This document shows positions 1 to 64,000 of a stretch of 64,000 nucleotides of DNA, one piece after another. Made by a program: the position numbers and the translations under genes. Location: NCBI GenBank assembly GCA_963812605.1, contig CAWEWF010000002.1, forward strand, positions 32,001 through 96,000, in the 5' to 3' direction. The notes under the pieces were generated by a model. It ran no database searches, was not told where the DNA came from, and worked only from the letters and a program-made list of their open reading frames with translations. The DNA comes from an uncultured Verrucomicrobiae bacterium. GTDB lineage: Bacteria > Verrucomicrobiota > Verrucomicrobiia > Palsa-1439. Every line of letters begins with the position of its first letter. The stretch's first letter is position 1.

Positions 1-2536
1 GAGCGATTGACGCAACGACTCAAGACCACCCGCACGGTCGTCGATGAAACCGGTCGGGCCTATGAAGTGGCGAATCGGCGAATCTTCTTTGACTTCACCT
101 TCTCACCACCCAAATCGGTTTCGATTGCGGCCCTGGTCGGTAATGATCCACGCATTGTGGAAGCCCACCACCGTGGCGTGGAAGCGGCGTTGCGGGAACT
201 GGAGCAGTTCGCGGGAACGCGGGTGCATGCGGGAGAACGAATGACCGACCGCACCACCGGGAACATAGTTTGTGCCATCTTCCGGCACGATACGTCGCGG
301 GCGCTTGATCCGCATCTGCACAGCCACTGCATCGTGTTCAACGCCACGCGCGACCCCGTCGAAGGCCGTTGGAAAGCCTTGCAGAATTTCGAGATGCTGC
401 GGGCGCGTAAATACGTGGAGAATGTCTATTACCACGAGTTGGCGCGTGATCTGAAACAATGGGGTTACAACATCGTCAACCATCCGCGCGGTGACTTTGA
501 GATTCAGGGTGTTTCCCCGGAATTGTGCGAACGGTTCTCCAAACGACATCAGGAAATCGATCAGAAGACCCGCGATCTCTTGGCACAGAATCCCGAACTG
601 GCTGGTGGGAACGTCGCCCAGATCCGCGAGAACGTGGCTCAGAAGAACCGAGCGCGGAAACTCAAGAACGTTCCACAGGCAAACGCTCCAGGCACTTTGG
701 GGGAGCCAGGTTACCGAAACTGAGAAAGCAGCGATCTCGGCGTTGCAGCATGGTGCGCTGCTGAAGCCGGATGAGTCGAAAGCGGGCGATGCACTGGCCG
801 CCGTTACCTGGGCGGAGGAGCACCTGTTCGACCGCCGGTCCGTGGTTCTGGAGCACGAGTTATGGCGGCACGCCTTGGAGCACGCGCGCGGTCAAAACAT
901 CACGCTCACGGCTATTCGACAAGCCACGCGTGATCGGGATTACATCCGCGCCGACCGTGGCCCATTTCAAATCACGACCCGGGCGGCGTTGGAACGGGAA
1001 TGGGCCATCGTGTGCCTGGCGAGACACGGGAGTGGTCGGTTCCGCCCGTTCAGCAATCACTTCTCGTCTTCCAAGCGTTGCTCTTGACCCGGACCAGCGG
1101 AGGGCGGCTGAGCATATCCTGGCTTCGCGCGACTTCGTCACCTTGTTTCGCGGCGGGGCCGGCACCGGAAAGAGCTTTACGTTGCGGGAGGTCAAGAATG
1201 GTCTTCGGACAGCCGGGCATTCCCTGCAAGTCCTCGCGCCGCAACGGCAGCAAGTCATTGACCTGGAGCGAGACGGAATGACGGGAGCCCAAACGGTGAG
1301 CGAGTTTCTCACGAAGCAGGACATGCCTCGGGGTGCCGTCATCATGGTGGATGAGGCCGGTCAGATTGGCGCGAAACAGATGCAACGACTGTTGCGTTTC
1401 GTCCGAGATAACCATGGCCGCGTCATCCTCTCCGGCGACACGCGGCAGCACGGCGCCGTCGAGGCATCCGATGCACTTCGGGCCATTGAGAAATACTCCG
1501 GTCTACGAGCGGCAGAACTCCAGGAGATCCGACGACAGGACCCCGCTCGCGCCCGGACCAAAGCGGAGCAAGCACAGATCATCGAGTACAGGCAGGCGGT
1601 GAAGGAAGCATCCGAAGGGAAGTTGGTGGATTCATTTCGCCGTTTGGATCGGCAGGCGCAATTGTGGAGTGTGAGTCCCTCAACCAACAGGAGCGAGCTT
1701 GCGGAGACGTTCCTCGAATTAGCGGAAGGCAACCACTCGGTCGTGGTGGTTTCGCAAACGCGGTCGGAGATCCATCAGGTGAATGACCATGTGCGCTCGG
1801 CCCTGAGATCGCGTGGCAGGATCGGCGCGAACGAGCAGGTAGTGGCGGCGCTTGAACCGGTCGATCTGACGGCAGCGCAGAAACGGGATCGGCGTTTCTA
1901 CGATGAGAACAGCGTGGTGCTCCTGAACCGTAACGCGGGCGGTTTCAGGAAAGGCGAAACGGCACGTCTCGTAGCCATCACCCAGACCGGGTTGGTGCTG
2001 GAAGGTGGAGAGAGAATACGGAGAGTACCCGTTCCGATTCCTGGACCGGTTGACTGTTTGCCAGCCTCGCGAACTCGCGTTGAGCATCGGGCGACCGTCT
2101 GCAACTGAAAGCCAATGGCCGCACCCGGCAGGGCCGTCGTCTGGCCAACGGCGAACTGGTCACAGTGGACAGAGTCCTGAACGGTGGCCGCGTCAGGCTG
2201 CAAGATGGACGCATTCTCGAAAGCGATTACCGGCAGTTCGTGCGGGGCTTTGCCATCACCTCGTATGCGTCGCAAGGCAAGACAGTCGATTACGTCCTGT
2301 TCTCTGATTCGACGATCAAGGCCGCGACCAACCAGCAGCAGTGGTACGTGACGATTTCGCGGGGGCGCAGGGGAATACGGGTTTTCACCAGCGACAAGGA
2401 GCAACTGCGGGAAAACATCTGCCGGTCCGGTGACCGCGAATTGGCCTTGGACATGGCTGGGGCGCTCCGGCAAGGGATGGACGTGGGCGTGAGTATGGAC
2501 AAAGCACAAGGCATCGGACGATCACCTTCCGTTTGA
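1..2536 (+). CDS. MOBF (TrwC/TraI-like) relaxase with C-terminal RecD-like helicase; N-terminus outside window; at least 4 frameshifts
   Basis: TrwC motifs FDFTFSPPKSVS, HDTSRALDPHLHSH (HUH) and RFSKR in 7..723; Walker A GGAGTGKS, VDEAGQ and SGDTRQHGAV in 771..2108; GFAITSYASQGKTVD and YVTISRGR in 2165..2536. Frame changes near 685, 1075, 2025 and 2090. Confidence 0.9.
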
Positions 2537-2544
2537 GGAAACCT

Positions 2545-3012
2545 ATGAAACGAAGCCAAAGTAAAGACGCACCTTCGGGTGACCCGCCGAAAGGGAATTT
2601 TCTCTCGTGGAACAGAGCCGGTCAGCCAAGGTGTCTGCGGGTCGAATTGGCTGACGGCACCTTCTATGTGTTCCCGTACCAACACCTAGCCCACGTGAAA
2701 TTTGAGCCGGGAACCGACGAGACGATCAACATCACCATCTCTAGCCACGAGGTGAAGATCACGGGCAAGAACTTGCGAGAGTTGGCCTTGGCGTTTCAAA
2801 AATTCACGATTGATTGGGTGAAGGAATTGCAGGCCGGGACGCTTCGTTGCGGCTGCCAATGGCGAGGGCGTCCATATTGCCAGCATCGCGGTCACCAAAA
2901 TTCAAGCGTCGCAATGACCGGGTCTATCTTTGCTGATATGCGCCGCAAATTTATCTTTTTTGACTTGCAATTTATGCCCTCCAATCGCTCATATGTACTG
3001 ACTTATACGTGA
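2545..3012 (+). CDS. Small hypothetical protein downstream of relaxase (3' end possibly frameshifted)
   Basis: ATG at 2545 after GAGGAA; protein-like core CLRVELADGTFYVFPYQHLAHVKFE...HEVKITGKNLRELALAFQKFTIDWVKEL. Confidence 0.55.
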   Translation: MKRSQSKDAPSGDPPKGNFLSWNRAGQPRCLRVELADGTFYVFPYQHLAHVKFEPGTDETINITISSHEVKITGKNLRELALAFQKFTIDWVKELQAGTLRCGCQWRGRPYCQHRGHQNSSVAMTGSIFADMRRKFIFFDLQFMPSNRSYVLTYT

Positions 3013-3037
3013 GGGTGGGGAGAAAGGGGGTTGGCGT

Positions 3038-3731
3038 ATGCAAGGCGAGACGCCAGTGAAATTTGAAGGGCCGGGCAAACGGCAAGTCTTGGTCGTCGAT
3101 GATCACACCAGTGTGCGGATGGCACTGCGATTCGTGATTAATGGCGAGCCGGACATGGTCGTTTGCGGTGAGGCTGAGGATGCGCAACCCGCGCTGGCAT
3201 TGGTCGAACAACTGCTGCCCGGACCTCGTGATCGTCGATATTGCTCTGAAATACTCGCACGGGTTGGACCTGCTTCGCGACTTGCACATTCGCTATCCGA
3301 GTATGCGGCTATTCGTCCATTCCGCTCACAACGAAGAGCTGTATGCCCCGTTGTGCTTCGATTGCGGCGCGTACGGGTACATGAACAAGGGCCAGGATAT
3401 ACAGACTATCGTTCACGCCATCCGGACAGTGTTGGATGGGGGAGTATATCTTAGCCCACGGATGTTGCAGTGGTTTACCGGTTGCGCGCTGACCCGCGAA
3501 ACGGTTGAGATGGCACACCCACTTGGTATGCTCAGCCCGCGCGAATTACAGGTTTTCGAGATGTTGGGGCGGGGGCTGGATATCAAGGAGATCGCCGGGC
3601 AACTCTCGCTGGACCACAAGACCGTCGAGCTTTACCGTCAACGCATCAAGACCAAGCTGGGGGTCAACTCGGCGTCCGCAGTGCTTCGTGCTGCTGTTTT
3701 GTGGGACAATTCACCCGCGTCGTCAGACTGA
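3038..3731 (+). CDS. NarL/FixJ-family response regulator (REC + LuxR HTH), frameshift near 3215
   Basis: VLVVDDH...VVCGEAED in 3038 frame; PDLVIVDIAL and LSPRELQVFEMLGRG...IAGQLSLDHKTVELYRQRIKTKLG in 3141 frame. Confidence 0.9.
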
Positions 3732-4112
3732 TGAACCTGCGTCCGATTCTTTAGACCAAGATTACGGACGACCCGCTGGCCGCGGGCGGGTAGCGGCTGT
3801 GGTTTATACCGGCGTCAACAGACCTACTCCTTTGACCTACACGAGAATCTTCCTTTTCCCGTCATGACGGATTTCGTGCGCTGCGGTAGAACAGGCGCAC
3901 GAGATGATCACTGAGACCCTACGGTTGGCAAACCTAACGGCGCAATACGCCGCGCTCGTCATTCTCACGGCTGGAGAACTGGCTCCACTGTCGCCTGCAA
4001 CATGCGGTCGGGAGATGTCCTGTCACCGGGTCGACCAGAAGTCAGTCGATCATCTGAGAACCTTCATGTTTCACCTGAACACGCTTCGTGCGGAAAACGT
4101 TGGCGGCGACAG

Positions 4113-4463
4113 ATGAAGTACCTAAATATGGTGGGGCCTCAGATACGCAAGTTGCGGTATGTGAGGGGGTGGTCGCAGGAGAAGCTCGCGGAGAAACTGC
4201 AGCTACTGGGCTGGGACATCGGCCGCGTGAGCCTGGCCAAGATCGAATCCCGGCTGGTGCACGTGGAAGAATATGAGTTGCTCTTCTTCGCCAGGGCGTT
4301 CAACGTTCGTCTGGACGACCTCTTTCCCCCGATCGATACGGGGCGTCAAATGCGTGACGTAGTAGCAGAGTTGATGCACCGAAGAACGTCCTCAGAAGCT
4401 TCTCTCAAAAAAGTGATTGCGGTTGGAAAGATAGCGAGGGCTCCGCGCCGATGGTCGGATTGA
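4113..4463 (+). CDS. XRE-family HTH transcriptional regulator
   Basis: VGPQIRKLRYVRGWSQEKLAEKLQLLGWDIGRVSLAKIES is a cro/C1-type HTH. Confidence 0.85.
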   Translation: MKYLNMVGPQIRKLRYVRGWSQEKLAEKLQLLGWDIGRVSLAKIESRLVHVEEYELLFFARAFNVRLDDLFPPIDTGRQMRDVVAELMHRRTSSEASLKKVIAVGKIARAPRRWSD

Positions 4464-4497
4464 TGATTTCGGCGGACCAGCCCGCCTTGGAACAAGT

Positions 4498-7400
4498 TTA
4501 TGGCGCGAGACGGATGCGATAAAAGCGTAGTCTGGCGAGTTGGTCGCGCCACCAGTATCTGTCCAGTTAGTGAATACGGCCCCTGACCGGGAAGATGATC
4601 TCCGGGATTAGTATCGCTGAAGTTACCGCTGCCAACCATGCTAGTACCGGGTGCCGCACCACGTCCGTCCGTCCGCCTCCAGCCTGCCAAGCAATAAGCG
4701 TGTTATTCCCATTCCGAGCAAGCGACGTAATACGGAATACTGAGGCCGGATTGGTCGGATTAAGCCCCACCAGATACTTCAGCAGGTTGTTCTGGCCGGT
4801 GCCGTCTGCATCACAAGTAGCGCAGGAAACGCTGTTGGTGTCGGTGCCGCCCCCGCCAAAGTATTGCGCCCGCCACCAATCTGGAATTCCGTCGCCCACA
4901 CTGTCACCTGAATTCTGCGTAACGGAGAAAGTCTGCCGGCGATGGCCAAGGAGCCACTCCGGGCCGTGGTGTTGGAATTGACTGCAACGGCGTAGTTGAC
5001 TGTGCCATTGCCTGTGCCATTGCTGCCCGAGTTGATTGTGATCCAGTTTGTACTGCTGGCGGCCATCCACACACAATTACTTGTCGGGCAGGCCACTGTC
5101 ACATTGCTTACGCCACCAGAAGAGCCAAAGTTGGCAACATTCGGGTCGATGGCGAAGTTGCAGATCAGCGGAGACTGGTTCGTTGTGAGCGAAATGTCGA
5201 CGCGATAGAACTTCTTGGATTGCACAGCGTTAAGGTCAGTTGTAGTGACCTGATTGCCGTTGGTCAGCGGGCCTGCAAGGCCCATGAGTGGCGACCAAGC
5301 GCTGCTTACCAACTCGGTAGTGAATTGCAGGGTGTACGTCGGCCCTATTACCATCGGGCTAAAGATCAAGTTCTTCTGCGCGGGCTGACCGGCAACATTG
5401 ACGATTTGCAAAATGAAGATCGACGCTGGATTCGTCGGGTTGAGTCCAGCCACGTACTTGAACAAGTTGTTTTGGCCCGTGCCATCGGCGTCGCAGGTTG
5501 CACAGGAATGGTTGTTGGTAGTTGTACCGCTGCCGCCAAAATACTGCTGTCGCCAAGAATCGGGTATCCCGTCACCGACACTGTCCACACCCGGGCCAAC
5601 GGGCACGTTGAACGCAAGCAGCATCTTCGAATAGTTCGTTACCGCGCCAACTGCCGCAACTGACTCCACTGAATACTGGAGATATTGTGACGGCGAAAGC
5701 GACACCGTTGGCTCGGAATACACTCCGACACCTGCGGGAACCTGTCCCACCTTGGAATAGCTGCCATATGGCATTACCGCGCGGTAGATGTCATATCGAA
5801 CCACATCGCGGTCGTTGTAGCCGTCGTCCTCCGACAACGCCCACATGATGATGTTCGTGCCGTCTTGACCAAATCGTGCCGCAACCGAGGTCGGCGGAGT
5901 TGGAGGGCTAATTATGGTCGAGACCTCAATTGCTGATGACAGTGGGCTCTCATTCCCCGTTGTGTCGAGTGCACTGACGGCCACGAAGTAGTTTGAGCCG
6001 AGGGTCAGGCCGCGAAGTAGTACATTCGTGCTGCTAACCTGTACTGGTGACGGCATTCCCTCCACGGAGGCGGTTCCATCGTAAGGCGGCCCATTCTGCC
6101 CCGCTTGGTAGTAAACCGGTAGCGGCAAGGTCCGATTGGTATTGGCAGCCCACGACACCCAAATCCGGCTTTGTCCGGGGGATACGGACACACCCGTCGG
6201 CGTGGCCGGTGGCGTGGTGTCAATCAGGTTGATCTCGACACTGCCGGACGCACCTCCCGCAACTGAAGCGAGATTCACCTTTGCGACCGTTCCTCCCGTT
6301 GGCGCTTGCAATAACAAAGTCACCGTTCCGTTGCTGCTGACGACTTGGACGCCCGGGATGTTCGTATCGGCGTTTGCATTCAAAAGTTGAACACCTGTTG
6401 CCGTCGCAGTGAAAAGCCATTGTTGGGTGGCGACAGCGCCCGTGTTCAGCATCAGGTTGCTGACAACCACCGACATCTGGGTAACACCGTCGGCGGGCAA
6501 TGCGTTCGTGCTGGGGATCAATTGCAAATTCCCCGTGAGCAGAGGCGGGGCCACCGCAAACGTGCCAAGGTTTGTGATCGTGGCTGTGACCGTGTTGGAA
6601 ACAGTGTTCACTGTACCGCCGACCAATTGCCAATGATTCGAGCCATCCGGGAGCCAATAAATCTGCAAACTAGTCGGGTCCAGCCCCACAACATCCGCAT
6701 TGCTGTAGGTGATGCTCAGAATCGCAGTTCCATTGAATGTGTTGGTGCTGGCAAACCGATAAATGCCGCCGATGCCGTACACGTAGTTGCTGGCGCCATC
6801 TGGCGGAAGATAAACTCCCTGAGTCCCGCTTTCAGACGCCAACGGACGAAAGCTTAGAAGGCTCGTATTACCGCTGCCTGTCGTCAAGTGGGGCGCCCAT
6901 GACGAAACAACTTGCGCGCCCGAAGCCAAATCGCCAGCAAGGATGTTCAAATCCGCTTGACCAGTCGAGATGATCGTGTTGCCGCCGCTCTGAACACGCG
7001 TTATGAGTTGCTTGAAAGCGTCAAAAATGACGGGTGCTGCGTTGATTTCCCATTGTGATAACAAGTCTGGCCAAGTCACGGATGGGAAATAATTTGTTGT
7101 TATTGCAGGATACGATTCTGTAGGATAATGGGCAACTCCAACAACGGCTCCGCGTTCGACCACTGCTTCAGCACCGCGCTCACACTCTCCATCTACATTC
7201 AAACCAATCTCCGTCAAGTCCACATTTAACCCAAGATCGAATCCGTTGGTGGCAGCGTAAACCGACCGTTCGTAGGTTATAGGACTCCCTGTGTATAGCA
7301 TTTCCCATTTTTCTGTCAGTCCACGTGGATAATTTGGAAGGTCATATTGCTGCCAGTCTCCAAGAAGTCCGGACCAATAGGTTCTAAGTTCGACAAGGCC

Positions 7401-10400
7401 AATTTCCCAGACACTTCTGTACGATAAGGGCTTGTGCCACCTTGTTGGTCCAATTCTTCCAAAGGAGTGACCCACCGTAATTGAGGTTTAAGAAGAAACC
7501 ACCTTGGAATGGCAAGCCAGACGAAGCTGAAACTTGCTGGGCCGTATCCTTTATCTCCGCGGCAATGCCAAGGTCTGCCATCACACTGCATTCTCCTGTC
7601 AATCCAAGGACGGTCGCCGACTCGCCATGCGCAAATGACTTTTTATAGCCAACTATCGCAGCGATATCAGCGAAGCATTCGCTTCAAAGCTGACGGGGGT
7701 ACTTTGACCGCTTGCGTCGAGAAAAGCGACACTTCCAAGAGTGCCTTGAAGATTGCCACCGACTTGAAAATCGCCTTCCACCGATTGGAGGTTTCCAAAA
7801 AACGACGGTTCAATGTTTGTTTTGACATTGTCATAAAACAACCATTCAAAAGCATCCAGTGCACCGCTTTCTGTAATCAGATTCCCTAAATCCAGATACA
7901 GCTTCAGCGCGTTCTCATTTGGATTAGATGAATTCGGGTCTGCAAATAAATATGTAGATTTCAGGGACCGGACCACCGAATAGTCCTGCGCCAGCAGAAA
8001 AGCCTCCACTATGATTAAACGATACGGAACTCGCTTGCAGAGAAGCGCCTACGTCGAAACCTGCGCCGATGCTTACCGTAATCTCGTCAGAGTCGATACG
8101 CGAGATAGACTCATTGTTTGTCGTTAGGCCAACAATATTGTGCCGCACTTCACTTTCAGCAGAGACATTACCTCCGATGCTGACACCCGGGAACCGGCAA
8201 TGGAACATTAACCCCCTCACCCAGTTGATGCCTCCACACCTGATCGTATTGGCGCGCGATAACCTGCGCTTGGAATGATAATGTCTGTTGGACTTGATCC
8301 CCCACGCTGACTGCAGTGTTTGAACCGTACCGACTGCACCCAAGACGGATGAGGGAATGCAAACGCACACTGTTCCAATTCCATCTCCGAAAGAAACGCC
8401 GGCAACTTCGCCCGGCCAAATACTTGAAATGTCGTTTGTCTGAGGGATTGCAGTGCCACCCGCCTGCACCAAAACAGCAATCCCGCCTTGCGGGCCGTTA
8501 GTGGAATTTACAACGCAATAGTAGCGGTACGCCGTGCCGCCTTGTTCAATCGTTGTTATACTTGGATTCACGTCCGGCGATATTCGGATGAGATGATACG
8601 GCCCGCCCGTACCCGTGAGCGGAATATCGCCCACATTTTCGGTTCCGGATGGCACATTCACACCGGTCAACTGCACCAAAGTGTAATCAGCGGCAGAGAC
8701 ATCCACGACATAACCGTTAGCAGCAGGAATATTGGGCAGTGTGAATGTCCCGTCGCCGAGTGTGCTTGTGGCAAAAGGTTTGTTTTTAACCCTCACCTGC
8801 GCGTTAGCCAGTGGTGAGCCGTTGCCCAACACGCGACCAGTGAGCGCGCCTGTTGCGACATTGCGGGTATCAAGTGTAAAGATGGGAGACACTGCTTGTG
8901 CGAAGTTCCCGCCACCGGGTATTGATAGTTGAATACGCATAGTCCGGGACAGTGTATTTGGAAGGTCTAACCCGGCGTTCCAAATCAAATGATAGTTGGA
9001 ACCGGAGCCGACGGCCGTGGTCACACCGTCACCGGTGATGTTGGCCGGCTGCAGGGTGTAGGAAGCTCCGCTGTTGGTGGAAACCGAGGCTGACACAAAC
9101 ACGGAAGCGGTCACCCCACTCAAGTCGTAGTACACATCCACTAAATCTGTGCCGGTGCGCTGTACTGCACGCACCTTAGAGAGAGCAGCGCTGCTGCCAG
9201 CACTCAAGATCGTGTAAGAAAGATTATCGATTGCGAATCCGTCCGGTTCGCTTCCGACAATAGCTATAGTAAAACCCCCGATGGGGACGGGAATAGAGAA
9301 CTCCTCGATTCCAATCTGTGTGTCTGACGCGAGCCAAGTACCACTCCGTTTGTGTCGAACCAAGTGACAACCGTGCTTCCAATCTTATCGAAGTAGCCGG
9401 CATCGAAAGTGACGTTGTAGGCAACCGTTCTGATAGCCGGATCAGATGGCTCTACGAAGATGACAGTAATAGGGCCCTGGAACTGCGGTGATCCGGACAG
9501 CACCGGCGAAGTTGGATCGGAACCGTCTGCAGTGATGAATGCTGGGCCGTTGGTTCCTGATGAAAACAAAACGCCGGAGGACGAGTATTGGTTGCTGATT
9601 AGCGTTCCTACGGGAAACTCACTGAACGTCTCTGTATTGATCGTGTAATTGTCGACACTGGAGCTCGACTCCAGCGCTCGCAATGCTCCCCACGACATTA
9701 GCGCCCGCCATACTCTGGACCACCACATCGTAAATGCCGACTTCATCCGGTTGCACGTTGCTAAGTGTAAGTGTGCTATTCGTGGCTCCGTTGATGTCGG
9801 CACCATCTACCTGCCATTGATATACCAACGGCAATGCGCTTACCGCTGTGACGCTAAAAATCGCAGTTGAACCAATATTCGCATATTGATCTTGGGGCTG
9901 CGTCGTGATCGCGAGAGCGAGGTTTGTCACAATCGTCACATTGTCCATCGCGAAATGCTCGGCGCTCGAACTATCGCCGGGATGGGGTGTGCCTCCGTAG
10001 GAATTGAAATACACCTCATTTACTCCGAGATAATTGAAGTTGATCAGGGTGGGAGCAGTCGCACTCAACGTGTAGAGGTTGGAATATGTCAACGAGGCAT
10101 CTACGAATCCCAACACTTCCACCTGTAAATTGTCACGCCACGCAGCGGTCATGTAAGCGGATACGAAATTAAACGGTTGAGCACTGGTGATACTGCCTGA
10201 ATTCCCTGACCAATTGTAAGCCACGTTGGGCGGAGAAATCGTGGCGGCGGGATAGCCGCTTGGATTGCCCACATTCGTCGCGCCATCCCAGTAGCCGAAA
10301 TTATTCCAATTCAGCCCCTGATAACCGGCCGGTATGTTCAATCCGTTTGTAGTCACCGTCAGATCGTCGAACGTTATTAGGGATGTACTGGAGGTGGGAT

Positions 10401-11328
10401 AAATCGTCAGAACGGCCCCGACACTTGCCGCTGACCCAATATTGTTGCTCACTATTACCGAATACGTCCCTGTGTCAGGCGCGGACACATTGCTTACCGT
10501 AAGAGTGGTCGCGCTAGAGCCGGCAATATTGTCTCCATCCGTTAAGTTGCTTCCGTTCTTCTGCCACTGATAACTCAAGGGGGCCGTGCCGACAGCCGTC
10601 ACTGTGAAGTTTGCGTTCCCTCCAATGGCAGCAGCCTGCCCCACAGGTTCCGTAGAAATGCGTGGATTCAGGTTTGTCACAATCGTCACGTTGTCCATAG
10701 CGAAATGCTCAGCGCTCGAACTATAGCCGAGATGGGGTGTGCCTCCGTAGGAGTTGAAATACACCTCGTCTACTCCGAGATAATTGAAGTTGATCAGGAT
10801 GGGAGCAGTTGCACTCAACGTGTAGACGTTTGAATATGTCAACGAGGTACCTACGAATCCCAACACTTCCACCTGTAAATTGTCACGCCACGCAGCGGTC
10901 ATGTAAGCGGATACGAAATTAAACGGTTGAGCACTGGTGATGCTGCCTGGATTCCCTGACCAATTGTAAGCCACGTTGGGCGGAGAAATCGTGGCGGCGG
11001 GATAGCCGCTTGGATTGCCAGCATTCGTCGCCCCATCCCAGTAGCCGAAATTATTCCAATTCAGTCCCTGATAGCCTGCCGGTACATTCAATCCGGTTGT
11101 AGTGACGGTGAGATTGTCGAAGGTCACAAGCGTCTGTTGTGCGGGAGCGTTAGTTGGTCCGGATACCAATAAGAGAACGAGAGATCCAAGCCAGACGGAG
11201 GTAAGCGGCTTGAGCCAAATCCCCAGCCGACTCGGGGGAGCGCGAAATACATCGGCCATCCCGCCAGTTGTTACGGCCTCGCCTGGCTCTAGCGGACTGC
11301 GGTGCCAATCATAACTACGATCTCGCAT
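4498..11328 (-). CDS. Giant secreted multi-domain surface protein (~2200 aa reconstructed; Ig-like, carboxypeptidase-regulatory-like, FN3, BACON-like, GDGIPDxW repeats), split by several frameshifts
   Basis: Contiguous minus-strand ORFs 9619..11577, 9264..9806, 7924..9363, 7653..8009, 4779..7475 and 4567..5076. Signal-like WLGSLVLLLVSGPTNAPA; Ig motif TAPLSYQWQKNG...DTGTYSVIVSN; FN3 motif GLTLGSNYFVAVSALDTTGNES; final frame reads RFYRIRLAP-stop (TAA at 4498-4500). Start codon uncertain. Confidence 0.75.
9921..11121. repeat. ~450 bp near-identical intragenic direct repeat (9921-10371 and 10671-11121, offset 750)
   Basis: Long identical runs in both copies, e.g. cctgtaaattgtcacgccacgcagcggtcatgtaagcggatacgaaattaaacggttgagcactgg; both encode ...YQGLNWNNFGYWDG...FAMDNVTIVTNL. 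Confidence 0.95.
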
Positions 11329-11525
11329 CTTACCCTCGCCCAGATTCGGGTTGGTTTTCTGTATCAGATTCAGACTCCAAATCCAATCACAATCAGAGAG
11401 GGGAAGAAGGTGTCTGGAGGTATTCATCGAGACGCAAACGTGGGCTGTCAAATGGAGTTTCGTGCAATCGATTTTGTTCCCAAATGGGAACAACTTACCA
11501 GCCGGTGACGAGTACACTCGCGGCA

Positions 11526-11756
11526 ATGTCAGGGAACAACGAAGCAGTGAATACCTCGCCACAGGCACCCGCACCATCGCTGCCGGATTCAGAACGCCTT
11601 GCGTATTCCGTCGAGGAAGCGGCGCAGCTATTAGGTGTGCACTACTTCAGTGTCTACCGGATGATCCAGCGCGGGAAACTTCGCCCCTGCCGTGTGCTGC
11701 GCGGCAAACTACTCGTGCCTCGGTCGGAACTGCTCAAACTCTTGAAGACTGAATGA
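11526..11756 (+). CDS. Excisionase-like HTH_17 DNA-binding protein
   Basis: RLAYSVEEAAQLLGVHYFSVYRMIQRGKL; start may be 11484. Confidence 0.85.
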   Translation: MSGNNEAVNTSPQAPAPSLPDSERLAYSVEEAAQLLGVHYFSVYRMIQRGKLRPCRVLRGKLLVPRSELLKLLKTE

Positions 11757-11775
11757 GGGCACGGAAAGGAGACGC

Positions 11776-12426
11776 ATGATCAAGAGAAATGGCCAACCGC
11801 GACAGGGAGTGGCGCCGCCCTCGTTGAAGCGGATGAGCGACGCGGAGTACGCGGCATATTTCGAGGCATTCGGCGTTATCAAGGGCGATTACCAGGCCCT
11901 CTGTTTGATCGGCGACAAGCTGCGCGAGGTGGAGGCAAGCGCGCGTGGGCTTGGTTCTCTTGATTCTCAAGCTCAGGGTGGGCATGCGGAGTTGCCCGAC
12001 TCGGCAGGCGACCGAAGTCCATGGGAGGTTTGCGCTTCGTTGATGAGGCTGAACAACAACGAAGTTTTCCTCTGCAAGCGAGTTTGCGAGCACGGCTTGG
12101 AATATGCCGTGATTGACCAGGCATCGGTTGCTTCGGCTTACGCCAAGGCGCGTGGACCGCTGGATGTCTTGCGCACGGGAGACAACCCGCGCCAAGTGCT
12201 TCGCGACTACCTTCGCAGCGAAAGCGAGACCCTGCAACTGATGGTCAACGACATCACCGCCAATGTCCGACTGGTCATCGCGGAGCGTTTTCCGAAGCAG
12301 GATTTGCGGCGCGTCGTCAACGAGATCACACGCATGTGCAAGAAAGTCGCCCGCCTCGGTTTCTCCGAAACAATCGAAGAACATGCCTCTCATACGCAGA
12401 ACCAGGCGCGCGGCGTGCGAACCTAA
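11776..12426 (+). CDS. Hypothetical protein (216 aa)
   Basis: Strong RBS AAAGGAGA; operon position between two HTH genes; no family recognised. Confidence 0.7.
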   Translation: MIKRNGQPRQGVAPPSLKRMSDAEYAAYFEAFGVIKGDYQALCLIGDKLREVEASARGLGSLDSQAQGGHAELPDSAGDRSPWEVCASLMRLNNNEVFLCKRVCEHGLEYAVIDQASVASAYAKARGPLDVLRTGDNPRQVLRDYLRSESETLQLMVNDITANVRLVIAERFPKQDLRRVVNEITRMCKKVARLGFSETIEEHASHTQNQARGVRT

Positions 12427-12444
12427 TCTCACCACTGCCCGCTC

Positions 12445-12654
12445 ATGGCGAACGAGAGACAGAAGCGCGAGGTTGACCGGCTGGCGTTGACCCGTGAAGA
12501 GGCCGCAGTCGCTTTGGGCATCAGCATCCCGACATTGCACCGGCTCGTTCAACGCGGACTACTGCGACCCAGTCGCGCACTCCGTCGTCCCCTATTCCCT
12601 GTCCCCGAAATTGCACGATTCCTCCGTGAAACCTCCGGCCCAGTCGAGTTTTAG
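12445..12654 (+). CDS. Second excisionase-like HTH_17 protein
   Basis: RLALTREEAAVALGISIPTLHRLVQRGLLRPSRALRRPLF. Confidence 0.85.
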   Translation: MANERQKREVDRLALTREEAAVALGISIPTLHRLVQRGLLRPSRALRRPLFPVPEIARFLRETSGPVEF

Positions 12655-13061
12655 CGCGCGGAATTGTTGAAACACTAAACGATTTGCGAACCTCGCGGTC
12701 TGAGTTTCCGAAGGTAGCAGCAGGGAAAGATTACGAAACGGCATCTGACCGGAAAGTTCTCTCTATCGGGAGAATTGGCTCCCCACTTTGGACGGTTTGC
12801 GAACCTTGCGGTTTCAACTTCCGTGAGGCGCTGCACTAGTTAAGCCTTTGTTTTGCTAACGTCCAGAGCTCAGACCCGAGGAACCAAAGATGGATACGGC
12901 GACGGGTTAGCTCTTCTTCGTGGGAGTCCCATTGGGATTCACAGTTGTGATGGTCAACTCAAGAATAGACTTGTCGGGTAATGCAAATTGGATTTGTTGA
13001 CCAGAATCGGAGATCCCCGAAAGGAGCATCTCGGTCGTGGAGAAGGCTAAGCGATACCTTC

Positions 13062-13077
13062 TGGCATGGGCTGTGCT
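13062..13077 (+). promoter_or_regulatory. Candidate sigma-54 (-24/-12) promoter for the GAF gene
   Basis: TGGCATGGGCTGTGCT = GG-N10-GC, ~36 nt before the ATG. Confidence 0.45.
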
Positions 13078-13113
13078 CTATATGGGTTACCGCCATCTAT
13101 CAGGAGAAACCAC

Positions 13114-13665
13114 ATGCAAGCACCGCTGCCAGCGAACGAGAACGAACGGCTCAAAGCTCTCTATTGGTATGGAATCCTCGACACGATTGCTGAGGAGATT
13201 TTCGATGACTTGACCCTATTGGCTTCCCAGGTTTGTGATACACCTATTGCGTTGATATCGCTTGTGGACAAGGACCGGCAATGGTTCAAGTCGAAGATCG
13301 GCCTCACTACGGCAGAAACTCCCAGGAGCATTTCGTTTTGCAGCCATGCGATTTTGCAATCCGATGTCTTTGAAGTAAGAGACGCCATGAAAGACGAACG
13401 ATTCGCCGACAGCCCGTTAGTGACGAACGATCCGGGAATCCGTTTTTACGCTGGTGCCCCAATACGAACGGCTGAAGGCTTCGCCCTCGGTTCGTTATGC
13501 GTCATCGATCAAGTGCCTCACGAACTCACCGCAAAGCAGACTGAATCCCTTACGCTCCTAAGTACAATCGTAGCCCGACTGTTCAAACAGCGACGATACA
13601 TCAAAGAGCTGGAGGGTATAGTTTCTGAGAGTGGCGCGACTGAACTTGTCGGGAATTTGCGGTAG
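13114..13665 (+). CDS. Stand-alone GAF-domain protein
   Basis: RBS AGGAGA; PANENERLKAL..ILDT..EEIFDDLT..A..CDTPIALISLVD..RQWFKS...SFCSHAI...IRFYAGAP...LGSLCVID. Confidence 0.9.
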   Translation: MQAPLPANENERLKALYWYGILDTIAEEIFDDLTLLASQVCDTPIALISLVDKDRQWFKSKIGLTTAETPRSISFCSHAILQSDVFEVRDAMKDERFADSPLVTNDPGIRFYAGAPIRTAEGFALGSLCVIDQVPHELTAKQTESLTLLSTIVARLFKQRRYIKELEGIVSESGATELVGNLR

Positions 13666-13847
13666 ATCCCCCATTAGACCTCTGAAAGAAGCGTGTGGAA
13701 AGCACAAAAAAAGGAGTCCCCGCTTTGGACGGTTTGCGAACCTTGCGGTTTGAGCATTTAAGGCCTGCCACAATGGGCAATGCCTTGTTCGCCTAGGCAC
13801 TGAATCATCGTGTTGGCGATGGTGGTAACAATCTGTCCATATCGTGC

Positions 13848-14165
13848 CTAAAGTAATAGAGGAATGCGAGTATCACGGCCACACACACAAGTATCTGCAA
13901 ACTTACGACGCTTAATGTGCCGGTGCGAACGGGCAGACTCCTCGGGCGTCTTCTCGCCATACAGCAACCAGTCCGTGCAAGTCAGACCCAGAATCGCATA
14001 ACTGCCGCCGAGCAAAACGACTCCGATCATGAATATCAAGCCGCTTATCAGTTGATACATGGCGGAGAAAACCAACAACAGGAAGGCGGCAACGTAGCCA
14101 AGCGCGACTGCTTCCTGCGGCTTCAATGGGCCGCTTGGCCTATGCAATGGCCTGAAAATGCTCAT
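13848..14165 (-). CDS. Small membrane protein (two predicted TM helices)
   Basis: 105 aa ORF with two hydrophobic stretches and a basic tail. Confidence 0.5.
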   Translation of the reverse strand: MSIFRPLHRPSGPLKPQEAVALGYVAAFLLLVFSAMYQLISGLIFMIGVVLLGGSYAILGLTCTDWLLYGEKTPEESARSHRHIKRRKFADTCVCGRDTRIPLLL

Positions 14166-14326
14166 CGATATTTTCCGCCTGTCATGTGTTAGGTTTCAGA
14201 AATACTACCTATCACGGTCGCCGTTTTCCACCCATTTCTGCCGTAAGAGAAAATACATCAAGAGCTTATACCTTTGGGATTGGCTTTGACCTTGCCAACA
14301 AAGTGGCACTGCCGAGCCCCAACAGG

Positions 14327-14404
14327 CCCGCACGTAGGATTCGAACCGATCTAGGCCAGCCGACTTGGGAAGTCGCCTGACACAAAGTCTTCAGTACCGC
14401 GCGG
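14327..14404 (-). ncRNA. tRNA-shaped element (degenerate tRNA-Gly(CCC)-like)
   Basis: 78 nt: acceptor CCGCGCG/CGTGCGG, CTGA/TCAG hairpin, CGAC-TTCCCAA-GTCG arm, GGTTCGAATCC; T-stem and D-loop are non-canonical. Confidence 0.4.
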
Positions 14405-14460
14405 TCACGCTTGATTGTTTTTGAACTCCTACAACTTCGTAGATGATCCCGACGAAAAAA

Positions 14461-14486
14461 AGTTGTAACCCTAAGTTGTAACCCTA
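14461..14486. repeat. Tandem 13-mer AGTTGTAACCCTA x2 near the element end
   Basis: Exact tandem copies; inverted partial copy TACAACTT at 14430-14437. Confidence 0.85.
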
Positions 14487-14612
14487 CGACCGATTTTGGG
14501 AGTTTTCGTGATTTCACCTGATAGCAGGCAATCGCCGTGCAACCATTGTAACGATTGGGCTGGCAGGCGATAGCTAAAAATGTGCAAAGGTGGCTAAAAT
14601 GCCCGTTTCGAA

Positions 14613-14650
14613 TTAAAAGGCCGTTGCTCTACCAACTGAGCTACCGGCTC
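14613..14650 (-). tRNA. 5' half of tRNA-Lys(UUU), truncated right after the anticodon loop
   Basis: Minus strand GAGCCGG TA GCTC AGTTGGTA GAGC A ACGGC CTTTTAA, followed by TTCGAAAC instead of the complementary GCCGT; no matching 3' half seen in window. Confidence 0.85.
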
Positions 14651-14691
14651 GCCGGTCACGTGGGAGCCGCGCGGGGAACGGGAGCGGCGCG

Positions 14692-14720
14692 AATGTAGCG
14701 AGTTTGGCGAGCGGCGTCAA
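14692..14720 (-). promoter_or_regulatory. Sigma-70 promoter of the tRNA-Lys gene
   Basis: Minus strand TTGACG-17 nt-TACATT, ~40 nt upstream of tRNA position 1. Confidence 0.7.
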
Positions 14721-14775
14721 CTTTGGGATTCGGGGGCAGTGTCTTAATTTGCCGCGTTGCTCATCGTTCGTGTTT

Positions 14776-14839
14776 TGTAGCCGAAGCGTAAGCTTCGGTG
14801 GTAGCAATGTGGATTCCCGAAGCTTACGCTTCGGCTACA
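14776..14839. repeat. GTAG-type REP doublet (REPIN-like)
   Basis: Perfect 23 bp inverted repeat TGTAGCCGAAGCGTAAGCTTCGG / CCGAAGCTTACGCTTCGGCTACA; each arm is GTAG plus its own hairpin. Confidence 0.75.
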
Positions 14840-14971
14840 GTTGGCGGATGCAAATTAAGACATCACCATTCGGACGGCTGTTGCTTCATAGGGTGGACAA
14901 ACGGGGAAGCCTGGGCCAAAATAAATCGCGGCGCGCCGATGCGGCGGATTGAATTGCACGGACTGAGCGAT

Positions 14972-14995
14972 CACGGGCAGGGACGCCCGTGCCAC
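14972..14995. repeat. REP-like palindrome
   Basis: CACGGGC-AGGGAC-GCCCGTG-CCAC hairpin in an intergenic region. Confidence 0.5.
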
Positions 14996-15033
14996 CATCG
15001 CCGGTGCGCACATTAAATTACACGGAGTGAGCG

Positions 15034-16047
15034 ATGCCAACGCCGGAGACCATGCGCGCGATGCTGTTGGAGGGGCCCAAGCAGGCGCTGCGTCTCAAGG
15101 AAGTACCCCTTCCCCGTCCCGAGCCGAACCAAATCCTGATTCGGGTCCATGCCTGCGGTGTCTGCCGCACGGATTTGCATATCGTCGATGGTGAACTTAC
15201 GGAACCAAAACTGCCGTTGATCCCCGGTCATGAAATCGTGGGCCGGGTCGTTCAGGCGGGTGAGAAGGTTGAAAACTTTCGCGTCGGCGACCGGGTTGGC
15301 GTGCCCTGGCTGGCATCGGCCTGCGGGCATTGCCGTTACTGCCAGAAGGGCCGGGAGAATCTTTGCGACAATGCGCAGTTCACGGGGTACACCGTCAACG
15401 GCGGCTTTGCCGAATACACCGTGGCGGACGCGCGGTTCAGCTTTCACCTGGCGGAAGGTCCCGGGGACGCCGAGACTGCGCCCTTGTTGTGCGCCGGCCT
15501 GATCGGCTACCGCTCGTATCGAATGGCCGGGCAGGACGCGCAAACCCTCGGGCTTTACGGATTCGGCGCGGCGGCCCACATCCTCACGCAGGTGGCGGTT
15601 TATCAGCAAAGAAAAGTTTATGCCTTTACGAGACCGGGGGACACCAAAGGGCAGGAGTTTGCGCGACGTCTCGGGGCGGTGTGGGCTGGTGGTTCCGATG
15701 TCAAACCGCCGGAGCCACTGGATGCGGCGATCATTTTCGCGCCGGTTGGCGCGCTGGTCCCAGCGGCTCTGCGCGCGACCGGCAAGGGCGGCACCGTGGT
15801 CTGCGGCGGGATTTATATGAGCGATATTCCCTCCCTTCCCTACAACCTGCTCTGGGAGGAACGAGTCCTTCGGTCGGTAGCCAACCTGACGCGTCGTGAC
15901 GGCGAGGAATTCCTGGAAATCGCCTCGAAGGTACCGGTCAAGACCCAGGTACGCGTGTATCCGCTCGATCAGGCCAACGAAGCGTTGGACGACTTGCGTA
16001 ACGGGAAAATCGAGGGCGCGGCCGTCCTGTCAATGGGCGTGCCCTGA
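15034..16047 (+). CDS. Zinc-dependent alcohol dehydrogenase (MDR family, AdhP/CAD-like)
   Basis: CGVCRTD, GHEIVG, CGHCRYC...ENLC, APLLCAG, GFGAAAH. Confidence 0.95.
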   Translation: MPTPETMRAMLLEGPKQALRLKEVPLPRPEPNQILIRVHACGVCRTDLHIVDGELTEPKLPLIPGHEIVGRVVQAGEKVENFRVGDRVGVPWLASACGHCRYCQKGRENLCDNAQFTGYTVNGGFAEYTVADARFSFHLAEGPGDAETAPLLCAGLIGYRSYRMAGQDAQTLGLYGFGAAAHILTQVAVYQQRKVYAFTRPGDTKGQEFARRLGAVWAGGSDVKPPEPLDAAIIFAPVGALVPAALRATGKGGTVVCGGIYMSDIPSLPYNLLWEERVLRSVANLTRRDGEEFLEIASKVPVKTQVRVYPLDQANEALDDLRNGKIEGAAVLSMGVP

Positions 16048-16079
16048 TACGGTCGTCAATCTCAGCCGCATTCTTGTCG

Positions 16080-16646
16080 TCATTCCCCATCCGGTGACGA
16101 GCCGGCTTCGCGCATCGACTGCCGCATCTGTAGCTGGCTGTAAATCCACGCCGCGGACATGCCGAAAACCAAATGCGTGACCACGACAATCCAGTTTCGC
16201 CAACTCGCCACCCAGGGGTAATAGGCCGCCAACCCGTAGAAGTGAAACCAATACATCAGGAGGCCAAATCCGGCGCCCACCAGCACCGCCACGGCGGGCC
16301 TGAGTTTGCGGATCAACAACCCCAGCACCACCGCATACCAGATCGACAACACGAAGTGCATCAACATCCCGATAAAGAAAATGTCGAACGTGAACGGTGT
16401 CGAGGTGGCTACCGCCCGATTTCCCAGGGTGATCGAGGCGCTCAAACGCACCGGATCCCAAATATCGCCCCGGCCAAAAGCTTCCATCAAAAACATTTCC
16501 ACAGCCATAAACAGCGCGCCTGCGATCACTCCCGCGACAGCGCCTTTGCCCCAACGCGTAATGCGTTTTCGTTTCCGTGCTTGCGCTTGGATCAGTGCTT
16601 GCGCGTTCTGCGAGGAAATGTTGGTCGACTGCGCATTCATCTGCAT
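16080..16646 (-). CDS. Four-helix membrane protein of unknown function
   Basis: Four hydrophobic segments with His motifs (MHFVLS, THLVFG); RBS GGGAAAGGAG. Confidence 0.75.
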   Translation of the reverse strand: MQMNAQSTNISSQNAQALIQAQARKRKRITRWGKGAVAGVIAGALFMAVEMFLMEAFGRGDIWDPVRLSASITLGNRAVATSTPFTFDIFFIGMLMHFVLSIWYAVVLGLLIRKLRPAVAVLVGAGFGLLMYWFHFYGLAAYYPWVASWRNWIVVVTHLVFGMSAAWIYSQLQMRQSMREAGSSPDGE

Positions 16647-16670
16647 CTCCTTTCCCTCCCTCAATAATAA

Positions 16671-17126
16671 TTACTGGTTTGACCTCATGCGAGTGCGGGC
16701 CGCCTTTCTCGCGGCGGCGGAACGCTGCTTTGCAGATCTCCGGCGTGCACTGCTTCGGGCCTGGCGCGAAAGCGCAGCAGGCGACGCCGCACGATGACCT
16801 TCGCGTCGCAACGCATTTAGCGTGGCGCTCGCGCGTTTGGCCGAGGGCCGTTTCTGTATTCCGCTCTGGCCTTTGGCATAATCGCGCCTGGCTCTGCGTC
16901 GCGTTTGGGCGGACGTTGTGCCTCTTCGCGGAGGAGGCAGCTTCACTCCGGCGCGACGGGCTTTCGACAAGCCAATGGCAATGGCCTGTTTGGCGGATCG
17001 GGCCCCGTGCACCCTTTCGCGAATATGCTCCATTTCCTCCCGGACAAACTCCCCAGCCTGCGTGCTCGGAGATTTGCCTTCCTGTTTATCCTTATGCGCT
17101 CGTGCGATGGTTTTCTTTTCAGGCAT
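16671..17126 (-). CDS. Basic Arg/Ala/Lys-rich putative DNA-binding protein (DUF6496-like)
   Basis: GKSPSTQAGEFVREEMEH...HGARSAKQAIAIGLSKARRAGV plus a low-complexity basic tail; RBS GGAGGA. Confidence 0.75.
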   Translation of the reverse strand: MPEKKTIARAHKDKQEGKSPSTQAGEFVREEMEHIRERVHGARSAKQAIAIGLSKARRAGVKLPPPRRGTTSAQTRRRARRDYAKGQSGIQKRPSAKRASATLNALRREGHRAASPAALSRQARSSARRRSAKQRSAAARKAARTRMRSNQ

Positions 17127-17385
17127 ATGTTTTGGTCCTCCGTTGATTCCCAACGTAACTTATCCTCACTACAAACATACGACTGACTTTCGTGCGCTCA
17201 AATAGGAGATTGTCCGAATTATCTCCCAACGAAGCTCCTAGTAGATTAGCCTGTACATCGGATTCCGATAATGGTATGATCCGCGCAGTTCTTTGACAAT
17301 CCGCCTTCGCGAAACCGCTGCGGCGGACAAGGAGGGTGGAGTTTTTTTAGGGGAGGAAGAGGCTTGAAAAACATGCGTTTCTGCG

Positions 17386-17482
17386 AAACGAACCCGATTT
17401 TGTTTCGCTCGTTTTCATATGGAAATAACAGAACAGCAACATTTTATGACTGATGAGGCGTATTTTCGAATCGGGTTCGTTT
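17386..17482. repeat. 14 bp perfect inverted repeat with 69 nt AT-rich spacer
   Basis: AAACGAACCCGATT (17386-17399) / AATCGGGTTCGTTT (17469-17482). Confidence 0.7.
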
Positions 17483-17681
17483 TCGGCTCACCAGGAGGTT
17501 CGCCCTCCAAATGATACGGGAGCGGCGCGGTCGGGCCCAGAAAGTGTTCGGGGTAAAAGACCGTCGTCGAACAATGCGCCCAGCGGTCAGGCCCTGGCGG
17601 GGCGCGTTGCGTGACCGAGGAGGGCAAAGCCCATCGCGATACCGATGAAGGCTCGGTTCATACAAGCGCAACGATGCCAGC

Positions 17682-18587
17682 TTAGGAACGGGGCACGAAG
17701 CCCATTTGGTTGAGGACCTGCTGCCCAGCGGGAGATTGGACAAACTGAATGAAGTCGTGCGCCGTGGGTGGTTCCTTGGCCTTATCGGTCAACAGGTGCA
17801 GCGTGCGGGCATAGGGATACTGGCCCTGGTTCACTGCCGCGGCCGTCGGGGCGACGCCGCCGATGGATACGGCTTTGACGCCGGACTTCGTCGTCAATTC
17901 CAGACTGCAATAACCGATTCCGCCCGTGTCATTGGCCACGGCTTCCACAATGGTGCCGTAACTGGTGAAGGGTTTCATGTCCGGGCCATACGGCTTGTTT
18001 TCCATCGCCAATTCCCGAAAGCCCAGATGCGTCCCGGAAATGGGATCGCGGATGTACAGATGAATGGGCGCATCCGTCCCGCCGATATCCTTCCAGTTTT
18101 GGATGACCCCGGTAAAAATATCCCGCACTTGATCACGCGTCAGGTTCGTGACGGAGCTGCCGGCGTTGACGACGACGGCAATGCTGTAGGAGCCGATGAT
18201 ATAATCGTTACATTGGACATTGCGTGTCCGAGCCAGCTCCTGTTCGTTCACGCTCATCGGACGGGAAGCCGCGGCGATATCGCTCAGCCCGCCGATCAAT
18301 GCCGCCACCCCGTACCCCGTCCCTTTGAATTCGGTCTGAAACGCGGCCTCGGGATGAGCCTTCTTGAACTCCGCGATCAGTCGCGGGGCCAATTCTTCTC
18401 CGACGGTGTTCGAGCCACTGAGGATCGTGGATCCCGACTTGTCAGTCCTTTCAAGCTTGCCGGCCTGATTATCCAGAGCGCTCGGCGAACAACTGGCGAC
18501 CATCGCGCCGAGCAATAATACGCCGAGGTTCTTCACGGGGTTTAATTTCTTCAGGCAAAAGGCTGCCCGGCACAAAGTCGTTTTCAT
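17682..18587 (-). CDS. pstS: Phosphate ABC transporter substrate-binding lipoprotein (PstS family)
   Basis: Lipobox-like VASC; GSNTV, GTGYG..AL, DIAAASR, LTRDQVRDIFTG.I.NWKDIGG, SGTH..F, YPYAR.L. Confidence 0.88.
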   Translation of the reverse strand: MKTTLCRAAFCLKKLNPVKNLGVLLLGAMVASCSPSALDNQAGKLERTDKSGSTILSGSNTVGEELAPRLIAEFKKAHPEAAFQTEFKGTGYGVAALIGGLSDIAAASRPMSVNEQELARTRNVQCNDYIIGSYSIAVVVNAGSSVTNLTRDQVRDIFTGVIQNWKDIGGTDAPIHLYIRDPISGTHLGFRELAMENKPYGPDMKPFTSYGTIVEAVANDTGGIGYCSLELTTKSGVKAVSIGGVAPTAAAVNQGQYPYARTLHLLTDKAKEPPTAHDFIQFVQSPAGQQVLNQMGFVPRS

Positions 18588-18773
18588 GGCGCTTCCTCCG
18601 TTACGTGGGAAATGAAATGATCTGGTAGGAATCTTCTTTCGCTCGGGCGCAAAGATCAAGAAAAAACTCAACAGGTCAGAAGGAACGTTTGTGGTGATTA
18701 CAAACAAGGGGCCGCTTTTATAGTGGCGCTTACCGTAGCGTTGCGGCACGATACAGGGGAAGGGATTGAGCCG

Positions 18774-20207
18774 ATGTTGTTAAAGAAGACAAAGAGCGAC
18801 GGGTGCGGTGCGGCACTCTTTCTAGCGCGGGCCGTGACCATCCTGGCGGTCATGTTTGCCGCCCCGGCTTCCATTCGAGCTGCCGATAATCCCACAGTGT
18901 GTGTGCTGACCATTCACGAGGAGATCACACCCAATACGCTGTATCTTGTCCGGCGCGGGTTGCGTGAGGCGGAAGAGAAGAAGGCGGCGGCGGTCGTGAT
19001 CGAGATGCGGACGAATGGCGGCAGCGTGGACGCAATGGAAGACATTATCGGCCAGCTCGAGCGCGCGCCGATGAAGACCTACACGTACGTCGATGACAAG
19101 GCCTACTCGGCCGGGGCGTACATTGCCGCGGCCACGGATGAGATTTTCATGGCACCCGGCAGCGTGATTGGCGCCGCGACGCCCATCGTCGTTGGCAGTT
19201 CGGGGGTGCAGCAGTTGCCGAAGAGTGATGAGGAGAAAAATATCTCGGCAATGCGCGCACGGATCCGCAGTGCGGCGCAGGAGAAAGGCCATAACTCGGC
19301 AGTATTCGAAGCGATGGTCGACGCCGACCTCGGGTTGACCATTGACGGCAAGGAGATCACGCCCAAGGGCAAGCTATTGACCCTGACGAATGAAGAGGCG
19401 GCCCGCGAGTACGGACACCCACCCACCCCGCTATTGTCCGCGGGCACCGTAAAGTCTCTTGATGAGTTACTGCAAAAGGCGGGGTTGACGGGAGCCCGCA
19501 CATTCGAAGTGGCACCGTCCGGATTCGAGCAACTGGCGCGGTGGATCACGACCATCTCCCCGCTGCTCATCCTGGTTGGATTCCTGGCGTTGTACATTGA
19601 ACTGTCGCATCCCGGTGTGACGTTACCGGCGGTGGTGGCGGTGATTTGTTTCGCCATCTATTTCCTCGGCTATATTGTGGCGGGACTGGCGGGCTGGGAG
19701 GAAGTGGGGCTATTCGTTTTCGGGTTGTTGCTACTGGCGGTGGAGTTCTTCCTGTTTCCCGGCCATTTTCTCTCCGCGGCATTGGGCACGGTCGCCGTGC
19801 TGGCCGCGCTGGTGCTGGCCATGGCCGGCCATCTGCCGGGCGCGCCGATCCTGCCGGGCTGGGACCAGGTGCAGGTGCCACTGATGAAAGTCCTTGGAAG
19901 CGCGATCGGCGCTTTCCTGGCCGCGATGCTACTTGGTCGCTACCTGCCGAAGAGCACACTGTTTCGGAGAATGGAATTGGTGGCGGCGACGAGCACGGCG
20001 GAAGGATATACAACGAGTCTGGGCGAAGCCAAGGCTCTGCTCGGCGTGGCGGGTGTCGCGGAGACAAACCTGCGTCCGTCAGGCAAGGGACGTTTTGGCG
20101 ACAAGCTGGTGGATGTCGTTACGGAGGGCGATTTGATTGAAAAGGGCAAGCCGATCACGATTGTGGAAGTCCAGGGCAGCCGCGTCGTGGTGAAAGCCGT
20201 GGCCTAG
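18774..20207 (+). CDS. NfeD-family membrane protein with N-terminal ClpP-like domain (YqeZ-like)
   Basis: TNGGSVDA, AYSAGAYIA, MAPGSVIGAATP; TM region; C-terminal OB-fold LRPSGKG...VDVVTEG. Confidence 0.9.
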   Translation: MLLKKTKSDGCGAALFLARAVTILAVMFAAPASIRAADNPTVCVLTIHEEITPNTLYLVRRGLREAEEKKAAAVVIEMRTNGGSVDAMEDIIGQLERAPMKTYTYVDDKAYSAGAYIAAATDEIFMAPGSVIGAATPIVVGSSGVQQLPKSDEEKNISAMRARIRSAAQEKGHNSAVFEAMVDADLGLTIDGKEITPKGKLLTLTNEEAAREYGHPPTPLLSAGTVKSLDELLQKAGLTGARTFEVAPSGFEQLARWITTISPLLILVGFLALYIELSHPGVTLPAVVAVICFAIYFLGYIVAGLAGWEEVGLFVFGLLLLAVEFFLFPGHFLSAALGTVAVLAALVLAMAGHLPGAPILPGWDQVQVPLMKVLGSAIGAFLAAMLLGRYLPKSTLFRRMELVAATSTAEGYTTSLGEAKALLGVAGVAETNLRPSGKGRFGDKLVDVVTEGDLIEKGKPITIVEVQGSRVVVKAVA

Positions 20208-20216
20208 GGAATCGAC

Positions 20217-20693
20217 ATGAACTGGACGGCCATTGTCCTGTTAACGGTGGTGGGACTGGTGTTCATCGCCGTGGAGTTTTATCTGCCCAGTCTGGTGCTG
20301 GGGAGTATCGGGGCGGTGCTGATGTTGTTCGCGACGGCAATTTGTTACAGTAATACGGGCAGCCGGGACGAGACGCTGGTCTTGTTCGGTGTGGAGATGG
20401 TGCTGGGCATTGGCGTGGGTTACGCATCCATCAAATACTTCCCACGAACGGCCATGGGCAGAAAAATGATTTTGGCAAAGATGGAAACGGGAGCCAGCGC
20501 CCCAACGGAGCGGGTGAAGGATTGGATCGGACGAGAAGGGGTTGCACAGACCGTGTTGCGACCCGCTGGCCTGGCGCTGATCGGCGGGCAGCGGTTGGAT
20601 GTGGAGGCCGAATCCGGCATGATTGAAAGCGGCAGCCCCATCAAGATTGTGGCAGTGCACAAAAATCGACTCGTGGTAAAAAAACTTGGTTAA
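20217..20693 (+). CDS. Short NfeD-like protein
   Basis: TM helices followed by [14 protein letters not shown]...LDVEAESG.I. Confidence 0.85.
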
Positions 20694-20706
20694 AGGACAC
20701 GGAATT

Positions 20707-21738
20707 ATGGAAAATATTGGCTCACTCATTGCGATGGCGGCCCTGGCGATTGCCGGCATTTTCGCGTTGATCGCCTTCTTCGTGGTGATCTCGTTTATCA
20801 ACATCTGGATTCAAGCGCGCATGACCGGCGCGCCGGTGTCGTTCCTGACGCTGTTGAGCATGCGGCTGCGGCGGGTACCCATCGCGTTGGTGGTCCAAAG
20901 CCGCATTACCGCGGTAAAAGCCGGTATACCGCTTACCACCGACCAGCTTGAAGCGCACTATCTGGCCGGCGGCAACGTCAACCAGGTCGTTCGCGCCCTC
21001 ATCGCCGCGGAGAAAGCCAACCTGAATCTCGGCTTCAACCAGGCCGCCGCCATCGACCTCGCCACCCACCAGTCCGGCAAGAGCGTTTTCGAGGCCGTGA
21101 TGACCTCGGTGAATCCCAAAGTCATCGACTGCCCCAACCCGGCCAGCGGCAAGCAGACAATTGCCGCTGTTGCCAAGGATGGCATCCAGCTCCAGGTCAA
21201 GGCACGCGTCACGGTACGCACGCACCTCGACCGGTTCGTCGGCGGCGCGACGGAAGAAACCATCATTGCCCGCGTCGGCGAAGGCATCGTCACCGCCATT
21301 GGCTCCGCCAATTCCTACAAGGACGTGCTTGAGAACCCCGACACGATCTCCAAGCGCGTGTTGGAAAAGGGTCTCGATGCCAGCACGGCGTTTGGCATCA
21401 TGTCCATTGATATCGCGGACGTGGATGTCGGCGACAACATCGGCGCGCGCCTGCAGCAGGAACAAGCCGAGGCCAACAAGCAAATGGCCATCGCCAACGC
21501 CGAAACGCGCCGCGCCATCGCCGTAGCCAATGAACAGGAAATGAAGGCCCGGACGCAGGAAATGCGCGCGAAGGTCGTCGAAGCGGAAGCCCAAATCCCG
21601 ATGGCCATGGCGGAAGCCTTCCGTAGCGGTCGGCTCGGCGTCATGGATTACTATCGCATGCAAAACATCCAATCGGACACGCGCATGCGCCAATCGATCG
21701 CCGGCGAAGACGTCAGCAAATCCGGCACGGCCAGCTAA
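20707..21738 (+). CDS. floA: Flotillin-like protein FloA (YqfA)
   Basis: [59 protein letters not shown]. Confidence 0.93.
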
Positions 21739-21742
21739 CACC

Positions 21743-22324
21743 GTGAAACTTGCCGACATGCAAGGCCTGATTTGGGCGATCATTGTCGTGGTAGTTGCCC
21801 TCGTCAAAGGCCTGACGAAACTGGCGAAGCCGGCTGATGAAGACACGGCTGACTCGGTCGAGACGCCGCCGGTGGCCGCCCCAAGGCCGTCGCGTCCGCG
21901 GCCACAACCACGCCCACAACCGCAGCCACGTCCGCCGGTTGTGCCCGCCCCGCGGCTCCCTCCGCCGCTCCAGCGGACTGCGGCGCCTCTGGGCCCTCGT
22001 CCTGTTGCTGCGCCGGCGGGTGAAGCTAGAAAAATCGATGCGGATCAGATCCGCCGCTTTATCGAACAGCTAAGTGGCCAGACCGCAGCGCCGCCACCGG
22101 TTGCTGCGCCACCCGTTCCCACTGCGGCGCCTCCTTCTCTGCCTCCGCAACCAGAGGCCGTCCTGGACACGACAGACCCAAAACAAACGATTGCAGACGC
22201 ACCGGCACCGGCGCAACCCTCCCGCGCCACGCAATGGGCGCAAGCCTTGCGCGATCGACAGAACGTCCGTAACATCGTTATCGCCGCTGAAATCATCGGT
22301 CCGCCCAGAGGCGAGTCAGCGTAG
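21743..22324 (+). CDS. Proline-rich membrane-anchored protein (YqfB-like position)
   Basis: N-terminal TM, Pro-rich linker, C-terminal IVIAAEIIGPPRG. Confidence 0.7.
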   Translation: MKLADMQGLIWAIIVVVVALVKGLTKLAKPADEDTADSVETPPVAAPRPSRPRPQPRPQPQPRPPVVPAPRLPPPLQRTAAPLGPRPVAAPAGEARKIDADQIRRFIEQLSGQTAAPPPVAAPPVPTAAPPSLPPQPEAVLDTTDPKQTIADAPAPAQPSRATQWAQALRDRQNVRNIVIAAEIIGPPRGESA

Positions 22325-22396
22325 TCAGCTCGCCGTTTGGCGCTCGAATGACAATTGCATGACAACTAATAGGGTTGCCTATTAGTTTGGTTTTTT

Positions 22397-22412
22397 TGGC
22401 ATTTCCAGTGCT
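22397..22412 (+). promoter_or_regulatory. Candidate sigma-54 promoter of the pilin gene
   Basis: TGGCATTTCCAGTGCT (GG-N10-GC) ~60 nt upstream of the ATG. Confidence 0.55.
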
Positions 22413-22474
22413 GCCAAATCTCTCCCGTAGGAACAGCAATAATTAACGTGATGCATAAAGGATTAGAGGGAATT

Positions 22475-22858
22475 ATGGCTTACGGTACTCTCAAACGGGA
22501 TAACCAGGGTTTTACCCTGGTGGAAATAATGATAGTCGTCGCAATTATTGGATTGTTGGCCGCGTTGGCGATCCCAGCGTTTGTCAAGGCGCGCAAACAA
22601 TCGCAGGGACGCCGCATTCTGAACGATTGCCGCCAGATGGATTCGGCCATCAACCAATGGGCTCTCGAAACCGGCCAGACGGATGGCAACACGATCGATA
22701 CCGTCGCCTCGCAGAGTTACCTGAAGACTGCGTGGAACACGGTTGATTTGCTCGGCAATACTTACAGCCTGACCGTGGTTGGCTCCACCCAAATCTCGGT
22801 CAACACCTCGACCAAGTCGTCCCTGGATGGTGTGGGCATCGACTGGGGCGCGTATTGA
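22475..22858 (+). CDS. Type IV pilin / pseudopilin
   Basis: Prepilin motif QG|FTLVEIMIVVAIIGLLAALAIP. Confidence 0.92.
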   Translation: MAYGTLKRDNQGFTLVEIMIVVAIIGLLAALAIPAFVKARKQSQGRRILNDCRQMDSAINQWALETGQTDGNTIDTVASQSYLKTAWNTVDLLGNTYSLTVVGSTQISVNTSTKSSLDGVGIDWGAY

Positions 22859-23079
22859 TGATTCATCGGTGACCTTGTCGTGGCACGCTGCGACGCGCGG
22901 GAGCAAGGGGAACCCAGCACGCCGCAGCGTCGTCACGCGATTGAGCCCTCCACGATTCCGGGGGCAGTGCCAGAGCGGTCCTCTGTCAGCGGTGTAACAT
23001 TCCGCGTGTGAATCGGCTTGCTCTCGGTCTCCGAATTCCGTATTCGGATGCGGTGCTTATCCATCGACAGGGGGGCCTT

Positions 23080-23943
23080 ATGAAAATCGGAGTCATTGGC
23101 GGCAGCGGGCTTTACGAAATGGAGAGTATCGAGCGAAAGCGCTGGAACCGCGTGACGACGCCGTTTGGCAAACCATCCGACCAATACCTGAGCGGGCGCA
23201 TCGGCGCGCGCGAGGTCGTGTTTCTGCCGCGCCACGGACGCGGCCACACGATTCTGCCCAGCGAACTGAATCATCGGGCGAACATCTATGGCATGAAGAA
23301 GCTGGGGGTCACCCACATTATCAGCGTTACTGCGGTTGGCTCCTTGAAGGAAGCGTACCGACCGACCGACATTGTGATCATCGACCAGTTCTTCGATCGC
23401 ACGAAGCGGAGTGAAGCCTTCACCTTTTTTGGCGACGGCATGGTGGCGCACATCGCGTTTGCCGACCCGATCTGCCGACGCGTGCAGCAGATACTCGCGG
23501 CCTGCGCCCAGCGCGCGGCGGCGAACGTCCACGTAGGGGGCACTTATGTGAATATGGAAGGACCAGCATTCTCAACGCGCGCCGAGTCGCAGTTTCACCG
23601 CCAGATGGGTTGGGACGTGATTGGCATGACGAACTATGGCGAGGCGCGGTGTGCGCGGGAGGCGGAGATTTGCTACGCGACGCTGGCCATGGTGACCGAC
23701 TATGATTGCTGGCACGAAGCCCACGAGGCCGTCACGGTGGAAATGGTCGTGGCCAACCTGAAGAAGAACTCGAAGACCGCGCAGGAAATTATTCGTCGCG
23801 CCGTGGCGGTGCTCGACCCGGCGGCGGATTGCACCTGCCGTCACGCGCTGGCGACGGCGATTATGACACATAACCAGGTCCTGCGGCCGGCTACGCGGAA
23901 GAAGCTGGGTTTGCTCCTCGAGAAGTATTCCTCAAAGAAGTAA
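23080..23943 (+). CDS. mtnP: S-methyl-5'-thioadenosine phosphorylase
   Basis: IGVIGGSGLY, TPFGKPS, LPRHGRGH, MEGPAFSTRAES, VTDYDCW. Confidence 0.93.
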   Translation: MKIGVIGGSGLYEMESIERKRWNRVTTPFGKPSDQYLSGRIGAREVVFLPRHGRGHTILPSELNHRANIYGMKKLGVTHIISVTAVGSLKEAYRPTDIVIIDQFFDRTKRSEAFTFFGDGMVAHIAFADPICRRVQQILAACAQRAAANVHVGGTYVNMEGPAFSTRAESQFHRQMGWDVIGMTNYGEARCAREAEICYATLAMVTDYDCWHEAHEAVTVEMVVANLKKNSKTAQEIIRRAVAVLDPAADCTCRHALATAIMTHNQVLRPATRKKLGLLLEKYSSKK

Positions 23944-24149
23944 ATGAGGAGATGGGGCAACCACCTCTTTCAGTGCAACATGGGCGTTTGCGCGCGACGC
24001 CGGACGCTCACTATACCCAATGGAGGTCATAACAATAATGAGATTTGCCCAGGATCCGCGCACGAGCCTTTGCACTTCGCGCTTGTCGGCCCTCGATGAT
24101 ACCCCTACACTCCGTCGGATGCTCGAACGAAACTGCGAAAGGTTCACCC

Positions 24150-25301
24150 ATGAATAGCACTCGATACCGATTCTCGATGGCCACAATGGTTCGGATGGCC
24201 CTGTTGGCGGCCAGCCTGTTACTACCTGTCCACAGCAGCCGCGCAACTTCCATGGATGATTGGCCCGTCAAATTTCATCCGCACTTGGATCTCGGTTCGA
24301 CCTATAACGACAATATCACGATCTCCCACGATGACAAGCTCGGCGACTTTTCCTTTACAGTCAGCCCGGGATTACAGCTGGCCTACGGCAATGCCGATCA
24401 CAATTACTTGTCGCTCGATTACACGGCGGGAATCGAACGATTCTATCGTGACACGGAATTCGACGCCGTCAATCACTATGTCACCTTTCACAGTCTGTTC
24501 AGCTTCAGCCGGCTCAAACTGCAAATAGACCATGCGTTCAAGGATGAAGCCTCGGAAAACTTTCAGGCGGCTACGCGCATTAGGGAGGACCAAAACCTGA
24601 CCAGCATCAGCGCGGAATACAGCTTGAACCAGTATTTCTCGGTTGGCGCGCTGTACCATCAGGAATTCCACCATTTCCCAACTCCGGGGCAAATTGACTT
24701 TGAACTTTTTGAGCCGGGCGTGGCCTTGTACTATCATCTGTTGCCCAAGACGGATTTATTTGGGGAAGTCGATTATGGATGGGTCCTGGTGGCAAAGGGC
24801 GATGATGAACAATTCCAGAAAGTGAATGTTGGCGTGCGCGGCCAGATTACCAGCAAAATCAAGGGCCAACTCGAAGTCGGCTATGAAAATGATGATTTCG
24901 CCGGTTCCACTCCGAATATTGAAACCGTGGTCGCCAAGGTCACGTTGCATGCAGATTTTACGCGGCACACCTTCGCCGACCTCGTCGTCACGCGACAGGT
25001 CAATCCTTCGATTACCAATTCGGCCAGCTCCGTCACCACTACGCGCGCCGATTTTACGATCAACCAGAAAATCTACCGGGAAAAGTTTCTGGTCTACATC
25101 GGCGGCGCGTACGAACACGACGCTTACAGCGGTGTGAGCCGCACGGACGATATTTGGGAGGGACGCACGGGCGTCCGGTATTTCGCGACGAAGTGGCTGG
25201 ACTTTGGCGCGTCCTACCGCTACCAGCACGATGGATCGACGGTGAGCACAGTTTCGTTCGATCAGAACCTCGTGAGCGTCGATGCCCTTTTGCACTTCTG
25301 A
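24150..25301 (+). CDS. Outer-membrane beta-barrel protein associated with polysaccharide export
   Basis: Signal peptide, YNDNI motif, amphipathic strands, C-terminal Phe; directly upstream of wza-wzc. Confidence 0.75.
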   Translation: MNSTRYRFSMATMVRMALLAASLLLPVHSSRATSMDDWPVKFHPHLDLGSTYNDNITISHDDKLGDFSFTVSPGLQLAYGNADHNYLSLDYTAGIERFYRDTEFDAVNHYVTFHSLFSFSRLKLQIDHAFKDEASENFQAATRIREDQNLTSISAEYSLNQYFSVGALYHQEFHHFPTPGQIDFELFEPGVALYYHLLPKTDLFGEVDYGWVLVAKGDDEQFQKVNVGVRGQITSKIKGQLEVGYENDDFAGSTPNIETVVAKVTLHADFTRHTFADLVVTRQVNPSITNSASSVTTTRADFTINQKIYREKFLVYIGGAYEHDAYSGVSRTDDIWEGRTGVRYFATKWLDFGASYRYQHDGSTVSTVSFDQNLVSVDALLHF

Positions 25302-25498
25302 TCACCAGCACCGAAGAAGTGTGTAGCCGAATGAACACCTTGGCCAAAATCTGGACAAGAAAGGGCCTTGCGACCGTCCTTTAGCCTGCCCGTTGGCGCA
25401 TCCTGGCGACTGTTTTGCCGCACTAACCCGCGTCCCTGAACTACTTTACAGCGCTGGGGCGTTGCCATAGCAACCCGGTAGAGGGAAAGACTCGCTTT

Positions 25499-25606
25499 TG
25501 GCACGCGGGCCGCTGATGATAAGTATTCTGGACGGAATGGGATACGGCGAATTTGCCCCCACGCAGGCTGGTTTGCGGTTGACGCGGTTTCGAAAACGAG
25601 CATAAT
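25499..25606 (+). promoter_or_regulatory. Candidate tandem promoters upstream of wza (sigma-54 and sigma-70)
   Basis: TGGCACGCGGGCCGCT (25499-25514, GG-N10-GC) and TTGACG-16 nt-CATAAT (25579-25606). Confidence 0.5.
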
Positions 25607-25826
25607 TCAGTACAATCAAGCGGGGCGAACGCGGCCAACGCTACGGCCCGCAGTTGTTGGAATCAATTACGGTCTTCGATTGGCCGAGACTGGACGCGAG
25701 TGACGGACGAGTTATTTGATCGCTGGTGGCTGCATACGAACAGAATCGTTCCAAGAACATCGATCAGCCGAGTCCGTGCAGGAACATCAACGAGGTTTTT
25801 TGGTGCGTAGTTTGCTGAAGAAGCAT

Positions 25827-26546
25827 ATGGCAATGGCTGGACAGAATTTTTTTGAGGCACAAAAGTCAGCGCTCGCCCTCGCAGGTGGGGCATTGGGGCT
25901 CCTTCTCTGCCTGGCACTTGCGGCTTGCAGTTCGACCTCGACGCAGGTCAGCACGGTCACTCCTGCTGCGCCGCAACTTCCGCAAAGCGCGCCCGCTGTT
26001 TTACCGGATGCCCAAACAACCGCCAACAACCCGCCGTCCCTTCAAAACGATTATCGTATCCAGCCCCTGGACACGATCGATATCTCCGTTTTCAATGAAG
26101 CGGAGCTTTCCGTACAAAGACGCGTCTCGCCCCGAGGCTTCATTACGTATCCGATGGTGGGTCCGGTCCAGGTTGGCGGCCTGACCGTCGGGGAGACCGA
26201 AAGCAAACTCAAGGACTTGTTGGGACGCAGCTTCCTCGTCAATCCGCAGGTCACCATCTTGGTGAATCAAGCTACCAGCCGTCATATCGTCGTTCTCGGC
26301 CAGGTAAAATCACCGGGTTCCTATGACATTCCTTTTGAAGGGCTCACCTTGGTGCAGGCCATCGCGCGGGCGGGCGGATTCACCGATGTGGCGGCTACCG
26401 ACCGTGTTGTTGTGATCCGCTCTGAAAATGGCGAGGAAAAGAAGATCGTTGTCAATGTGGCCGCAATCATCAAGGGTGGAGACCGCGGCAAGGATCTCCA
26501 ACTGAAACCTGACGACGTTGTTTCCGTACCCGAAACCATTTTTTAA
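25827..26546 (+). CDS. wza: Polysaccharide export lipoprotein (short Wza/OPX; Poly_export + SLBB)
   Basis: Lipobox LAAC; YRIQPLD.I.ISVF.E.EL, G.ITYPMVG, VLGQVKSPG, AIARAGGF, LKPDDVV.VPE. Confidence 0.88.
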   Translation: MAMAGQNFFEAQKSALALAGGALGLLLCLALAACSSTSTQVSTVTPAAPQLPQSAPAVLPDAQTTANNPPSLQNDYRIQPLDTIDISVFNEAELSVQRRVSPRGFITYPMVGPVQVGGLTVGETESKLKDLLGRSFLVNPQVTILVNQATSRHIVVLGQVKSPGSYDIPFEGLTLVQAIARAGGFTDVAATDRVVVIRSENGEEKKIVVNVAAIIKGGDRGKDLQLKPDDVVSVPETIF

Positions 26547-26551
26547 CACCC

Positions 26552-28675
26552 ATGGAAACGCTTATTCCTTATAACCCTAACGGGCAGCCGCGCGCTCACG
26601 GCGGACACCGACCCACGGGCGGGGTGCATTGGCAACATTACTTCCTGATGATCCTCGAACACAAATGGGTGGCGCTTTTCTCGTTTCTGACCGTGTTGGC
26701 GATCAATCTCATCTACACCTATCACCAGACTCCCGTTTACCGGGCAACCGCTGCGCTGGAGGTGGCCGCGGAAACGATGAAGGTACTGAACATTCAGGAT
26801 GTGTTGAGCACCGATACGCGCGACGAACAATACATCAATACGCAAATCAAGATTATGCAGAGCCGCACGCTCTGCGAGCAGGTCGTCCAGACATTGCAAT
26901 TGGACAAGAATCCCAGCTTTCTCGCGCATGCAGGCGCCCAAGCCGACCTCGCCGGGGCGCTCCAGTCATATCTCAGCGTCGAGCCGGAACGAAACACCTC
27001 CATTGTCGATATTCACGCGGATCACCCGGACCCGCAACTGGCGGCGGATCTCGCCGACGGGGTGGCTCAACAATTCATCAAGCAGAACCTCGAAAAGAAG
27101 ATGCTGGCCTCGACGGACGCCGTTCGCATGCTGCGCGAACAGGCTGACGAATACAAAATCAAGGTCGAAAAATCCGAATTGGCGCTGACCCAATACCGAC
27201 AACGCACGCAGTCCAGCGAAGAAAACCAGGCCAACGTGGTTGACAAGCTAAAGGACCTCAACAACGCCGTGACCCAGGCGCAGAAGACGCGCCTCGCCGC
27301 CGAAGCCGAATGGAACGGGATCAAAGCCCAGTTGGATGCCGGGCGCAGTGCGTCAGAAATACCGACCATTATGAACAACTCAAAGGTCAGTGATCTGCGC
27401 AAGCAATTGAACGACAAGCAAATTACCCTCGCCGTCCTGCGGGAGCGCTATCGCGAACAGCATCCGTCGATGGTCGCCATCCAGACGGAGCTGAACGAGA
27501 TTACGGATAAACTCACCAATGCCTGCAACGATGCCGTCGCAGCTGTGCAAGCCGAGTATTTAATGGCCAAAGCGAAGGAAGAAAGTCTGCAGAAGGCGCT
27601 CCACGAACAGGAACAGGAAGCGATGGTGATGGACGGCAAGCAGCCCGATTACAACATGCTCAAGCGCAACGCCGAGGCTGACCGCCAGCTTTACGACTCG
27701 ATCCTCACCCGCATCAAGGAAACCGGCGTTAACGATAAGTTGCAATTCAATAATATCCGGCTCATCGATCCTGTTCAGGTCCCGGGCGCTCCGTTCAAGC
27801 CGCAGAAAGGCCGCAACCTGGCAATCGGACTCTTCCTCGGCGTCAGCGCCGCTTTCGCCGCCTGCTATTTGCTCAACACGTTAGACGACAAGATCAAGAC
27901 CTACGAGGATATCGACTCGCTCGGACTGCCGCTACTCACGGGCGTGCCGCGCATCACTCTCAAGGACGCTTCGCAAAACGGCCGCGTGCTTCAAGCCGAC
28001 CCGCATTCCATCTCCGCCGAAGCATTTCGCAATTTGCGCGCGAGCATCAGCCTGAAGCCGGAGGCGAATTCGGCCAAGCCGCTGCTGGTCACCAGCACCG
28101 CGCCCGGGGAAGGCAAGTCCGTCGTCTCGGCCAACCTCGCGATTGCCTTCGCAGCCAACAAACAACGCACGCTGCTGATTGATTGCGATCTGCACCATCC
28201 GGTGCAACACCGGGTTTTCCCGTCCGATCCCGACAAGGGGATCTCACTTTACCTGACGAGCAATGCGACGCTGCCAGAGGTTGTCCAACCGACGGACATT
28301 CCCAATCTCGATGTGCTTCACGTTGGCAGCGTACCCCCCAATGCGACGGAATTGCTTGGGTCGGAGCGCATCCGCGAGCTGATCGCCGAGGCGTGCGAGC
28401 AATATGACCGCGTCGTCATCGACAGCCCGCCGGTCACCGCTGTCAGCGATCCGCTGGTGCTGCTGCCTTATGTGCAAGGGGTGATTTATGTCATCGGCTT
28501 TGGCAAGACTCGTCGTGAAATCGTCTCGCGCACCATGCAACGGCTGCGTGAGTGTGGTGCCCCGCTTGTCGGTGTGGTGATGAACAACATCGATCAGGAA
28601 CTGCACGGATTTTACTACTATCCGTACAAGTATTCCTACTATCACAAGAAGCGGAAGGGGAATGGCGCCGCGTAG
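26552..28675 (+). CDS. wzc: Polysaccharide co-polymerase / BY-kinase
   Basis: Two TMs around a coiled coil; AEAFRNLR, GEGKS, LLIDCDL, VIDSPP; Tyr cluster GFYYYPYKYSYY. Confidence 0.93.
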   Translation: METLIPYNPNGQPRAHGGHRPTGGVHWQHYFLMILEHKWVALFSFLTVLAINLIYTYHQTPVYRATAALEVAAETMKVLNIQDVLSTDTRDEQYINTQIKIMQSRTLCEQVVQTLQLDKNPSFLAHAGAQADLAGALQSYLSVEPERNTSIVDIHADHPDPQLAADLADGVAQQFIKQNLEKKMLASTDAVRMLREQADEYKIKVEKSELALTQYRQRTQSSEENQANVVDKLKDLNNAVTQAQKTRLAAEAEWNGIKAQLDAGRSASEIPTIMNNSKVSDLRKQLNDKQITLAVLRERYREQHPSMVAIQTELNEITDKLTNACNDAVAAVQAEYLMAKAKEESLQKALHEQEQEAMVMDGKQPDYNMLKRNAEADRQLYDSILTRIKETGVNDKLQFNNIRLIDPVQVPGAPFKPQKGRNLAIGLFLGVSAAFAACYLLNTLDDKIKTYEDIDSLGLPLLTGVPRITLKDASQNGRVLQADPHSISAEAFRNLRASISLKPEANSAKPLLVTSTAPGEGKSVVSANLAIAFAANKQRTLLIDCDLHHPVQHRVFPSDPDKGISLYLTSNATLPEVVQPTDIPNLDVLHVGSVPPNATELLGSERIRELIAEACEQYDRVVIDSPPVTAVSDPLVLLPYVQGVIYVIGFGKTRREIVSRTMQRLRECGAPLVGVVMNNIDQELHGFYYYPYKYSYYHKKRKGNGAA

Positions 28676-28827
28676 CGCTCCTCGCGTGGAGCGGTGTAAG
28701 GTGTGCCGCGATGTGTTGCGGCCGACAAAGGAGTGAAGGAAGTTGGCCGGCATTCGCGTCGGAGCGCAGGCAATGCACCGGAATGGCGGCAGCTTGCCCG
28801 GACTGTACAAACACCGGTATTTAAGCA

Positions 28828-29400
28828 ATGTTTGATCCTGTGAACAATGAGGCCACTTCCCGACGGAATGCCGCGGCGGTCGATCCCCTGCCGAATGCGA
28901 CGCGCTGGCTGTGCGTCCATACGCGTCCACGCAAGGAAGCCGGCGCAGAACGGTACTGTCGCGAGGTGCTGGGCTTCGACACCTATTATCCGCGGCTCAA
29001 GCACCTCAAAACCATTCGTCGCGTCAAACGGTGGGTCGTCGGCCCCTTGTTTCCCCGCTACTTTTTCTGTCGTTTGAATCTGGCCCAAAGTTTCCGTGCC
29101 GTGCAATATGCGCCCCAAGTCGTCGGCGTCGTCAGCTTCGGCGGCCGCCCTACCCCTGTCGATGACACCATCATCGAGCAACTCCAGCAATGGGCGGGAG
29201 AGGCGGTTGACATCGTGACGGTGCGGCCCGGCTTTCACCCCGGCGATCTCGTCGAGATCGCGGATGGGCCGTTGCGTGGACTGCAGGCAGTCGTTCTACA
29301 GGAAATGAGCGACCGCGACCGCGTGGCCGTTCTGCTTTCAACCCTGGGTTGCCAGGCCCGGTTGATCGTCAGCCGTTCCCAACTCGTGGACGCGTCGTAG
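28828..29400 (+). CDS. NusG paralog (RfaH/UpxY-like antiterminator)
   Basis: WLCVHTRPRKE, PLFPRYFF, VSFGG.P.PV; KOW motif PGDLVEIADGPLRGL. Confidence 0.9.
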   Translation: MFDPVNNEATSRRNAAAVDPLPNATRWLCVHTRPRKEAGAERYCREVLGFDTYYPRLKHLKTIRRVKRWVVGPLFPRYFFCRLNLAQSFRAVQYAPQVVGVVSFGGRPTPVDDTIIEQLQQWAGEAVDIVTVRPGFHPGDLVEIADGPLRGLQAVVLQEMSDRDRVAVLLSTLGCQARLIVSRSQLVDAS

Positions 29401-29471
29401 ACGCGGGCGGGCCGTTTCGAGACTGCTATTCCAGCGCCTGGTCGGGCTGCTTCGGCTGGCAGTATCTCAAT

Positions 29472-30323
29472 ATGACGCCATTGCCAGGTTCAACAACCAC
29501 TGACGCCGACTTCGATCTCATCATCGAACCGTCGCGCGGTTGGGTGTCGCTGCAACTACGCCCGCTCTGGGAATTCCGCGAGTTGTTGTATTTCCTCGTC
29601 TGGCGTGACATCAAAGTCCGCTACAAGCAAACCGTCCTGGGGGCAGCCTGGGCGATTCTTCAGCCGGTTTTTACCATGATTGTGTTTAGCGTGTTCTTTG
29701 GCCGTCTCGCCCGGGTCCCGTCGGATGGCCAGCCCTATCCCATTTTTTCCTTCGCCGCGCTCGTCCCCTGGACCTTCTTCTCAAACGGCCTGGTCGCTGC
29801 CGCCAACAGCCTTGTTGGCAACGCCAATCTTGTCAAAAAGGTCTATTTTCCCCGGCTTATCGTGCCCATCTCGGCTGTGCTCTCGGGCGCGGTCGATTTT
29901 GTGCTGGCGCTGGTCGTCCTCTTCGGGATGATGATTTACTATCACGTCTGGCCGACAATCCACATCGGTCTACTGCCCCTTTTTTCTCTGCTCGCCTTCG
30001 TTGCATCGCTGGGCGTGGGCTTGTGGTTGTCAGCCATGAACGTGCAGTTCCGCGATGTGCGCCACACGGTGAATTTTCTGGTGCAGGCCTGGTTGTTCGC
30101 CACGCCCATCGCCTACCCCAGCAGCCTGTTGCCCGAACCGTGGCGTTCGCTCTATGGCCTCAACCCGATGGCGGGTGTTGTCGAGGGTTTCCGCTGGGCC
30201 TTGCTCGGTACGCCGGCACCGGGCGCGATTATTTGGGTCTCAACGGCGGCGTCCGTGGTCGTCTTGGTCAGCGGCGCGTTCTACTTCCGCCGTATGGAAC
30301 GCATTTTCGCCGACACTGTATAG
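29472..30323 (+). CDS. Polysaccharide ABC exporter permease (Wzm) 1
   Basis: RELLYFLVWRDIKVRYKQTVLG..W.ILQP, KVYFPR, LNPM. Confidence 0.92.
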   Translation: MTPLPGSTTTDADFDLIIEPSRGWVSLQLRPLWEFRELLYFLVWRDIKVRYKQTVLGAAWAILQPVFTMIVFSVFFGRLARVPSDGQPYPIFSFAALVPWTFFSNGLVAAANSLVGNANLVKKVYFPRLIVPISAVLSGAVDFVLALVVLFGMMIYYHVWPTIHIGLLPLFSLLAFVASLGVGLWLSAMNVQFRDVRHTVNFLVQAWLFATPIAYPSSLLPEPWRSLYGLNPMAGVVEGFRWALLGTPAPGAIIWVSTAASVVVLVSGAFYFRRMERIFADTV

Positions 30324-30326
30324 CCG

Positions 30327-31598
30327 ATGAACAAAGTCGCTATTCGCGTCGAAAACCTCGGCAAAGCCTTTCGCATTGGAGCGCGGCAGGAGCGCTATCA
30401 GACCCTGCGCGATTCCCTGACACGCACGGTCACCTCGTCTTTCCATCGAGCAGCAGCGGTATGGCACGGACATGCGAGTGAAACCGACACGCATGAGATT
30501 TGGGCATTGCAAGGCGTCTCGATCGAGGTGCAGCGCGGCGAGGTCATTGGCATCATTGGCCGCAACGGCGCGGGCAAGAGCACGCTCCTGAAGGTTCTCT
30601 CTCGTATCACGGAGCCAACCCAGGGACGTGTGAGCATCAAAGGACGCGTCGGCAGCCTGCTGGAAGTCGGCACGGGTTTTCATCCCGAACTAACCGGGCG
30701 TGAGAACATCTACCTGAACGGCGCCATCCTCGGGATGCGCAAGACGGAGATCGGGAAGAAGTTCGACGAGATTGTGGATTTCGCGGAACTGGAAAGGTTT
30801 CTCGATACTCCCGTGAAGCATTACTCCAGTGGGATGTATACGCGCCTGGCATTCGCGGTCGCCGCACACCTGGAGACGGAGATCCTCCTGGTGGATGAGG
30901 TCCTTGCCGTCGGTGATGCTTCGTTTCAGCGAAAATGCCTGGGCAAAATGAGTGCGGTCGCCAAGCAAGGGCGGACGGTGGTATTCGTGAGCCATAATAC
31001 GGCGGCGATCCTTTCACTGTGTGGACGGGCAACCTGGCTGGATGCGGGAAAGGTCCGTGACGATGGTGAAACCAGCGCCGTTGTGCAGCAATACTTGAAA
31101 TCAATGAGCGCCACGGAAGGCGTGCCTCTCCAACAACGCACTGACCGCAAAGGCGATGGCAGTGCGCGGCTTGTCTCCCTGCGCATCGAGAGCGCCGATC
31201 CTGATCAGGTGATCCGGCCGGGCAGCCGCTGGAAGGTCAGCTTGCGATACCGGAGTGAGCAGCCGTTGCAGCGGGCGGACTTCTGTCTTTCTGTCTATGA
31301 TTACATTCTCGGCTGCCGAATCTTCGAACTCGACAGCGAAGTAACAGGCGGAATGACGGAGCCGTTGCCCGCGGAGGGCACCGTGACCTGCCTTACCGAC
31401 CCGGTAAACCTGAGCCCGGGACGTTGTTACGTAAATGCCACCCTGATGAAGAACGGAGTCGTGGCGGATTACATCCAGCACGCACTGAGTTTCGACGTCG
31501 AGATGGCGGATATCCATGGAACCGGAAAGATCCCAGCGCGCAACCACGTGATCAACGTAATCAAGCACCGTTGGTTCGCCGGAAACGGCACGCACTGA
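30327..31598 (+). CDS. Polysaccharide ABC exporter ATPase (Wzt) 1 with C-terminal domain
   Basis: GRNGAGKST, YSSGM, LLVDEVLAVGD, VSH; ~170 aa Wzt-C extension. Confidence 0.93.
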   Translation: MNKVAIRVENLGKAFRIGARQERYQTLRDSLTRTVTSSFHRAAAVWHGHASETDTHEIWALQGVSIEVQRGEVIGIIGRNGAGKSTLLKVLSRITEPTQGRVSIKGRVGSLLEVGTGFHPELTGRENIYLNGAILGMRKTEIGKKFDEIVDFAELERFLDTPVKHYSSGMYTRLAFAVAAHLETEILLVDEVLAVGDASFQRKCLGKMSAVAKQGRTVVFVSHNTAAILSLCGRATWLDAGKVRDDGETSAVVQQYLKSMSATEGVPLQQRTDRKGDGSARLVSLRIESADPDQVIRPGSRWKVSLRYRSEQPLQRADFCLSVYDYILGCRIFELDSEVTGGMTEPLPAEGTVTCLTDPVNLSPGRCYVNATLMKNGVVADYIQHALSFDVEMADIHGTGKIPARNHVINVIKHRWFAGNGTH

Positions 31599-31616
31599 CA
31601 CGGCGGCGAGGAGCGC

Positions 31617-32726
31617 ATGCGCGTTGGATTTTATGTCTATAACAGGTTTCACGATGCCATCTTGCGGCCGATCCATGAAACACTGCGTCCCCGGCACTGG
31701 TGTTTGTACACCGCCAACCGAGAAGCGCTTTTCGATTTTCAGCCCCATGTTGTGATCATGTCCGAGGCGATCTTTGGGGAGTTGCGACCGCGTCTGCCGA
31801 ACACGATCTTCGTCCACACGCGGCATGGACTGGTCAGCAAGATGGCGGCCTATCAGGGGGCCAATGAATGCGATTATCTGTGTGTGACAAGTGCTTTCAT
31901 GCGGGATTGGTATCAACAGGGCGGCACCAGACCGCGGCGGGACTTCTGGATTACCGGCTATGTGGGTTTGGACCCGCTCTTTCGTGGCGATTGCCGGGCG
32001 TTGCCTTTCCAACGGAAACCCGGACAGAAGACCGTCCTCTACGCGCCCACGTTCAACCGTCCCTTCTCTTCGGCGGCCATGCTCGGCGATCGCCTGATCG
32101 AATTGGTCCGCGGTTCCCGACAGGACATCTCTATTATTATCAAGCCGCACCCATTGATCGCCGAACAGAGCCCGGAATGGATGGGAACCTGGCGTCGGCT
32201 CGCCCAGGAGCACGAAAATGTTTACCTGACGGCGGACGCAAACGAGGATGTCATGCCCTACCTCCAGGCGGCGGACGTATTGATCACAGACGCTTCCAGT
32301 GTCCAACTATATTACCTGGCGCTGGATCGGCCCATGATCCTGATCAACAATCCCGATCGGTTCGGTTGTGAGTATTTCGACCCGCGCGGTTTTGAATGGA
32401 CCTGGCGGGACATGGGAAAGCAGATCGAAAACGTGGAAGAGTTGCCCGCGGCTGTGAGCGCCGCCCTCTCCGATCCCGGGTTGAACTCCGACTGGCGCGC
32501 GCATTATCGAAAACTCCTTTTCGATGATCTGACCGATGGCAAAGCGGTGGAACGACTCTGCCGGAATGTGGAAGAATTGGCTGCGACCGCACCGGCGGAT
32601 CACCTGTCCTATCTGGCCAGCGTACCCGCGGCGCGACTCGCGGCAAGAAAAGTCAAGTGGGCGGCGCGCCGCGCTGCACAAGGAATCACCCGGCTATGGC
32701 CCCTGCAACTCCCGCTTTCACGATGA
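31617..32726 (+). CDS. CDP-glycerol:glycerophosphotransferase family protein (TagB/TagF-like)
   Basis: HG motif, TGY, VLYAPTF, IKPHP, ADVLITDASS...LDRPMI. Confidence 0.8.
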   Translation: MRVGFYVYNRFHDAILRPIHETLRPRHWCLYTANREALFDFQPHVVIMSEAIFGELRPRLPNTIFVHTRHGLVSKMAAYQGANECDYLCVTSAFMRDWYQQGGTRPRRDFWITGYVGLDPLFRGDCRALPFQRKPGQKTVLYAPTFNRPFSSAAMLGDRLIELVRGSRQDISIIIKPHPLIAEQSPEWMGTWRRLAQEHENVYLTADANEDVMPYLQAADVLITDASSVQLYYLALDRPMILINNPDRFGCEYFDPRGFEWTWRDMGKQIENVEELPAAVSAALSDPGLNSDWRAHYRKLLFDDLTDGKAVERLCRNVEELAATAPADHLSYLASVPAARLAARKVKWAARRAAQGITRLWPLQLPLSR

Positions 32727-33412
32727 AACGCGAACGCGTCAGTGTCTTGATTCTCGCGGCAGGATCGGGAGACCGTCTCGGTAGCCGCCCCAAGGCATTT
32801 TTGAAGCTTGATGGCCAGACTTTGCTCGAACGCGCCGTGGCCATCGTGTCACCCTTTGCCGCCGAAATCATCGTCGGGGTGCGATCCGAGGATCTGCCAC
32901 GAGCGCGGCGGCTTATGCCGAAAACCGTTCACGTGGTCGCTGGCGGTGCGACCCGCCAGGAAACCTTGTCCAAGCTCCTGCGGTGCTGCACGAAGCCGTT
33001 TGTCCTCTTGCACGAAGTCGCCAGGCCGTTTGTCACCGCGGATCTGTTCGGGAGATTGCTGGCGGAGGTCCAGCGTCATGGCGCCGTGATCCTATATGCG
33101 GAAGTCTCCGAACGTGACAGCCTCGGTCTATTGGAAAAGCAGGGGCTGAAAACGATTCTGCCCCGTCGTTCGGTTGTCGCATTGCAGACTCCCCACGCCT
33201 ATCGAAGGAAAATCCTCCTTCACTCCGACCGCTTGGCGGCGCAACAGGGATGGAATGAGGAAGGCACTGCCGCGATTGTCAAACGCGCCGGACACAAGGT
33301 TCGCCTCGTTCCGGGTTCTCCCGACAACCTTAAGATTACATACGTAGGCGACCTGAAATTCCGTCCCCGTAATCGAGGCCGATCTCCGACCATTCCCAAG
33401 AACAGGTCATGA
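32723..33412 (+). CDS. IspD/TarI-like cytidylyltransferase
   Basis: LAAGSGDRLG..PKAF, GGATRQE, VLLHEVARP, LQTP, NLKIT. Confidence 0.85.
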   Translation: MKRERVSVLILAAGSGDRLGSRPKAFLKLDGQTLLERAVAIVSPFAAEIIVGVRSEDLPRARRLMPKTVHVVAGGATRQETLSKLLRCCTKPFVLLHEVARPFVTADLFGRLLAEVQRHGAVILYAEVSERDSLGLLEKQGLKTILPRRSVVALQTPHAYRRKILLHSDRLAAQQGWNEEGTAAIVKRAGHKVRLVPGSPDNLKITYVGDLKFRPRNRGRSPTIPKNRS

Positions 33413-34374
33413 TCACGGAAAAGCACGACCGCTCTGTGACGGAAGCGCTGGTTTCGGCAACCATCGCCTTCTTGAATGCGGAGAAATTTCTCGCGGAAAC
33501 CATTGAAAGTGTCCTGGCCCAGACGTACCCGAACTGGGAACTGTGGTTGGTGGATGATGGCTCGACCGATGGCAGCTCACAGATCGCCCGCGACTACGCC
33601 GCGAGACACGCAGATCGCATTCACTACCTGGAGCACCCCGGTCACGAAAATCGCGGCAAGAGCGCCTCCCGCAACCTCGGCTTGCGCCACGCGCGCGGAC
33701 GTTACGTGACGTGGCTGGACGCGGATGATGTCTGGTTACCCGGTCGGTTGGCCAATCACGTGCCGCTCCTGGAAGCGCATCCCGAAGCGGCCATGTTGTA
33801 TGGTCCGACGCTCGTCTGGTTTAGCTGGTCGGGAAAACCGGAAGACAAGTCGAAGGATTACCTGACCCAAACCGGTGTGCCACCAAACACGTTGGTCAAT
33901 CCTCCCGTCCTGGCCAATACTTTCATCCGCAGCGAAGCCTTCCTCCCAAGTCCCTGCAGCATGCTTTTCCGTCGCGACGCGGTCGAGACCGTGGGCGGGT
34001 TCGAGGATGTATTCCGCATTCATTATGACGACATGGCGCTGAACCAGAAAATCCTGCTCCGCTACCCCGTGCTTGTGGTGGACGGGTGTTGGGATCGATA
34101 TCGCCAACATTCCGAAAACAGTTGTTCAGTGGGCCTCCGCACGGGCGTGCTGAATTACGACGGGCCGAGTCCGGCGCGTGGCGAGTATCTGTCCTGGCTT
34201 GAAAGTTACCTGAAAAATACGGGGTTGGCTGGCACGGAAGTGTGGACGACCCTCCAGGAACAACTGTGGCCCTATCGGCATCCGCATTTGTTTCAACTTT
34301 CGAATAAGGCGCGCCGCGTGAAAACAGCCCTCCGGAACGTCGTCCGTTTGGAGAAATACCTGGCCCGGGCCTAG
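33409..34374 (+). CDS. GT2 glycosyltransferase
   Basis: VDDGSTD, ASRNLG, LDADD. Confidence 0.9.
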   Translation: MITEKHDRSVTEALVSATIAFLNAEKFLAETIESVLAQTYPNWELWLVDDGSTDGSSQIARDYAARHADRIHYLEHPGHENRGKSASRNLGLRHARGRYVTWLDADDVWLPGRLANHVPLLEAHPEAAMLYGPTLVWFSWSGKPEDKSKDYLTQTGVPPNTLVNPPVLANTFIRSEAFLPSPCSMLFRRDAVETVGGFEDVFRIHYDDMALNQKILLRYPVLVVDGCWDRYRQHSENSCSVGLRTGVLNYDGPSPARGEYLSWLESYLKNTGLAGTEVWTTLQEQLWPYRHPHLFQLSNKARRVKTALRNVVRLEKYLARA

Positions 34375-34376
34375 AA

Positions 34377-35414
34377 ATGCTTCTCGCTCGCAAAGTAAAT
34401 GGACTGATTTGGCAGGTCAAGGACCTGGTAGGGCCGAAAGCCCTCATCCTCTTGTACCATCGCATCGCGGATCCCGAGGACGACCCGCACCTCTTATGCG
34501 TTAGTCCCCAGCACTTCGCCGAGCAACTTGCGGTCCTTACGCAACATTACACGCCCCTGTCCCTGCAACAATGTGTGACGGCGGTTGGCCAGGGCCGCCT
34601 TCCCCACCGGGCTGCCGTGATTACTTTCGACGACGGGTATGCCGACAATCTCCACGACGCGAAACCGCTGCTCGAACAGCATGGGTTCCCGGCCACTCTG
34701 TTTATCACCACTGGTCAAATCAACAATCCGCGCGAGTTCTGGTGGGATGAACTGGAAAAGGTATTTCTCTGCCCGAGCGCGCTGCCACAACAACTGGACA
34801 TGGAAATCAACGGCCATGCCCATCATTGGGACGTCGACAGCGCGACACAACATGCCGAAGAGCAGTTCCGCGCCCACGGGGGACGGTGGGCGAGCGATGG
34901 CACGCCGCTCTGCCCCCGCCTTAAGTTGTTACACACGATCCATAGGCTCTTGCGCGGCTTGCCATCGAGGTCGCGAACGGAACAAATGGACGCGCTTCTG
35001 AACTGGTCCGGAGCCTCGCACGTAGCACGTCCGGCACACCGGGCGCTATCGACCGAAGAACTCGCGGCCCTGGCCAGAAGTAATCTCATCGATTTTGGAG
35101 GGCATACCGTGACGCATCCAGACCTGCCAGAACAAGAACTGGCCGTTCAACGTGAGGAGATTCAAAACGGCAAAACCACCCTCGAGCAGATGATCGGTCG
35201 CACTGTCCACAGTTTTTCCTATCCCTACGGGTTTTACTCGGCCCCCACCGTCGAGTTGGTACGCCAAGCTGGGTACAACAGCGCCTGCACGTGCAGCGAA
35301 CGGCCTACCCGCTGTGAATCGGACACTTTCCAGTTGCCCCGGCTCATGGTGCGGGACTGGGATGGCGACGAATTTGCCAGGCGCTTGTACGCCTGCGTTT
35401 CCAAGGGGCAATGA
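34377..35414 (+). CDS. Polysaccharide deacetylase (CE4)
   Basis: ILLYHRI, ITFDDGY, HTVTHP, FSYPYG. Confidence 0.9.
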   Translation: MLLARKVNGLIWQVKDLVGPKALILLYHRIADPEDDPHLLCVSPQHFAEQLAVLTQHYTPLSLQQCVTAVGQGRLPHRAAVITFDDGYADNLHDAKPLLEQHGFPATLFITTGQINNPREFWWDELEKVFLCPSALPQQLDMEINGHAHHWDVDSATQHAEEQFRAHGGRWASDGTPLCPRLKLLHTIHRLLRGLPSRSRTEQMDALLNWSGASHVARPAHRALSTEELAALARSNLIDFGGHTVTHPDLPEQELAVQREEIQNGKTTLEQMIGRTVHSFSYPYGFYSAPTVELVRQAGYNSACTCSERPTRCESDTFQLPRLMVRDWDGDEFARRLYACVSKGQ

Positions 35415-36781
35415 AGATCCTTCAAGTCAGCACAGCCGATGTCGCCGGTGGCGCGGAGCGCGTCGCTTTCGGGCTCTTTGACCAATACCGCGAACTTGGG
35501 CACGAGTCGTGGCTGGTTGTGGGCACGAAACGTACGCAGGAAGCGAATGTTGTGGAGCTGAATCACGCCGAACCCAGGCATTTCTGGTATCGTCTCTGGG
35601 CGCATATCGCTGCGAAATTGGATCCCTATGCCGGGCACATGAAGGGAGCCGGTCGCAGCAAACAATGGTCGGAATCTCTTTCGCGGCCCAGCCACTGGCT
35701 CAGTTGGCAACTCGGCCATGAGTATTTTGATTTCCCAGGCACGCGCGACCTCCTGGCGTTAGCACCCGGCAGTCCCGATATTGTGCATTGCCACAACCTC
35801 CACGGTCCCCGTACCGAAGACTACTTTGATCTTCGAATGCTGCCCTGGTTGAGTCAGCGCGTGCCGTTGGTCATGACCCTGCACGACGCCTGGCTCTTGA
35901 GCGGGCACTGCGCGCATTCCTTCGATTGCGACCGCTGGCAAACCGGCTGCGGCAAATGCCCCGATCTGACGATCTATCCCGCCCTCAAGCGTGACGGGAC
36001 CGCCTACAACTGGCGCCGCAAGAAGCAGATTTACGAGAATTCACGCATCTATGTTGCCACACCATCACGCTGGTTGATGAAGAAAGTCGAGCAGTCAATC
36101 CTTATCCCGGCGGTTATCGAAAAGCGGGTGATCCCCAACGGTGTGGATCTGCACACGTTCAAGTCCGCCGATCAGCGAACGATCCGCCAGGAATTGGGGT
36201 TGCCGATCCACACGCCCATCCTCATGTTCGCAGCCTACGGTATCCGCCACAACCGGTGGAAGGACTTCCAGACCCTGCATCAAGCGGTGATCATGGTGGC
36301 CGAGCGGATGGCCGGTCAACCACTGCTGTTCCTGGCGATCGGCCAGGAATCGCCCTCAGAGAGAATCGGAAATGCCGAGATCCGTTTTCTTCCCTTCGAA
36401 CCGGACCCCGCGAAGATGGCCAAATACTATCAGGCAGCCGATCTCTACATTCACGCGGCCCGTGCGGATACCTTTCCCACGACGGTCCTGGAAGCCCTGG
36501 CCTGCGGACGGCCCGTCATTGCCTCTGCTGTCGGCGGTATTCCCGAGCAGGTAGAAGAAGGTCGGACCGGTTTTCTGGTCGAGGTTGGCGACCAACAAGC
36601 CATGGCGGGGCGTGTGGAGCAATTGCTGCGTGACACCAGTCGCCGGATCCACATGGGGCAATGCGCTGCTGAAACAGCCCGAAGGCAGTTTGATTTGGAG
36701 CGTCAATCGAATGACTATCTCGAATGGTACGAGTCAATCCTCCACCCCGCTGATCGTTTGCAGACGTTGTCGTTGGCGTAA
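35411..36781 (+). CDS. GT4 glycosyltransferase (WcaC-like)
   Basis: GGAE, HCHNLHG, TLHDAW..SGHC, CGKCP, LEALACG.PV...VGGIPE. Confidence 0.88.
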   Translation: MKILQVSTADVAGGAERVAFGLFDQYRELGHESWLVVGTKRTQEANVVELNHAEPRHFWYRLWAHIAAKLDPYAGHMKGAGRSKQWSESLSRPSHWLSWQLGHEYFDFPGTRDLLALAPGSPDIVHCHNLHGPRTEDYFDLRMLPWLSQRVPLVMTLHDAWLLSGHCAHSFDCDRWQTGCGKCPDLTIYPALKRDGTAYNWRRKKQIYENSRIYVATPSRWLMKKVEQSILIPAVIEKRVIPNGVDLHTFKSADQRTIRQELGLPIHTPILMFAAYGIRHNRWKDFQTLHQAVIMVAERMAGQPLLFLAIGQESPSERIGNAEIRFLPFEPDPAKMAKYYQAADLYIHAARADTFPTTVLEALACGRPVIASAVGGIPEQVEEGRTGFLVEVGDQQAMAGRVEQLLRDTSRRIHMGQCAAETARRQFDLERQSNDYLEWYESILHPADRLQTLSLA

Positions 36782-36979
36782 CTCGATAAAGATCCACCAC
36801 TGGAAAAGTTCCTCGACACCCCTTTGGAATAGTACACCAGGGACTTGATTTGCCGTTTAGATTGATCTAAATAAGCCGCTCTACTTTCTGGGATGATCAA
36901 TGGTCAGAATCGTAAGTGTTATCGGGAAGTACGCGATGATTCTCGAAACGGTACTGGCGAGAAAAACTGAGGTAACCGT

Positions 36980-37753
36980 ATGAAGGCAATAATTCTCGCC
37001 GGTGGATTTGGCTCCCGTCTCTCCGAGGAAACGACGTTGCGACCCAAGCCGATGGTTGAGATTGGCGGACATCCGATTCTCTGGCACATCATGAAGATCT
37101 TCGCCGCCCATCATATCACCGAGTTCATCATTGCCCTCGGGTACCGCGGCGAGGTCATCAAGGATTATTTTCTAAATTTCCAGACGATCAATAACAACGT
37201 CACTATCGATCTCGCCAACGGCAAGGTGAAGATCCACAGGGGGGACCAGCCGAAATGGAAGATTCATCTCGTCGACACCGGCCTCAACGCCAACACCGGC
37301 GGACGCCTCAAGCGGCTGGCCCATTGGATCGACGACGATGAAACCTTCATGTTTACCTACGGCGACGGTGTCGCCGACCTGGATATTACGTCGCTCATCA
37401 AATTCCACCAGGCGCACGGCAAACTGGCGACGGTCACCACCGTTCATTCCCCCGCCCGCTTCGGTCGTATCAGTTTCAATGGAGACAGCGTTCGCGAGTT
37501 TTATGAGAAAGCCGAGGCCCGCGAGGGCTGGATCAATGGTGGCTATTTCGTCTTGCACCGCAAATGCCTTGATTACATCGCTGGCGATGACACCGCCTGG
37601 GAACGCGGTCCGGTCGAGCAGCTTGCGCGCGCCGGCCAGCTCATGGGTTACCGGCACACGGGCTTTTGGTCGTGCATGGACACCCTGAAGGAAAAAAATA
37701 TCCTCGAGGAGATGTGGAACTCAAGCCAGGTCCCCTGGAAGATCTGGGAATAA
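36980..37753 (+). CDS. rfbF: Glucose-1-phosphate cytidylyltransferase
   Basis: ILAGGFGSRLSEET..PKPMVEIG, TGGRLKR, TYGDGV, WINGG, GFWSCMDT. Confidence 0.92.
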   Translation: MKAIILAGGFGSRLSEETTLRPKPMVEIGGHPILWHIMKIFAAHHITEFIIALGYRGEVIKDYFLNFQTINNNVTIDLANGKVKIHRGDQPKWKIHLVDTGLNANTGGRLKRLAHWIDDDETFMFTYGDGVADLDITSLIKFHQAHGKLATVTTVHSPARFGRISFNGDSVREFYEKAEAREGWINGGYFVLHRKCLDYIAGDDTAWERGPVEQLARAGQLMGYRHTGFWSCMDTLKEKNILEEMWNSSQVPWKIWE

Positions 37754-37784
37754 TGTGGGACAGGACCCCCGACCACCGAGAAAT

Positions 37785-38810
37785 ATGAAACTACTGGTTA
37801 CCGGAACTGACGGATATATCGGAATCTTGCTCGCCGATGTGCTCGCGAAACGCGGTCACCACGTGACCGGACTCGATGCCGGCTTCTACCGCGACGGGTT
37901 GCTCTACAACGGCGTGCCAGCCCCGGCGCGGCAAATCAAGCAGGACATTCGCGACATCACGCATGACGACTTGCGTGGTTACGATGCGGCAATCCACCTC
38001 GCGGAACTGTCCAATGACCCGCTCGGCCAGCACAATCGCGAACTCACCTTCCACATCAACCACCGCGGCAGCGTCGCGCTGGCTACGAAGTGCCGGGAAG
38101 CGGGCATCACGCGTTTCGTGTACACGTCTTCGTGCAGCGTCTACGGCGTCGCCGCCAATGAGAATGTCACGGAAACCTCGCCGACGAATCCGCAAACCGC
38201 TTATGCGGAATGCAAGGTGCTCGTCGAACGTGACGTCTCGGCGCTGGCCGACCGCAGCTTCTCACCGACGTTCCTGCGCAACGCGACGGCCTTCGGCGCG
38301 TCGCCGCGGATGCGGTTCGACATCGTGCTGAACAACCTGGCGGGCCTCGCCTGGACGACGAAGGAAATCAAGATGATCAGCGACGGCACGCCCTGGCGTC
38401 CGCTGGTGCATGTGCTGGACATTTGCGACGCCGTGGCTTGCGTCCTCGATGCGCCCCGCGAGACCGTGCACAACCAGGTGTTCAATGTCGGCGACAACGG
38501 GCAGAACTATCGGGTGCGAGAGATCGCCGAGATCATCGCCGACGTGTTCCCCGGCTCCGGCTCAGCTTCGGCGCGAACGCCGCGGACAACCGCAGTTACC
38601 GGGTGAATTTCGACAAAATCAACTCGCAGCTTCCCGGTTTCCGCTGCCAGCGCGACGCGCGCGCGGGCGCGCAGGAACTCCGCGGTGTATTCGAGAAGAT
38701 CCAAATGACTCCCGAGATCTTTGAGTTTCGGGCGTTCACGCGACTGAAGCAACTCGAGCATTTGCTGCGCACGGCGCAAATCGACGACAGCCTTCATTGG
38801 AGACGCGATA
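37785..38810 (+). CDS. NAD-dependent sugar epimerase/dehydratase (frameshift near 38555; 3' end approximate)
   Basis: VTGTDGYIG, SSCSVYG, YAECK; continues as DNRSYRVNFDKI...FTRLKQL in the 38423 frame. Confidence 0.85.
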
Positions 38811-40110
38811 TGAACAAGCCCGGCCATGTCGATTCTGCGGCGCGAACCTGGAGCACACGTTCGTCGATCTGGGTGCTTCGCCGATTGCCAATGATTACCG
38901 GAATGTGCCGCAACTCAGCGAAATGGAGCCGTTCTACCCGCTTCACGTGAAGGTCTGCGATCGCTGCCTGCTCGTGCAAGTTGCCGACTGTATCAGCGCC
39001 CGTCATATCTTCAGTGATAGCTACGCGTATTTCTCCTCGTTCTCTGATAGTTGGCTGGCGCACGCGCAGGCGTATGTCGAGATGATCACCGGGCGGCTCC
39101 AGCTTGGTCCGCAGCATCAGGTCATTGAAGTCGCCTGCAATGACGGCTACCTGTTGCAGTACTTCGTCGCGAAAGGAATTCCCGTGCTGGGAATCGAGCC
39201 CACGGCCAACACTGCCGCCGCGGCGGCGAAAAAAGGCATTCCGACCGTCGTGAAGTTTCTCGGTGAAGAAACCGCGCGGGACCTGGCGCGAGGCGGCCGG
39301 CAGGCCGATCTGCTTATCGGCAACAACGTGCTCGCGCACGTGCCCGATATCAATGACTTCGTCGAAGGCCTGCGCCTGTTGCTCAAGCCGACCGGCGTGC
39401 TGACGATGGAGTTCCCACACCTGCTGCGGTTGATGGCGGACAATCAATTCGACACGATCTACCACGAGCACTATCAATATCTGTCGCTGCTGGTGGTCGA
39501 GAAGATTTTTGACGCGCACGGCCTCACGGTGTTCGATGTTGAAGAGCTTCCCACGCATGGCGGCTCACTGCGAATCTACGCCCGGCCCGCCAGCGATGAA
39601 TCACGGCCCGGCACGCCGCGCCTCGCGGACTTGCGCCAGCGCGAGTTGCACGCCGGCTACGACCGCCTGAACACCTATCTTTCCTTTACGGAGCGCGTCA
39701 AGGAAACCAAGCGCAAGTTACTGGAGTTCCTGATTGACGCGAAGCGCAGGGGGAAAACGATCGTCGGCTACGGCGCCCCGGCCAAGGGCAATACATTGCT
39801 GAATTACTGCGGTGTGCGCACGGACTTTATCGATTATACGGTGGACCGCAGTCCGCATAAGCAGAAGTTGTTTCTTCCGGGCACGCACATCCCGGTTCAT
39901 CATCCGGACAAGATTCGGGAGACGAAACCCGATTACGTCCTGATCTTGCCCTGGAATATTAAAGACGAAATCATGCAGCAAATGTCATTTATCCACGAGT
40001 GGGGTGGAGAATTCGTGGTGCCAATACCCGAGGTGAGGATCTATCCGGCCCGCGGTACACCAGCAAGCCGTGACAAACAGGTGAAGGATGTGAAAGGAAT
40101 GAAACGATGA
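38797..40110 (+). CDS. NDP-hexose C-methyltransferase (Zn-binding N-terminus)
   Basis: CRFCG..DLG..P.AN, YPL..CDRC.LVQ, EVACNDGYLL, FDTIYHEH, THGGSLR, GYGAPAKGNTLLN. Confidence 0.9.
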   Translation: METRYEQARPCRFCGANLEHTFVDLGASPIANDYRNVPQLSEMEPFYPLHVKVCDRCLLVQVADCISARHIFSDSYAYFSSFSDSWLAHAQAYVEMITGRLQLGPQHQVIEVACNDGYLLQYFVAKGIPVLGIEPTANTAAAAAKKGIPTVVKFLGEETARDLARGGRQADLLIGNNVLAHVPDINDFVEGLRLLLKPTGVLTMEFPHLLRLMADNQFDTIYHEHYQYLSLLVVEKIFDAHGLTVFDVEELPTHGGSLRIYARPASDESRPGTPRLADLRQRELHAGYDRLNTYLSFTERVKETKRKLLEFLIDAKRRGKTIVGYGAPAKGNTLLNYCGVRTDFIDYTVDRSPHKQKLFLPGTHIPVHHPDKIRETKPDYVLILPWNIKDEIMQQMSFIHEWGGEFVVPIPEVRIYPARGTPASRDKQVKDVKGMKR

Positions 40111-40904
40111 AGGTTGTCTTGTTTTGCGGCGGTCTCGGAATGCGCTTGAAGGAAAGCGAGGAAAGCCTCCCGAAGCCGCTTGTGAGAATTGGCTACATGC
40201 CGATCCTGTGGCACCTGATGAAGTACTATGCCCATTTTGGACATAAGGATTTCATCCTCTGCCTGGGCTACAAGGCCGACGTGATCAAGCAGTATTTCCT
40301 CACCTATAACGAGTGCACCTTGAATGATTTTGTCATGACCAATGGCGGTCAGGACATCCAATTGCTCAACCATGACCTGAAGGACTGGCGGATTACATTT
40401 GTCGACACGGGCACTTATTGCACCGTCGGGCAGCGACTCAAGTCCGTCCAACATCATCTCCAAGGTGAAGAAATGTTCCTGGCCAATTACAGTGACGGGC
40501 TGACCGACCTCCCCCTGCCCAACCTCATCGATTTCGCGAAGCAGCAGCGCCGGATCGCCACGTTTCTCTGCGTCAGGCCGAACCTCACCTATCACTTCGT
40601 CACGATGGGTGATCAGGGCCGGGTCACCGGCATTAACGACATTCAAGGCTCCAATATTCGCATCAACGGTGGATTTTACGTTTTCCAGCAGGGGGTTTTC
40701 GATTATATCCAGAACGGCGAGGAACTCGTCCCCGGCTCGCTCCAGCGGCTCACTGACGACAATCAACTCAGCGCTTTTTGCTACGACGGGTTCTGGGCCG
40801 GGATGGATACGTTTAAAGACAAGCAACATCTCGAAGATCTGCACGCCCGCGGCGCAGCCCCGTGGGAAGTCTGGAAGCCGCAGTCGCCAACCGCGCGCAC
40901 CTGA
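40107..40904 (+). CDS. Second glucose-1-phosphate cytidylyltransferase-like protein
   Basis: VLFCGGLGMRL, PKPLV.IG, NYSDGL, INGGF, GFW..MDTFKD. Confidence 0.88.
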   Translation: MKVVLFCGGLGMRLKESEESLPKPLVRIGYMPILWHLMKYYAHFGHKDFILCLGYKADVIKQYFLTYNECTLNDFVMTNGGQDIQLLNHDLKDWRITFVDTGTYCTVGQRLKSVQHHLQGEEMFLANYSDGLTDLPLPNLIDFAKQQRRIATFLCVRPNLTYHFVTMGDQGRVTGINDIQGSNIRINGGFYVFQQGVFDYIQNGEELVPGSLQRLTDDNQLSAFCYDGFWAGMDTFKDKQHLEDLHARGAAPWEVWKPQSPTART

Positions 40905-40914
40905 CATTCTTCAC

Positions 40915-41571
40915 ATGATCACCCTGAAGCTTGACGATCAGCTTTGCGCCCCGCGCACCGTGTTGTGCCTCGGCGCACACGCCGACGACATTGAGATCGG
41001 CTGTGGCGGCACACTCTTGAAACTCACCGAACAGAACCCCAATATCACTGTCCATTGGGTTGTCTTCAGCGCCTCGCCTCCGCGTGCGCGCGAAGCCAAA
41101 CAGAGCGCCCGGGTTTTTCTGCGAAGCGCACACGCGAAGAAAATCGTGGTCAAAGCGTTTCGTGATAGTTATTTCCCGTTCATGGGCGAACGGATCAAGA
41201 AGTTCGTCCAACAGTTGAGCCAGGAGGTCGCGCCGGACCTGATCTTCACGCACCGCCGCAAAGATCTGCATCAGGACCATCGCCTGCTGGCCGAGTTGAC
41301 GTGGAACGCTTTTCGCAACCACCTGATTCTCGAGTACGAAATCCCAAAGTACGACGGTGACATGGGCGCCCCAAATGGCTACGTCCATCTCAGCAAAGAT
41401 ACGGCTGAACGCAAGGTGCGCGCCATTTGCGAACAATTCAAGACCCAGAAATCCAAACCGTGGTTTAGCGAGGACACATTCATGGCCCTGCTGCGGCTCC
41501 GCGGCATTGAGTCGAACTCGCCCGGCAAGTACGCCGAGGCCTTTTACTGCCAAAAGATGCTTCTCCTTTGA
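40915..41571 (+). CDS. PIG-L/LmbE-family deacetylase
   Basis: GAHADDIEIGCGG, DLHQDH, LEYEIPKYDGD. Confidence 0.88.
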   Translation: MITLKLDDQLCAPRTVLCLGAHADDIEIGCGGTLLKLTEQNPNITVHWVVFSASPPRAREAKQSARVFLRSAHAKKIVVKAFRDSYFPFMGERIKKFVQQLSQEVAPDLIFTHRRKDLHQDHRLLAELTWNAFRNHLILEYEIPKYDGDMGAPNGYVHLSKDTAERKVRAICEQFKTQKSKPWFSEDTFMALLRLRGIESNSPGKYAEAFYCQKMLLL

Positions 41572-41603
41572 CAATGCGTGGCGCTGACGCGACCACTACC
41601 ACA

Positions 41604-42134
41604 ATGATCTTCAAAAAAACGCGGATTCAAGGCGTGTACCTGCTCGAACTCGAACGGATAACCGACGAGCGCGGTTTCTTCGCCCGCCTCTGGTGCCAGA
41701 GCGAGTTTATAAAGCATGGGATCGATTCACGCCTCGTGCAATGCAATCTCTCTTTCAACCCGCACAGGGGCACGCTCCGCGGTATGCACTACCAGCTTCC
41801 GCCGCATGAGGAAACCAAGGTCGTGCGCTGCACCATGGGCGCCATCTTTGACGTCGCCGTGGATCTGCGGCGCGACTCCCCGACGTTCCAACAATGGGTC
41901 GGTGCGCCTCTGACTGTGGAAAACCGGGAGATGCTGGTGATCCCGCCGGGCTGCGCGCATGGATTCCTCACGCTGGCGGGGAACACAGAGGTCACCTACC
42001 AAATGTCTATGGCCTACGCGGCCAAACATGGCGCGGGTGTCCGCTGGAATGATCCGGCTTTCGACATCCAGTGGCCCGGTGACGTGAAGGTGATTGCCGA
42101 CCGCGATCGTAATTACCCCGATTTCAAGCCATGA
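41604..42134 (+). CDS. rfbC: dTDP-4-dehydrorhamnose 3,5-epimerase family protein
   Basis: DERGFF, GTLRGMHYQ, DVAVDLR.DSPT, AHGF, RWNDP. Confidence 0.88.
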   Translation: MIFKKTRIQGVYLLELERITDERGFFARLWCQSEFIKHGIDSRLVQCNLSFNPHRGTLRGMHYQLPPHEETKVVRCTMGAIFDVAVDLRRDSPTFQQWVGAPLTVENREMLVIPPGCAHGFLTLAGNTEVTYQMSMAYAAKHGAGVRWNDPAFDIQWPGDVKVIADRDRNYPDFKP

Positions 42135-43418
42135 TGACCGATAACATCGGCCTCGAGATGCACCGGCTGATCGCCGAATTGTACCCGATCTGCCGCAGCA
42201 TCACGGGCAACGGCCTTCGCGAAACGCTCCAGGCGGTGCGCCGGCGTATTCCGATCGAAGTCCATGAAGTGCCCAGCGGCACTTCCGGTGTTTGACTGGA
42301 CCGTGCCCAAGGAATGGAACATTCGCGACGCCTACATCAAGAATAGCCGGGGCGAACGCGTCGTTGATTTCCAGAAGTCAAACCTCCACGTCCTCAACTA
42401 CAGCACGCCAATCAAGGCCAAGCTGTCACTCGCCGAATTGAAGCCGCACCTATTCTCATTTCCCGAGCACCCGGATTGGATCCCGTATCGCACTTCTTAC
42501 TACGCGGAGCGCTGGGGGTTTTGTCTCAGCCATAATCAATTGCTCGCGTTGAAGGACGATGTGTACGAAGTCTGTGTCGATTCAACATTGAAAGACGGCC
42601 ACCTCACCTATGGCGAACTCCTTCTGCCTGGACAGAGTTCTGATGAGGTTCTGATTTCCTGCCACGCCTGTCATCCCTCGCTGGCCAACGACAATCTTTC
42701 CGGCCTTGCGCTCGCCACGTTCCTGGCGCGGCGGCTTGGCGAATCCCAGCACCGCTATTCCTACCGCTTTTTGTTCATCCCCGGCACCATCGGCTCGATC
42801 ACCTGGCTCGCGCGCAATGAGGAGCGGGTCGCCAATATCAAACATGGTTTGGTGATCACCTGCGTCGGTGACCAGGGGCGGTTGACTTACAAGAAAAGCC
42901 GGCGGGGCGACGCGGAAATTGATCGCGCTGTTGCCCATGTTTTCAAGTACTCGGGCCAGGAACATGAAATTCTGGAATTCACGCCCTATGGATACGATGA
43001 ACGTCAGTACTGCTCGCCCGGCTTCAACCTGCCGATCGGTTGTTTCATGCGCACGCCGAACGGGCGCTACCCCGAATATCACACCTCGGCGGACAATCTC
43101 GATTTCGTAAAGCCCGCCAGTTTGGCGGATTCCTTCGAGAAATGTCTGAAGGTGTTGGTGCTGTTGGAAGGCAACTTTACGTACCTGAACCTCAACCCAA
43201 AATGCGAACCACAGCTCGGTAAACGTGGCCTGTATCAAACCATTGGTGGCCAGACAGATGCGCGCCAGTTTGAATTGGCCATGCTCTGGGTGTTAAACCT
43301 TTCCGACGGCAAGCGCTCGCTCCTCGACATCGCGGAGCATTCGGGCACGGAGTTTGGCCTTGTCCGCAAAGCAGCAGACGCGCTTGTTCAACATACCCTG
43401 TTGAAGGAAGTCGCATAA
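42131..43418 (+). CDS. DUF4910-type aminopeptidase-like protein (frameshift near 42280)
   Basis: LYPICRSITGNGLRETL from 42131, then VFDWTVPKEWN, IPYRTSYY, CHPSLANDNLSG, DERQYCSPGFNLP, EYHTSAD. Confidence 0.85.
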
Positions 43419-44125
43419 TGCACCACGCACTTGCAAACCAGATTGCGGTCGTTACCGGTGCCAGCAGCGGCATTGGCAAGGCCCTCGCGCTGGCGCTCGG
43501 CGCCCAAGGTGCTGTGCTCTGCCTCCTCGGTCGCAATGTTAATTCGCTGGAATTCATCGCTCCGCGCGTTGCGAGTTTCGCCGTTGATTTGGGTGATGAA
43601 GCGCACATTCGCAAAGTCGCCGCCAGTCTGCAGAAGGATTTCGGGGGCGTCGACATTCTCATTCATGGCGCGGGCGTATTTGTTCCAGATCGCATCGATA
43701 CTGCCGCATCGGCTGATTTTGATTTGCAACAGCGCGTAAACGTGCGCGCGCCACGCTTGCTCACGCAGGAACTCCTGCCCACATTGCAGGCCCGGCGCGG
43801 CCAGATCGTTTTCATTAACTCGAGCGTTGCCCGCAAATCGGCTGCTGGTATCAGTCAATACACCGCGACCAAGACAGCATTGAAGGTATTCGCGGACGGT
43901 TTGCGAGATGAAATGAATCCTGCCGGCATTCGTGTCTTGAGTGTCTTTCCCGGGCGGACTGCCACGCCGATGCAAGCGGCGATTCACCGGATGGAAGGCA
44001 AGGATTATCGACCCGAGCGGTTGCTCCAGCCGGAAGATATCGCGTCGGTAGTCATCAACGCGTTGTGTCTGCCGCGCACCGCCGAAGTCACCGAGATCGA
44101 CATTCGACCCATGCAAAAGCCGTAG
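43418..44125 (+). CDS. Short-chain dehydrogenase/reductase
   Basis: TGASSGIG, YTATK, PGRTAT. Confidence 0.9.
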   Translation: MHHALANQIAVVTGASSGIGKALALALGAQGAVLCLLGRNVNSLEFIAPRVASFAVDLGDEAHIRKVAASLQKDFGGVDILIHGAGVFVPDRIDTAASADFDLQQRVNVRAPRLLTQELLPTLQARRGQIVFINSSVARKSAAGISQYTATKTALKVFADGLRDEMNPAGIRVLSVFPGRTATPMQAAIHRMEGKDYRPERLLQPEDIASVVINALCLPRTAEVTEIDIRPMQKP

Positions 44126-44143
44126 GCTGCTGGCCGCATCGAC

Positions 44144-45364
44144 GTGAAAGGTAATACCAACATATTATTGCTCGCGCACTCGCTCTCTACCAACGGAGCG
44201 ACCAAGGTCGCAATCCAGGTTTTCGAAGGCCTGCGTGAGACAATTTCCCTGCACACCCTGGCGTTATCTGGCGGCGCATTGGAAGCTCGTTTCGGTGAAT
44301 TGGGACCGGTTCAAGTGATGTCCGAGATGCCATTCCTGAATTGGCTTCCTTCTGTTCTTGCCAAGCGGCTGCTACCCTTAATCCCACGTGGGTTGCCCCT
44401 CCGCCTCAATGGCAGACTATTTTATCCCTGGCGGCGCAATTGGAAACCAGCCCTGGTGTACGTAAATAGCATAGCCGCACTGCCGTTGGTGCCTTTTCTG
44501 GGATTGGAAGGTATTCCTGTTCTGTTGCATGTTCACGAATTGGAGGTGCCCCTGCGGATTTATGCGCAGCATCATCCGAACCTGTTGCTGGAGCGACCGA
44601 CACGGTACCTCGCTGTGTCAGAGGCTGTGAAGCGGGCCTTGATTCGATGCGGGGTGCCGGCGGAAAAGGTGATCACGGTTCACGCGTTCATTCAGGAGGA
44701 AGATTCTGTTCCAGTTGCTTCCTCCGTGGGTGAGGCAGCCTTGGTCGTCGGGGGCGCCGGCGAATTGAATTGGTGCAAGGGAAACCAGTTGTGGTTGCTG
44801 ATGGCCGCGGAACTAAAGCAAATGCTGGGGCGCGACCGGGTGCGTTTTGTCTGGGTGGGGGTGCGGGACAATGACGAAGGCCAGTTTTTTCGGTACATGG
44901 CCCGCCAGTTGGGACTGGATGGGCTGGTGGAATTCGTTCCTTATACGAGCGAGCCGCTCAAGCAATTTGCTCGTTTTGACGTGTTTGCCATGACCTCTTG
45001 GGAGGAATCCGCTTCCCTCGTCGTTTTGGAAAACATGTTGCTTGAAAAACCGGTGGTTTGCTTCGCCGGAAGCGGCGGTCCCCCCGAACTTCTCGGCGAT
45101 ACCGGGGTGATTGTCGAGCAATTCGATCCCCGGACGATGGCCCAAGCCGTCGCTGCGCTCGCAAGGGACCCCGATAAAAGAGCCCGCTTGGGCCGGGCCG
45201 CGCACCAGCGGGTTAAAGAAGAATTTGTCGTTCCCGTGCAGGTGCCGAAGATCTTTCGCGTCATGGAATCCATGGTCCAAGACACCTCCGTCACTTTGAA
45301 AAAGCATCTACCCCGCGTGGCCGAGGTCGCCGAGATCAACATTCAGCCCCTGCAAAGGCCCTAG
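44144..45364 (+). CDS. GT4 glycosyltransferase
   Basis: HVHEL, KG, DVFAMTSWEE..LVVLE...KPVVCF..SGG..E. Confidence 0.85.
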   Translation: MKGNTNILLLAHSLSTNGATKVAIQVFEGLRETISLHTLALSGGALEARFGELGPVQVMSEMPFLNWLPSVLAKRLLPLIPRGLPLRLNGRLFYPWRRNWKPALVYVNSIAALPLVPFLGLEGIPVLLHVHELEVPLRIYAQHHPNLLLERPTRYLAVSEAVKRALIRCGVPAEKVITVHAFIQEEDSVPVASSVGEAALVVGGAGELNWCKGNQLWLLMAAELKQMLGRDRVRFVWVGVRDNDEGQFFRYMARQLGLDGLVEFVPYTSEPLKQFARFDVFAMTSWEESASLVVLENMLLEKPVVCFAGSGGPPELLGDTGVIVEQFDPRTMAQAVAALARDPDKRARLGRAAHQRVKEEFVVPVQVPKIFRVMESMVQDTSVTLKKHLPRVAEVAEINIQPLQRP

Positions 45365-45371
45365 CCGCCCC

Positions 45372-46268
45372 GTGAACAACTCACAAACCTCCAGGAAGGC
45401 GATCGTCACGCTGGCCATCGGTGATCGCTATCTCCAACATTGGAAGGGCGCTTGCGAAGCAAATTGGCGCGCCTATGGCGCCCAACACGGGTTCGATGTT
45501 ATCTGTTTCGACAAACCGCTGGATGATTCGGCGCGTGCCCGTAGACGCTCACCGGCCTGGCAAAAGTGCCTGGTTCTAAGCCAGGATATCATGCGGAGAT
45601 ATGACCGCGTCGTATGGGTCGACTCCGATATCCTCATCAACCACCGAGACGCACCGGCGATTGATGCCGGGGTACCGCTGGAAAAAGTCGGGGCGACAGA
45701 AGAATTTACGTTCGCGGAGAATGTAGGACACCAACCGCGCCAGTTGCTCGAACGCCTTTACACGTATTGGAAGAAATCCATCATCAACTACTCGGGCCGG
45801 GAGTATTACACGAACTATGGATTGCCTTCGGAGTTTGCCAGGGTTGTTCAGACGGGCGTGCTGGTGCTCTCCCCGCGGCATCATCGCTCGTTGCTGGAAA
45901 AGGTTTACCACAACCATGAGGAAAAGGGCGGACCGGAGTGGAACTACGAAATGCGGCCGCTATCCTACGAATTGCTCAAGGCGAATGTCGTTCACTGGAT
46001 TGATCCACGTTTCAATTTGGTGTGGACCTATTCGTTGTTCCTCCACTATCCGTTTTTGGTCGACCCCCAGACCGACAACACTCTGGGCGGTCGGGTCAAA
46101 CACAAATTGGCCACGGCGATGGACGCCCCGTCGTTCACCACCGTTCAGCGCGCGTGTATGACGACGGCGTTTCTCAACAGCTTTTTCTTCCACCTCAGTG
46201 ACGTCAACCTGGAACAATCGAGGTTCGTGAACCAGAACGCCGCTTCAATCGCCGACTGCAGGCTGTGA
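45372..46268 (+). CDS. Putative GT-A fold glycosyltransferase
   Basis: SPAWQK, VVWVDSDI (DxD), QTGVLV. Confidence 0.6.
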   Translation: MNNSQTSRKAIVTLAIGDRYLQHWKGACEANWRAYGAQHGFDVICFDKPLDDSARARRRSPAWQKCLVLSQDIMRRYDRVVWVDSDILINHRDAPAIDAGVPLEKVGATEEFTFAENVGHQPRQLLERLYTYWKKSIINYSGREYYTNYGLPSEFARVVQTGVLVLSPRHHRSLLEKVYHNHEEKGGPEWNYEMRPLSYELLKANVVHWIDPRFNLVWTYSLFLHYPFLVDPQTDNTLGGRVKHKLATAMDAPSFTTVQRACMTTAFLNSFFFHLSDVNLEQSRFVNQNAASIADCRL

Positions 46269-46272
46269 TTCT

Positions 46273-47254
46273 ATGCGCGCGCCCGTGGCACTCATCATCT
46301 TTAACCGCCCCGAATGTCACCGCGCGAGTGGCTGAAGCCATAGCGAAGGCGGGGCCGCCGCAAGTATTTGTCGTCGCCGACGGCCCGCGCCCCGACCGGC
46401 CGGGCGAAGCTGAGAAATGCGCCGCCACCCGCGCCGTTATCGAACGCATCGACTGGCCCTGCAAAGTGGTGAAGAAATACTCGGATAAGAACCTCGGGTG
46501 CGGCTCCGGCCCCGCCAATGGCATCGACTGGGTATTTGAACAAACGGACCGCGCCGTCATCCTGGAGGACGACTGCCTGCCCCATCCGACTTTCTTTCCT
46601 TATTGTGACGACTTGCTCGAACGGTATCGTGATGATGAGCGGATCATGCAGATTGCCGGAAGCAACTTCCAGTGCGGCCGCAAACGCGGCAACGCCAGTT
46701 ATTTCTTCTCGCGTTTCAAAATCTGCTGGGGTTGGGCGACCTGGCGCCGCGCCTGGCGGCACATGGACATGGGCGTGAAACGGTGGCCCGAATTGCGTGA
46801 GACATCGTGGCTGATTGACCTCGTCGGTGATGCGCGAGCGGCGCAGTATTGGGCCGATAAATTCGAAGGCGCCTACCATGCCGGTGGGGCGATCGATTAC
46901 TGGGACTACCAGTGGCTCTTCGCCACGTGGGTGCGCAACGGCCTTTGTATCATGCCCAACGTCAATCTGATCTCGAATATCGGTTTCGGCAAGGATGCCA
47001 CGCATACTACGTGGACGGGGAGCAAATGGGCGAATCTTCCGCTCGCGGAGATGCCCTTCCCTTTGCACCATCCATCCCGTATCCTGTGTGATGAACAAGC
47101 CGATGATTTCTTCGTCCAGGAAGTTGTCTTGACGAATGGGCCGCAGCCGCAAAGCACGCTGAGACGCGCGCTCAATAAGGCCCGCCAGGCTTACGCTGCC
47201 ACCATACCAGAACCCGCGCGAATGTTCCTGCGAAGCCTGCGGACACGGTCATGA
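46273..47254 (+). CDS. GT-A glycosyltransferase (FNRP/EDDC family), frameshift near 46312
   Basis: MRAPVALIIFNRP from ATG 46273, then ADGPR, ILEDDC, WGWATW.RAW, WDYQW, NIGF. Confidence 0.85.
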
Positions 47255-48000
47255 CCGAATCCAAGCTTACGGATGGACTCAGGGCTCGCGCCAGGAAACG
47301 GCTCGCGTGGATGTGGGTCAATTTCTGGCTTGCGCGGTCCGGCCGTGGGTTTTTCGGCCGAATCGCCGCTCGTCTCGCCGCGTGTGGTTATCCCCCGTAC
47401 AAGGGTCGTCTCGAACTGGCCCGAATCCAGCCCCGGGGCTACGTGGCCGCCAGCGCCAAAATCTCGCATGCGAATCTGACGATGGGAAACAATATCTTCA
47501 TCGGCGACGGTGTGATCATCTATCAACACGAAGGCGGCGGTCCTGTTGAACTGGGTGATCGCGTGATGTTGTTTGACGAGATCCTCGTCGAAACCCTCGC
47601 CGGTGGCGGCCTGCGCATTGGCGCGGACACCGCCATTCAACCGCGTTGCCATTTTACCACGGCGGTCGCCCCCATTCGGATCGGCAGCGGCGTCCAGATT
47701 GCGCCCCAATGTGCGTTCTATTCGTACGATCACGGGATTGTGGCGGACAAGTTGATTCGCAACCAGCCACTGCAATCAAAGGGACCAATTATTATCGAAG
47801 ACGACGCGTGGCTGGGCTTCGGCGTGATCGTGCTGTCGGGCGTCCACATCGGCAAGGGGGCTGTGATTGGAGCGGGTGCGGTCGTGACGCATGATATACC
47901 GGAAGGAGTAGTCGCAGTGGGGTCGCCCGCCCAGATTGTGAAAATGCGGAGCGAATTGAGCGAAGCCGAACTGGTGCGTTTTCAGGGGGCGGACCGATGA
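47251..48000 (+). CDS. Hexapeptide-repeat O-acyltransferase
   Basis: LbH repeats: IEDDAWLG...GVHIGKGAVIGAGAVVT.D. Confidence 0.88.
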   Translation: MTESKLTDGLRARARKRLAWMWVNFWLARSGRGFFGRIAARLAACGYPPYKGRLELARIQPRGYVAASAKISHANLTMGNNIFIGDGVIIYQHEGGGPVELGDRVMLFDEILVETLAGGGLRIGADTAIQPRCHFTTAVAPIRIGSGVQIAPQCAFYSYDHGIVADKLIRNQPLQSKGPIIIEDDAWLGFGVIVLSGVHIGKGAVIGAGAVVTHDIPEGVVAVGSPAQIVKMRSELSEAELVRFQGADR

Positions 48001-48881
48001 TTCTTCGCCTCAAGACCCCTGTTCTGAATGAGCCGACCAAGTTGGTCGCCATCGTGGTGCCTCTTTCCAAGCGACCGACACTGACGCCCGACGAGCAGAT
48101 CTCACTCCGGCACGCCACCCATTACTTTTCGCGGTACGATAAGTACCTGGTCGCGCCGGCCGGAGCGACTCCCGAACGCCCCGGTTTCCGGGTGAAGTTT
48201 TTTCCGACGAAATTCTTTGGGAGCATTGCGGCGCACGCGCGGATGATAACGGCGCCCTTGTTCTACAAAACCTTCTCCGATTACAAATACATTCTGATGT
48301 ATCACCTCGACAGCCTCGCGCTCTCCGACCAACTTGAGCAATGGTGCCAGACCGACCTCGACTATATCGGCCCGCCCTGGATCAATTGTCCCGACTCGCC
48401 CTGGGTAAAAAAGGAGCGCGTTGGCAACAGCGGTTTTGCGCTAATAAAGGTACAGAGCTTCCTCAAGGTGCTCTACTCTCCCAAGCCCTGGGTCGATCCC
48501 AACCAGTATTGGCACGAATATTACGGATCGAAGCCGAAATACATCCAGTACTTGAACCTGCCCAAGAAGTTCTTAAAGCGGCTGCCGATCTTCAACTCCT
48601 CACGGTTTCACATGTTTCGCTGGCTTCAGGGTCGCAGCGAGGCGGACATTTTCTGGTCGGATGAGGCGATCCACTACTATCCAGAGTTCAAGATCGCGGA
48701 CGTGGCGACCGGTTTGCGTTTTGCTTTCGAAGTTTCGCCGCGCCTGTGCTTCGAGCGCAACCACCATCAACTTCCGTTCGGTTGCCATGCCTGGGCGCGC
48801 TACGACCGCGCCTTTTGGGAACCGTACCTGCTTAAAGAGAACCCGGCAGAAGCCGAGAAACTGATCGCCGCGGGAAAATGA
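47997..48881 (+). CDS. DUF5672-like glycosyltransferase-related protein
   Basis: FYKTF..Y.YIL.YHLD, DYIGPPW, VGNSGF, FAFE..P, LPFGCHAW. Confidence 0.75.
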   Translation: MILRLKTPVLNEPTKLVAIVVPLSKRPTLTPDEQISLRHATHYFSRYDKYLVAPAGATPERPGFRVKFFPTKFFGSIAAHARMITAPLFYKTFSDYKYILMYHLDSLALSDQLEQWCQTDLDYIGPPWINCPDSPWVKKERVGNSGFALIKVQSFLKVLYSPKPWVDPNQYWHEYYGSKPKYIQYLNLPKKFLKRLPIFNSSRFHMFRWLQGRSEADIFWSDEAIHYYPEFKIADVATGLRFAFEVSPRLCFERNHHQLPFGCHAWARYDRAFWEPYLLKENPAEAEKLIAAGK

Positions 48882-49741
48882 TCGTGAAGGACATAAACAC
48901 CGTTTCGTCCCTGACGGACAATCCGTCGGTTGTGTTGATCCGTCCCCGCAAGGGCTGGTTACACTTCGACTTGGAAGCGGTCTATCGCTACCGCGAGTTG
49001 CTGTATTTTCTTGTCTGGCGGGACGTGCTGGTGCGTTACAAGCAAGCCGCCATTGGCGTCGCCTGGGTCGTCTTGCAACCCTTGCTCACCATGGTTGTTT
49101 TCACCGTGATCTTCGGTCGATTTGCGAAACTGCCCTCGGATGGGCTGCCCTACCCGCTTTTTTCGTTCACCGCGCTGCTGCCGTGGAATTACTTTGCGCA
49201 AGCCATCAGTCGCAGCGGCGTCAGCCTCGTTAGCAACGCAAACTTAATCAGCAAGATCTATTTTCCACGGCTGATTGTGCCAATCTCAGGCGCGCTCGGT
49301 CCCCTGGTCGATTTCGCGATCTCGTTCGTTATTCTGCTGGGAATGATGGTGTGGTATGGAATCGCGCCGACATGGGGCGTGTTCGCGCTGCCATTCTTTA
49401 CGCTGCTGGCGGTGGTGACGGCGGTGGCGGTCAGCCTGTATCTTTCGGCGCTCAATGTAAAGTATCGCAACGTCGGGCATGCGATTCCTTTCCTAGTGCA
49501 GTTTTGGATGTATGCGTCGCCCGTCGTCTACTCCACGAACATCATCCCTCCCAAATGGCGGCTGTTGTACAGCCTGAATCCGATGGTCGGGGTGATTGAA
49601 GGTTTCCGGTGGGCTCTGCTGGGCAAGGAGCGGCCGGATTTTACCGTGATGGCCGTGGGCGTGGCTGTAGCGGCGGTCCTTTTATTGGGCGGCCTGATTT
49701 ATTTCAAGCGTACCGAGCGGTTTTTTGCGGACATTATCTAA
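48878..49741 (+). CDS. Polysaccharide ABC exporter permease (Wzm) 2
   Basis: RELLYFLVWRDVLVRYKQ, KIYFPR, LNPM; paralog of 29472. Confidence 0.92.
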   Translation: MIVKDINTVSSLTDNPSVVLIRPRKGWLHFDLEAVYRYRELLYFLVWRDVLVRYKQAAIGVAWVVLQPLLTMVVFTVIFGRFAKLPSDGLPYPLFSFTALLPWNYFAQAISRSGVSLVSNANLISKIYFPRLIVPISGALGPLVDFAISFVILLGMMVWYGIAPTWGVFALPFFTLLAVVTAVAVSLYLSALNVKYRNVGHAIPFLVQFWMYASPVVYSTNIIPPKWRLLYSLNPMVGVIEGFRWALLGKERPDFTVMAVGVAVAAVLLLGGLIYFKRTERFFADII

Positions 49742-50998
49742 TGAATTCGCTGGCCATTTGCGCGGAGCATCTTTCCAAGATGTACGATATCGGCGCCCGA
49801 CGAGGGCGACACAATACGCTGCGCGATCGTTTGAGCAACAGCCTGAGGTCTCTGGCACGCCGGAACAACGCGTTGAGTGCGAATAATAAATTCTGGGCGC
49901 TGCGCGACATTTCGTTCGACGTGGAGCGCGGCGAGATCATTGGTTTCGTCGGGCGCAATGGCGCTGGCAAAAGCACATTGCTAAAACTGCTTTCGCGAAT
50001 CACGGACCCGACCGATGGCCAGGCCAGGATTTACGGGCGGGTTGGGTCGCTGCTGGAAGTTGGCACCGGCTTTCATTCGGAGCTGACAGGACGCGAGAAC
50101 ATCTATCTCAGCGGCGCGATCCTCGGCATGTCCAAGGCGGAAATCGACCGCAAGCTCGACCAAATCATCGATTTCTCGGAAATCGACAAGTTCGTCGATA
50201 CTCCGGTGAAGCGTTATTCCAGTGGCATGTACGTTCGCCTGGCGTTCGCCGTCGCGGCGCACCTCGAAACCGATATTCTTCTCGTTGACGAGGTGCTCGC
50301 CGTCGGCGATGCGGCGTTTCAAAAGAAATGCCTTGGCCAGATGGATAACGTCGCCAACAAGGAAGGCCGGACGGTGTTGTTTGTCAGTCACAACATGGCG
50401 ATGATCGAGAATCTCTGCCCGGCGTGTGCTCTGGTTGAAGGAGGGCCGTCTCGCCGGGGATGGCGCGCCCAATGAGGTCATCAGCAACTATCTCGCGGAA
50501 CTCTCGCAGATGAATAGTATTCCCCTCGTTCAGCGAACGGATCGCGAGGGCCGCGGCAACGTCCGCGCCGTGGCGGTCGAACTGCGGAACGCCGCGGGAA
50601 ACACGGTGGGCCGCCCGGTCTCCGGTCAGCAACTCGTGTTTCGGCTGCATTATCGGGGTGAACCAGGAAAGATCATCCGGAACTGTCGTATTTCCATCAC
50701 GGTCCATAAAGATGAGAAACTGTACTTCCTCTTATCCACCGATCTGGTCGACAAGACGCAGATCGATCTCGAAGGCGAAGGCAGCATCGATCTCATTGTC
50801 CCCGAGTTGCCGCTGACCGCCGGCACCTACGATCTGAACACTTTTATCCAATCGGGGCCGGATATTCAGGATTGGGTGGAACGAGCCGCGGAAATGCCCG
50901 TAATCGACGGTGATTTCTACGGCACGGGCCGCAATTATCCCCCCGACTGGGGCGGCTCGACCGTGCTGGTCCATCACTCGTGGCGACACCAGAAGTAA
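49741..50998 (+). CDS. Polysaccharide ABC exporter ATPase (Wzt) 2, frameshift near 50420
   Basis: GRNGAGKST, YSSGM, DEVLAVGD; C-terminal domain in the 50426..50998 frame. Confidence 0.9.
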
Positions 50999-51011
50999 CC
51001 GAACGATTATT

Positions 51012-51938
51012 ATGAACACTCCCGTTGCGCTGATTCTATTCAACCGTCCCGAAACGACGGCCCGCGTCTTTGCCGAGATCGTCCGGGCGAAACCGAAAAA
51101 GCTCTTCCTGATCGCCGATGGTCCGCGCCCCGAGGTTGCGACCGATGTCGAAAAATGCGCCGCGGCGCGCGCGGTGGTCGCGCGTGTGGATTGGGAATGT
51201 GACGTGCAGCGCAAGTTCTCGGAGAGCAACCTGAGTTGTGGAATGTGTCCCGCGACGGGATTGACGTGGGTATTCGAGCACGTGGATCGCGCGATCGTGC
51301 TGGAAGATGATTGCGTGCCCGATCCGTCATTTTTCCCCTTCTGCGGGGAAATCCTCGAGCGCTACCGCGACGATGAACGGGTCATGCATGTGGCGGGGAA
51401 CAACTTTCAAGACGATCGACGTTTCGGAAATACGAGTTACTTCTTTTCGCGTCACAACATCTGTCTTGGTGGGTGGGCCACGTGGGCGCGCGCCTGGCAG
51501 CATTACGACATCGAGCTGAAGCGCTGGCCGGCGCTCCGGGACACGCCGTGGTTGGACTACATCGTGGGCGAGCCGCGCGGCGCAGCCGTGTGGCGGCGGA
51601 TTTTTGACGAAGCACACGCGGCCGGCACTCGGGCATCGTATTCGGACTATCAATGGACGTTTACCTGCTGGGCGGAAAACGGGTTATCTGCGATTCCAAC
51701 TGTCGAGTTGTGCCGGAATATCGGTTTCGACCATGACGCAACGCACGTTTTTTCAACGGATTGTCCGTGGCGCGTAGCGCAGACGGAGCCCATGAAGTTT
51801 CCGCTCGTGCATCCCTCCGGCATGACCCCCGACGCCGCCGCGGATCTGGCGTTCAACGAGCGCGTGCTGGTCGCCGAGGGATTCCGTCCGTACGGACTTC
51901 GCGAGAAAATCTCCCAGGCATTCGCCGCGTTGAAATAA
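51012..51938 (+). CDS. GT-A glycosyltransferase (FNRP/EDDC family), paralog of 46273
   Basis: PVALILFNRP, ADGPR, VLEDDC, GWATW.RAW, DYQW, NIGF. Confidence 0.85.
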   Translation: MNTPVALILFNRPETTARVFAEIVRAKPKKLFLIADGPRPEVATDVEKCAAARAVVARVDWECDVQRKFSESNLSCGMCPATGLTWVFEHVDRAIVLEDDCVPDPSFFPFCGEILERYRDDERVMHVAGNNFQDDRRFGNTSYFFSRHNICLGGWATWARAWQHYDIELKRWPALRDTPWLDYIVGEPRGAAVWRRIFDEAHAAGTRASYSDYQWTFTCWAENGLSAIPTVELCRNIGFDHDATHVFSTDCPWRVAQTEPMKFPLVHPSGMTPDAAADLAFNERVLVAEGFRPYGLREKISQAFAALK

Positions 51939-52056
51939 ACCACAGCAATGACTGACGCGACCGTGACTGCGCGCACGCCCGCAGGTGCACTGAACAAAGG
52001 CATGCGGCCGGTCAGGCCCTCCTGGTATCACGCATAACCGCCGTTAGAGCTTTCCT

Positions 52057-53073
52057 ATGCACTGCCCAAGATTGGCTGAGTTGCCGCCACCGCCGCCCGG
52101 CCGCACAGGCTGGCCATGGACGGTGGAAACGCCGCCGCTGGCCGCGACCGCATCGGCTGGCGCGCCATGGCCGTCAATCTCGATCGTGACTCCCTCCTTC
52201 AATCAAGGAGCCTACCTCGAGGAGACGATCCGCTCAATTCTGTTGCAGGGTTATCCGTGCCTCGAATACATCGTCATCGACGGCGGTTCCCGTGATGACA
52301 GCGCCGCGATTATCAAAAAATACGAGCGCTGGCTGACGCACTGGGTGTGCGAGCCCGACCAGGGGCAAGCGCACGCGATCAACAAGGGCCTCGCGCGATG
52401 CACTGGCGAGATTTTCCAGTGGATCAACTCCGATGACTATTTGCTCGCCGGCGCGCTCCAAAAAATTGCGACGGCCATTGAAGGTACGGATGCCGTTGCG
52501 GGCGCGGTCATGAACTTCGACGAGTCGGGTTATCAGGAATGCCTCGTCCCGGGTGAATTGAACGCCCTGAGAATGATCTTCGCCGAACCTTCCACCAGGT
52601 GGCACCAGCCCGGGCTGTGGTTCCGGCGCCAGAGCGTGATCGCCTCTGGTGGAATCGACGAATCCTACCACTACTCCTTCGATTGGGACCTCACGATCCG
52701 CTATCTGGGCAGGTTTGCTCACCTGAACTATTTGCCGGACGTACTGGTGCACTTTCGTCTGCACCCGCAATCCAAAACGGTCACCACCTGGGAGCGTTTC
52801 ATGGAGGAACGCTATCGGATATTGCATAAACTCGCCGAGACTTCGGCTCAACCGTTGATCCGCAAGGCCTGTCGTCAACAGATCCGCCGGCTGGATTGGT
52901 GGAACTTCATTGCCACGATTCGCGATGATCGCCGGCGATCGCGCCTACTGCGCGCGTTGTGCCTCGGCGCCGCCGCCTGTTGCGATCCGCGAATTCGCCT
53001 GACACGTCTCACATTAGGATCCATTCGACAGGTGCTGTTCCCCCTGCCGCCACCGCAGACAAACAGGAAGTAA
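52057..53073 (+). CDS. GT2 glycosyltransferase
   Basis: GWPW, ISIVTPSFNQG, DGGS.D, AINKG, WINSDD. Confidence 0.9.
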   Translation: MHCPRLAELPPPPPGRTGWPWTVETPPLAATASAGAPWPSISIVTPSFNQGAYLEETIRSILLQGYPCLEYIVIDGGSRDDSAAIIKKYERWLTHWVCEPDQGQAHAINKGLARCTGEIFQWINSDDYLLAGALQKIATAIEGTDAVAGAVMNFDESGYQECLVPGELNALRMIFAEPSTRWHQPGLWFRRQSVIASGGIDESYHYSFDWDLTIRYLGRFAHLNYLPDVLVHFRLHPQSKTVTTWERFMEERYRILHKLAETSAQPLIRKACRQQIRRLDWWNFIATIRDDRRRSRLLRALCLGAAACCDPRIRLTRLTLGSIRQVLFPLPPPQTNRK

Positions 53074-53076
53074 TCT

Positions 53077-54060
53077 ATGAACCAACTCATTAGCGTCATC
53101 ATTCCCATGTTCAACGCCGAGCGCTGGATCGTCGAGACGCTCGCCAGTGTAGAGGCACAAACCTATCCGCAGGAACTCATCGAGATCATCGCGGTCGACG
53201 ATGGCTCGACGGATGCGAGCGCCGAGATCGTCGCGCGGCAGTTTCCCCGCGTGAAGCTGCTTCGGACCCCGAACGGCGGGGCGAGCCGCGCCCGCAATGC
53301 CGGCACGGCGGTCGCGCGTGGCGTATTTCTTCAGTATCTCGACGCCGACGATCTGCTGGTACGCGACAAACTGATGCGGCAGGTCCAAGCGCTGGAAAAC
53401 ACGGGCGCTGACGCGGCGTACGGCGATTGGCAGGGGCTGATCCTGCAGGACGACGGCACGTTCAAGCACGGCGACGTGATACAACGCAAGATGGAAGAGG
53501 ACCCCGAGATCGCCTTGCTCGTCGATTTCTGGTGCCCGCCAGCCGCGTACCTCTTTCACCATGAACTCGTCAAGCGGGTCGGTGGTTGGAACGAACATTT
53601 GCCCGTCATCCAGGATGCGCGTTTCACGCTCGATTGCGCGCTGCATGGCGCGCAGTTCACCTACTGCCGCGGGACGATGGCCTATTACCGCATCCACTCG
53701 CAGCACTCCCTCTCGCGCCGCGACCCGGCCGCGTTCATTGCCGACTGCTTCCACAATGCGCGGGAAGTCGAGGAATGGTTCCAGGAGCATGGCGGCATCA
53801 CGGCCAAGCGTCGCGCCGCACTCATCAAGGTCTTCGAGCAGGTCGCGCGGGCCTCGTATGAAAACGATCCGGACACATTCGAGACAGCGTTCGAGGCCCT
53901 CGAACGGCTCAGCCCGGGCGGCTACGTGCCCTCGCATCCGAAACACTTGGCGCTCGCGTCGAAGATCGTTGGTTATCGGAGCGCTGAAGCGCTGGCGGTC
54001 ACGTATCGTAAAAGCAAGGCCCTGCTCAAAACCTACGCGGAAGGGCAACGACCTCGCTGA
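53077..54060 (+). CDS. GT2 glycosyltransferase
   Basis: SVIIP.FN, VDDGSTD, ARNAG, LDADD. Confidence 0.9.
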   Translation: MNQLISVIIPMFNAERWIVETLASVEAQTYPQELIEIIAVDDGSTDASAEIVARQFPRVKLLRTPNGGASRARNAGTAVARGVFLQYLDADDLLVRDKLMRQVQALENTGADAAYGDWQGLILQDDGTFKHGDVIQRKMEEDPEIALLVDFWCPPAAYLFHHELVKRVGGWNEHLPVIQDARFTLDCALHGAQFTYCRGTMAYYRIHSQHSLSRRDPAAFIADCFHNAREVEEWFQEHGGITAKRRAALIKVFEQVARASYENDPDTFETAFEALERLSPGGYVPSHPKHLALASKIVGYRSAEALAVTYRKSKALLKTYAEGQRPR

Positions 54061-54119
54061 CGAACGACGCGGTTTCCACGGAATCATATGCGTTTCGCTG
54101 CCCCGACCAAGGCGCGCTC

Positions 54120-55493
54120 ATGAAGGTCATCCACATTCCATTCTGTTTCCCACCGGACCCCTTTGGGGGAACAGAGGTATACGTCGCCAACCTCGCACGG
54201 GACCTGCAAGGGCTCGGTGTGGATGCCATGGTCGCCGCGCCCAGTGAAACAACTCGCGCCTACACGACGGATGGTCTATGCGTCCGTCGGTACGCCGTCA
54301 GCAACAAAGTAACCGATGTCGCACAACTTTATGGGCCCGGTGATCTACTGGCGGCGACCGAATTTGCGAAGATTCTCGACGAAGAAACGCCGGACCTGGT
54401 CCATTTGCACGCTTTTACACCCGGCGTGTCATTGCGGGTGGTCCAAGCGGCCAAGAAACGCGGCCTTCCGGTGGTTTTCACCTACCACACGCCGACGGTG
54501 AGTTGTCAGCGAGGCACGCTATTGCTATGGGGAAAGGGTTTTTGTGATGGAAAGTTGGATCTCGTCCGCTGCACCGGTTGCACGCTCAACGGCCTTGGAA
54601 TCCATGCTCCACTGGCCGCGGGGATGGGTCGGTTGCCCCCTGCGGTCGGCCGCTGGCTGGGTGACCGCGGCTTGCAGGGTGGCATCTGGACGGCCCTGCG
54701 GATGAGCGAGTTGATTAATGTACGTCACGCGGCTTTCCGCAAGATGACTTCGGAAGTGGACCATATCGTAGCCGTCTGTAATTGGGTCCAGGATGTGATA
54801 CTCCTCAACGAAGTTCCCAAGGCCAAAGTCTCCCTCTCACGACATGGGATCAACTGGACGCCCGACCAAACGACCGCAGCCACCCGAGACTCAACACGCG
54901 AGCCGGGAGACACATTACGACTGGCCTTTGTGGGCCGATTGGATTCCACCAAGGGGCTGCACCTTCTTATCAGCGCGTTCAAGATGGCCCCGGCGCTTAA
55001 AGCCAGGCTCGATGTTTATGGTATCGTGCAGGGATCCGCCAACGTCGCCTATCAGAAGGAAATGCTGACGCTTGCCAACGGTGATCCGCGCATTTCGTTC
55101 CTGGAGCCTGTCGCGCCGGAACAAGTCGTGGTGCGCCTGCGACACTATGATTTTTTAGCCATCCCTTCCCAATGGCTCGAGACGGGTCCATTGGTCGCGC
55201 TGGAAGCTTTTGCCGCGGGGATTCCCGTGATCGGTTGGAAGCTCGGCGGCATCAACGAAATCGTACAACATGGGGTCAACGGCCTGCTGATTGAGCCGAA
55301 CTCGGTCGCGCGTTGGGCGGAGACGCTGCAACGCGTGGCAGAGGACGCCAAGCTGCGGGCGCACCTCAAGGCCGGAGTCCGTCCGCCACGAACCAGCGTC
55401 GAGGTCGCGCGCGAAATGTTGAGGCTGTACGAATCGCTCCTCGCACGGAAATCAACCAGGCGCGTCGAGCATCCGGCTGAAAAAGTGTATTAA
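54120..55493 (+). CDS. GT4 glycosyltransferase
   Basis: GGTEVY, VGRL...KG, PSQWLETGPLVALEA. Confidence 0.9.
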   Translation: MKVIHIPFCFPPDPFGGTEVYVANLARDLQGLGVDAMVAAPSETTRAYTTDGLCVRRYAVSNKVTDVAQLYGPGDLLAATEFAKILDEETPDLVHLHAFTPGVSLRVVQAAKKRGLPVVFTYHTPTVSCQRGTLLLWGKGFCDGKLDLVRCTGCTLNGLGIHAPLAAGMGRLPPAVGRWLGDRGLQGGIWTALRMSELINVRHAAFRKMTSEVDHIVAVCNWVQDVILLNEVPKAKVSLSRHGINWTPDQTTAATRDSTREPGDTLRLAFVGRLDSTKGLHLLISAFKMAPALKARLDVYGIVQGSANVAYQKEMLTLANGDPRISFLEPVAPEQVVVRLRHYDFLAIPSQWLETGPLVALEAFAAGIPVIGWKLGGINEIVQHGVNGLLIEPNSVARWAETLQRVAEDAKLRAHLKAGVRPPRTSVEVAREMLRLYESLLARKSTRRVEHPAEKVY

Positions 55494-55500
55494 ACTCTTC

Positions 55501-56649
55501 ATGGGGCGTATTCTCTACATCCAGTATACCAATCCCGCCCTCTATCCTCCGTTGGAACACAGTTCGCGACTCCTTGCCGACGCCGGTTGGGACGTGCTCT
55601 TTCTCGGAACGGGAGCGGAGGGCCTCTGTTTCCCACATCACGACCGGATCACTGTGAAGGAAATTCCATTTCAATCGCCGGGCTGGCGGCAAAAGCTGCA
55701 CTATGCGCGGTTCGCGCTCTGGACCCTCTTTTGGACAGTCCGCTGGCGTCCTGCCTGGGTGTATGCTTCGGACCCGTTGTCCTGTCCTGCGGCCTTGGTG
55801 CTGAGTTACCTACGGGGAATCCGCGTGGCCTATCACGAACATGATTCGCCCAGCTCGGCGCACACCCGGTTCATGCGGTTCGTACTCTGGACGCGCCGGT
55901 CCCTGTCCACCCGGGCGGCGTTGTGCATTCTCCCGAACGTACAGCGCGCCGAACGTTTCGCCAAGGAAATCGGAAATGGCGTGCACGTGGATTGCGTTTG
56001 GAATTGTCCTACGCGCGATGAAGTTCCCAAGGCGCGTTCACCCCTGGACCGCAACATCGTGCGAGTTCTTTACCACGGCTCGATTGTCCCCGCGCGCCTG
56101 CCCACGACGGTCTTGACCGCCCTGACCATGCTGCCCGAGTGTGTGCGCCTGCGCGTCGTCGGTTATGAAACGATCGGCCACAGGGGATACGTCCGGCAAC
56201 TGCAGGAACTGGCCGCGCAACTGGGAATTGCCGACCGCGTGGAGTTTCTGGGAGCAGTGCCGCAGCGGCAGGAATTGCTCGCGCTGTGTCGCCAATGTGA
56301 CATAGGGTTGTCTCTGATGCCACAACAAAGCCTGGACAATAACGAACAGACCATGACGGGTGCATCGAACAAACCGTTCGATTACCTGGCGTGCGGTCTG
56401 GCACTGCTCGTATCCGATTTGCCCGATTGGCGGGCGTTATACCTGGACCATGGCCACGCGCTGGCGGTCGATCCGGCCGATCCCGTCAGTATTGCGACGG
56501 CCGTGCGCTGGCTGCTGGAACATCCCGGCGAATTGCGGGCCATGGGCGAGCGCGGGCGGCAGCGCATTTTATGCGAATGGAACTACGAACAGCAGTTCGC
56601 CCCGGTGCTGCAGCAGCTCACGAAACAACCTTTCCAAGCGAGGACTTGA
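55501..56649 (+). CDS. GT4-like glycosyltransferase
   Basis: YHGSI, DIGL, SNKPFDYLACGL. Confidence 0.85.
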   Translation: MGRILYIQYTNPALYPPLEHSSRLLADAGWDVLFLGTGAEGLCFPHHDRITVKEIPFQSPGWRQKLHYARFALWTLFWTVRWRPAWVYASDPLSCPAALVLSYLRGIRVAYHEHDSPSSAHTRFMRFVLWTRRSLSTRAALCILPNVQRAERFAKEIGNGVHVDCVWNCPTRDEVPKARSPLDRNIVRVLYHGSIVPARLPTTVLTALTMLPECVRLRVVGYETIGHRGYVRQLQELAAQLGIADRVEFLGAVPQRQELLALCRQCDIGLSLMPQQSLDNNEQTMTGASNKPFDYLACGLALLVSDLPDWRALYLDHGHALAVDPADPVSIATAVRWLLEHPGELRAMGERGRQRILCEWNYEQQFAPVLQQLTKQPFQART

Positions 56650-56771
56650 CATTGTTGCCGCGCACCTGGGAACTTCGCATGTCCTTATTGGCGAAGGGAC
56701 GCCACGGGATGGAACTACCAGTGACCATTTGGCTGTGGTATTAACATGCTAACCGGAAAGGAGACGTAAAG

Positions 56772-57668
56772 ATGTCCAATTCAAAAGGCCGAGGCACGCG
56801 TCCACCATCCAAGAAATGGTTGCTCGTAAAGGCTTATCGGTTACTCACCGATTTTTCTGGAGATGATGACGGCCGGGTTCTGCTACCCGTGCTGCGAGGC
56901 CCGGCACGGGGACTGCGGTTCCGCCTGGACCTGATGTCGGGACTGGAAGGGGGATATTTCGTAGGCCGTTATGACCCGAAGATCCTGCGGCTGATCGAGA
57001 AACTTTGTCAACGGGGGTGGTGCGTTTGGGACTGCGGTGGTTATCTCGGCTTTTATACGGCCTTCTTCGCGAGACTTGTTGGACCCAAGGGTTCCGTCGT
57101 GGTCTTTGAGCCCGATCCCCGAAACATGCTGAGAATCAAGAGCAACATGCAACTCAACAAATTCGAGCACGTGCAATTCGTTCACTCCGCCATTGGCGCT
57201 CCCTGCGGTGAAGTTGATTTCTTCCTTTCCGACAATACAAACTCCCACATTCCCGGCGCCTATGTGGGCGCTACGCGAGAAAGTTATGCGAAAATCGAAC
57301 AGGCGACCCAACGCTTGCGAGTTCCTTGTTTGGGCCTCGACCAAGCCTGTTTTGATAAGGGCTTGCCACGTCCGCAACTCATCAAGTTGGACATCGACGG
57401 AGCCGAAATGATTGCACTCCAGCATATCGAACGACTGGCTCGTGAAGTAAGGCCCCTGATCATCCTGGAGCTCCACAATCCGGAGTGCGACCGCGCCGCC
57501 TGGGATTTTGCCCGCACGACACATTATTCTCTTCGCTCTCTGGATACCGGTCAACAGATCCAGAGACCCGGAACAAGTGGGAGGCACACTGCTATGCACC
57601 CCCGGGGAATAGACGCGCAGTATGGACAGTTTCGTGATGGCTCGGGGTTTGAATACGCATGTCACTAG
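56772..57668 (+). CDS. FkbM-family methyltransferase
   Basis: WDCGGYLGFY, VVVFEP.P, IKLDIDGAE; tail possibly frameshifted. Confidence 0.85.
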   Translation: MSNSKGRGTRPPSKKWLLVKAYRLLTDFSGDDDGRVLLPVLRGPARGLRFRLDLMSGLEGGYFVGRYDPKILRLIEKLCQRGWCVWDCGGYLGFYTAFFARLVGPKGSVVVFEPDPRNMLRIKSNMQLNKFEHVQFVHSAIGAPCGEVDFFLSDNTNSHIPGAYVGATRESYAKIEQATQRLRVPCLGLDQACFDKGLPRPQLIKLDIDGAEMIALQHIERLAREVRPLIILELHNPECDRAAWDFARTTHYSLRSLDTGQQIQRPGTSGRHTAMHPRGIDAQYGQFRDGSGFEYACH

Positions 57669-58843
57669 CAGTCATTGAGACGCACCCGATCCAGTATCAC
57701 GCGCCGGTGTACCGGGAATTGCAAAGAAATTGGGGCGTTCCTGTGACGGCGATCTACGGTTCGGATTTCAGCGTCACCGGCTACCGCGACCGCGAGTTTG
57801 GCGCCACGTTTGCGTGGGACACGGATTTACTGTCCGGTTATTCACCGATTTTTCTCGATCGAGTCGCGGACGGAGGCCCCACCTCAGACGCCGAAGTGAC
57901 CGCTTTCGGACTTCGCGACAAATTGCGGCAGGCCAAACCCGACGCGGTCATGATACTCGGGTACAGTCCACGCTTCCATCGCCAGGCGTTTTTTGCCGCG
58001 CGCCGGGCGGGTCTTCCGGTTCTATTTCGGGGCGAGACGACCGATCACGCCCGATCGCGCGGCGTCGTTAAATCATGGGCTCGCGAAAACGTGTTGCGTT
58101 GGCTCTACCAGCGCTGTGCCAGGCTCCTCTATGTCGGCCAACGCTCGCTCGAACATTACGGCCGTCATGGATGTCCCGCCGAGAAACTGATCTTTTCGCC
58201 ATACTGCGTCGATATCGCACCGTTTCAGTGCGATGAAGCCGCGCGCGGGCGATTTCGGGCGGCCACCCGCTCGACTCTCGGTGCGCGTGACGAGAAAAAG
58301 GTGATTGTTTTCTCCGGCAAGCTGAGTGCACGCAAAGGCCCCGATTTGTTATTGCGGGCCATCAAGCGGTTGCCGGCCGAGGCGCGGGAACGACTAGTGG
58401 TCATGTTTCTTGGCAGCGGCGAGTTGCAGGATGCCCTCCAGGCACTCGGAAGGCAATCGCCCGCCGTCAGCGTACATTTCCTCGGTTTTCAGAACCAAAC
58501 GCAGCTGAGTCCATACTATCACGCGGCGGATCTGTTGGTGTTGCCCAGCGTGGTGTCGGAAACGTGGGGCCTGGTCGTGAATGAAGCCCTGCATCACGGA
58601 CTGCCCTGTGTTGTTTCGGAGGCCGTCGGCTGCGCACCGGACCTTGTCGAGCCCGGCGTGACGGGTGAAGTATTCGTGAGCGGATCCGAAGCGAGCCTCG
58701 CGGACACCCTCACGAAAGCCCTCCGGCTGACGGAGCGGGCCGAAGTTCGGGCGAAGTGCCGTGAGAAGATTGGCGGTTATACGATTGGGAAAGCTGCCGA
58801 AGGGATCGCGCGCGCGTTCTCGGCGGTCGTTCCTCGCGCATGA
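57659..58843 (+). CDS. GT4 glycosyltransferase
   Basis: HPIQY.AP, SGKL..RKG, ETWGLVVNEA. Confidence 0.9.
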   Translation: MSLAVIETHPIQYHAPVYRELQRNWGVPVTAIYGSDFSVTGYRDREFGATFAWDTDLLSGYSPIFLDRVADGGPTSDAEVTAFGLRDKLRQAKPDAVMILGYSPRFHRQAFFAARRAGLPVLFRGETTDHARSRGVVKSWARENVLRWLYQRCARLLYVGQRSLEHYGRHGCPAEKLIFSPYCVDIAPFQCDEAARGRFRAATRSTLGARDEKKVIVFSGKLSARKGPDLLLRAIKRLPAEARERLVVMFLGSGELQDALQALGRQSPAVSVHFLGFQNQTQLSPYYHAADLLVLPSVVSETWGLVVNEALHHGLPCVVSEAVGCAPDLVEPGVTGEVFVSGSEASLADTLTKALRLTERAEVRAKCREKIGGYTIGKAAEGIARAFSAVVPRA

Positions 58844-59859
58844 AACAAACACTGTTACTCGTCGGCAACCCGGACCCGATTCACATCGGCGCGCATCTGT
58901 TGCGCGCCGGGGCAGAGCTCGGGGTCGAAACTGTGTTCTGCAACATGGCTGACGCTTACGTCGGCTCGTTATGGGAGAACCGGGCGAACTGGTGGCTGCG
59001 CGGGCGGTTGCCGACACGGTTGCGGGAATTCAGCTCCCACGTGCTGGCAACCTGCCGTGACACCCGACCAACGTTCTTGCTGGCAACGGGCATCGCGCCG
59101 CTTGACGAAGCCGCCCTGAAGGAGATGGGGAAACTACACGTGACCCGCCTGAACTACCTGACGGATGATCCCTGGAATCCCGCACACCGGGCCTCGTGGT
59201 ATCTCCGGGCCGTGCTGCGGTATGATTACATTTTCTCGCCGCGTCGCGCCACGTTGGGCGATTTGCGCGGACACGGTTGTCTCAGCGCCTGCTACCTGCC
59301 GTTCGCCTACGCGCCCGAGGTTCACTTCCCGGAGGCGCCGGCCAGCGACGCGGAGCGCGCCCGTCTTGCGTCTGACATCGTTTTTGCCGGCGGCGCCGAC
59401 CGCGACCGCGTGCCGTACATGCAAGCGTTGCTGCAAGCTGGTTTTAACGTCGCGCTCTACGGCGGTTACTGGGAACGCTACCCCCAGACGGCCCGCGTCG
59501 CGCGCGGACACATCGACGCGGCGACCTTGCGGAAGGCCGTCAGCGCCGCCAAGGTGTCGTTGTGCCTGGTGCGGCGCGCGAATCGTGACGGCCATGTAAT
59601 GCGCACCTTCGAGTTGCCGGCGATGGGGGCCTGTATGTTGGCAGAGGACACGATCGAGCATCGCGAAATTTTTGGCGACGACGGCGAGGCCGTGGTCTAT
59701 TTTCGCACGCACGATGAGATGGTGAACAAACTTCGCTGGTTGCTGGCGCATGACGACGAACGTCGCCGCCTGGCGGACGCGGCGCACCGCGTCATCACAA
59801 AATCCCCGAATACGTATCGCGACAGGCTGGCCGCGATGTTGGAGCGCGCGTCCACATGA
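58840..59859 (+). CDS. CgeB/Glyco_trans_1_2-type glycosyltransferase
   Basis: DDPW, DIVFAG, YGGYW, RANRDGH.MRTFE.PAMG. Confidence 0.8.
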   Translation: MKQTLLLVGNPDPIHIGAHLLRAGAELGVETVFCNMADAYVGSLWENRANWWLRGRLPTRLREFSSHVLATCRDTRPTFLLATGIAPLDEAALKEMGKLHVTRLNYLTDDPWNPAHRASWYLRAVLRYDYIFSPRRATLGDLRGHGCLSACYLPFAYAPEVHFPEAPASDAERARLASDIVFAGGADRDRVPYMQALLQAGFNVALYGGYWERYPQTARVARGHIDAATLRKAVSAAKVSLCLVRRANRDGHVMRTFELPAMGACMLAEDTIEHREIFGDDGEAVVYFRTHDEMVNKLRWLLAHDDERRRLADAAHRVITKSPNTYRDRLAAMLERAST

Positions 59860-60007
59860 AGTCTCGCGTTGCCATCGTGATGCCCGGCGCGGTGCTGCGG
59901 ATCGCGCACGAATTTCAGACGCGGGCAGAGGATGACGTGGCCGGTCATCTTGAGTTATTCATCCGGCAACGTCGCTCGCACCGCGTACTGGCGGCGGGAG
60001 TCCGAAG

Positions 60008-61360
60008 TTGATCACCGATTTCAACCTTGTTTGTGTTCTCATCTGGGGCATCATTGGGGCCGTGGCCTACTTTGTAACCGTAAGCCGCCAATGGTGCGGA
60101 GTGGGTTTGACGCTGGCCTTCTTCTTGAACATGACCCTGATCCACTGGTTCAGCGGCATCATCCTTCTCCTGCCCTGGTACACGCCGTGGGAATACTACA
60201 GCACCGTTCAGGGTTTCAGGATGAGCACCTTGGGAATCGTCGGATTTGCTGTGGGCTGCTTCGGCATTGCACCCCTGGTCTTCAAAGGGCCGTCGCAGGC
60301 GGAAGAATTCCCGGTATCCGAATCGGCCCCAAAGATCTTCCGCATTTTCCTGACGGTGGGCCTTGCTTCCTTTCTTCTTGGCGCGGCCGGGCTTGCCAAG
60401 ATACCGACCCTGAGTGCGATCGTGACTAGCGCGCAGGGGTTCGTTTTCGCCGCGATCGGCTTCGGAATCTGGCAGTCCTATCTGACCCAGAACCGGAAAC
60501 AACTTTGGTTGCTTCTCACAAGCATCCCGATTTTTCCGGTCCTGACCACCATGCTACAGGGGTTTCTGGGATTTGGAGTCTGGTACGCCATCACTGTCCT
60601 GTGCTTCTTTATCGCCGTTTACCGTCCCCGTTTGCGGGTCTGCCTGCTCGCGCTTCCCCTGGGGTATTTGGCTCTTTCCTTTTACGTAACTTATATGCGC
60701 GACCGGGCGGAACTGCGATCGGCCGTCTGGCAGGGGGATAAATTTGAAACGCGGGTGATCCAGGCCGAGAAGTTGATCGACCAGTTTGAATGGTTCGACC
60801 CCTGGAACCACGAACACCTGCACCGAGTGGACATTCGGTTGAATTACAATTGGTTGGTCGGGGCCGCCATATCCCATTTGCAGCTTACGAAGGGGTTCGG
60901 CAGGGGAGAGACGCTATGGATGAGCGTCCTCACCCTGATCCCGCGAGTTGTGTGGCCGGACAAGCCAATCCGGGCCGGCAGCATGGACTTCGCAACGCGC
61001 TATGCCGGTATTCCAGTCCCGGAAGGGACATCCATCGGCATGGGCCTGATTTTTGAATTCTACGTCAACTATGGCGAGTATGGTGTCCTCATTGGCATGC
61101 TGGTCATGGGGATTCTTGTGGGGGTGGCGGATCGGAAGGCCGGAGCCGAGTTGCGGTGGGGATCGCCCATTGCTTTTGCGCGATGGTTGATAATCGGGGT
61201 CTTTCTGCTGGACGTGGGCGGCTCGCTCATCGAAGTTGTTCCAGGCATCATCCTTGCTGTAATCTGGACGGCTGGACTAAAGCATGTATATGGGAAAACA
61301 CTGACGGAGAATGTCTCCGATTCGGCGCCAGTGATCGAAATCGACGCGACGCATCCATGA
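60008..61360 (+). CDS. Polytopic membrane protein, Wzy-like polymerase candidate
   Basis: About 10 hydrophobic segments, a large loop, and IPRVVWPDKP and EFYVNYG motifs typical of O-antigen polymerases; start uncertain. Confidence 0.7.
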   Translation: MITDFNLVCVLIWGIIGAVAYFVTVSRQWCGVGLTLAFFLNMTLIHWFSGIILLLPWYTPWEYYSTVQGFRMSTLGIVGFAVGCFGIAPLVFKGPSQAEEFPVSESAPKIFRIFLTVGLASFLLGAAGLAKIPTLSAIVTSAQGFVFAAIGFGIWQSYLTQNRKQLWLLLTSIPIFPVLTTMLQGFLGFGVWYAITVLCFFIAVYRPRLRVCLLALPLGYLALSFYVTYMRDRAELRSAVWQGDKFETRVIQAEKLIDQFEWFDPWNHEHLHRVDIRLNYNWLVGAAISHLQLTKGFGRGETLWMSVLTLIPRVVWPDKPIRAGSMDFATRYAGIPVPEGTSIGMGLIFEFYVNYGEYGVLIGMLVMGILVGVADRKAGAELRWGSPIAFARWLIIGVFLLDVGGSLIEVVPGIILAVIWTAGLKHVYGKTLTENVSDSAPVIEIDATHP

Positions 61361-62580
61361 AAGTCCTTCACGTCATTCCCACCTTGTCCCCGCGATACGG
61401 AGGTCCCCGCGAGGCGGTCCTTGAACTGTGCCGCGCCTTGCGGGCCACGGGCATGGAGGTGGAGATTTGTGCCACCGATGCCGACGGCCAAGGGCGATTG
61501 CCGGTTGAATTAGGCAAACGGACGCTCTATGAAGGGGCGCCGTGCTTTTTCTTCCGAAAGGACTGGAGCGACCCTTTCTATTATTCCAAATCCCTCCGGC
61601 ATTGGTTTGATGAGAATGTCCGCCACTACGACCTCGTGCACATTCACGACATATTCGTACATACGACGTGTGCGGGCGCCAGCGCGTGCCGGCGGTGGGG
61701 TGTCCCTTACATCGTGCGGCCCTGTGGGACGCTCGAACCGTGGTGTATGAGCCAGAAACGTCTCCGCAAACTTGTCTTTTGGCGCCTCGGTCTCCGGCGC
61801 ATGGTCCAACAAGCCATTGCCATTCAATACACAACCGATCAGGAACGCGAATTGACGGAAAGCTCACTTGGTCTGCGCAATGGTATCGTGGTCCCCAATG
61901 GCGTGCCGGAAACCCTGTTGCAGCACCAGCGCGGCCATCGGTTCCGAAAGCAAGTTGGGATTCCCGGGGAAAGCCCGTTTCTCCTGGCCCTATCGCGGAT
62001 TCACCCGAAAAAAGGGATCGACCTGCTCTTGAAGGCTTTTGTGGAGTTGCATGGGCGTGGTCAACTCCCAGGATGGCATCTGGTGGTGGCCGGAGACGGC
62101 GAAGCCAACTACGTTCGCAATCTTCACGGACTGGCACGCCGGACCGAAGCAGAACCGTTTGTCCACTTCACCGGGTGGTTGGAAGGAGAGTCGAAGTACG
62201 ACGCACTTTCTGAAGCGACCCTGTTCGTGCTGAGTTCGTATCAAGAGAACTTCGGTATCGCAGTCGCCGAAGCCATGGCCTGTGCCACACCGGTCCTGAT
62301 CAGTCAGCACGTCGGTCTGGCTGCGGAGGTCATTCAGGCGGGTGCGGGCTGGGTCACGAACATCCCGGACGGACTTCAGCAAGGACTGTTGGAGGCGACC
62401 AAGGATCCCACGGAATTGCGAAATCGCGGGCTGGCTGCCCGCGCGTTGATGCGGGATCGATTCACGTGGCGCCAGGTCGCTGAGACCTGGGTTTCACGCT
62501 ATAAAGAACTTGCCGGAGCGAACGCGGATGGCGCCATCGAAGTTGATCAGCCCAAGCCAGTGTCCCGGGTATCTGTCTAA
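61357..62580 (+). CDS. GT4 glycosyltransferase
   Basis: YGGP, LSRIHPKKG, ENFGIAVAEAMA. Confidence 0.9.
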   Translation: MKVLHVIPTLSPRYGGPREAVLELCRALRATGMEVEICATDADGQGRLPVELGKRTLYEGAPCFFFRKDWSDPFYYSKSLRHWFDENVRHYDLVHIHDIFVHTTCAGASACRRWGVPYIVRPCGTLEPWCMSQKRLRKLVFWRLGLRRMVQQAIAIQYTTDQERELTESSLGLRNGIVVPNGVPETLLQHQRGHRFRKQVGIPGESPFLLALSRIHPKKGIDLLLKAFVELHGRGQLPGWHLVVAGDGEANYVRNLHGLARRTEAEPFVHFTGWLEGESKYDALSEATLFVLSSYQENFGIAVAEAMACATPVLISQHVGLAAEVIQAGAGWVTNIPDGLQQGLLEATKDPTELRNRGLAARALMRDRFTWRQVAETWVSRYKELAGANADGAIEVDQPKPVSRVSV

Positions 62581-62589
62581 GTCCTAAAC

Positions 62590-63693
62590 ATGAAGAACCT
62601 TCAACAGATCGCCTATCTCTGTCCGGACCTGCACGAATTCGGTGGAATCGGTACGGTCTCGCGGGTGGCGTTGCGGGCGCTGGAATCGTACAGTGCGGCC
62701 ACGGGTTGCCGCGGTCAGACATGGTCCTATGCCGAACCGACAGCAGACAACCCAATTCCGCAAGTGGCGGGATGGAAGACTACTGGTTATGCGCACCGAC
62801 GCAAGAGCGCAGCGCTCATGTGGGGACTGCGAGCCGGGTTGAACGATGCCCGGCACACCCTCGTCGTGGTAATGCATCTCCACTTGGCGCCGGTGGCCTT
62901 GCCGATGATAAAGCGTGGTGCACGGATGGCGCTGGTTTTGTACGGAAGCGAGGCGTGGACGCCGTTCAGCGGGTTGAAAGCCGCGTGTTTGCGCCGCGCG
63001 GACATCCTGATCGCAATCTCGGCTCACACCGTCCGTGGGTTTAAAGCCGCCAACCCATCGTTTGCGAAGTCGGAAGTAGTCGTCTGTCCATTGGGTGTGC
63101 CGGATGAGGAGCTTGCTTCAGATGGGTTCGTACCCGGAGAGCCATTCGCCCTGATCGTGAGCCGAATTTCTGCAGCGGAACGCCATAAAGGCCATGACCC
63201 TCTTCTGGAGCTGTGGCCCCACGTTTTGAAACGCTTTCCTGCGGCGCGATTGATGATCGTCGGCGATGGCGACGATCGCGTCCGGCTCCAGCAGAAGGCG
63301 CATTCTCTTGGATTGGATGATTCCGTCGTGTTTCTCGGGCGGGTTGATGATGCCACACTCCAGAAAATGTATCGCGCTTGCGCCTTCTTCGTAATGCCGA
63401 GCAGCCGGCTCGAGGGCTTTGGGCTGGTGTTTTTGGAAGCGATGCGCGCCGGCAAGGCTTGCATTGGTGGAGCCGGCGCCGCCGAAGAAGTGATTGTGCA
63501 CAAGGAAACCGGGTTGATCGTGCCGGCCGAAGACCGCGAGCCTCTCTTGGAAGCCGTATGCCATTTGTTTTCGAATCCCGACCTCTGTGCCGCGATGGGT
63601 CGCGCGGGACGGGAGCGATACGCCCGTCATTTCACCGACGAAGCATTCCATGACCGTTTCCTGCAAGCGCTGGGGTTGCGGGCAAAATGCTAG
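62590..63693 (+). CDS. GT4 glycosyltransferase
   Basis: GGI, HKG.D, EGFGLVFLEAM. Confidence 0.9.
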   Translation: MKNLQQIAYLCPDLHEFGGIGTVSRVALRALESYSAATGCRGQTWSYAEPTADNPIPQVAGWKTTGYAHRRKSAALMWGLRAGLNDARHTLVVVMHLHLAPVALPMIKRGARMALVLYGSEAWTPFSGLKAACLRRADILIAISAHTVRGFKAANPSFAKSEVVVCPLGVPDEELASDGFVPGEPFALIVSRISAAERHKGHDPLLELWPHVLKRFPAARLMIVGDGDDRVRLQQKAHSLGLDDSVVFLGRVDDATLQKMYRACAFFVMPSSRLEGFGLVFLEAMRAGKACIGGAGAAEEVIVHKETGLIVPAEDREPLLEAVCHLFSNPDLCAAMGRAGRERYARHFTDEAFHDRFLQALGLRAKC

Positions 63694-63720
63694 GACAGAA
63701 ATCAACTTGGTAATGTCCTG

Positions 63721-64000
63721 ATGGTGGCGTCAATAATTTCACGAGCGGAAGTGAAATACCCCGAAGGCGATGAGTTTTTCTCGCCTGCCGAACGTTTTCC
63801 GGAATACCGATTCCAGCATCTCGCGCAACGTCCGAATCCGGTATATGGAATGGTGCGGGAGTTGTTCGTGCAAGCGGGGCTGGACCGGCAGCGATTGGGA
63901 ACACCGGACTGGAATCCCTTGGGCGAGTATATCCCGCGGGGCAGTTCGGTCTTTGTCCTGTGCAACTTCGTTTACCATCGCCGTTTCCAGGATTCGTCGG
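63721..64000 (+). CDS. Partial CDS, DUF362-like N-terminus, runs off window
   Basis: Manual translation MVASIISRAEVKYP...FPEY...NPVYGMVRELF..AGLD....GTPDWNPLGEYI; frame open to the end. Confidence 0.6.
   Translation, partial: MVASIISRAEVKYPEGDEFFSPAERFPEYRFQHLAQRPNPVYGMVRELFVQAGLDRQRLGTPDWNPLGEYIPRGSSVFVLCNFVYHRRFQDSS

Follow-up and report, generated by a model that had tools for sequence, protein, structure and literature searches.

The locus studied here carries a tRNA-Lys(UUU) gene that breaks off directly after its anticodon loop, which raises the question of what has become of the other half of the gene and of what the adjoining DNA represents. It lies in the window, the whole stretch of 64,000 nucleotides that was analysed, on contig C2 of the source assembly (G000), a metagenome bin of 15 contigs and 4.17 Mb with 90% completeness and 2.4% contamination.

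The half tRNA and the orphaned promoter-like site of the host

Two features make up the host side of the junction:

14613..14650, minus strand: displaced 5′ half of the host tRNA-Lys(UUU) gene (positions 1–38), a direct-repeat copy of the att core
14651..14732, minus strand: ancestral host upstream region of tRNA-Lys with a promoter-like site inside, now cut off from the 3′ part of the tRNA

Read on the minus strand from 14650 to 14613, the acceptor arm, the D arm, the 5′ arm of the anticodon stem and the loop CTTTTAA of a tRNA-Lys(UUU) follow one another, and past the loop the sequence turns unrelated to a tRNA (TTCGAAACGGG...). No complete tRNA was found in the window by ARAGORN, and none reached the gathering score of Rfam. 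With relaxed thresholds the half was recovered by the Rfam tRNA model with 20.9 bits (gathering score 29), the low score being expected for only half a tRNA. A search of the organism's own genome revealed identity in 38 of 38 nucleotides to C14:6485–6522 (E 3.7e-13 and 3.9e-15), and only two copies of this 38-mer are present in the assembly. In a pairwise alignment of the window with C14 the identity comprises exactly 38 columns, beginning at tRNA position 1 and closing with the last base of the loop, with neither flank aligning. The half represents the front part of the tRNA-Lys gene of the host itself, very probably displaced by a conjugative element. A second tRNA relic at 14326–14406 (Rfam tRNA-Sec, 16 bits, E 3.6) was rejected as a chance match, only an 11–13-nt T-loop-like word being shared with tRNAs of the genome.

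Situated upstream of the half, on the strand of the tRNA, is a promoter-like site identified by a promoter scan (TTGACG-17-TACATT, 14720 to 14692, minus strand). The 82 nt upstream of the half match the congener G006 with 86% identity at G006:C13:35911–35991, directly upstream of the intact tRNA-Lys of that genome, and the promoter hexamers are identical before this uninterrupted gene. The original prediction, namely a perfect 38-nt 5′ half of tRNA-Lys ending at CTTTTAA, preceded by a sigma-70 promoter and followed by element-like DNA, is therefore borne out, the latter consisting of 46.6 kb of conjugative-element genes left of 14613. To the right of 14650, a 134-bp palindromic repeat is followed by housekeeping-like genes encoding a zinc alcohol dehydrogenase (ADH), a periplasmic binding protein (PBP) and NfeD.

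Since no terminator-like site was called by a scan of the orphan promoter region, firing of the orphan host promoter into the element is plausible. An RNA-library contig that crosses the junction (X10 record 11) extends beyond the predicted promoter into the DNA upstream of it and therefore does not count as evidence for its use.

The rebuilt tRNA-Lys gene and the integrase

The half tRNA resides on contig C2, and the intact gene was found on contig C14 of the same assembly, where ARAGORN detects a complete 76-nt tRNA-Lys(UUU) at 6485–6560. This gene is 100% identical over 79 nt to the tRNA-Lys of the empty-site congener G006, and the rebuilt gene is therefore indistinguishable from an untouched one.

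Divergent from the tRNA gene, with its start 93 nt upstream of it, is the gene of a 389-aa tyrosine integrase (PF00589, 48.3 bits, cut-off 27.1), in the translation of which what we take to be the R, K, H-x-x-R, H and Y positions of a tyrosine integrase can be read. Comparison with solved structures and NCBIfam gave only distant, generic Xer-like or integron-integrase matches, from which no placement in a characterised subfamily follows. Past the integrase, C14 encodes an HTH_3 protein and, reaching into the start of the contig, a methyltransferase-helicase of 1545 aa.

Within the 93-nt spacer between both genes, no sigma-70-like site oriented towards the tRNA emerged from the promoter scan; the sole promoter-like site points at the integrase and overlaps a repeat. 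Inspection by eye of ten such spacers revealed no common -35/-10 pair, and only a conserved A+T-rich stretch, TTGTAATATAAGG, is visible in the tRNA direction. As the gene on C14 is the only tRNA-Lys detected in the genome, tRNA-Lys would be expressed from element DNA.

Gene content of the element

On the element side of the junction the following features were assigned:

1..14612: element portion within the window, which goes on to the left to C2:1 (46.6 kb on C2) and then, past an assembly gap, probably comprises C14:1–6484
14457..14612, minus strand: conserved element end and putative far arm of attP, 90% identical to the end of the G014 element and also present in G009 and G016, with two tandem 12-mers at 14461–14485
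12690..14456: variable 1.77-kb insert in the element end, an alignment gap relative to G014, with a GAF ORF and small ORFs without family
13066–13665, plus strand: GAF-domain ORF in the variable insert (GAF, 52.6 bits)
12445..12654, plus strand: HTH protein of 69 aa that resembles excisionases and may act as the recombination directionality factor (PF12728 HTH_17, 32.5 bits, cut-off 27)
11776..12426, plus strand: conserved 216-aa ORF, 97% identical in amino acids to the G014 element, without Pfam match
4779..11577, minus strand: cargo of three large ORFs with matches to BACON/fn3, CarboxypepD_reg and Ig-like domains and a lower G+C content
1..2536, plus strand, starting before the window at C2:31755: MobF/TrwC relaxase-helicase (TrwC 214 bits; MobF 187.9 bits, cut-off 100; AAA_30 127.8 bits)

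Every gene called from 14612 leftwards to C2:1 is of a mobile-element kind. In addition to the relaxase, a coupling protein is recognised by TrwB_AAD_bind (47.2 bits, cut-off 20.5), TraG-D_C and T4SS-DNA_transf, all above their cut-offs; both a relaxase and a type IV coupling protein, two components expected of an integrative conjugative element (ICE), are found by profile scores. A VirB4/TraC-like ATPase matches P-loop_TraG with 29.2 bits (cut-off 25.8), the TraC and VirB4 models scoring far below their cut-offs. The putative mating-pair block, inside which the contig ends, is marked by DUF4141 (39 bits, cut-off 30) and by a TrbL match that stays below cut-off at 23 bits. Further genes left of 14612 encode a ParA-like protein, HTH regulators and a response regulator, and the defence cargo includes HamA of Hachiman, GajA/GajB of Gabija and HmaA/B/C. 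The G+C content of the stretch with the three large cargo ORFs is 0.47–0.57, compared with about 0.58–0.62 on the host side.

The gene of the 69-aa HTH protein is kept in four of four elements compared and points at the att junction, convergent with the orphan host promoter; the score of the encoded protein with the TIGR01764 excisionase-family domain (21 bits) lies below cut-off. An 83-aa ORF on the minus strand (14266–14517), which spans the repeat sites described below and has no family match, was not treated as a gene.

Several genes are split in comparison with G014 or with PADLOC model lengths, namely those of the relaxase, the ParA-like protein, GajA, HmaB and the Hachiman helicase. The relaxase is read in at least four frame pieces, with frame changes at 1-nt insertions, whereas its 925-aa orthologue in G014 is uninterrupted. 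Most of the breaks relative to G014 are single-base insertions outside homopolymers. The element may be decaying, or the consensus may contain insertion errors.

A probable single element on two contigs

The complete arrangement can be observed in the congener G014, where the host promoter and the 5′ half (C19:11626–11663) are followed on one contig by 43.7 kb, an integrase and the intact tRNA gene (C19:55335–55410), with half and intact gene on the same strand. At the far end, G014 is 90% identical to 14654–14457 of the window, at the integrase end 94% identical to C14:2–6560, and in the relaxase and coupling-protein block 92% identical to C2:28741–35711; the integrases of G014 and G000 share 97% protein identity. 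With the queries used, the G014 element gave no match to the VirB4/TrbL region or the defence cargo of G000.

The two ends in G000 moreover share an exact 12-mer, AGTTGTAACCCT, which occurs in two tandem copies at 14461–14485, nowhere else in the window, and once at C14:6406–6417, in a single orientation relative to the tRNA. The tandem pair is located 128–152 nt inside the far end, and the single copy, beside which a degenerate second copy lies at a spacing of 13 nt, 68–79 nt upstream of the rebuilt tRNA. These paired repeats are candidate arm-type sites of the integrase. Paralogous elements carry repeat pairs of their own at both ends, CAGTATCAAATGG at tRNA-Pro and CATTGCAAC at tRNA-Arg, and the differing repeat words would fit a co-variation with the integrase.

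An empty site is found in five congeners (G006, G005, G002, G012 and G004), in which the host-type upstream region is joined directly to an intact tRNA-Lys gene; no integrase match was obtained in these five loci.

The assembly breaks at the start of C14 because this contig begins inside a 4.6-kb repeat, C14:1–4593 being 97.7% identical to a part of C7. A related second element is present as a whole on C6, with a 42-nt 5′ fragment of tRNA-Pro(UGG) at 99679–99720 and the intact gene at 166888. In this element the counterpart of C2:1–1500 (88% identical), the T4SS block, is only 7 kb away from the integrase end, which suggests that the piece missing between C2:1 and C14:1 is short. With its junctions on the separate contigs C2 and C14, the element of G000 is taken as at least 53 kb in size (46.6 and 6.5 kb). 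In conclusion, the junction in the window is very probably the one that lies away from the integrase in an integrative conjugative element of 53 kb or more, inserted with reversed, 5′-fragment polarity into the sole detected tRNA-Lys(UUU) gene.

The two junctions could also belong to two elements, in a tandem array or after a rearrangement, so that the half in the window would be an older outer end and the integrase on C14 would stem from a second element. Tandem arrays do occur in this genome: 5′ fragments of tRNA-Arg(UCU) are found at C1:164975–165014 and C1:179428–179466, the second of them preceded by another integrase-side spacer. The assembly gap between C2:1 and C14:1 and the different middle cargo of the G014 element leave further room for such an arrangement. 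However, the assembly holds no third copy of the 38-mer, the two ends correspond by homology to those of the single G014 element, the 12-mer is found at both of them, and the position of the T4SS block in the tRNA-Pro element fits a short gap. A pair of elements is accordingly considered unlikely, and the two contigs are treated below as parts of one element.

State of the tRNA gene in the integrated element

For the missing 3′ half the original prediction had offered two alternatives, an inactivation of the tRNA until the element excises, or its rebuilding at the far end from a 5′ half and promoter supplied by the element, and had proposed to look there for the 3′ half and an integrase as well as for other Lys(UUU) genes. 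Both the 3′ half and the integrase were located on C14, not on C2, and a further Lys(UUU) gene was not found, a single tRNA-Lys being called by ARAGORN among 65 tRNA genes. Rebuilding at the far end consequently holds as far as the element's own 5′ half and upstream region are concerned, an element-borne promoter being putative, with none called in the tRNA direction of the spacer.

The other alternative amounts to a reversible switch, in which the integrated element inactivates tRNA-Lys and excision restores it. Although the 3′ half is indeed missing at the junction in the window, the tRNA-Lys(UUU) at the integrase end is intact, gives a normal cloverleaf call and agrees completely with its G006 counterpart, so that the target is not non-functional while the element is integrated, as an excision-dependent switch would demand. 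Moreover, with this gene as the sole tRNA-Lys detected, a cell deprived of it would probably not be viable. A switch of this kind is highly improbable, and the gene is regarded as rebuilt on integration.

The junction in congeners and public sequencing runs

The half and the element end are joined in the same way in three other congener assemblies (G009, G014 and G016). In addition, the transition at 14612/14613 is crossed by contigs of other public runs, namely X5 record 26 (14483–14633, 0 differences), X2 record 21 (14491–14621, 0 differences) and X10 record 11 from the RNA library (14491–14735, 16 differences), of which only the last has at least 31 letters on both sides of the junction. 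No public run holds more than 0.32 of the sampled words of window positions 14300–14950, and contigs of four runs were compared with the junction.

These data bear on the possibility of an artefact, be it a chimeric join at 14612/14613 or an origin of C2 and C14 from different organisms. In favour of an artefact, the genome was binned from a metagenome (15 contigs, contamination 2.4%), and no public run contains more than the above share of the sampled words. Against a misassembly at 14613, which had been named as an outcome that would overturn the original prediction, stand the same junction in three congeners and the crossing contigs. The host flanks of C2 and C14 are best matched by the same three congeners (G004, G012 and G006), which makes a binning error less likely. 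As judged from these comparisons, the junction at 14612/14613 is not an assembly artefact, and an error of either kind has very little probability. Nor did any congener searched that lacks the element carry the same half-tRNA relic, the second such outcome named beforehand.

Among the contigs of the four public runs, no attB or attP contig of this strain was found. A loose end in X2 reads into the integrase-side spacer, which is what the C14 junction itself would give. High depth at 14608–14651 in the public runs is caused by tRNA-Lys genes of many organisms.

Integrase relatives and further tRNA fragments

Relatives of the integrase are encoded at ten loci of a species collection, nine of them titled Verrucomicrobi- and one delta proteobacterium; these loci and the G-numbered assemblies may partly stem from the same genomes, so that the sets are not independent. 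At eight of the ten loci a tRNA gene lies upstream of the integrase gene and divergent from it (three tRNA-Lys, four tRNA-Met and one tRNA-Thr), and at the remaining two less than 140 nt of upstream sequence is available. When 150 more genomes were sampled from the phylum, three had a homologue at E ≤ 1e-40, with 35–48% identity and from other genera, and all three keep the arrangement (tRNA-Met, tRNA-Met and tRNA-Arg). It is hence found at 11 of 11 loci with enough flanking sequence, with tRNA-Lys, Met, Thr and Arg as targets. Four paralogues in G000 are placed likewise, at tRNA-Arg(UCU), tRNA-Pro(UGG), tRNA-Tyr and tRNA-Arg(CCG). The spacer between integrase and tRNA measures 91–93 nt in nine of ten cases and 118 nt in the tenth.

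Altogether seven 5′ fragments of 37–42 nt can be observed in G000, derived from six tRNA genes and beginning at tRNA position 1. All six fragments that share a contig with their tRNA gene lie upstream of it on the same strand, the half in the window and the gene on C14 being on separate contigs. Fragment identity ends 0–2 nt past the anticodon loop in all seven. A 9-kb element in G025, which belongs to another family of the same order, carries a 41-nt 5′ fragment of its own host's tRNA-Lys variant. It was considered as a possible case of the same integrase and rejected: a tblastn search with the integrase gave no match, and Pfam shows a different integrase with a Phage_int_SAM_5 domain. In every case compared, the 5′ half of the element has the allele of the local host, T16 or C16, which would be compatible either with transfer among close hosts or with long residence.

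That the half is merely the relic of an old duplication or deletion of the tRNA gene, unrelated to site-specific recombination, is the least probable explanation of all, given a block that extends exactly from tRNA position 1 to the loop end, conjugative-element DNA directly adjoining it, the recurrence of the same boundary at six tRNA genes of the genome and the empty sites in congeners.

Proposed mechanism of integration

The attP site is proposed to lie directly upstream of the integrase gene and would consist of three pieces: the 93-nt spacer, in which the integrase promoter and paired GGGTTACAAC-type repeats lie, tRNA positions 1–38 in an exact copy, and a far arm, about 150 nt long, that holds the repeat two more times. 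A crossover with the tRNA gene of the host, for which the 7 nt of the anticodon loop are the most likely place, would join the spacer and 5′ half of the element to the 3′ half of the host and give rise to the intact gene at C14:6485–6560. The host promoter and 5′ half (14613–14732) would be stranded at the far end, pointing into the element. By this route the tRNA would stay whole, and its expression would then depend on element DNA. For excision the integrase would be required, probably together with the HTH_17 excisionase-like protein, whereas conjugative transfer would rely on the relaxase (MobF), the coupling protein and the apparatus of VirB4 type.

Strand exchange in the anticodon loop is accepted for anticodon-centred sites. 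Since the identity blocks end at the loop or 0–2 nt past it, the exchange can be placed in the 7 nt of the loop here as well. The original prediction had put the crossover at this place; the end of the identity block fits, but the exchange position itself we only infer. Likewise, the repeats may function as proposed, the spacer may contain an active tRNA promoter, the orphan promoter may be active and the element may still be mobile today.

Comparison with known systems

A scheme of sublocations for tRNA integration sites is reportedly due to Williams (2002). Classical integrases of the anticodon loop are tyrosine recombinases that act at the symmetric anticodon stem-loop, with a 3′ identity block by which the gene is restored on integration. 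In contrast, the element described here has the mirror polarity, its attP carrying positions 1–38 and the upstream region where the classical one has the stretch between loop and 3′ end, and for this reason the integrase is situated at the 5′ side of the tRNA and the host promoter is kept by the displaced fragment.

The original prediction had regarded this arrangement as unusual; it forms a minority class that has already been catalogued. Of the 3919 islands in Table 1 of the Islander study (Hudson, Lau and Williams 2015, PMC4383910), 159 have a 5′ tDNA fragment, compared with 3760 that have a 3′ fragment. As far as the class is characterised there, its members share with the present element a tyrosine integrase, the restoration of the split tRNA from a carried fragment, a far end marked by the displaced fragment, a 5′ fragment situated upstream of the intact gene and the boundary at the anticodon loop. 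Unlike that class as outlined in PMC4383910, the present case is a large conjugative element in an uncultured member of the Verrucomicrobiia and involves an integrase clade in which the distance from integrase to tRNA is fixed at about 92 nt. Moreover, in contrast to the tabulated Islander counts (PMC4383910), 5′ and 3′ fragments occur with roughly equal frequency in G000.

In Klebsiella, islands of integrase clade I.d are stated to lie upstream of the arg2 tDNA, unlike all other islands there (bioRxiv 10.1101/2020.11.02.365908). By that description, on which the comparison is based, they resemble the present element in occupying the upstream instead of the usual downstream side of a tRNA gene, but they differ in phylum and in their D-loop sublocation, whereas here the block reaches the anticodon loop. 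The element is thus a further member of a known, uncommon class of reversed polarity, and the mechanism itself is not new.

SXT/R391 elements insert at the 5′ end of prfC. Like these, and like dusA-specific islands as far as their published description goes, the present element enters the 5′ end of an essential gene, which then receives its 5′ part, and presumably its promoter, from the element. The targets of the SXT/R391 and dusA systems are, however, protein-coding, and the integrases are unrelated as far as compared, with only generic Xer-like matches. A literature search, which was not exhaustive, found no paper on this verrucomicrobial integrase clade.

A more far-reaching reading would unite these observations. 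In the integrated state only, the stranded promoter might transcribe the 5′ half and the far attP arm against the excisionase-like gene and, by antisense or colliding transcription, damp excision, and the supply of tRNA-Lys might be coupled to integrase expression via the common 93-nt spacer, in which the integrase promoter and the candidate arm-type sites lie as well. The reversed polarity would then serve as a sensor of integration and as a means of host dependence, and be typical of the whole Verrucomicrobiota integrase clade. This is speculative, and its chances of being correct are rated as low.

For annotation, the insertion of a conjugative element with reversed polarity would explain the orphan half tRNA, and it would link two contigs of a metagenome bin via one element of at least 53 kb. 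Pipelines that expect the integrase downstream of the tRNA together with a 3′ fragment could miss or mis-delimit such islands. New here are the conjugative case in the Verrucomicrobiia and the consistency of the integrase clade at its 11 informative loci. The element would therewith represent a comparatively supported, conjugative example of a rare reversed polarity in this class of bacteria, in which a conjugative element takes over the upstream region of an apparently single-copy, essential tRNA gene.

Cargo and gene integrity of the tRNA-Lys element

Defence genes are carried as cargo by the tRNA-Lys element of this genome (G000; contigs are numbered C1, C2 and so on) in two stretches, one of them to the left of the window.

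C2:1-28700, defence cargo, left of the window
C14:65-4702, defence cargo

The systems carried by the element are Hachiman (HamA, 383 bits), Gabija (GajA and GajB) and Hma (HmaA, HmaB and HmaC). An Abi_C protein and a STAND-like ATPase accompany them, as does a methyltransferase-helicase of 1545 aa, of which contig C7 holds a second copy with 97.7% DNA identity. The lowest-G+C part of the element is occupied by three large ORFs, which have no counterpart in the homologous element of the related genome G014 when the two elements are aligned.

Window 4779-11577, minus strand, three ORFs of 898, 479 and 652 aa with BACON/fn3, CarboxypepD_reg and Ig-like domains

Relative to the G014 element, many single-base insertions are located outside homopolymers (window 1-3700; C2:28741-35711), and such insertions disrupt the ParA-like gene as well as that of the relaxase-helicase. 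Split genes are likewise seen for GajA, HmaB and the Hachiman helicase. The split genes reflect either decay of the element or a poor consensus in this region.

Other islands at tRNA genes

The same tRNA-Lys site is also occupied by another, smaller type of element, found at the loci L036 (G025:C10:39501-52000, in a genome of another family of the order) and L039 (G010:C21, in a further genome), with an identity block of 41 nt. In G025 this element is 9 kb long. Its integrase has a Phage_int_SAM_5 domain, and the element also encodes an AAA_25 protein and a protein with an ERCC4 domain.

Further islands and 5' fragments, the displaced tRNA front parts that mark the island end away from the integrase, are present in G000:

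C6:99679-166966, second conjugative element, related to the tRNA-Lys element, 67 kb, at tRNA-Pro(UGG)
C1:137421-179466, stacked islands at tRNA-Arg(UCU)
C1:472840, 5' fragment at tRNA-Arg(CCU)
C14:262341, 5' fragment at tRNA-Met
C14:842949, 5' fragment at tRNA-Met

The tRNA-Pro(UGG) element, spanned entirely by a single contig, has a 5' fragment of 42 nt and an integrase whose reading is split over two frames; each of its ends carries a repeat word particular to this element. Additional short tRNA-Pro 5' and 3' fragments lie at C6 99140-99311 and 167025-167054. Two 5' fragments of 39-40 nt are situated 27.5 and 42 kb upstream of tRNA-Arg(UCU), the outer one preceded by another integrase-side spacer. 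Within the intervals of the tRNA-Arg(CCU) and both tRNA-Met fragments, no match to the tyrosine recombinase family PF00589 was detected. About 20 tRNA genes are packed into 6.6 kb at C14:750058-756692.

Surroundings of the tRNA-Lys half

Window 14326-14406 contains the T-loop-like word GGTTCGAATCC and matches the tRNA-Sec model weakly (16 bits, E 3.6). A second tRNA relic was rejected here; the likeness is probably due to chance, since the region matches any tRNA of G000 over just 11-13 nt.

Beside the tRNA-Lys half lies a palindromic (hairpin) repeat of about 134 bp, present in at least nine copies in G000 (93-96% identity) and also in congeners.

Window 14734-14867, palindromic repeat
C4:233550-233677, further copy, just upstream of tRNA-Gly(GCC)
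C14:228280-228413, further copy, just upstream of tRNA-Pro(GGG)

This repeat may represent a MITE-like element favouring the upstream regions of tRNA genes.
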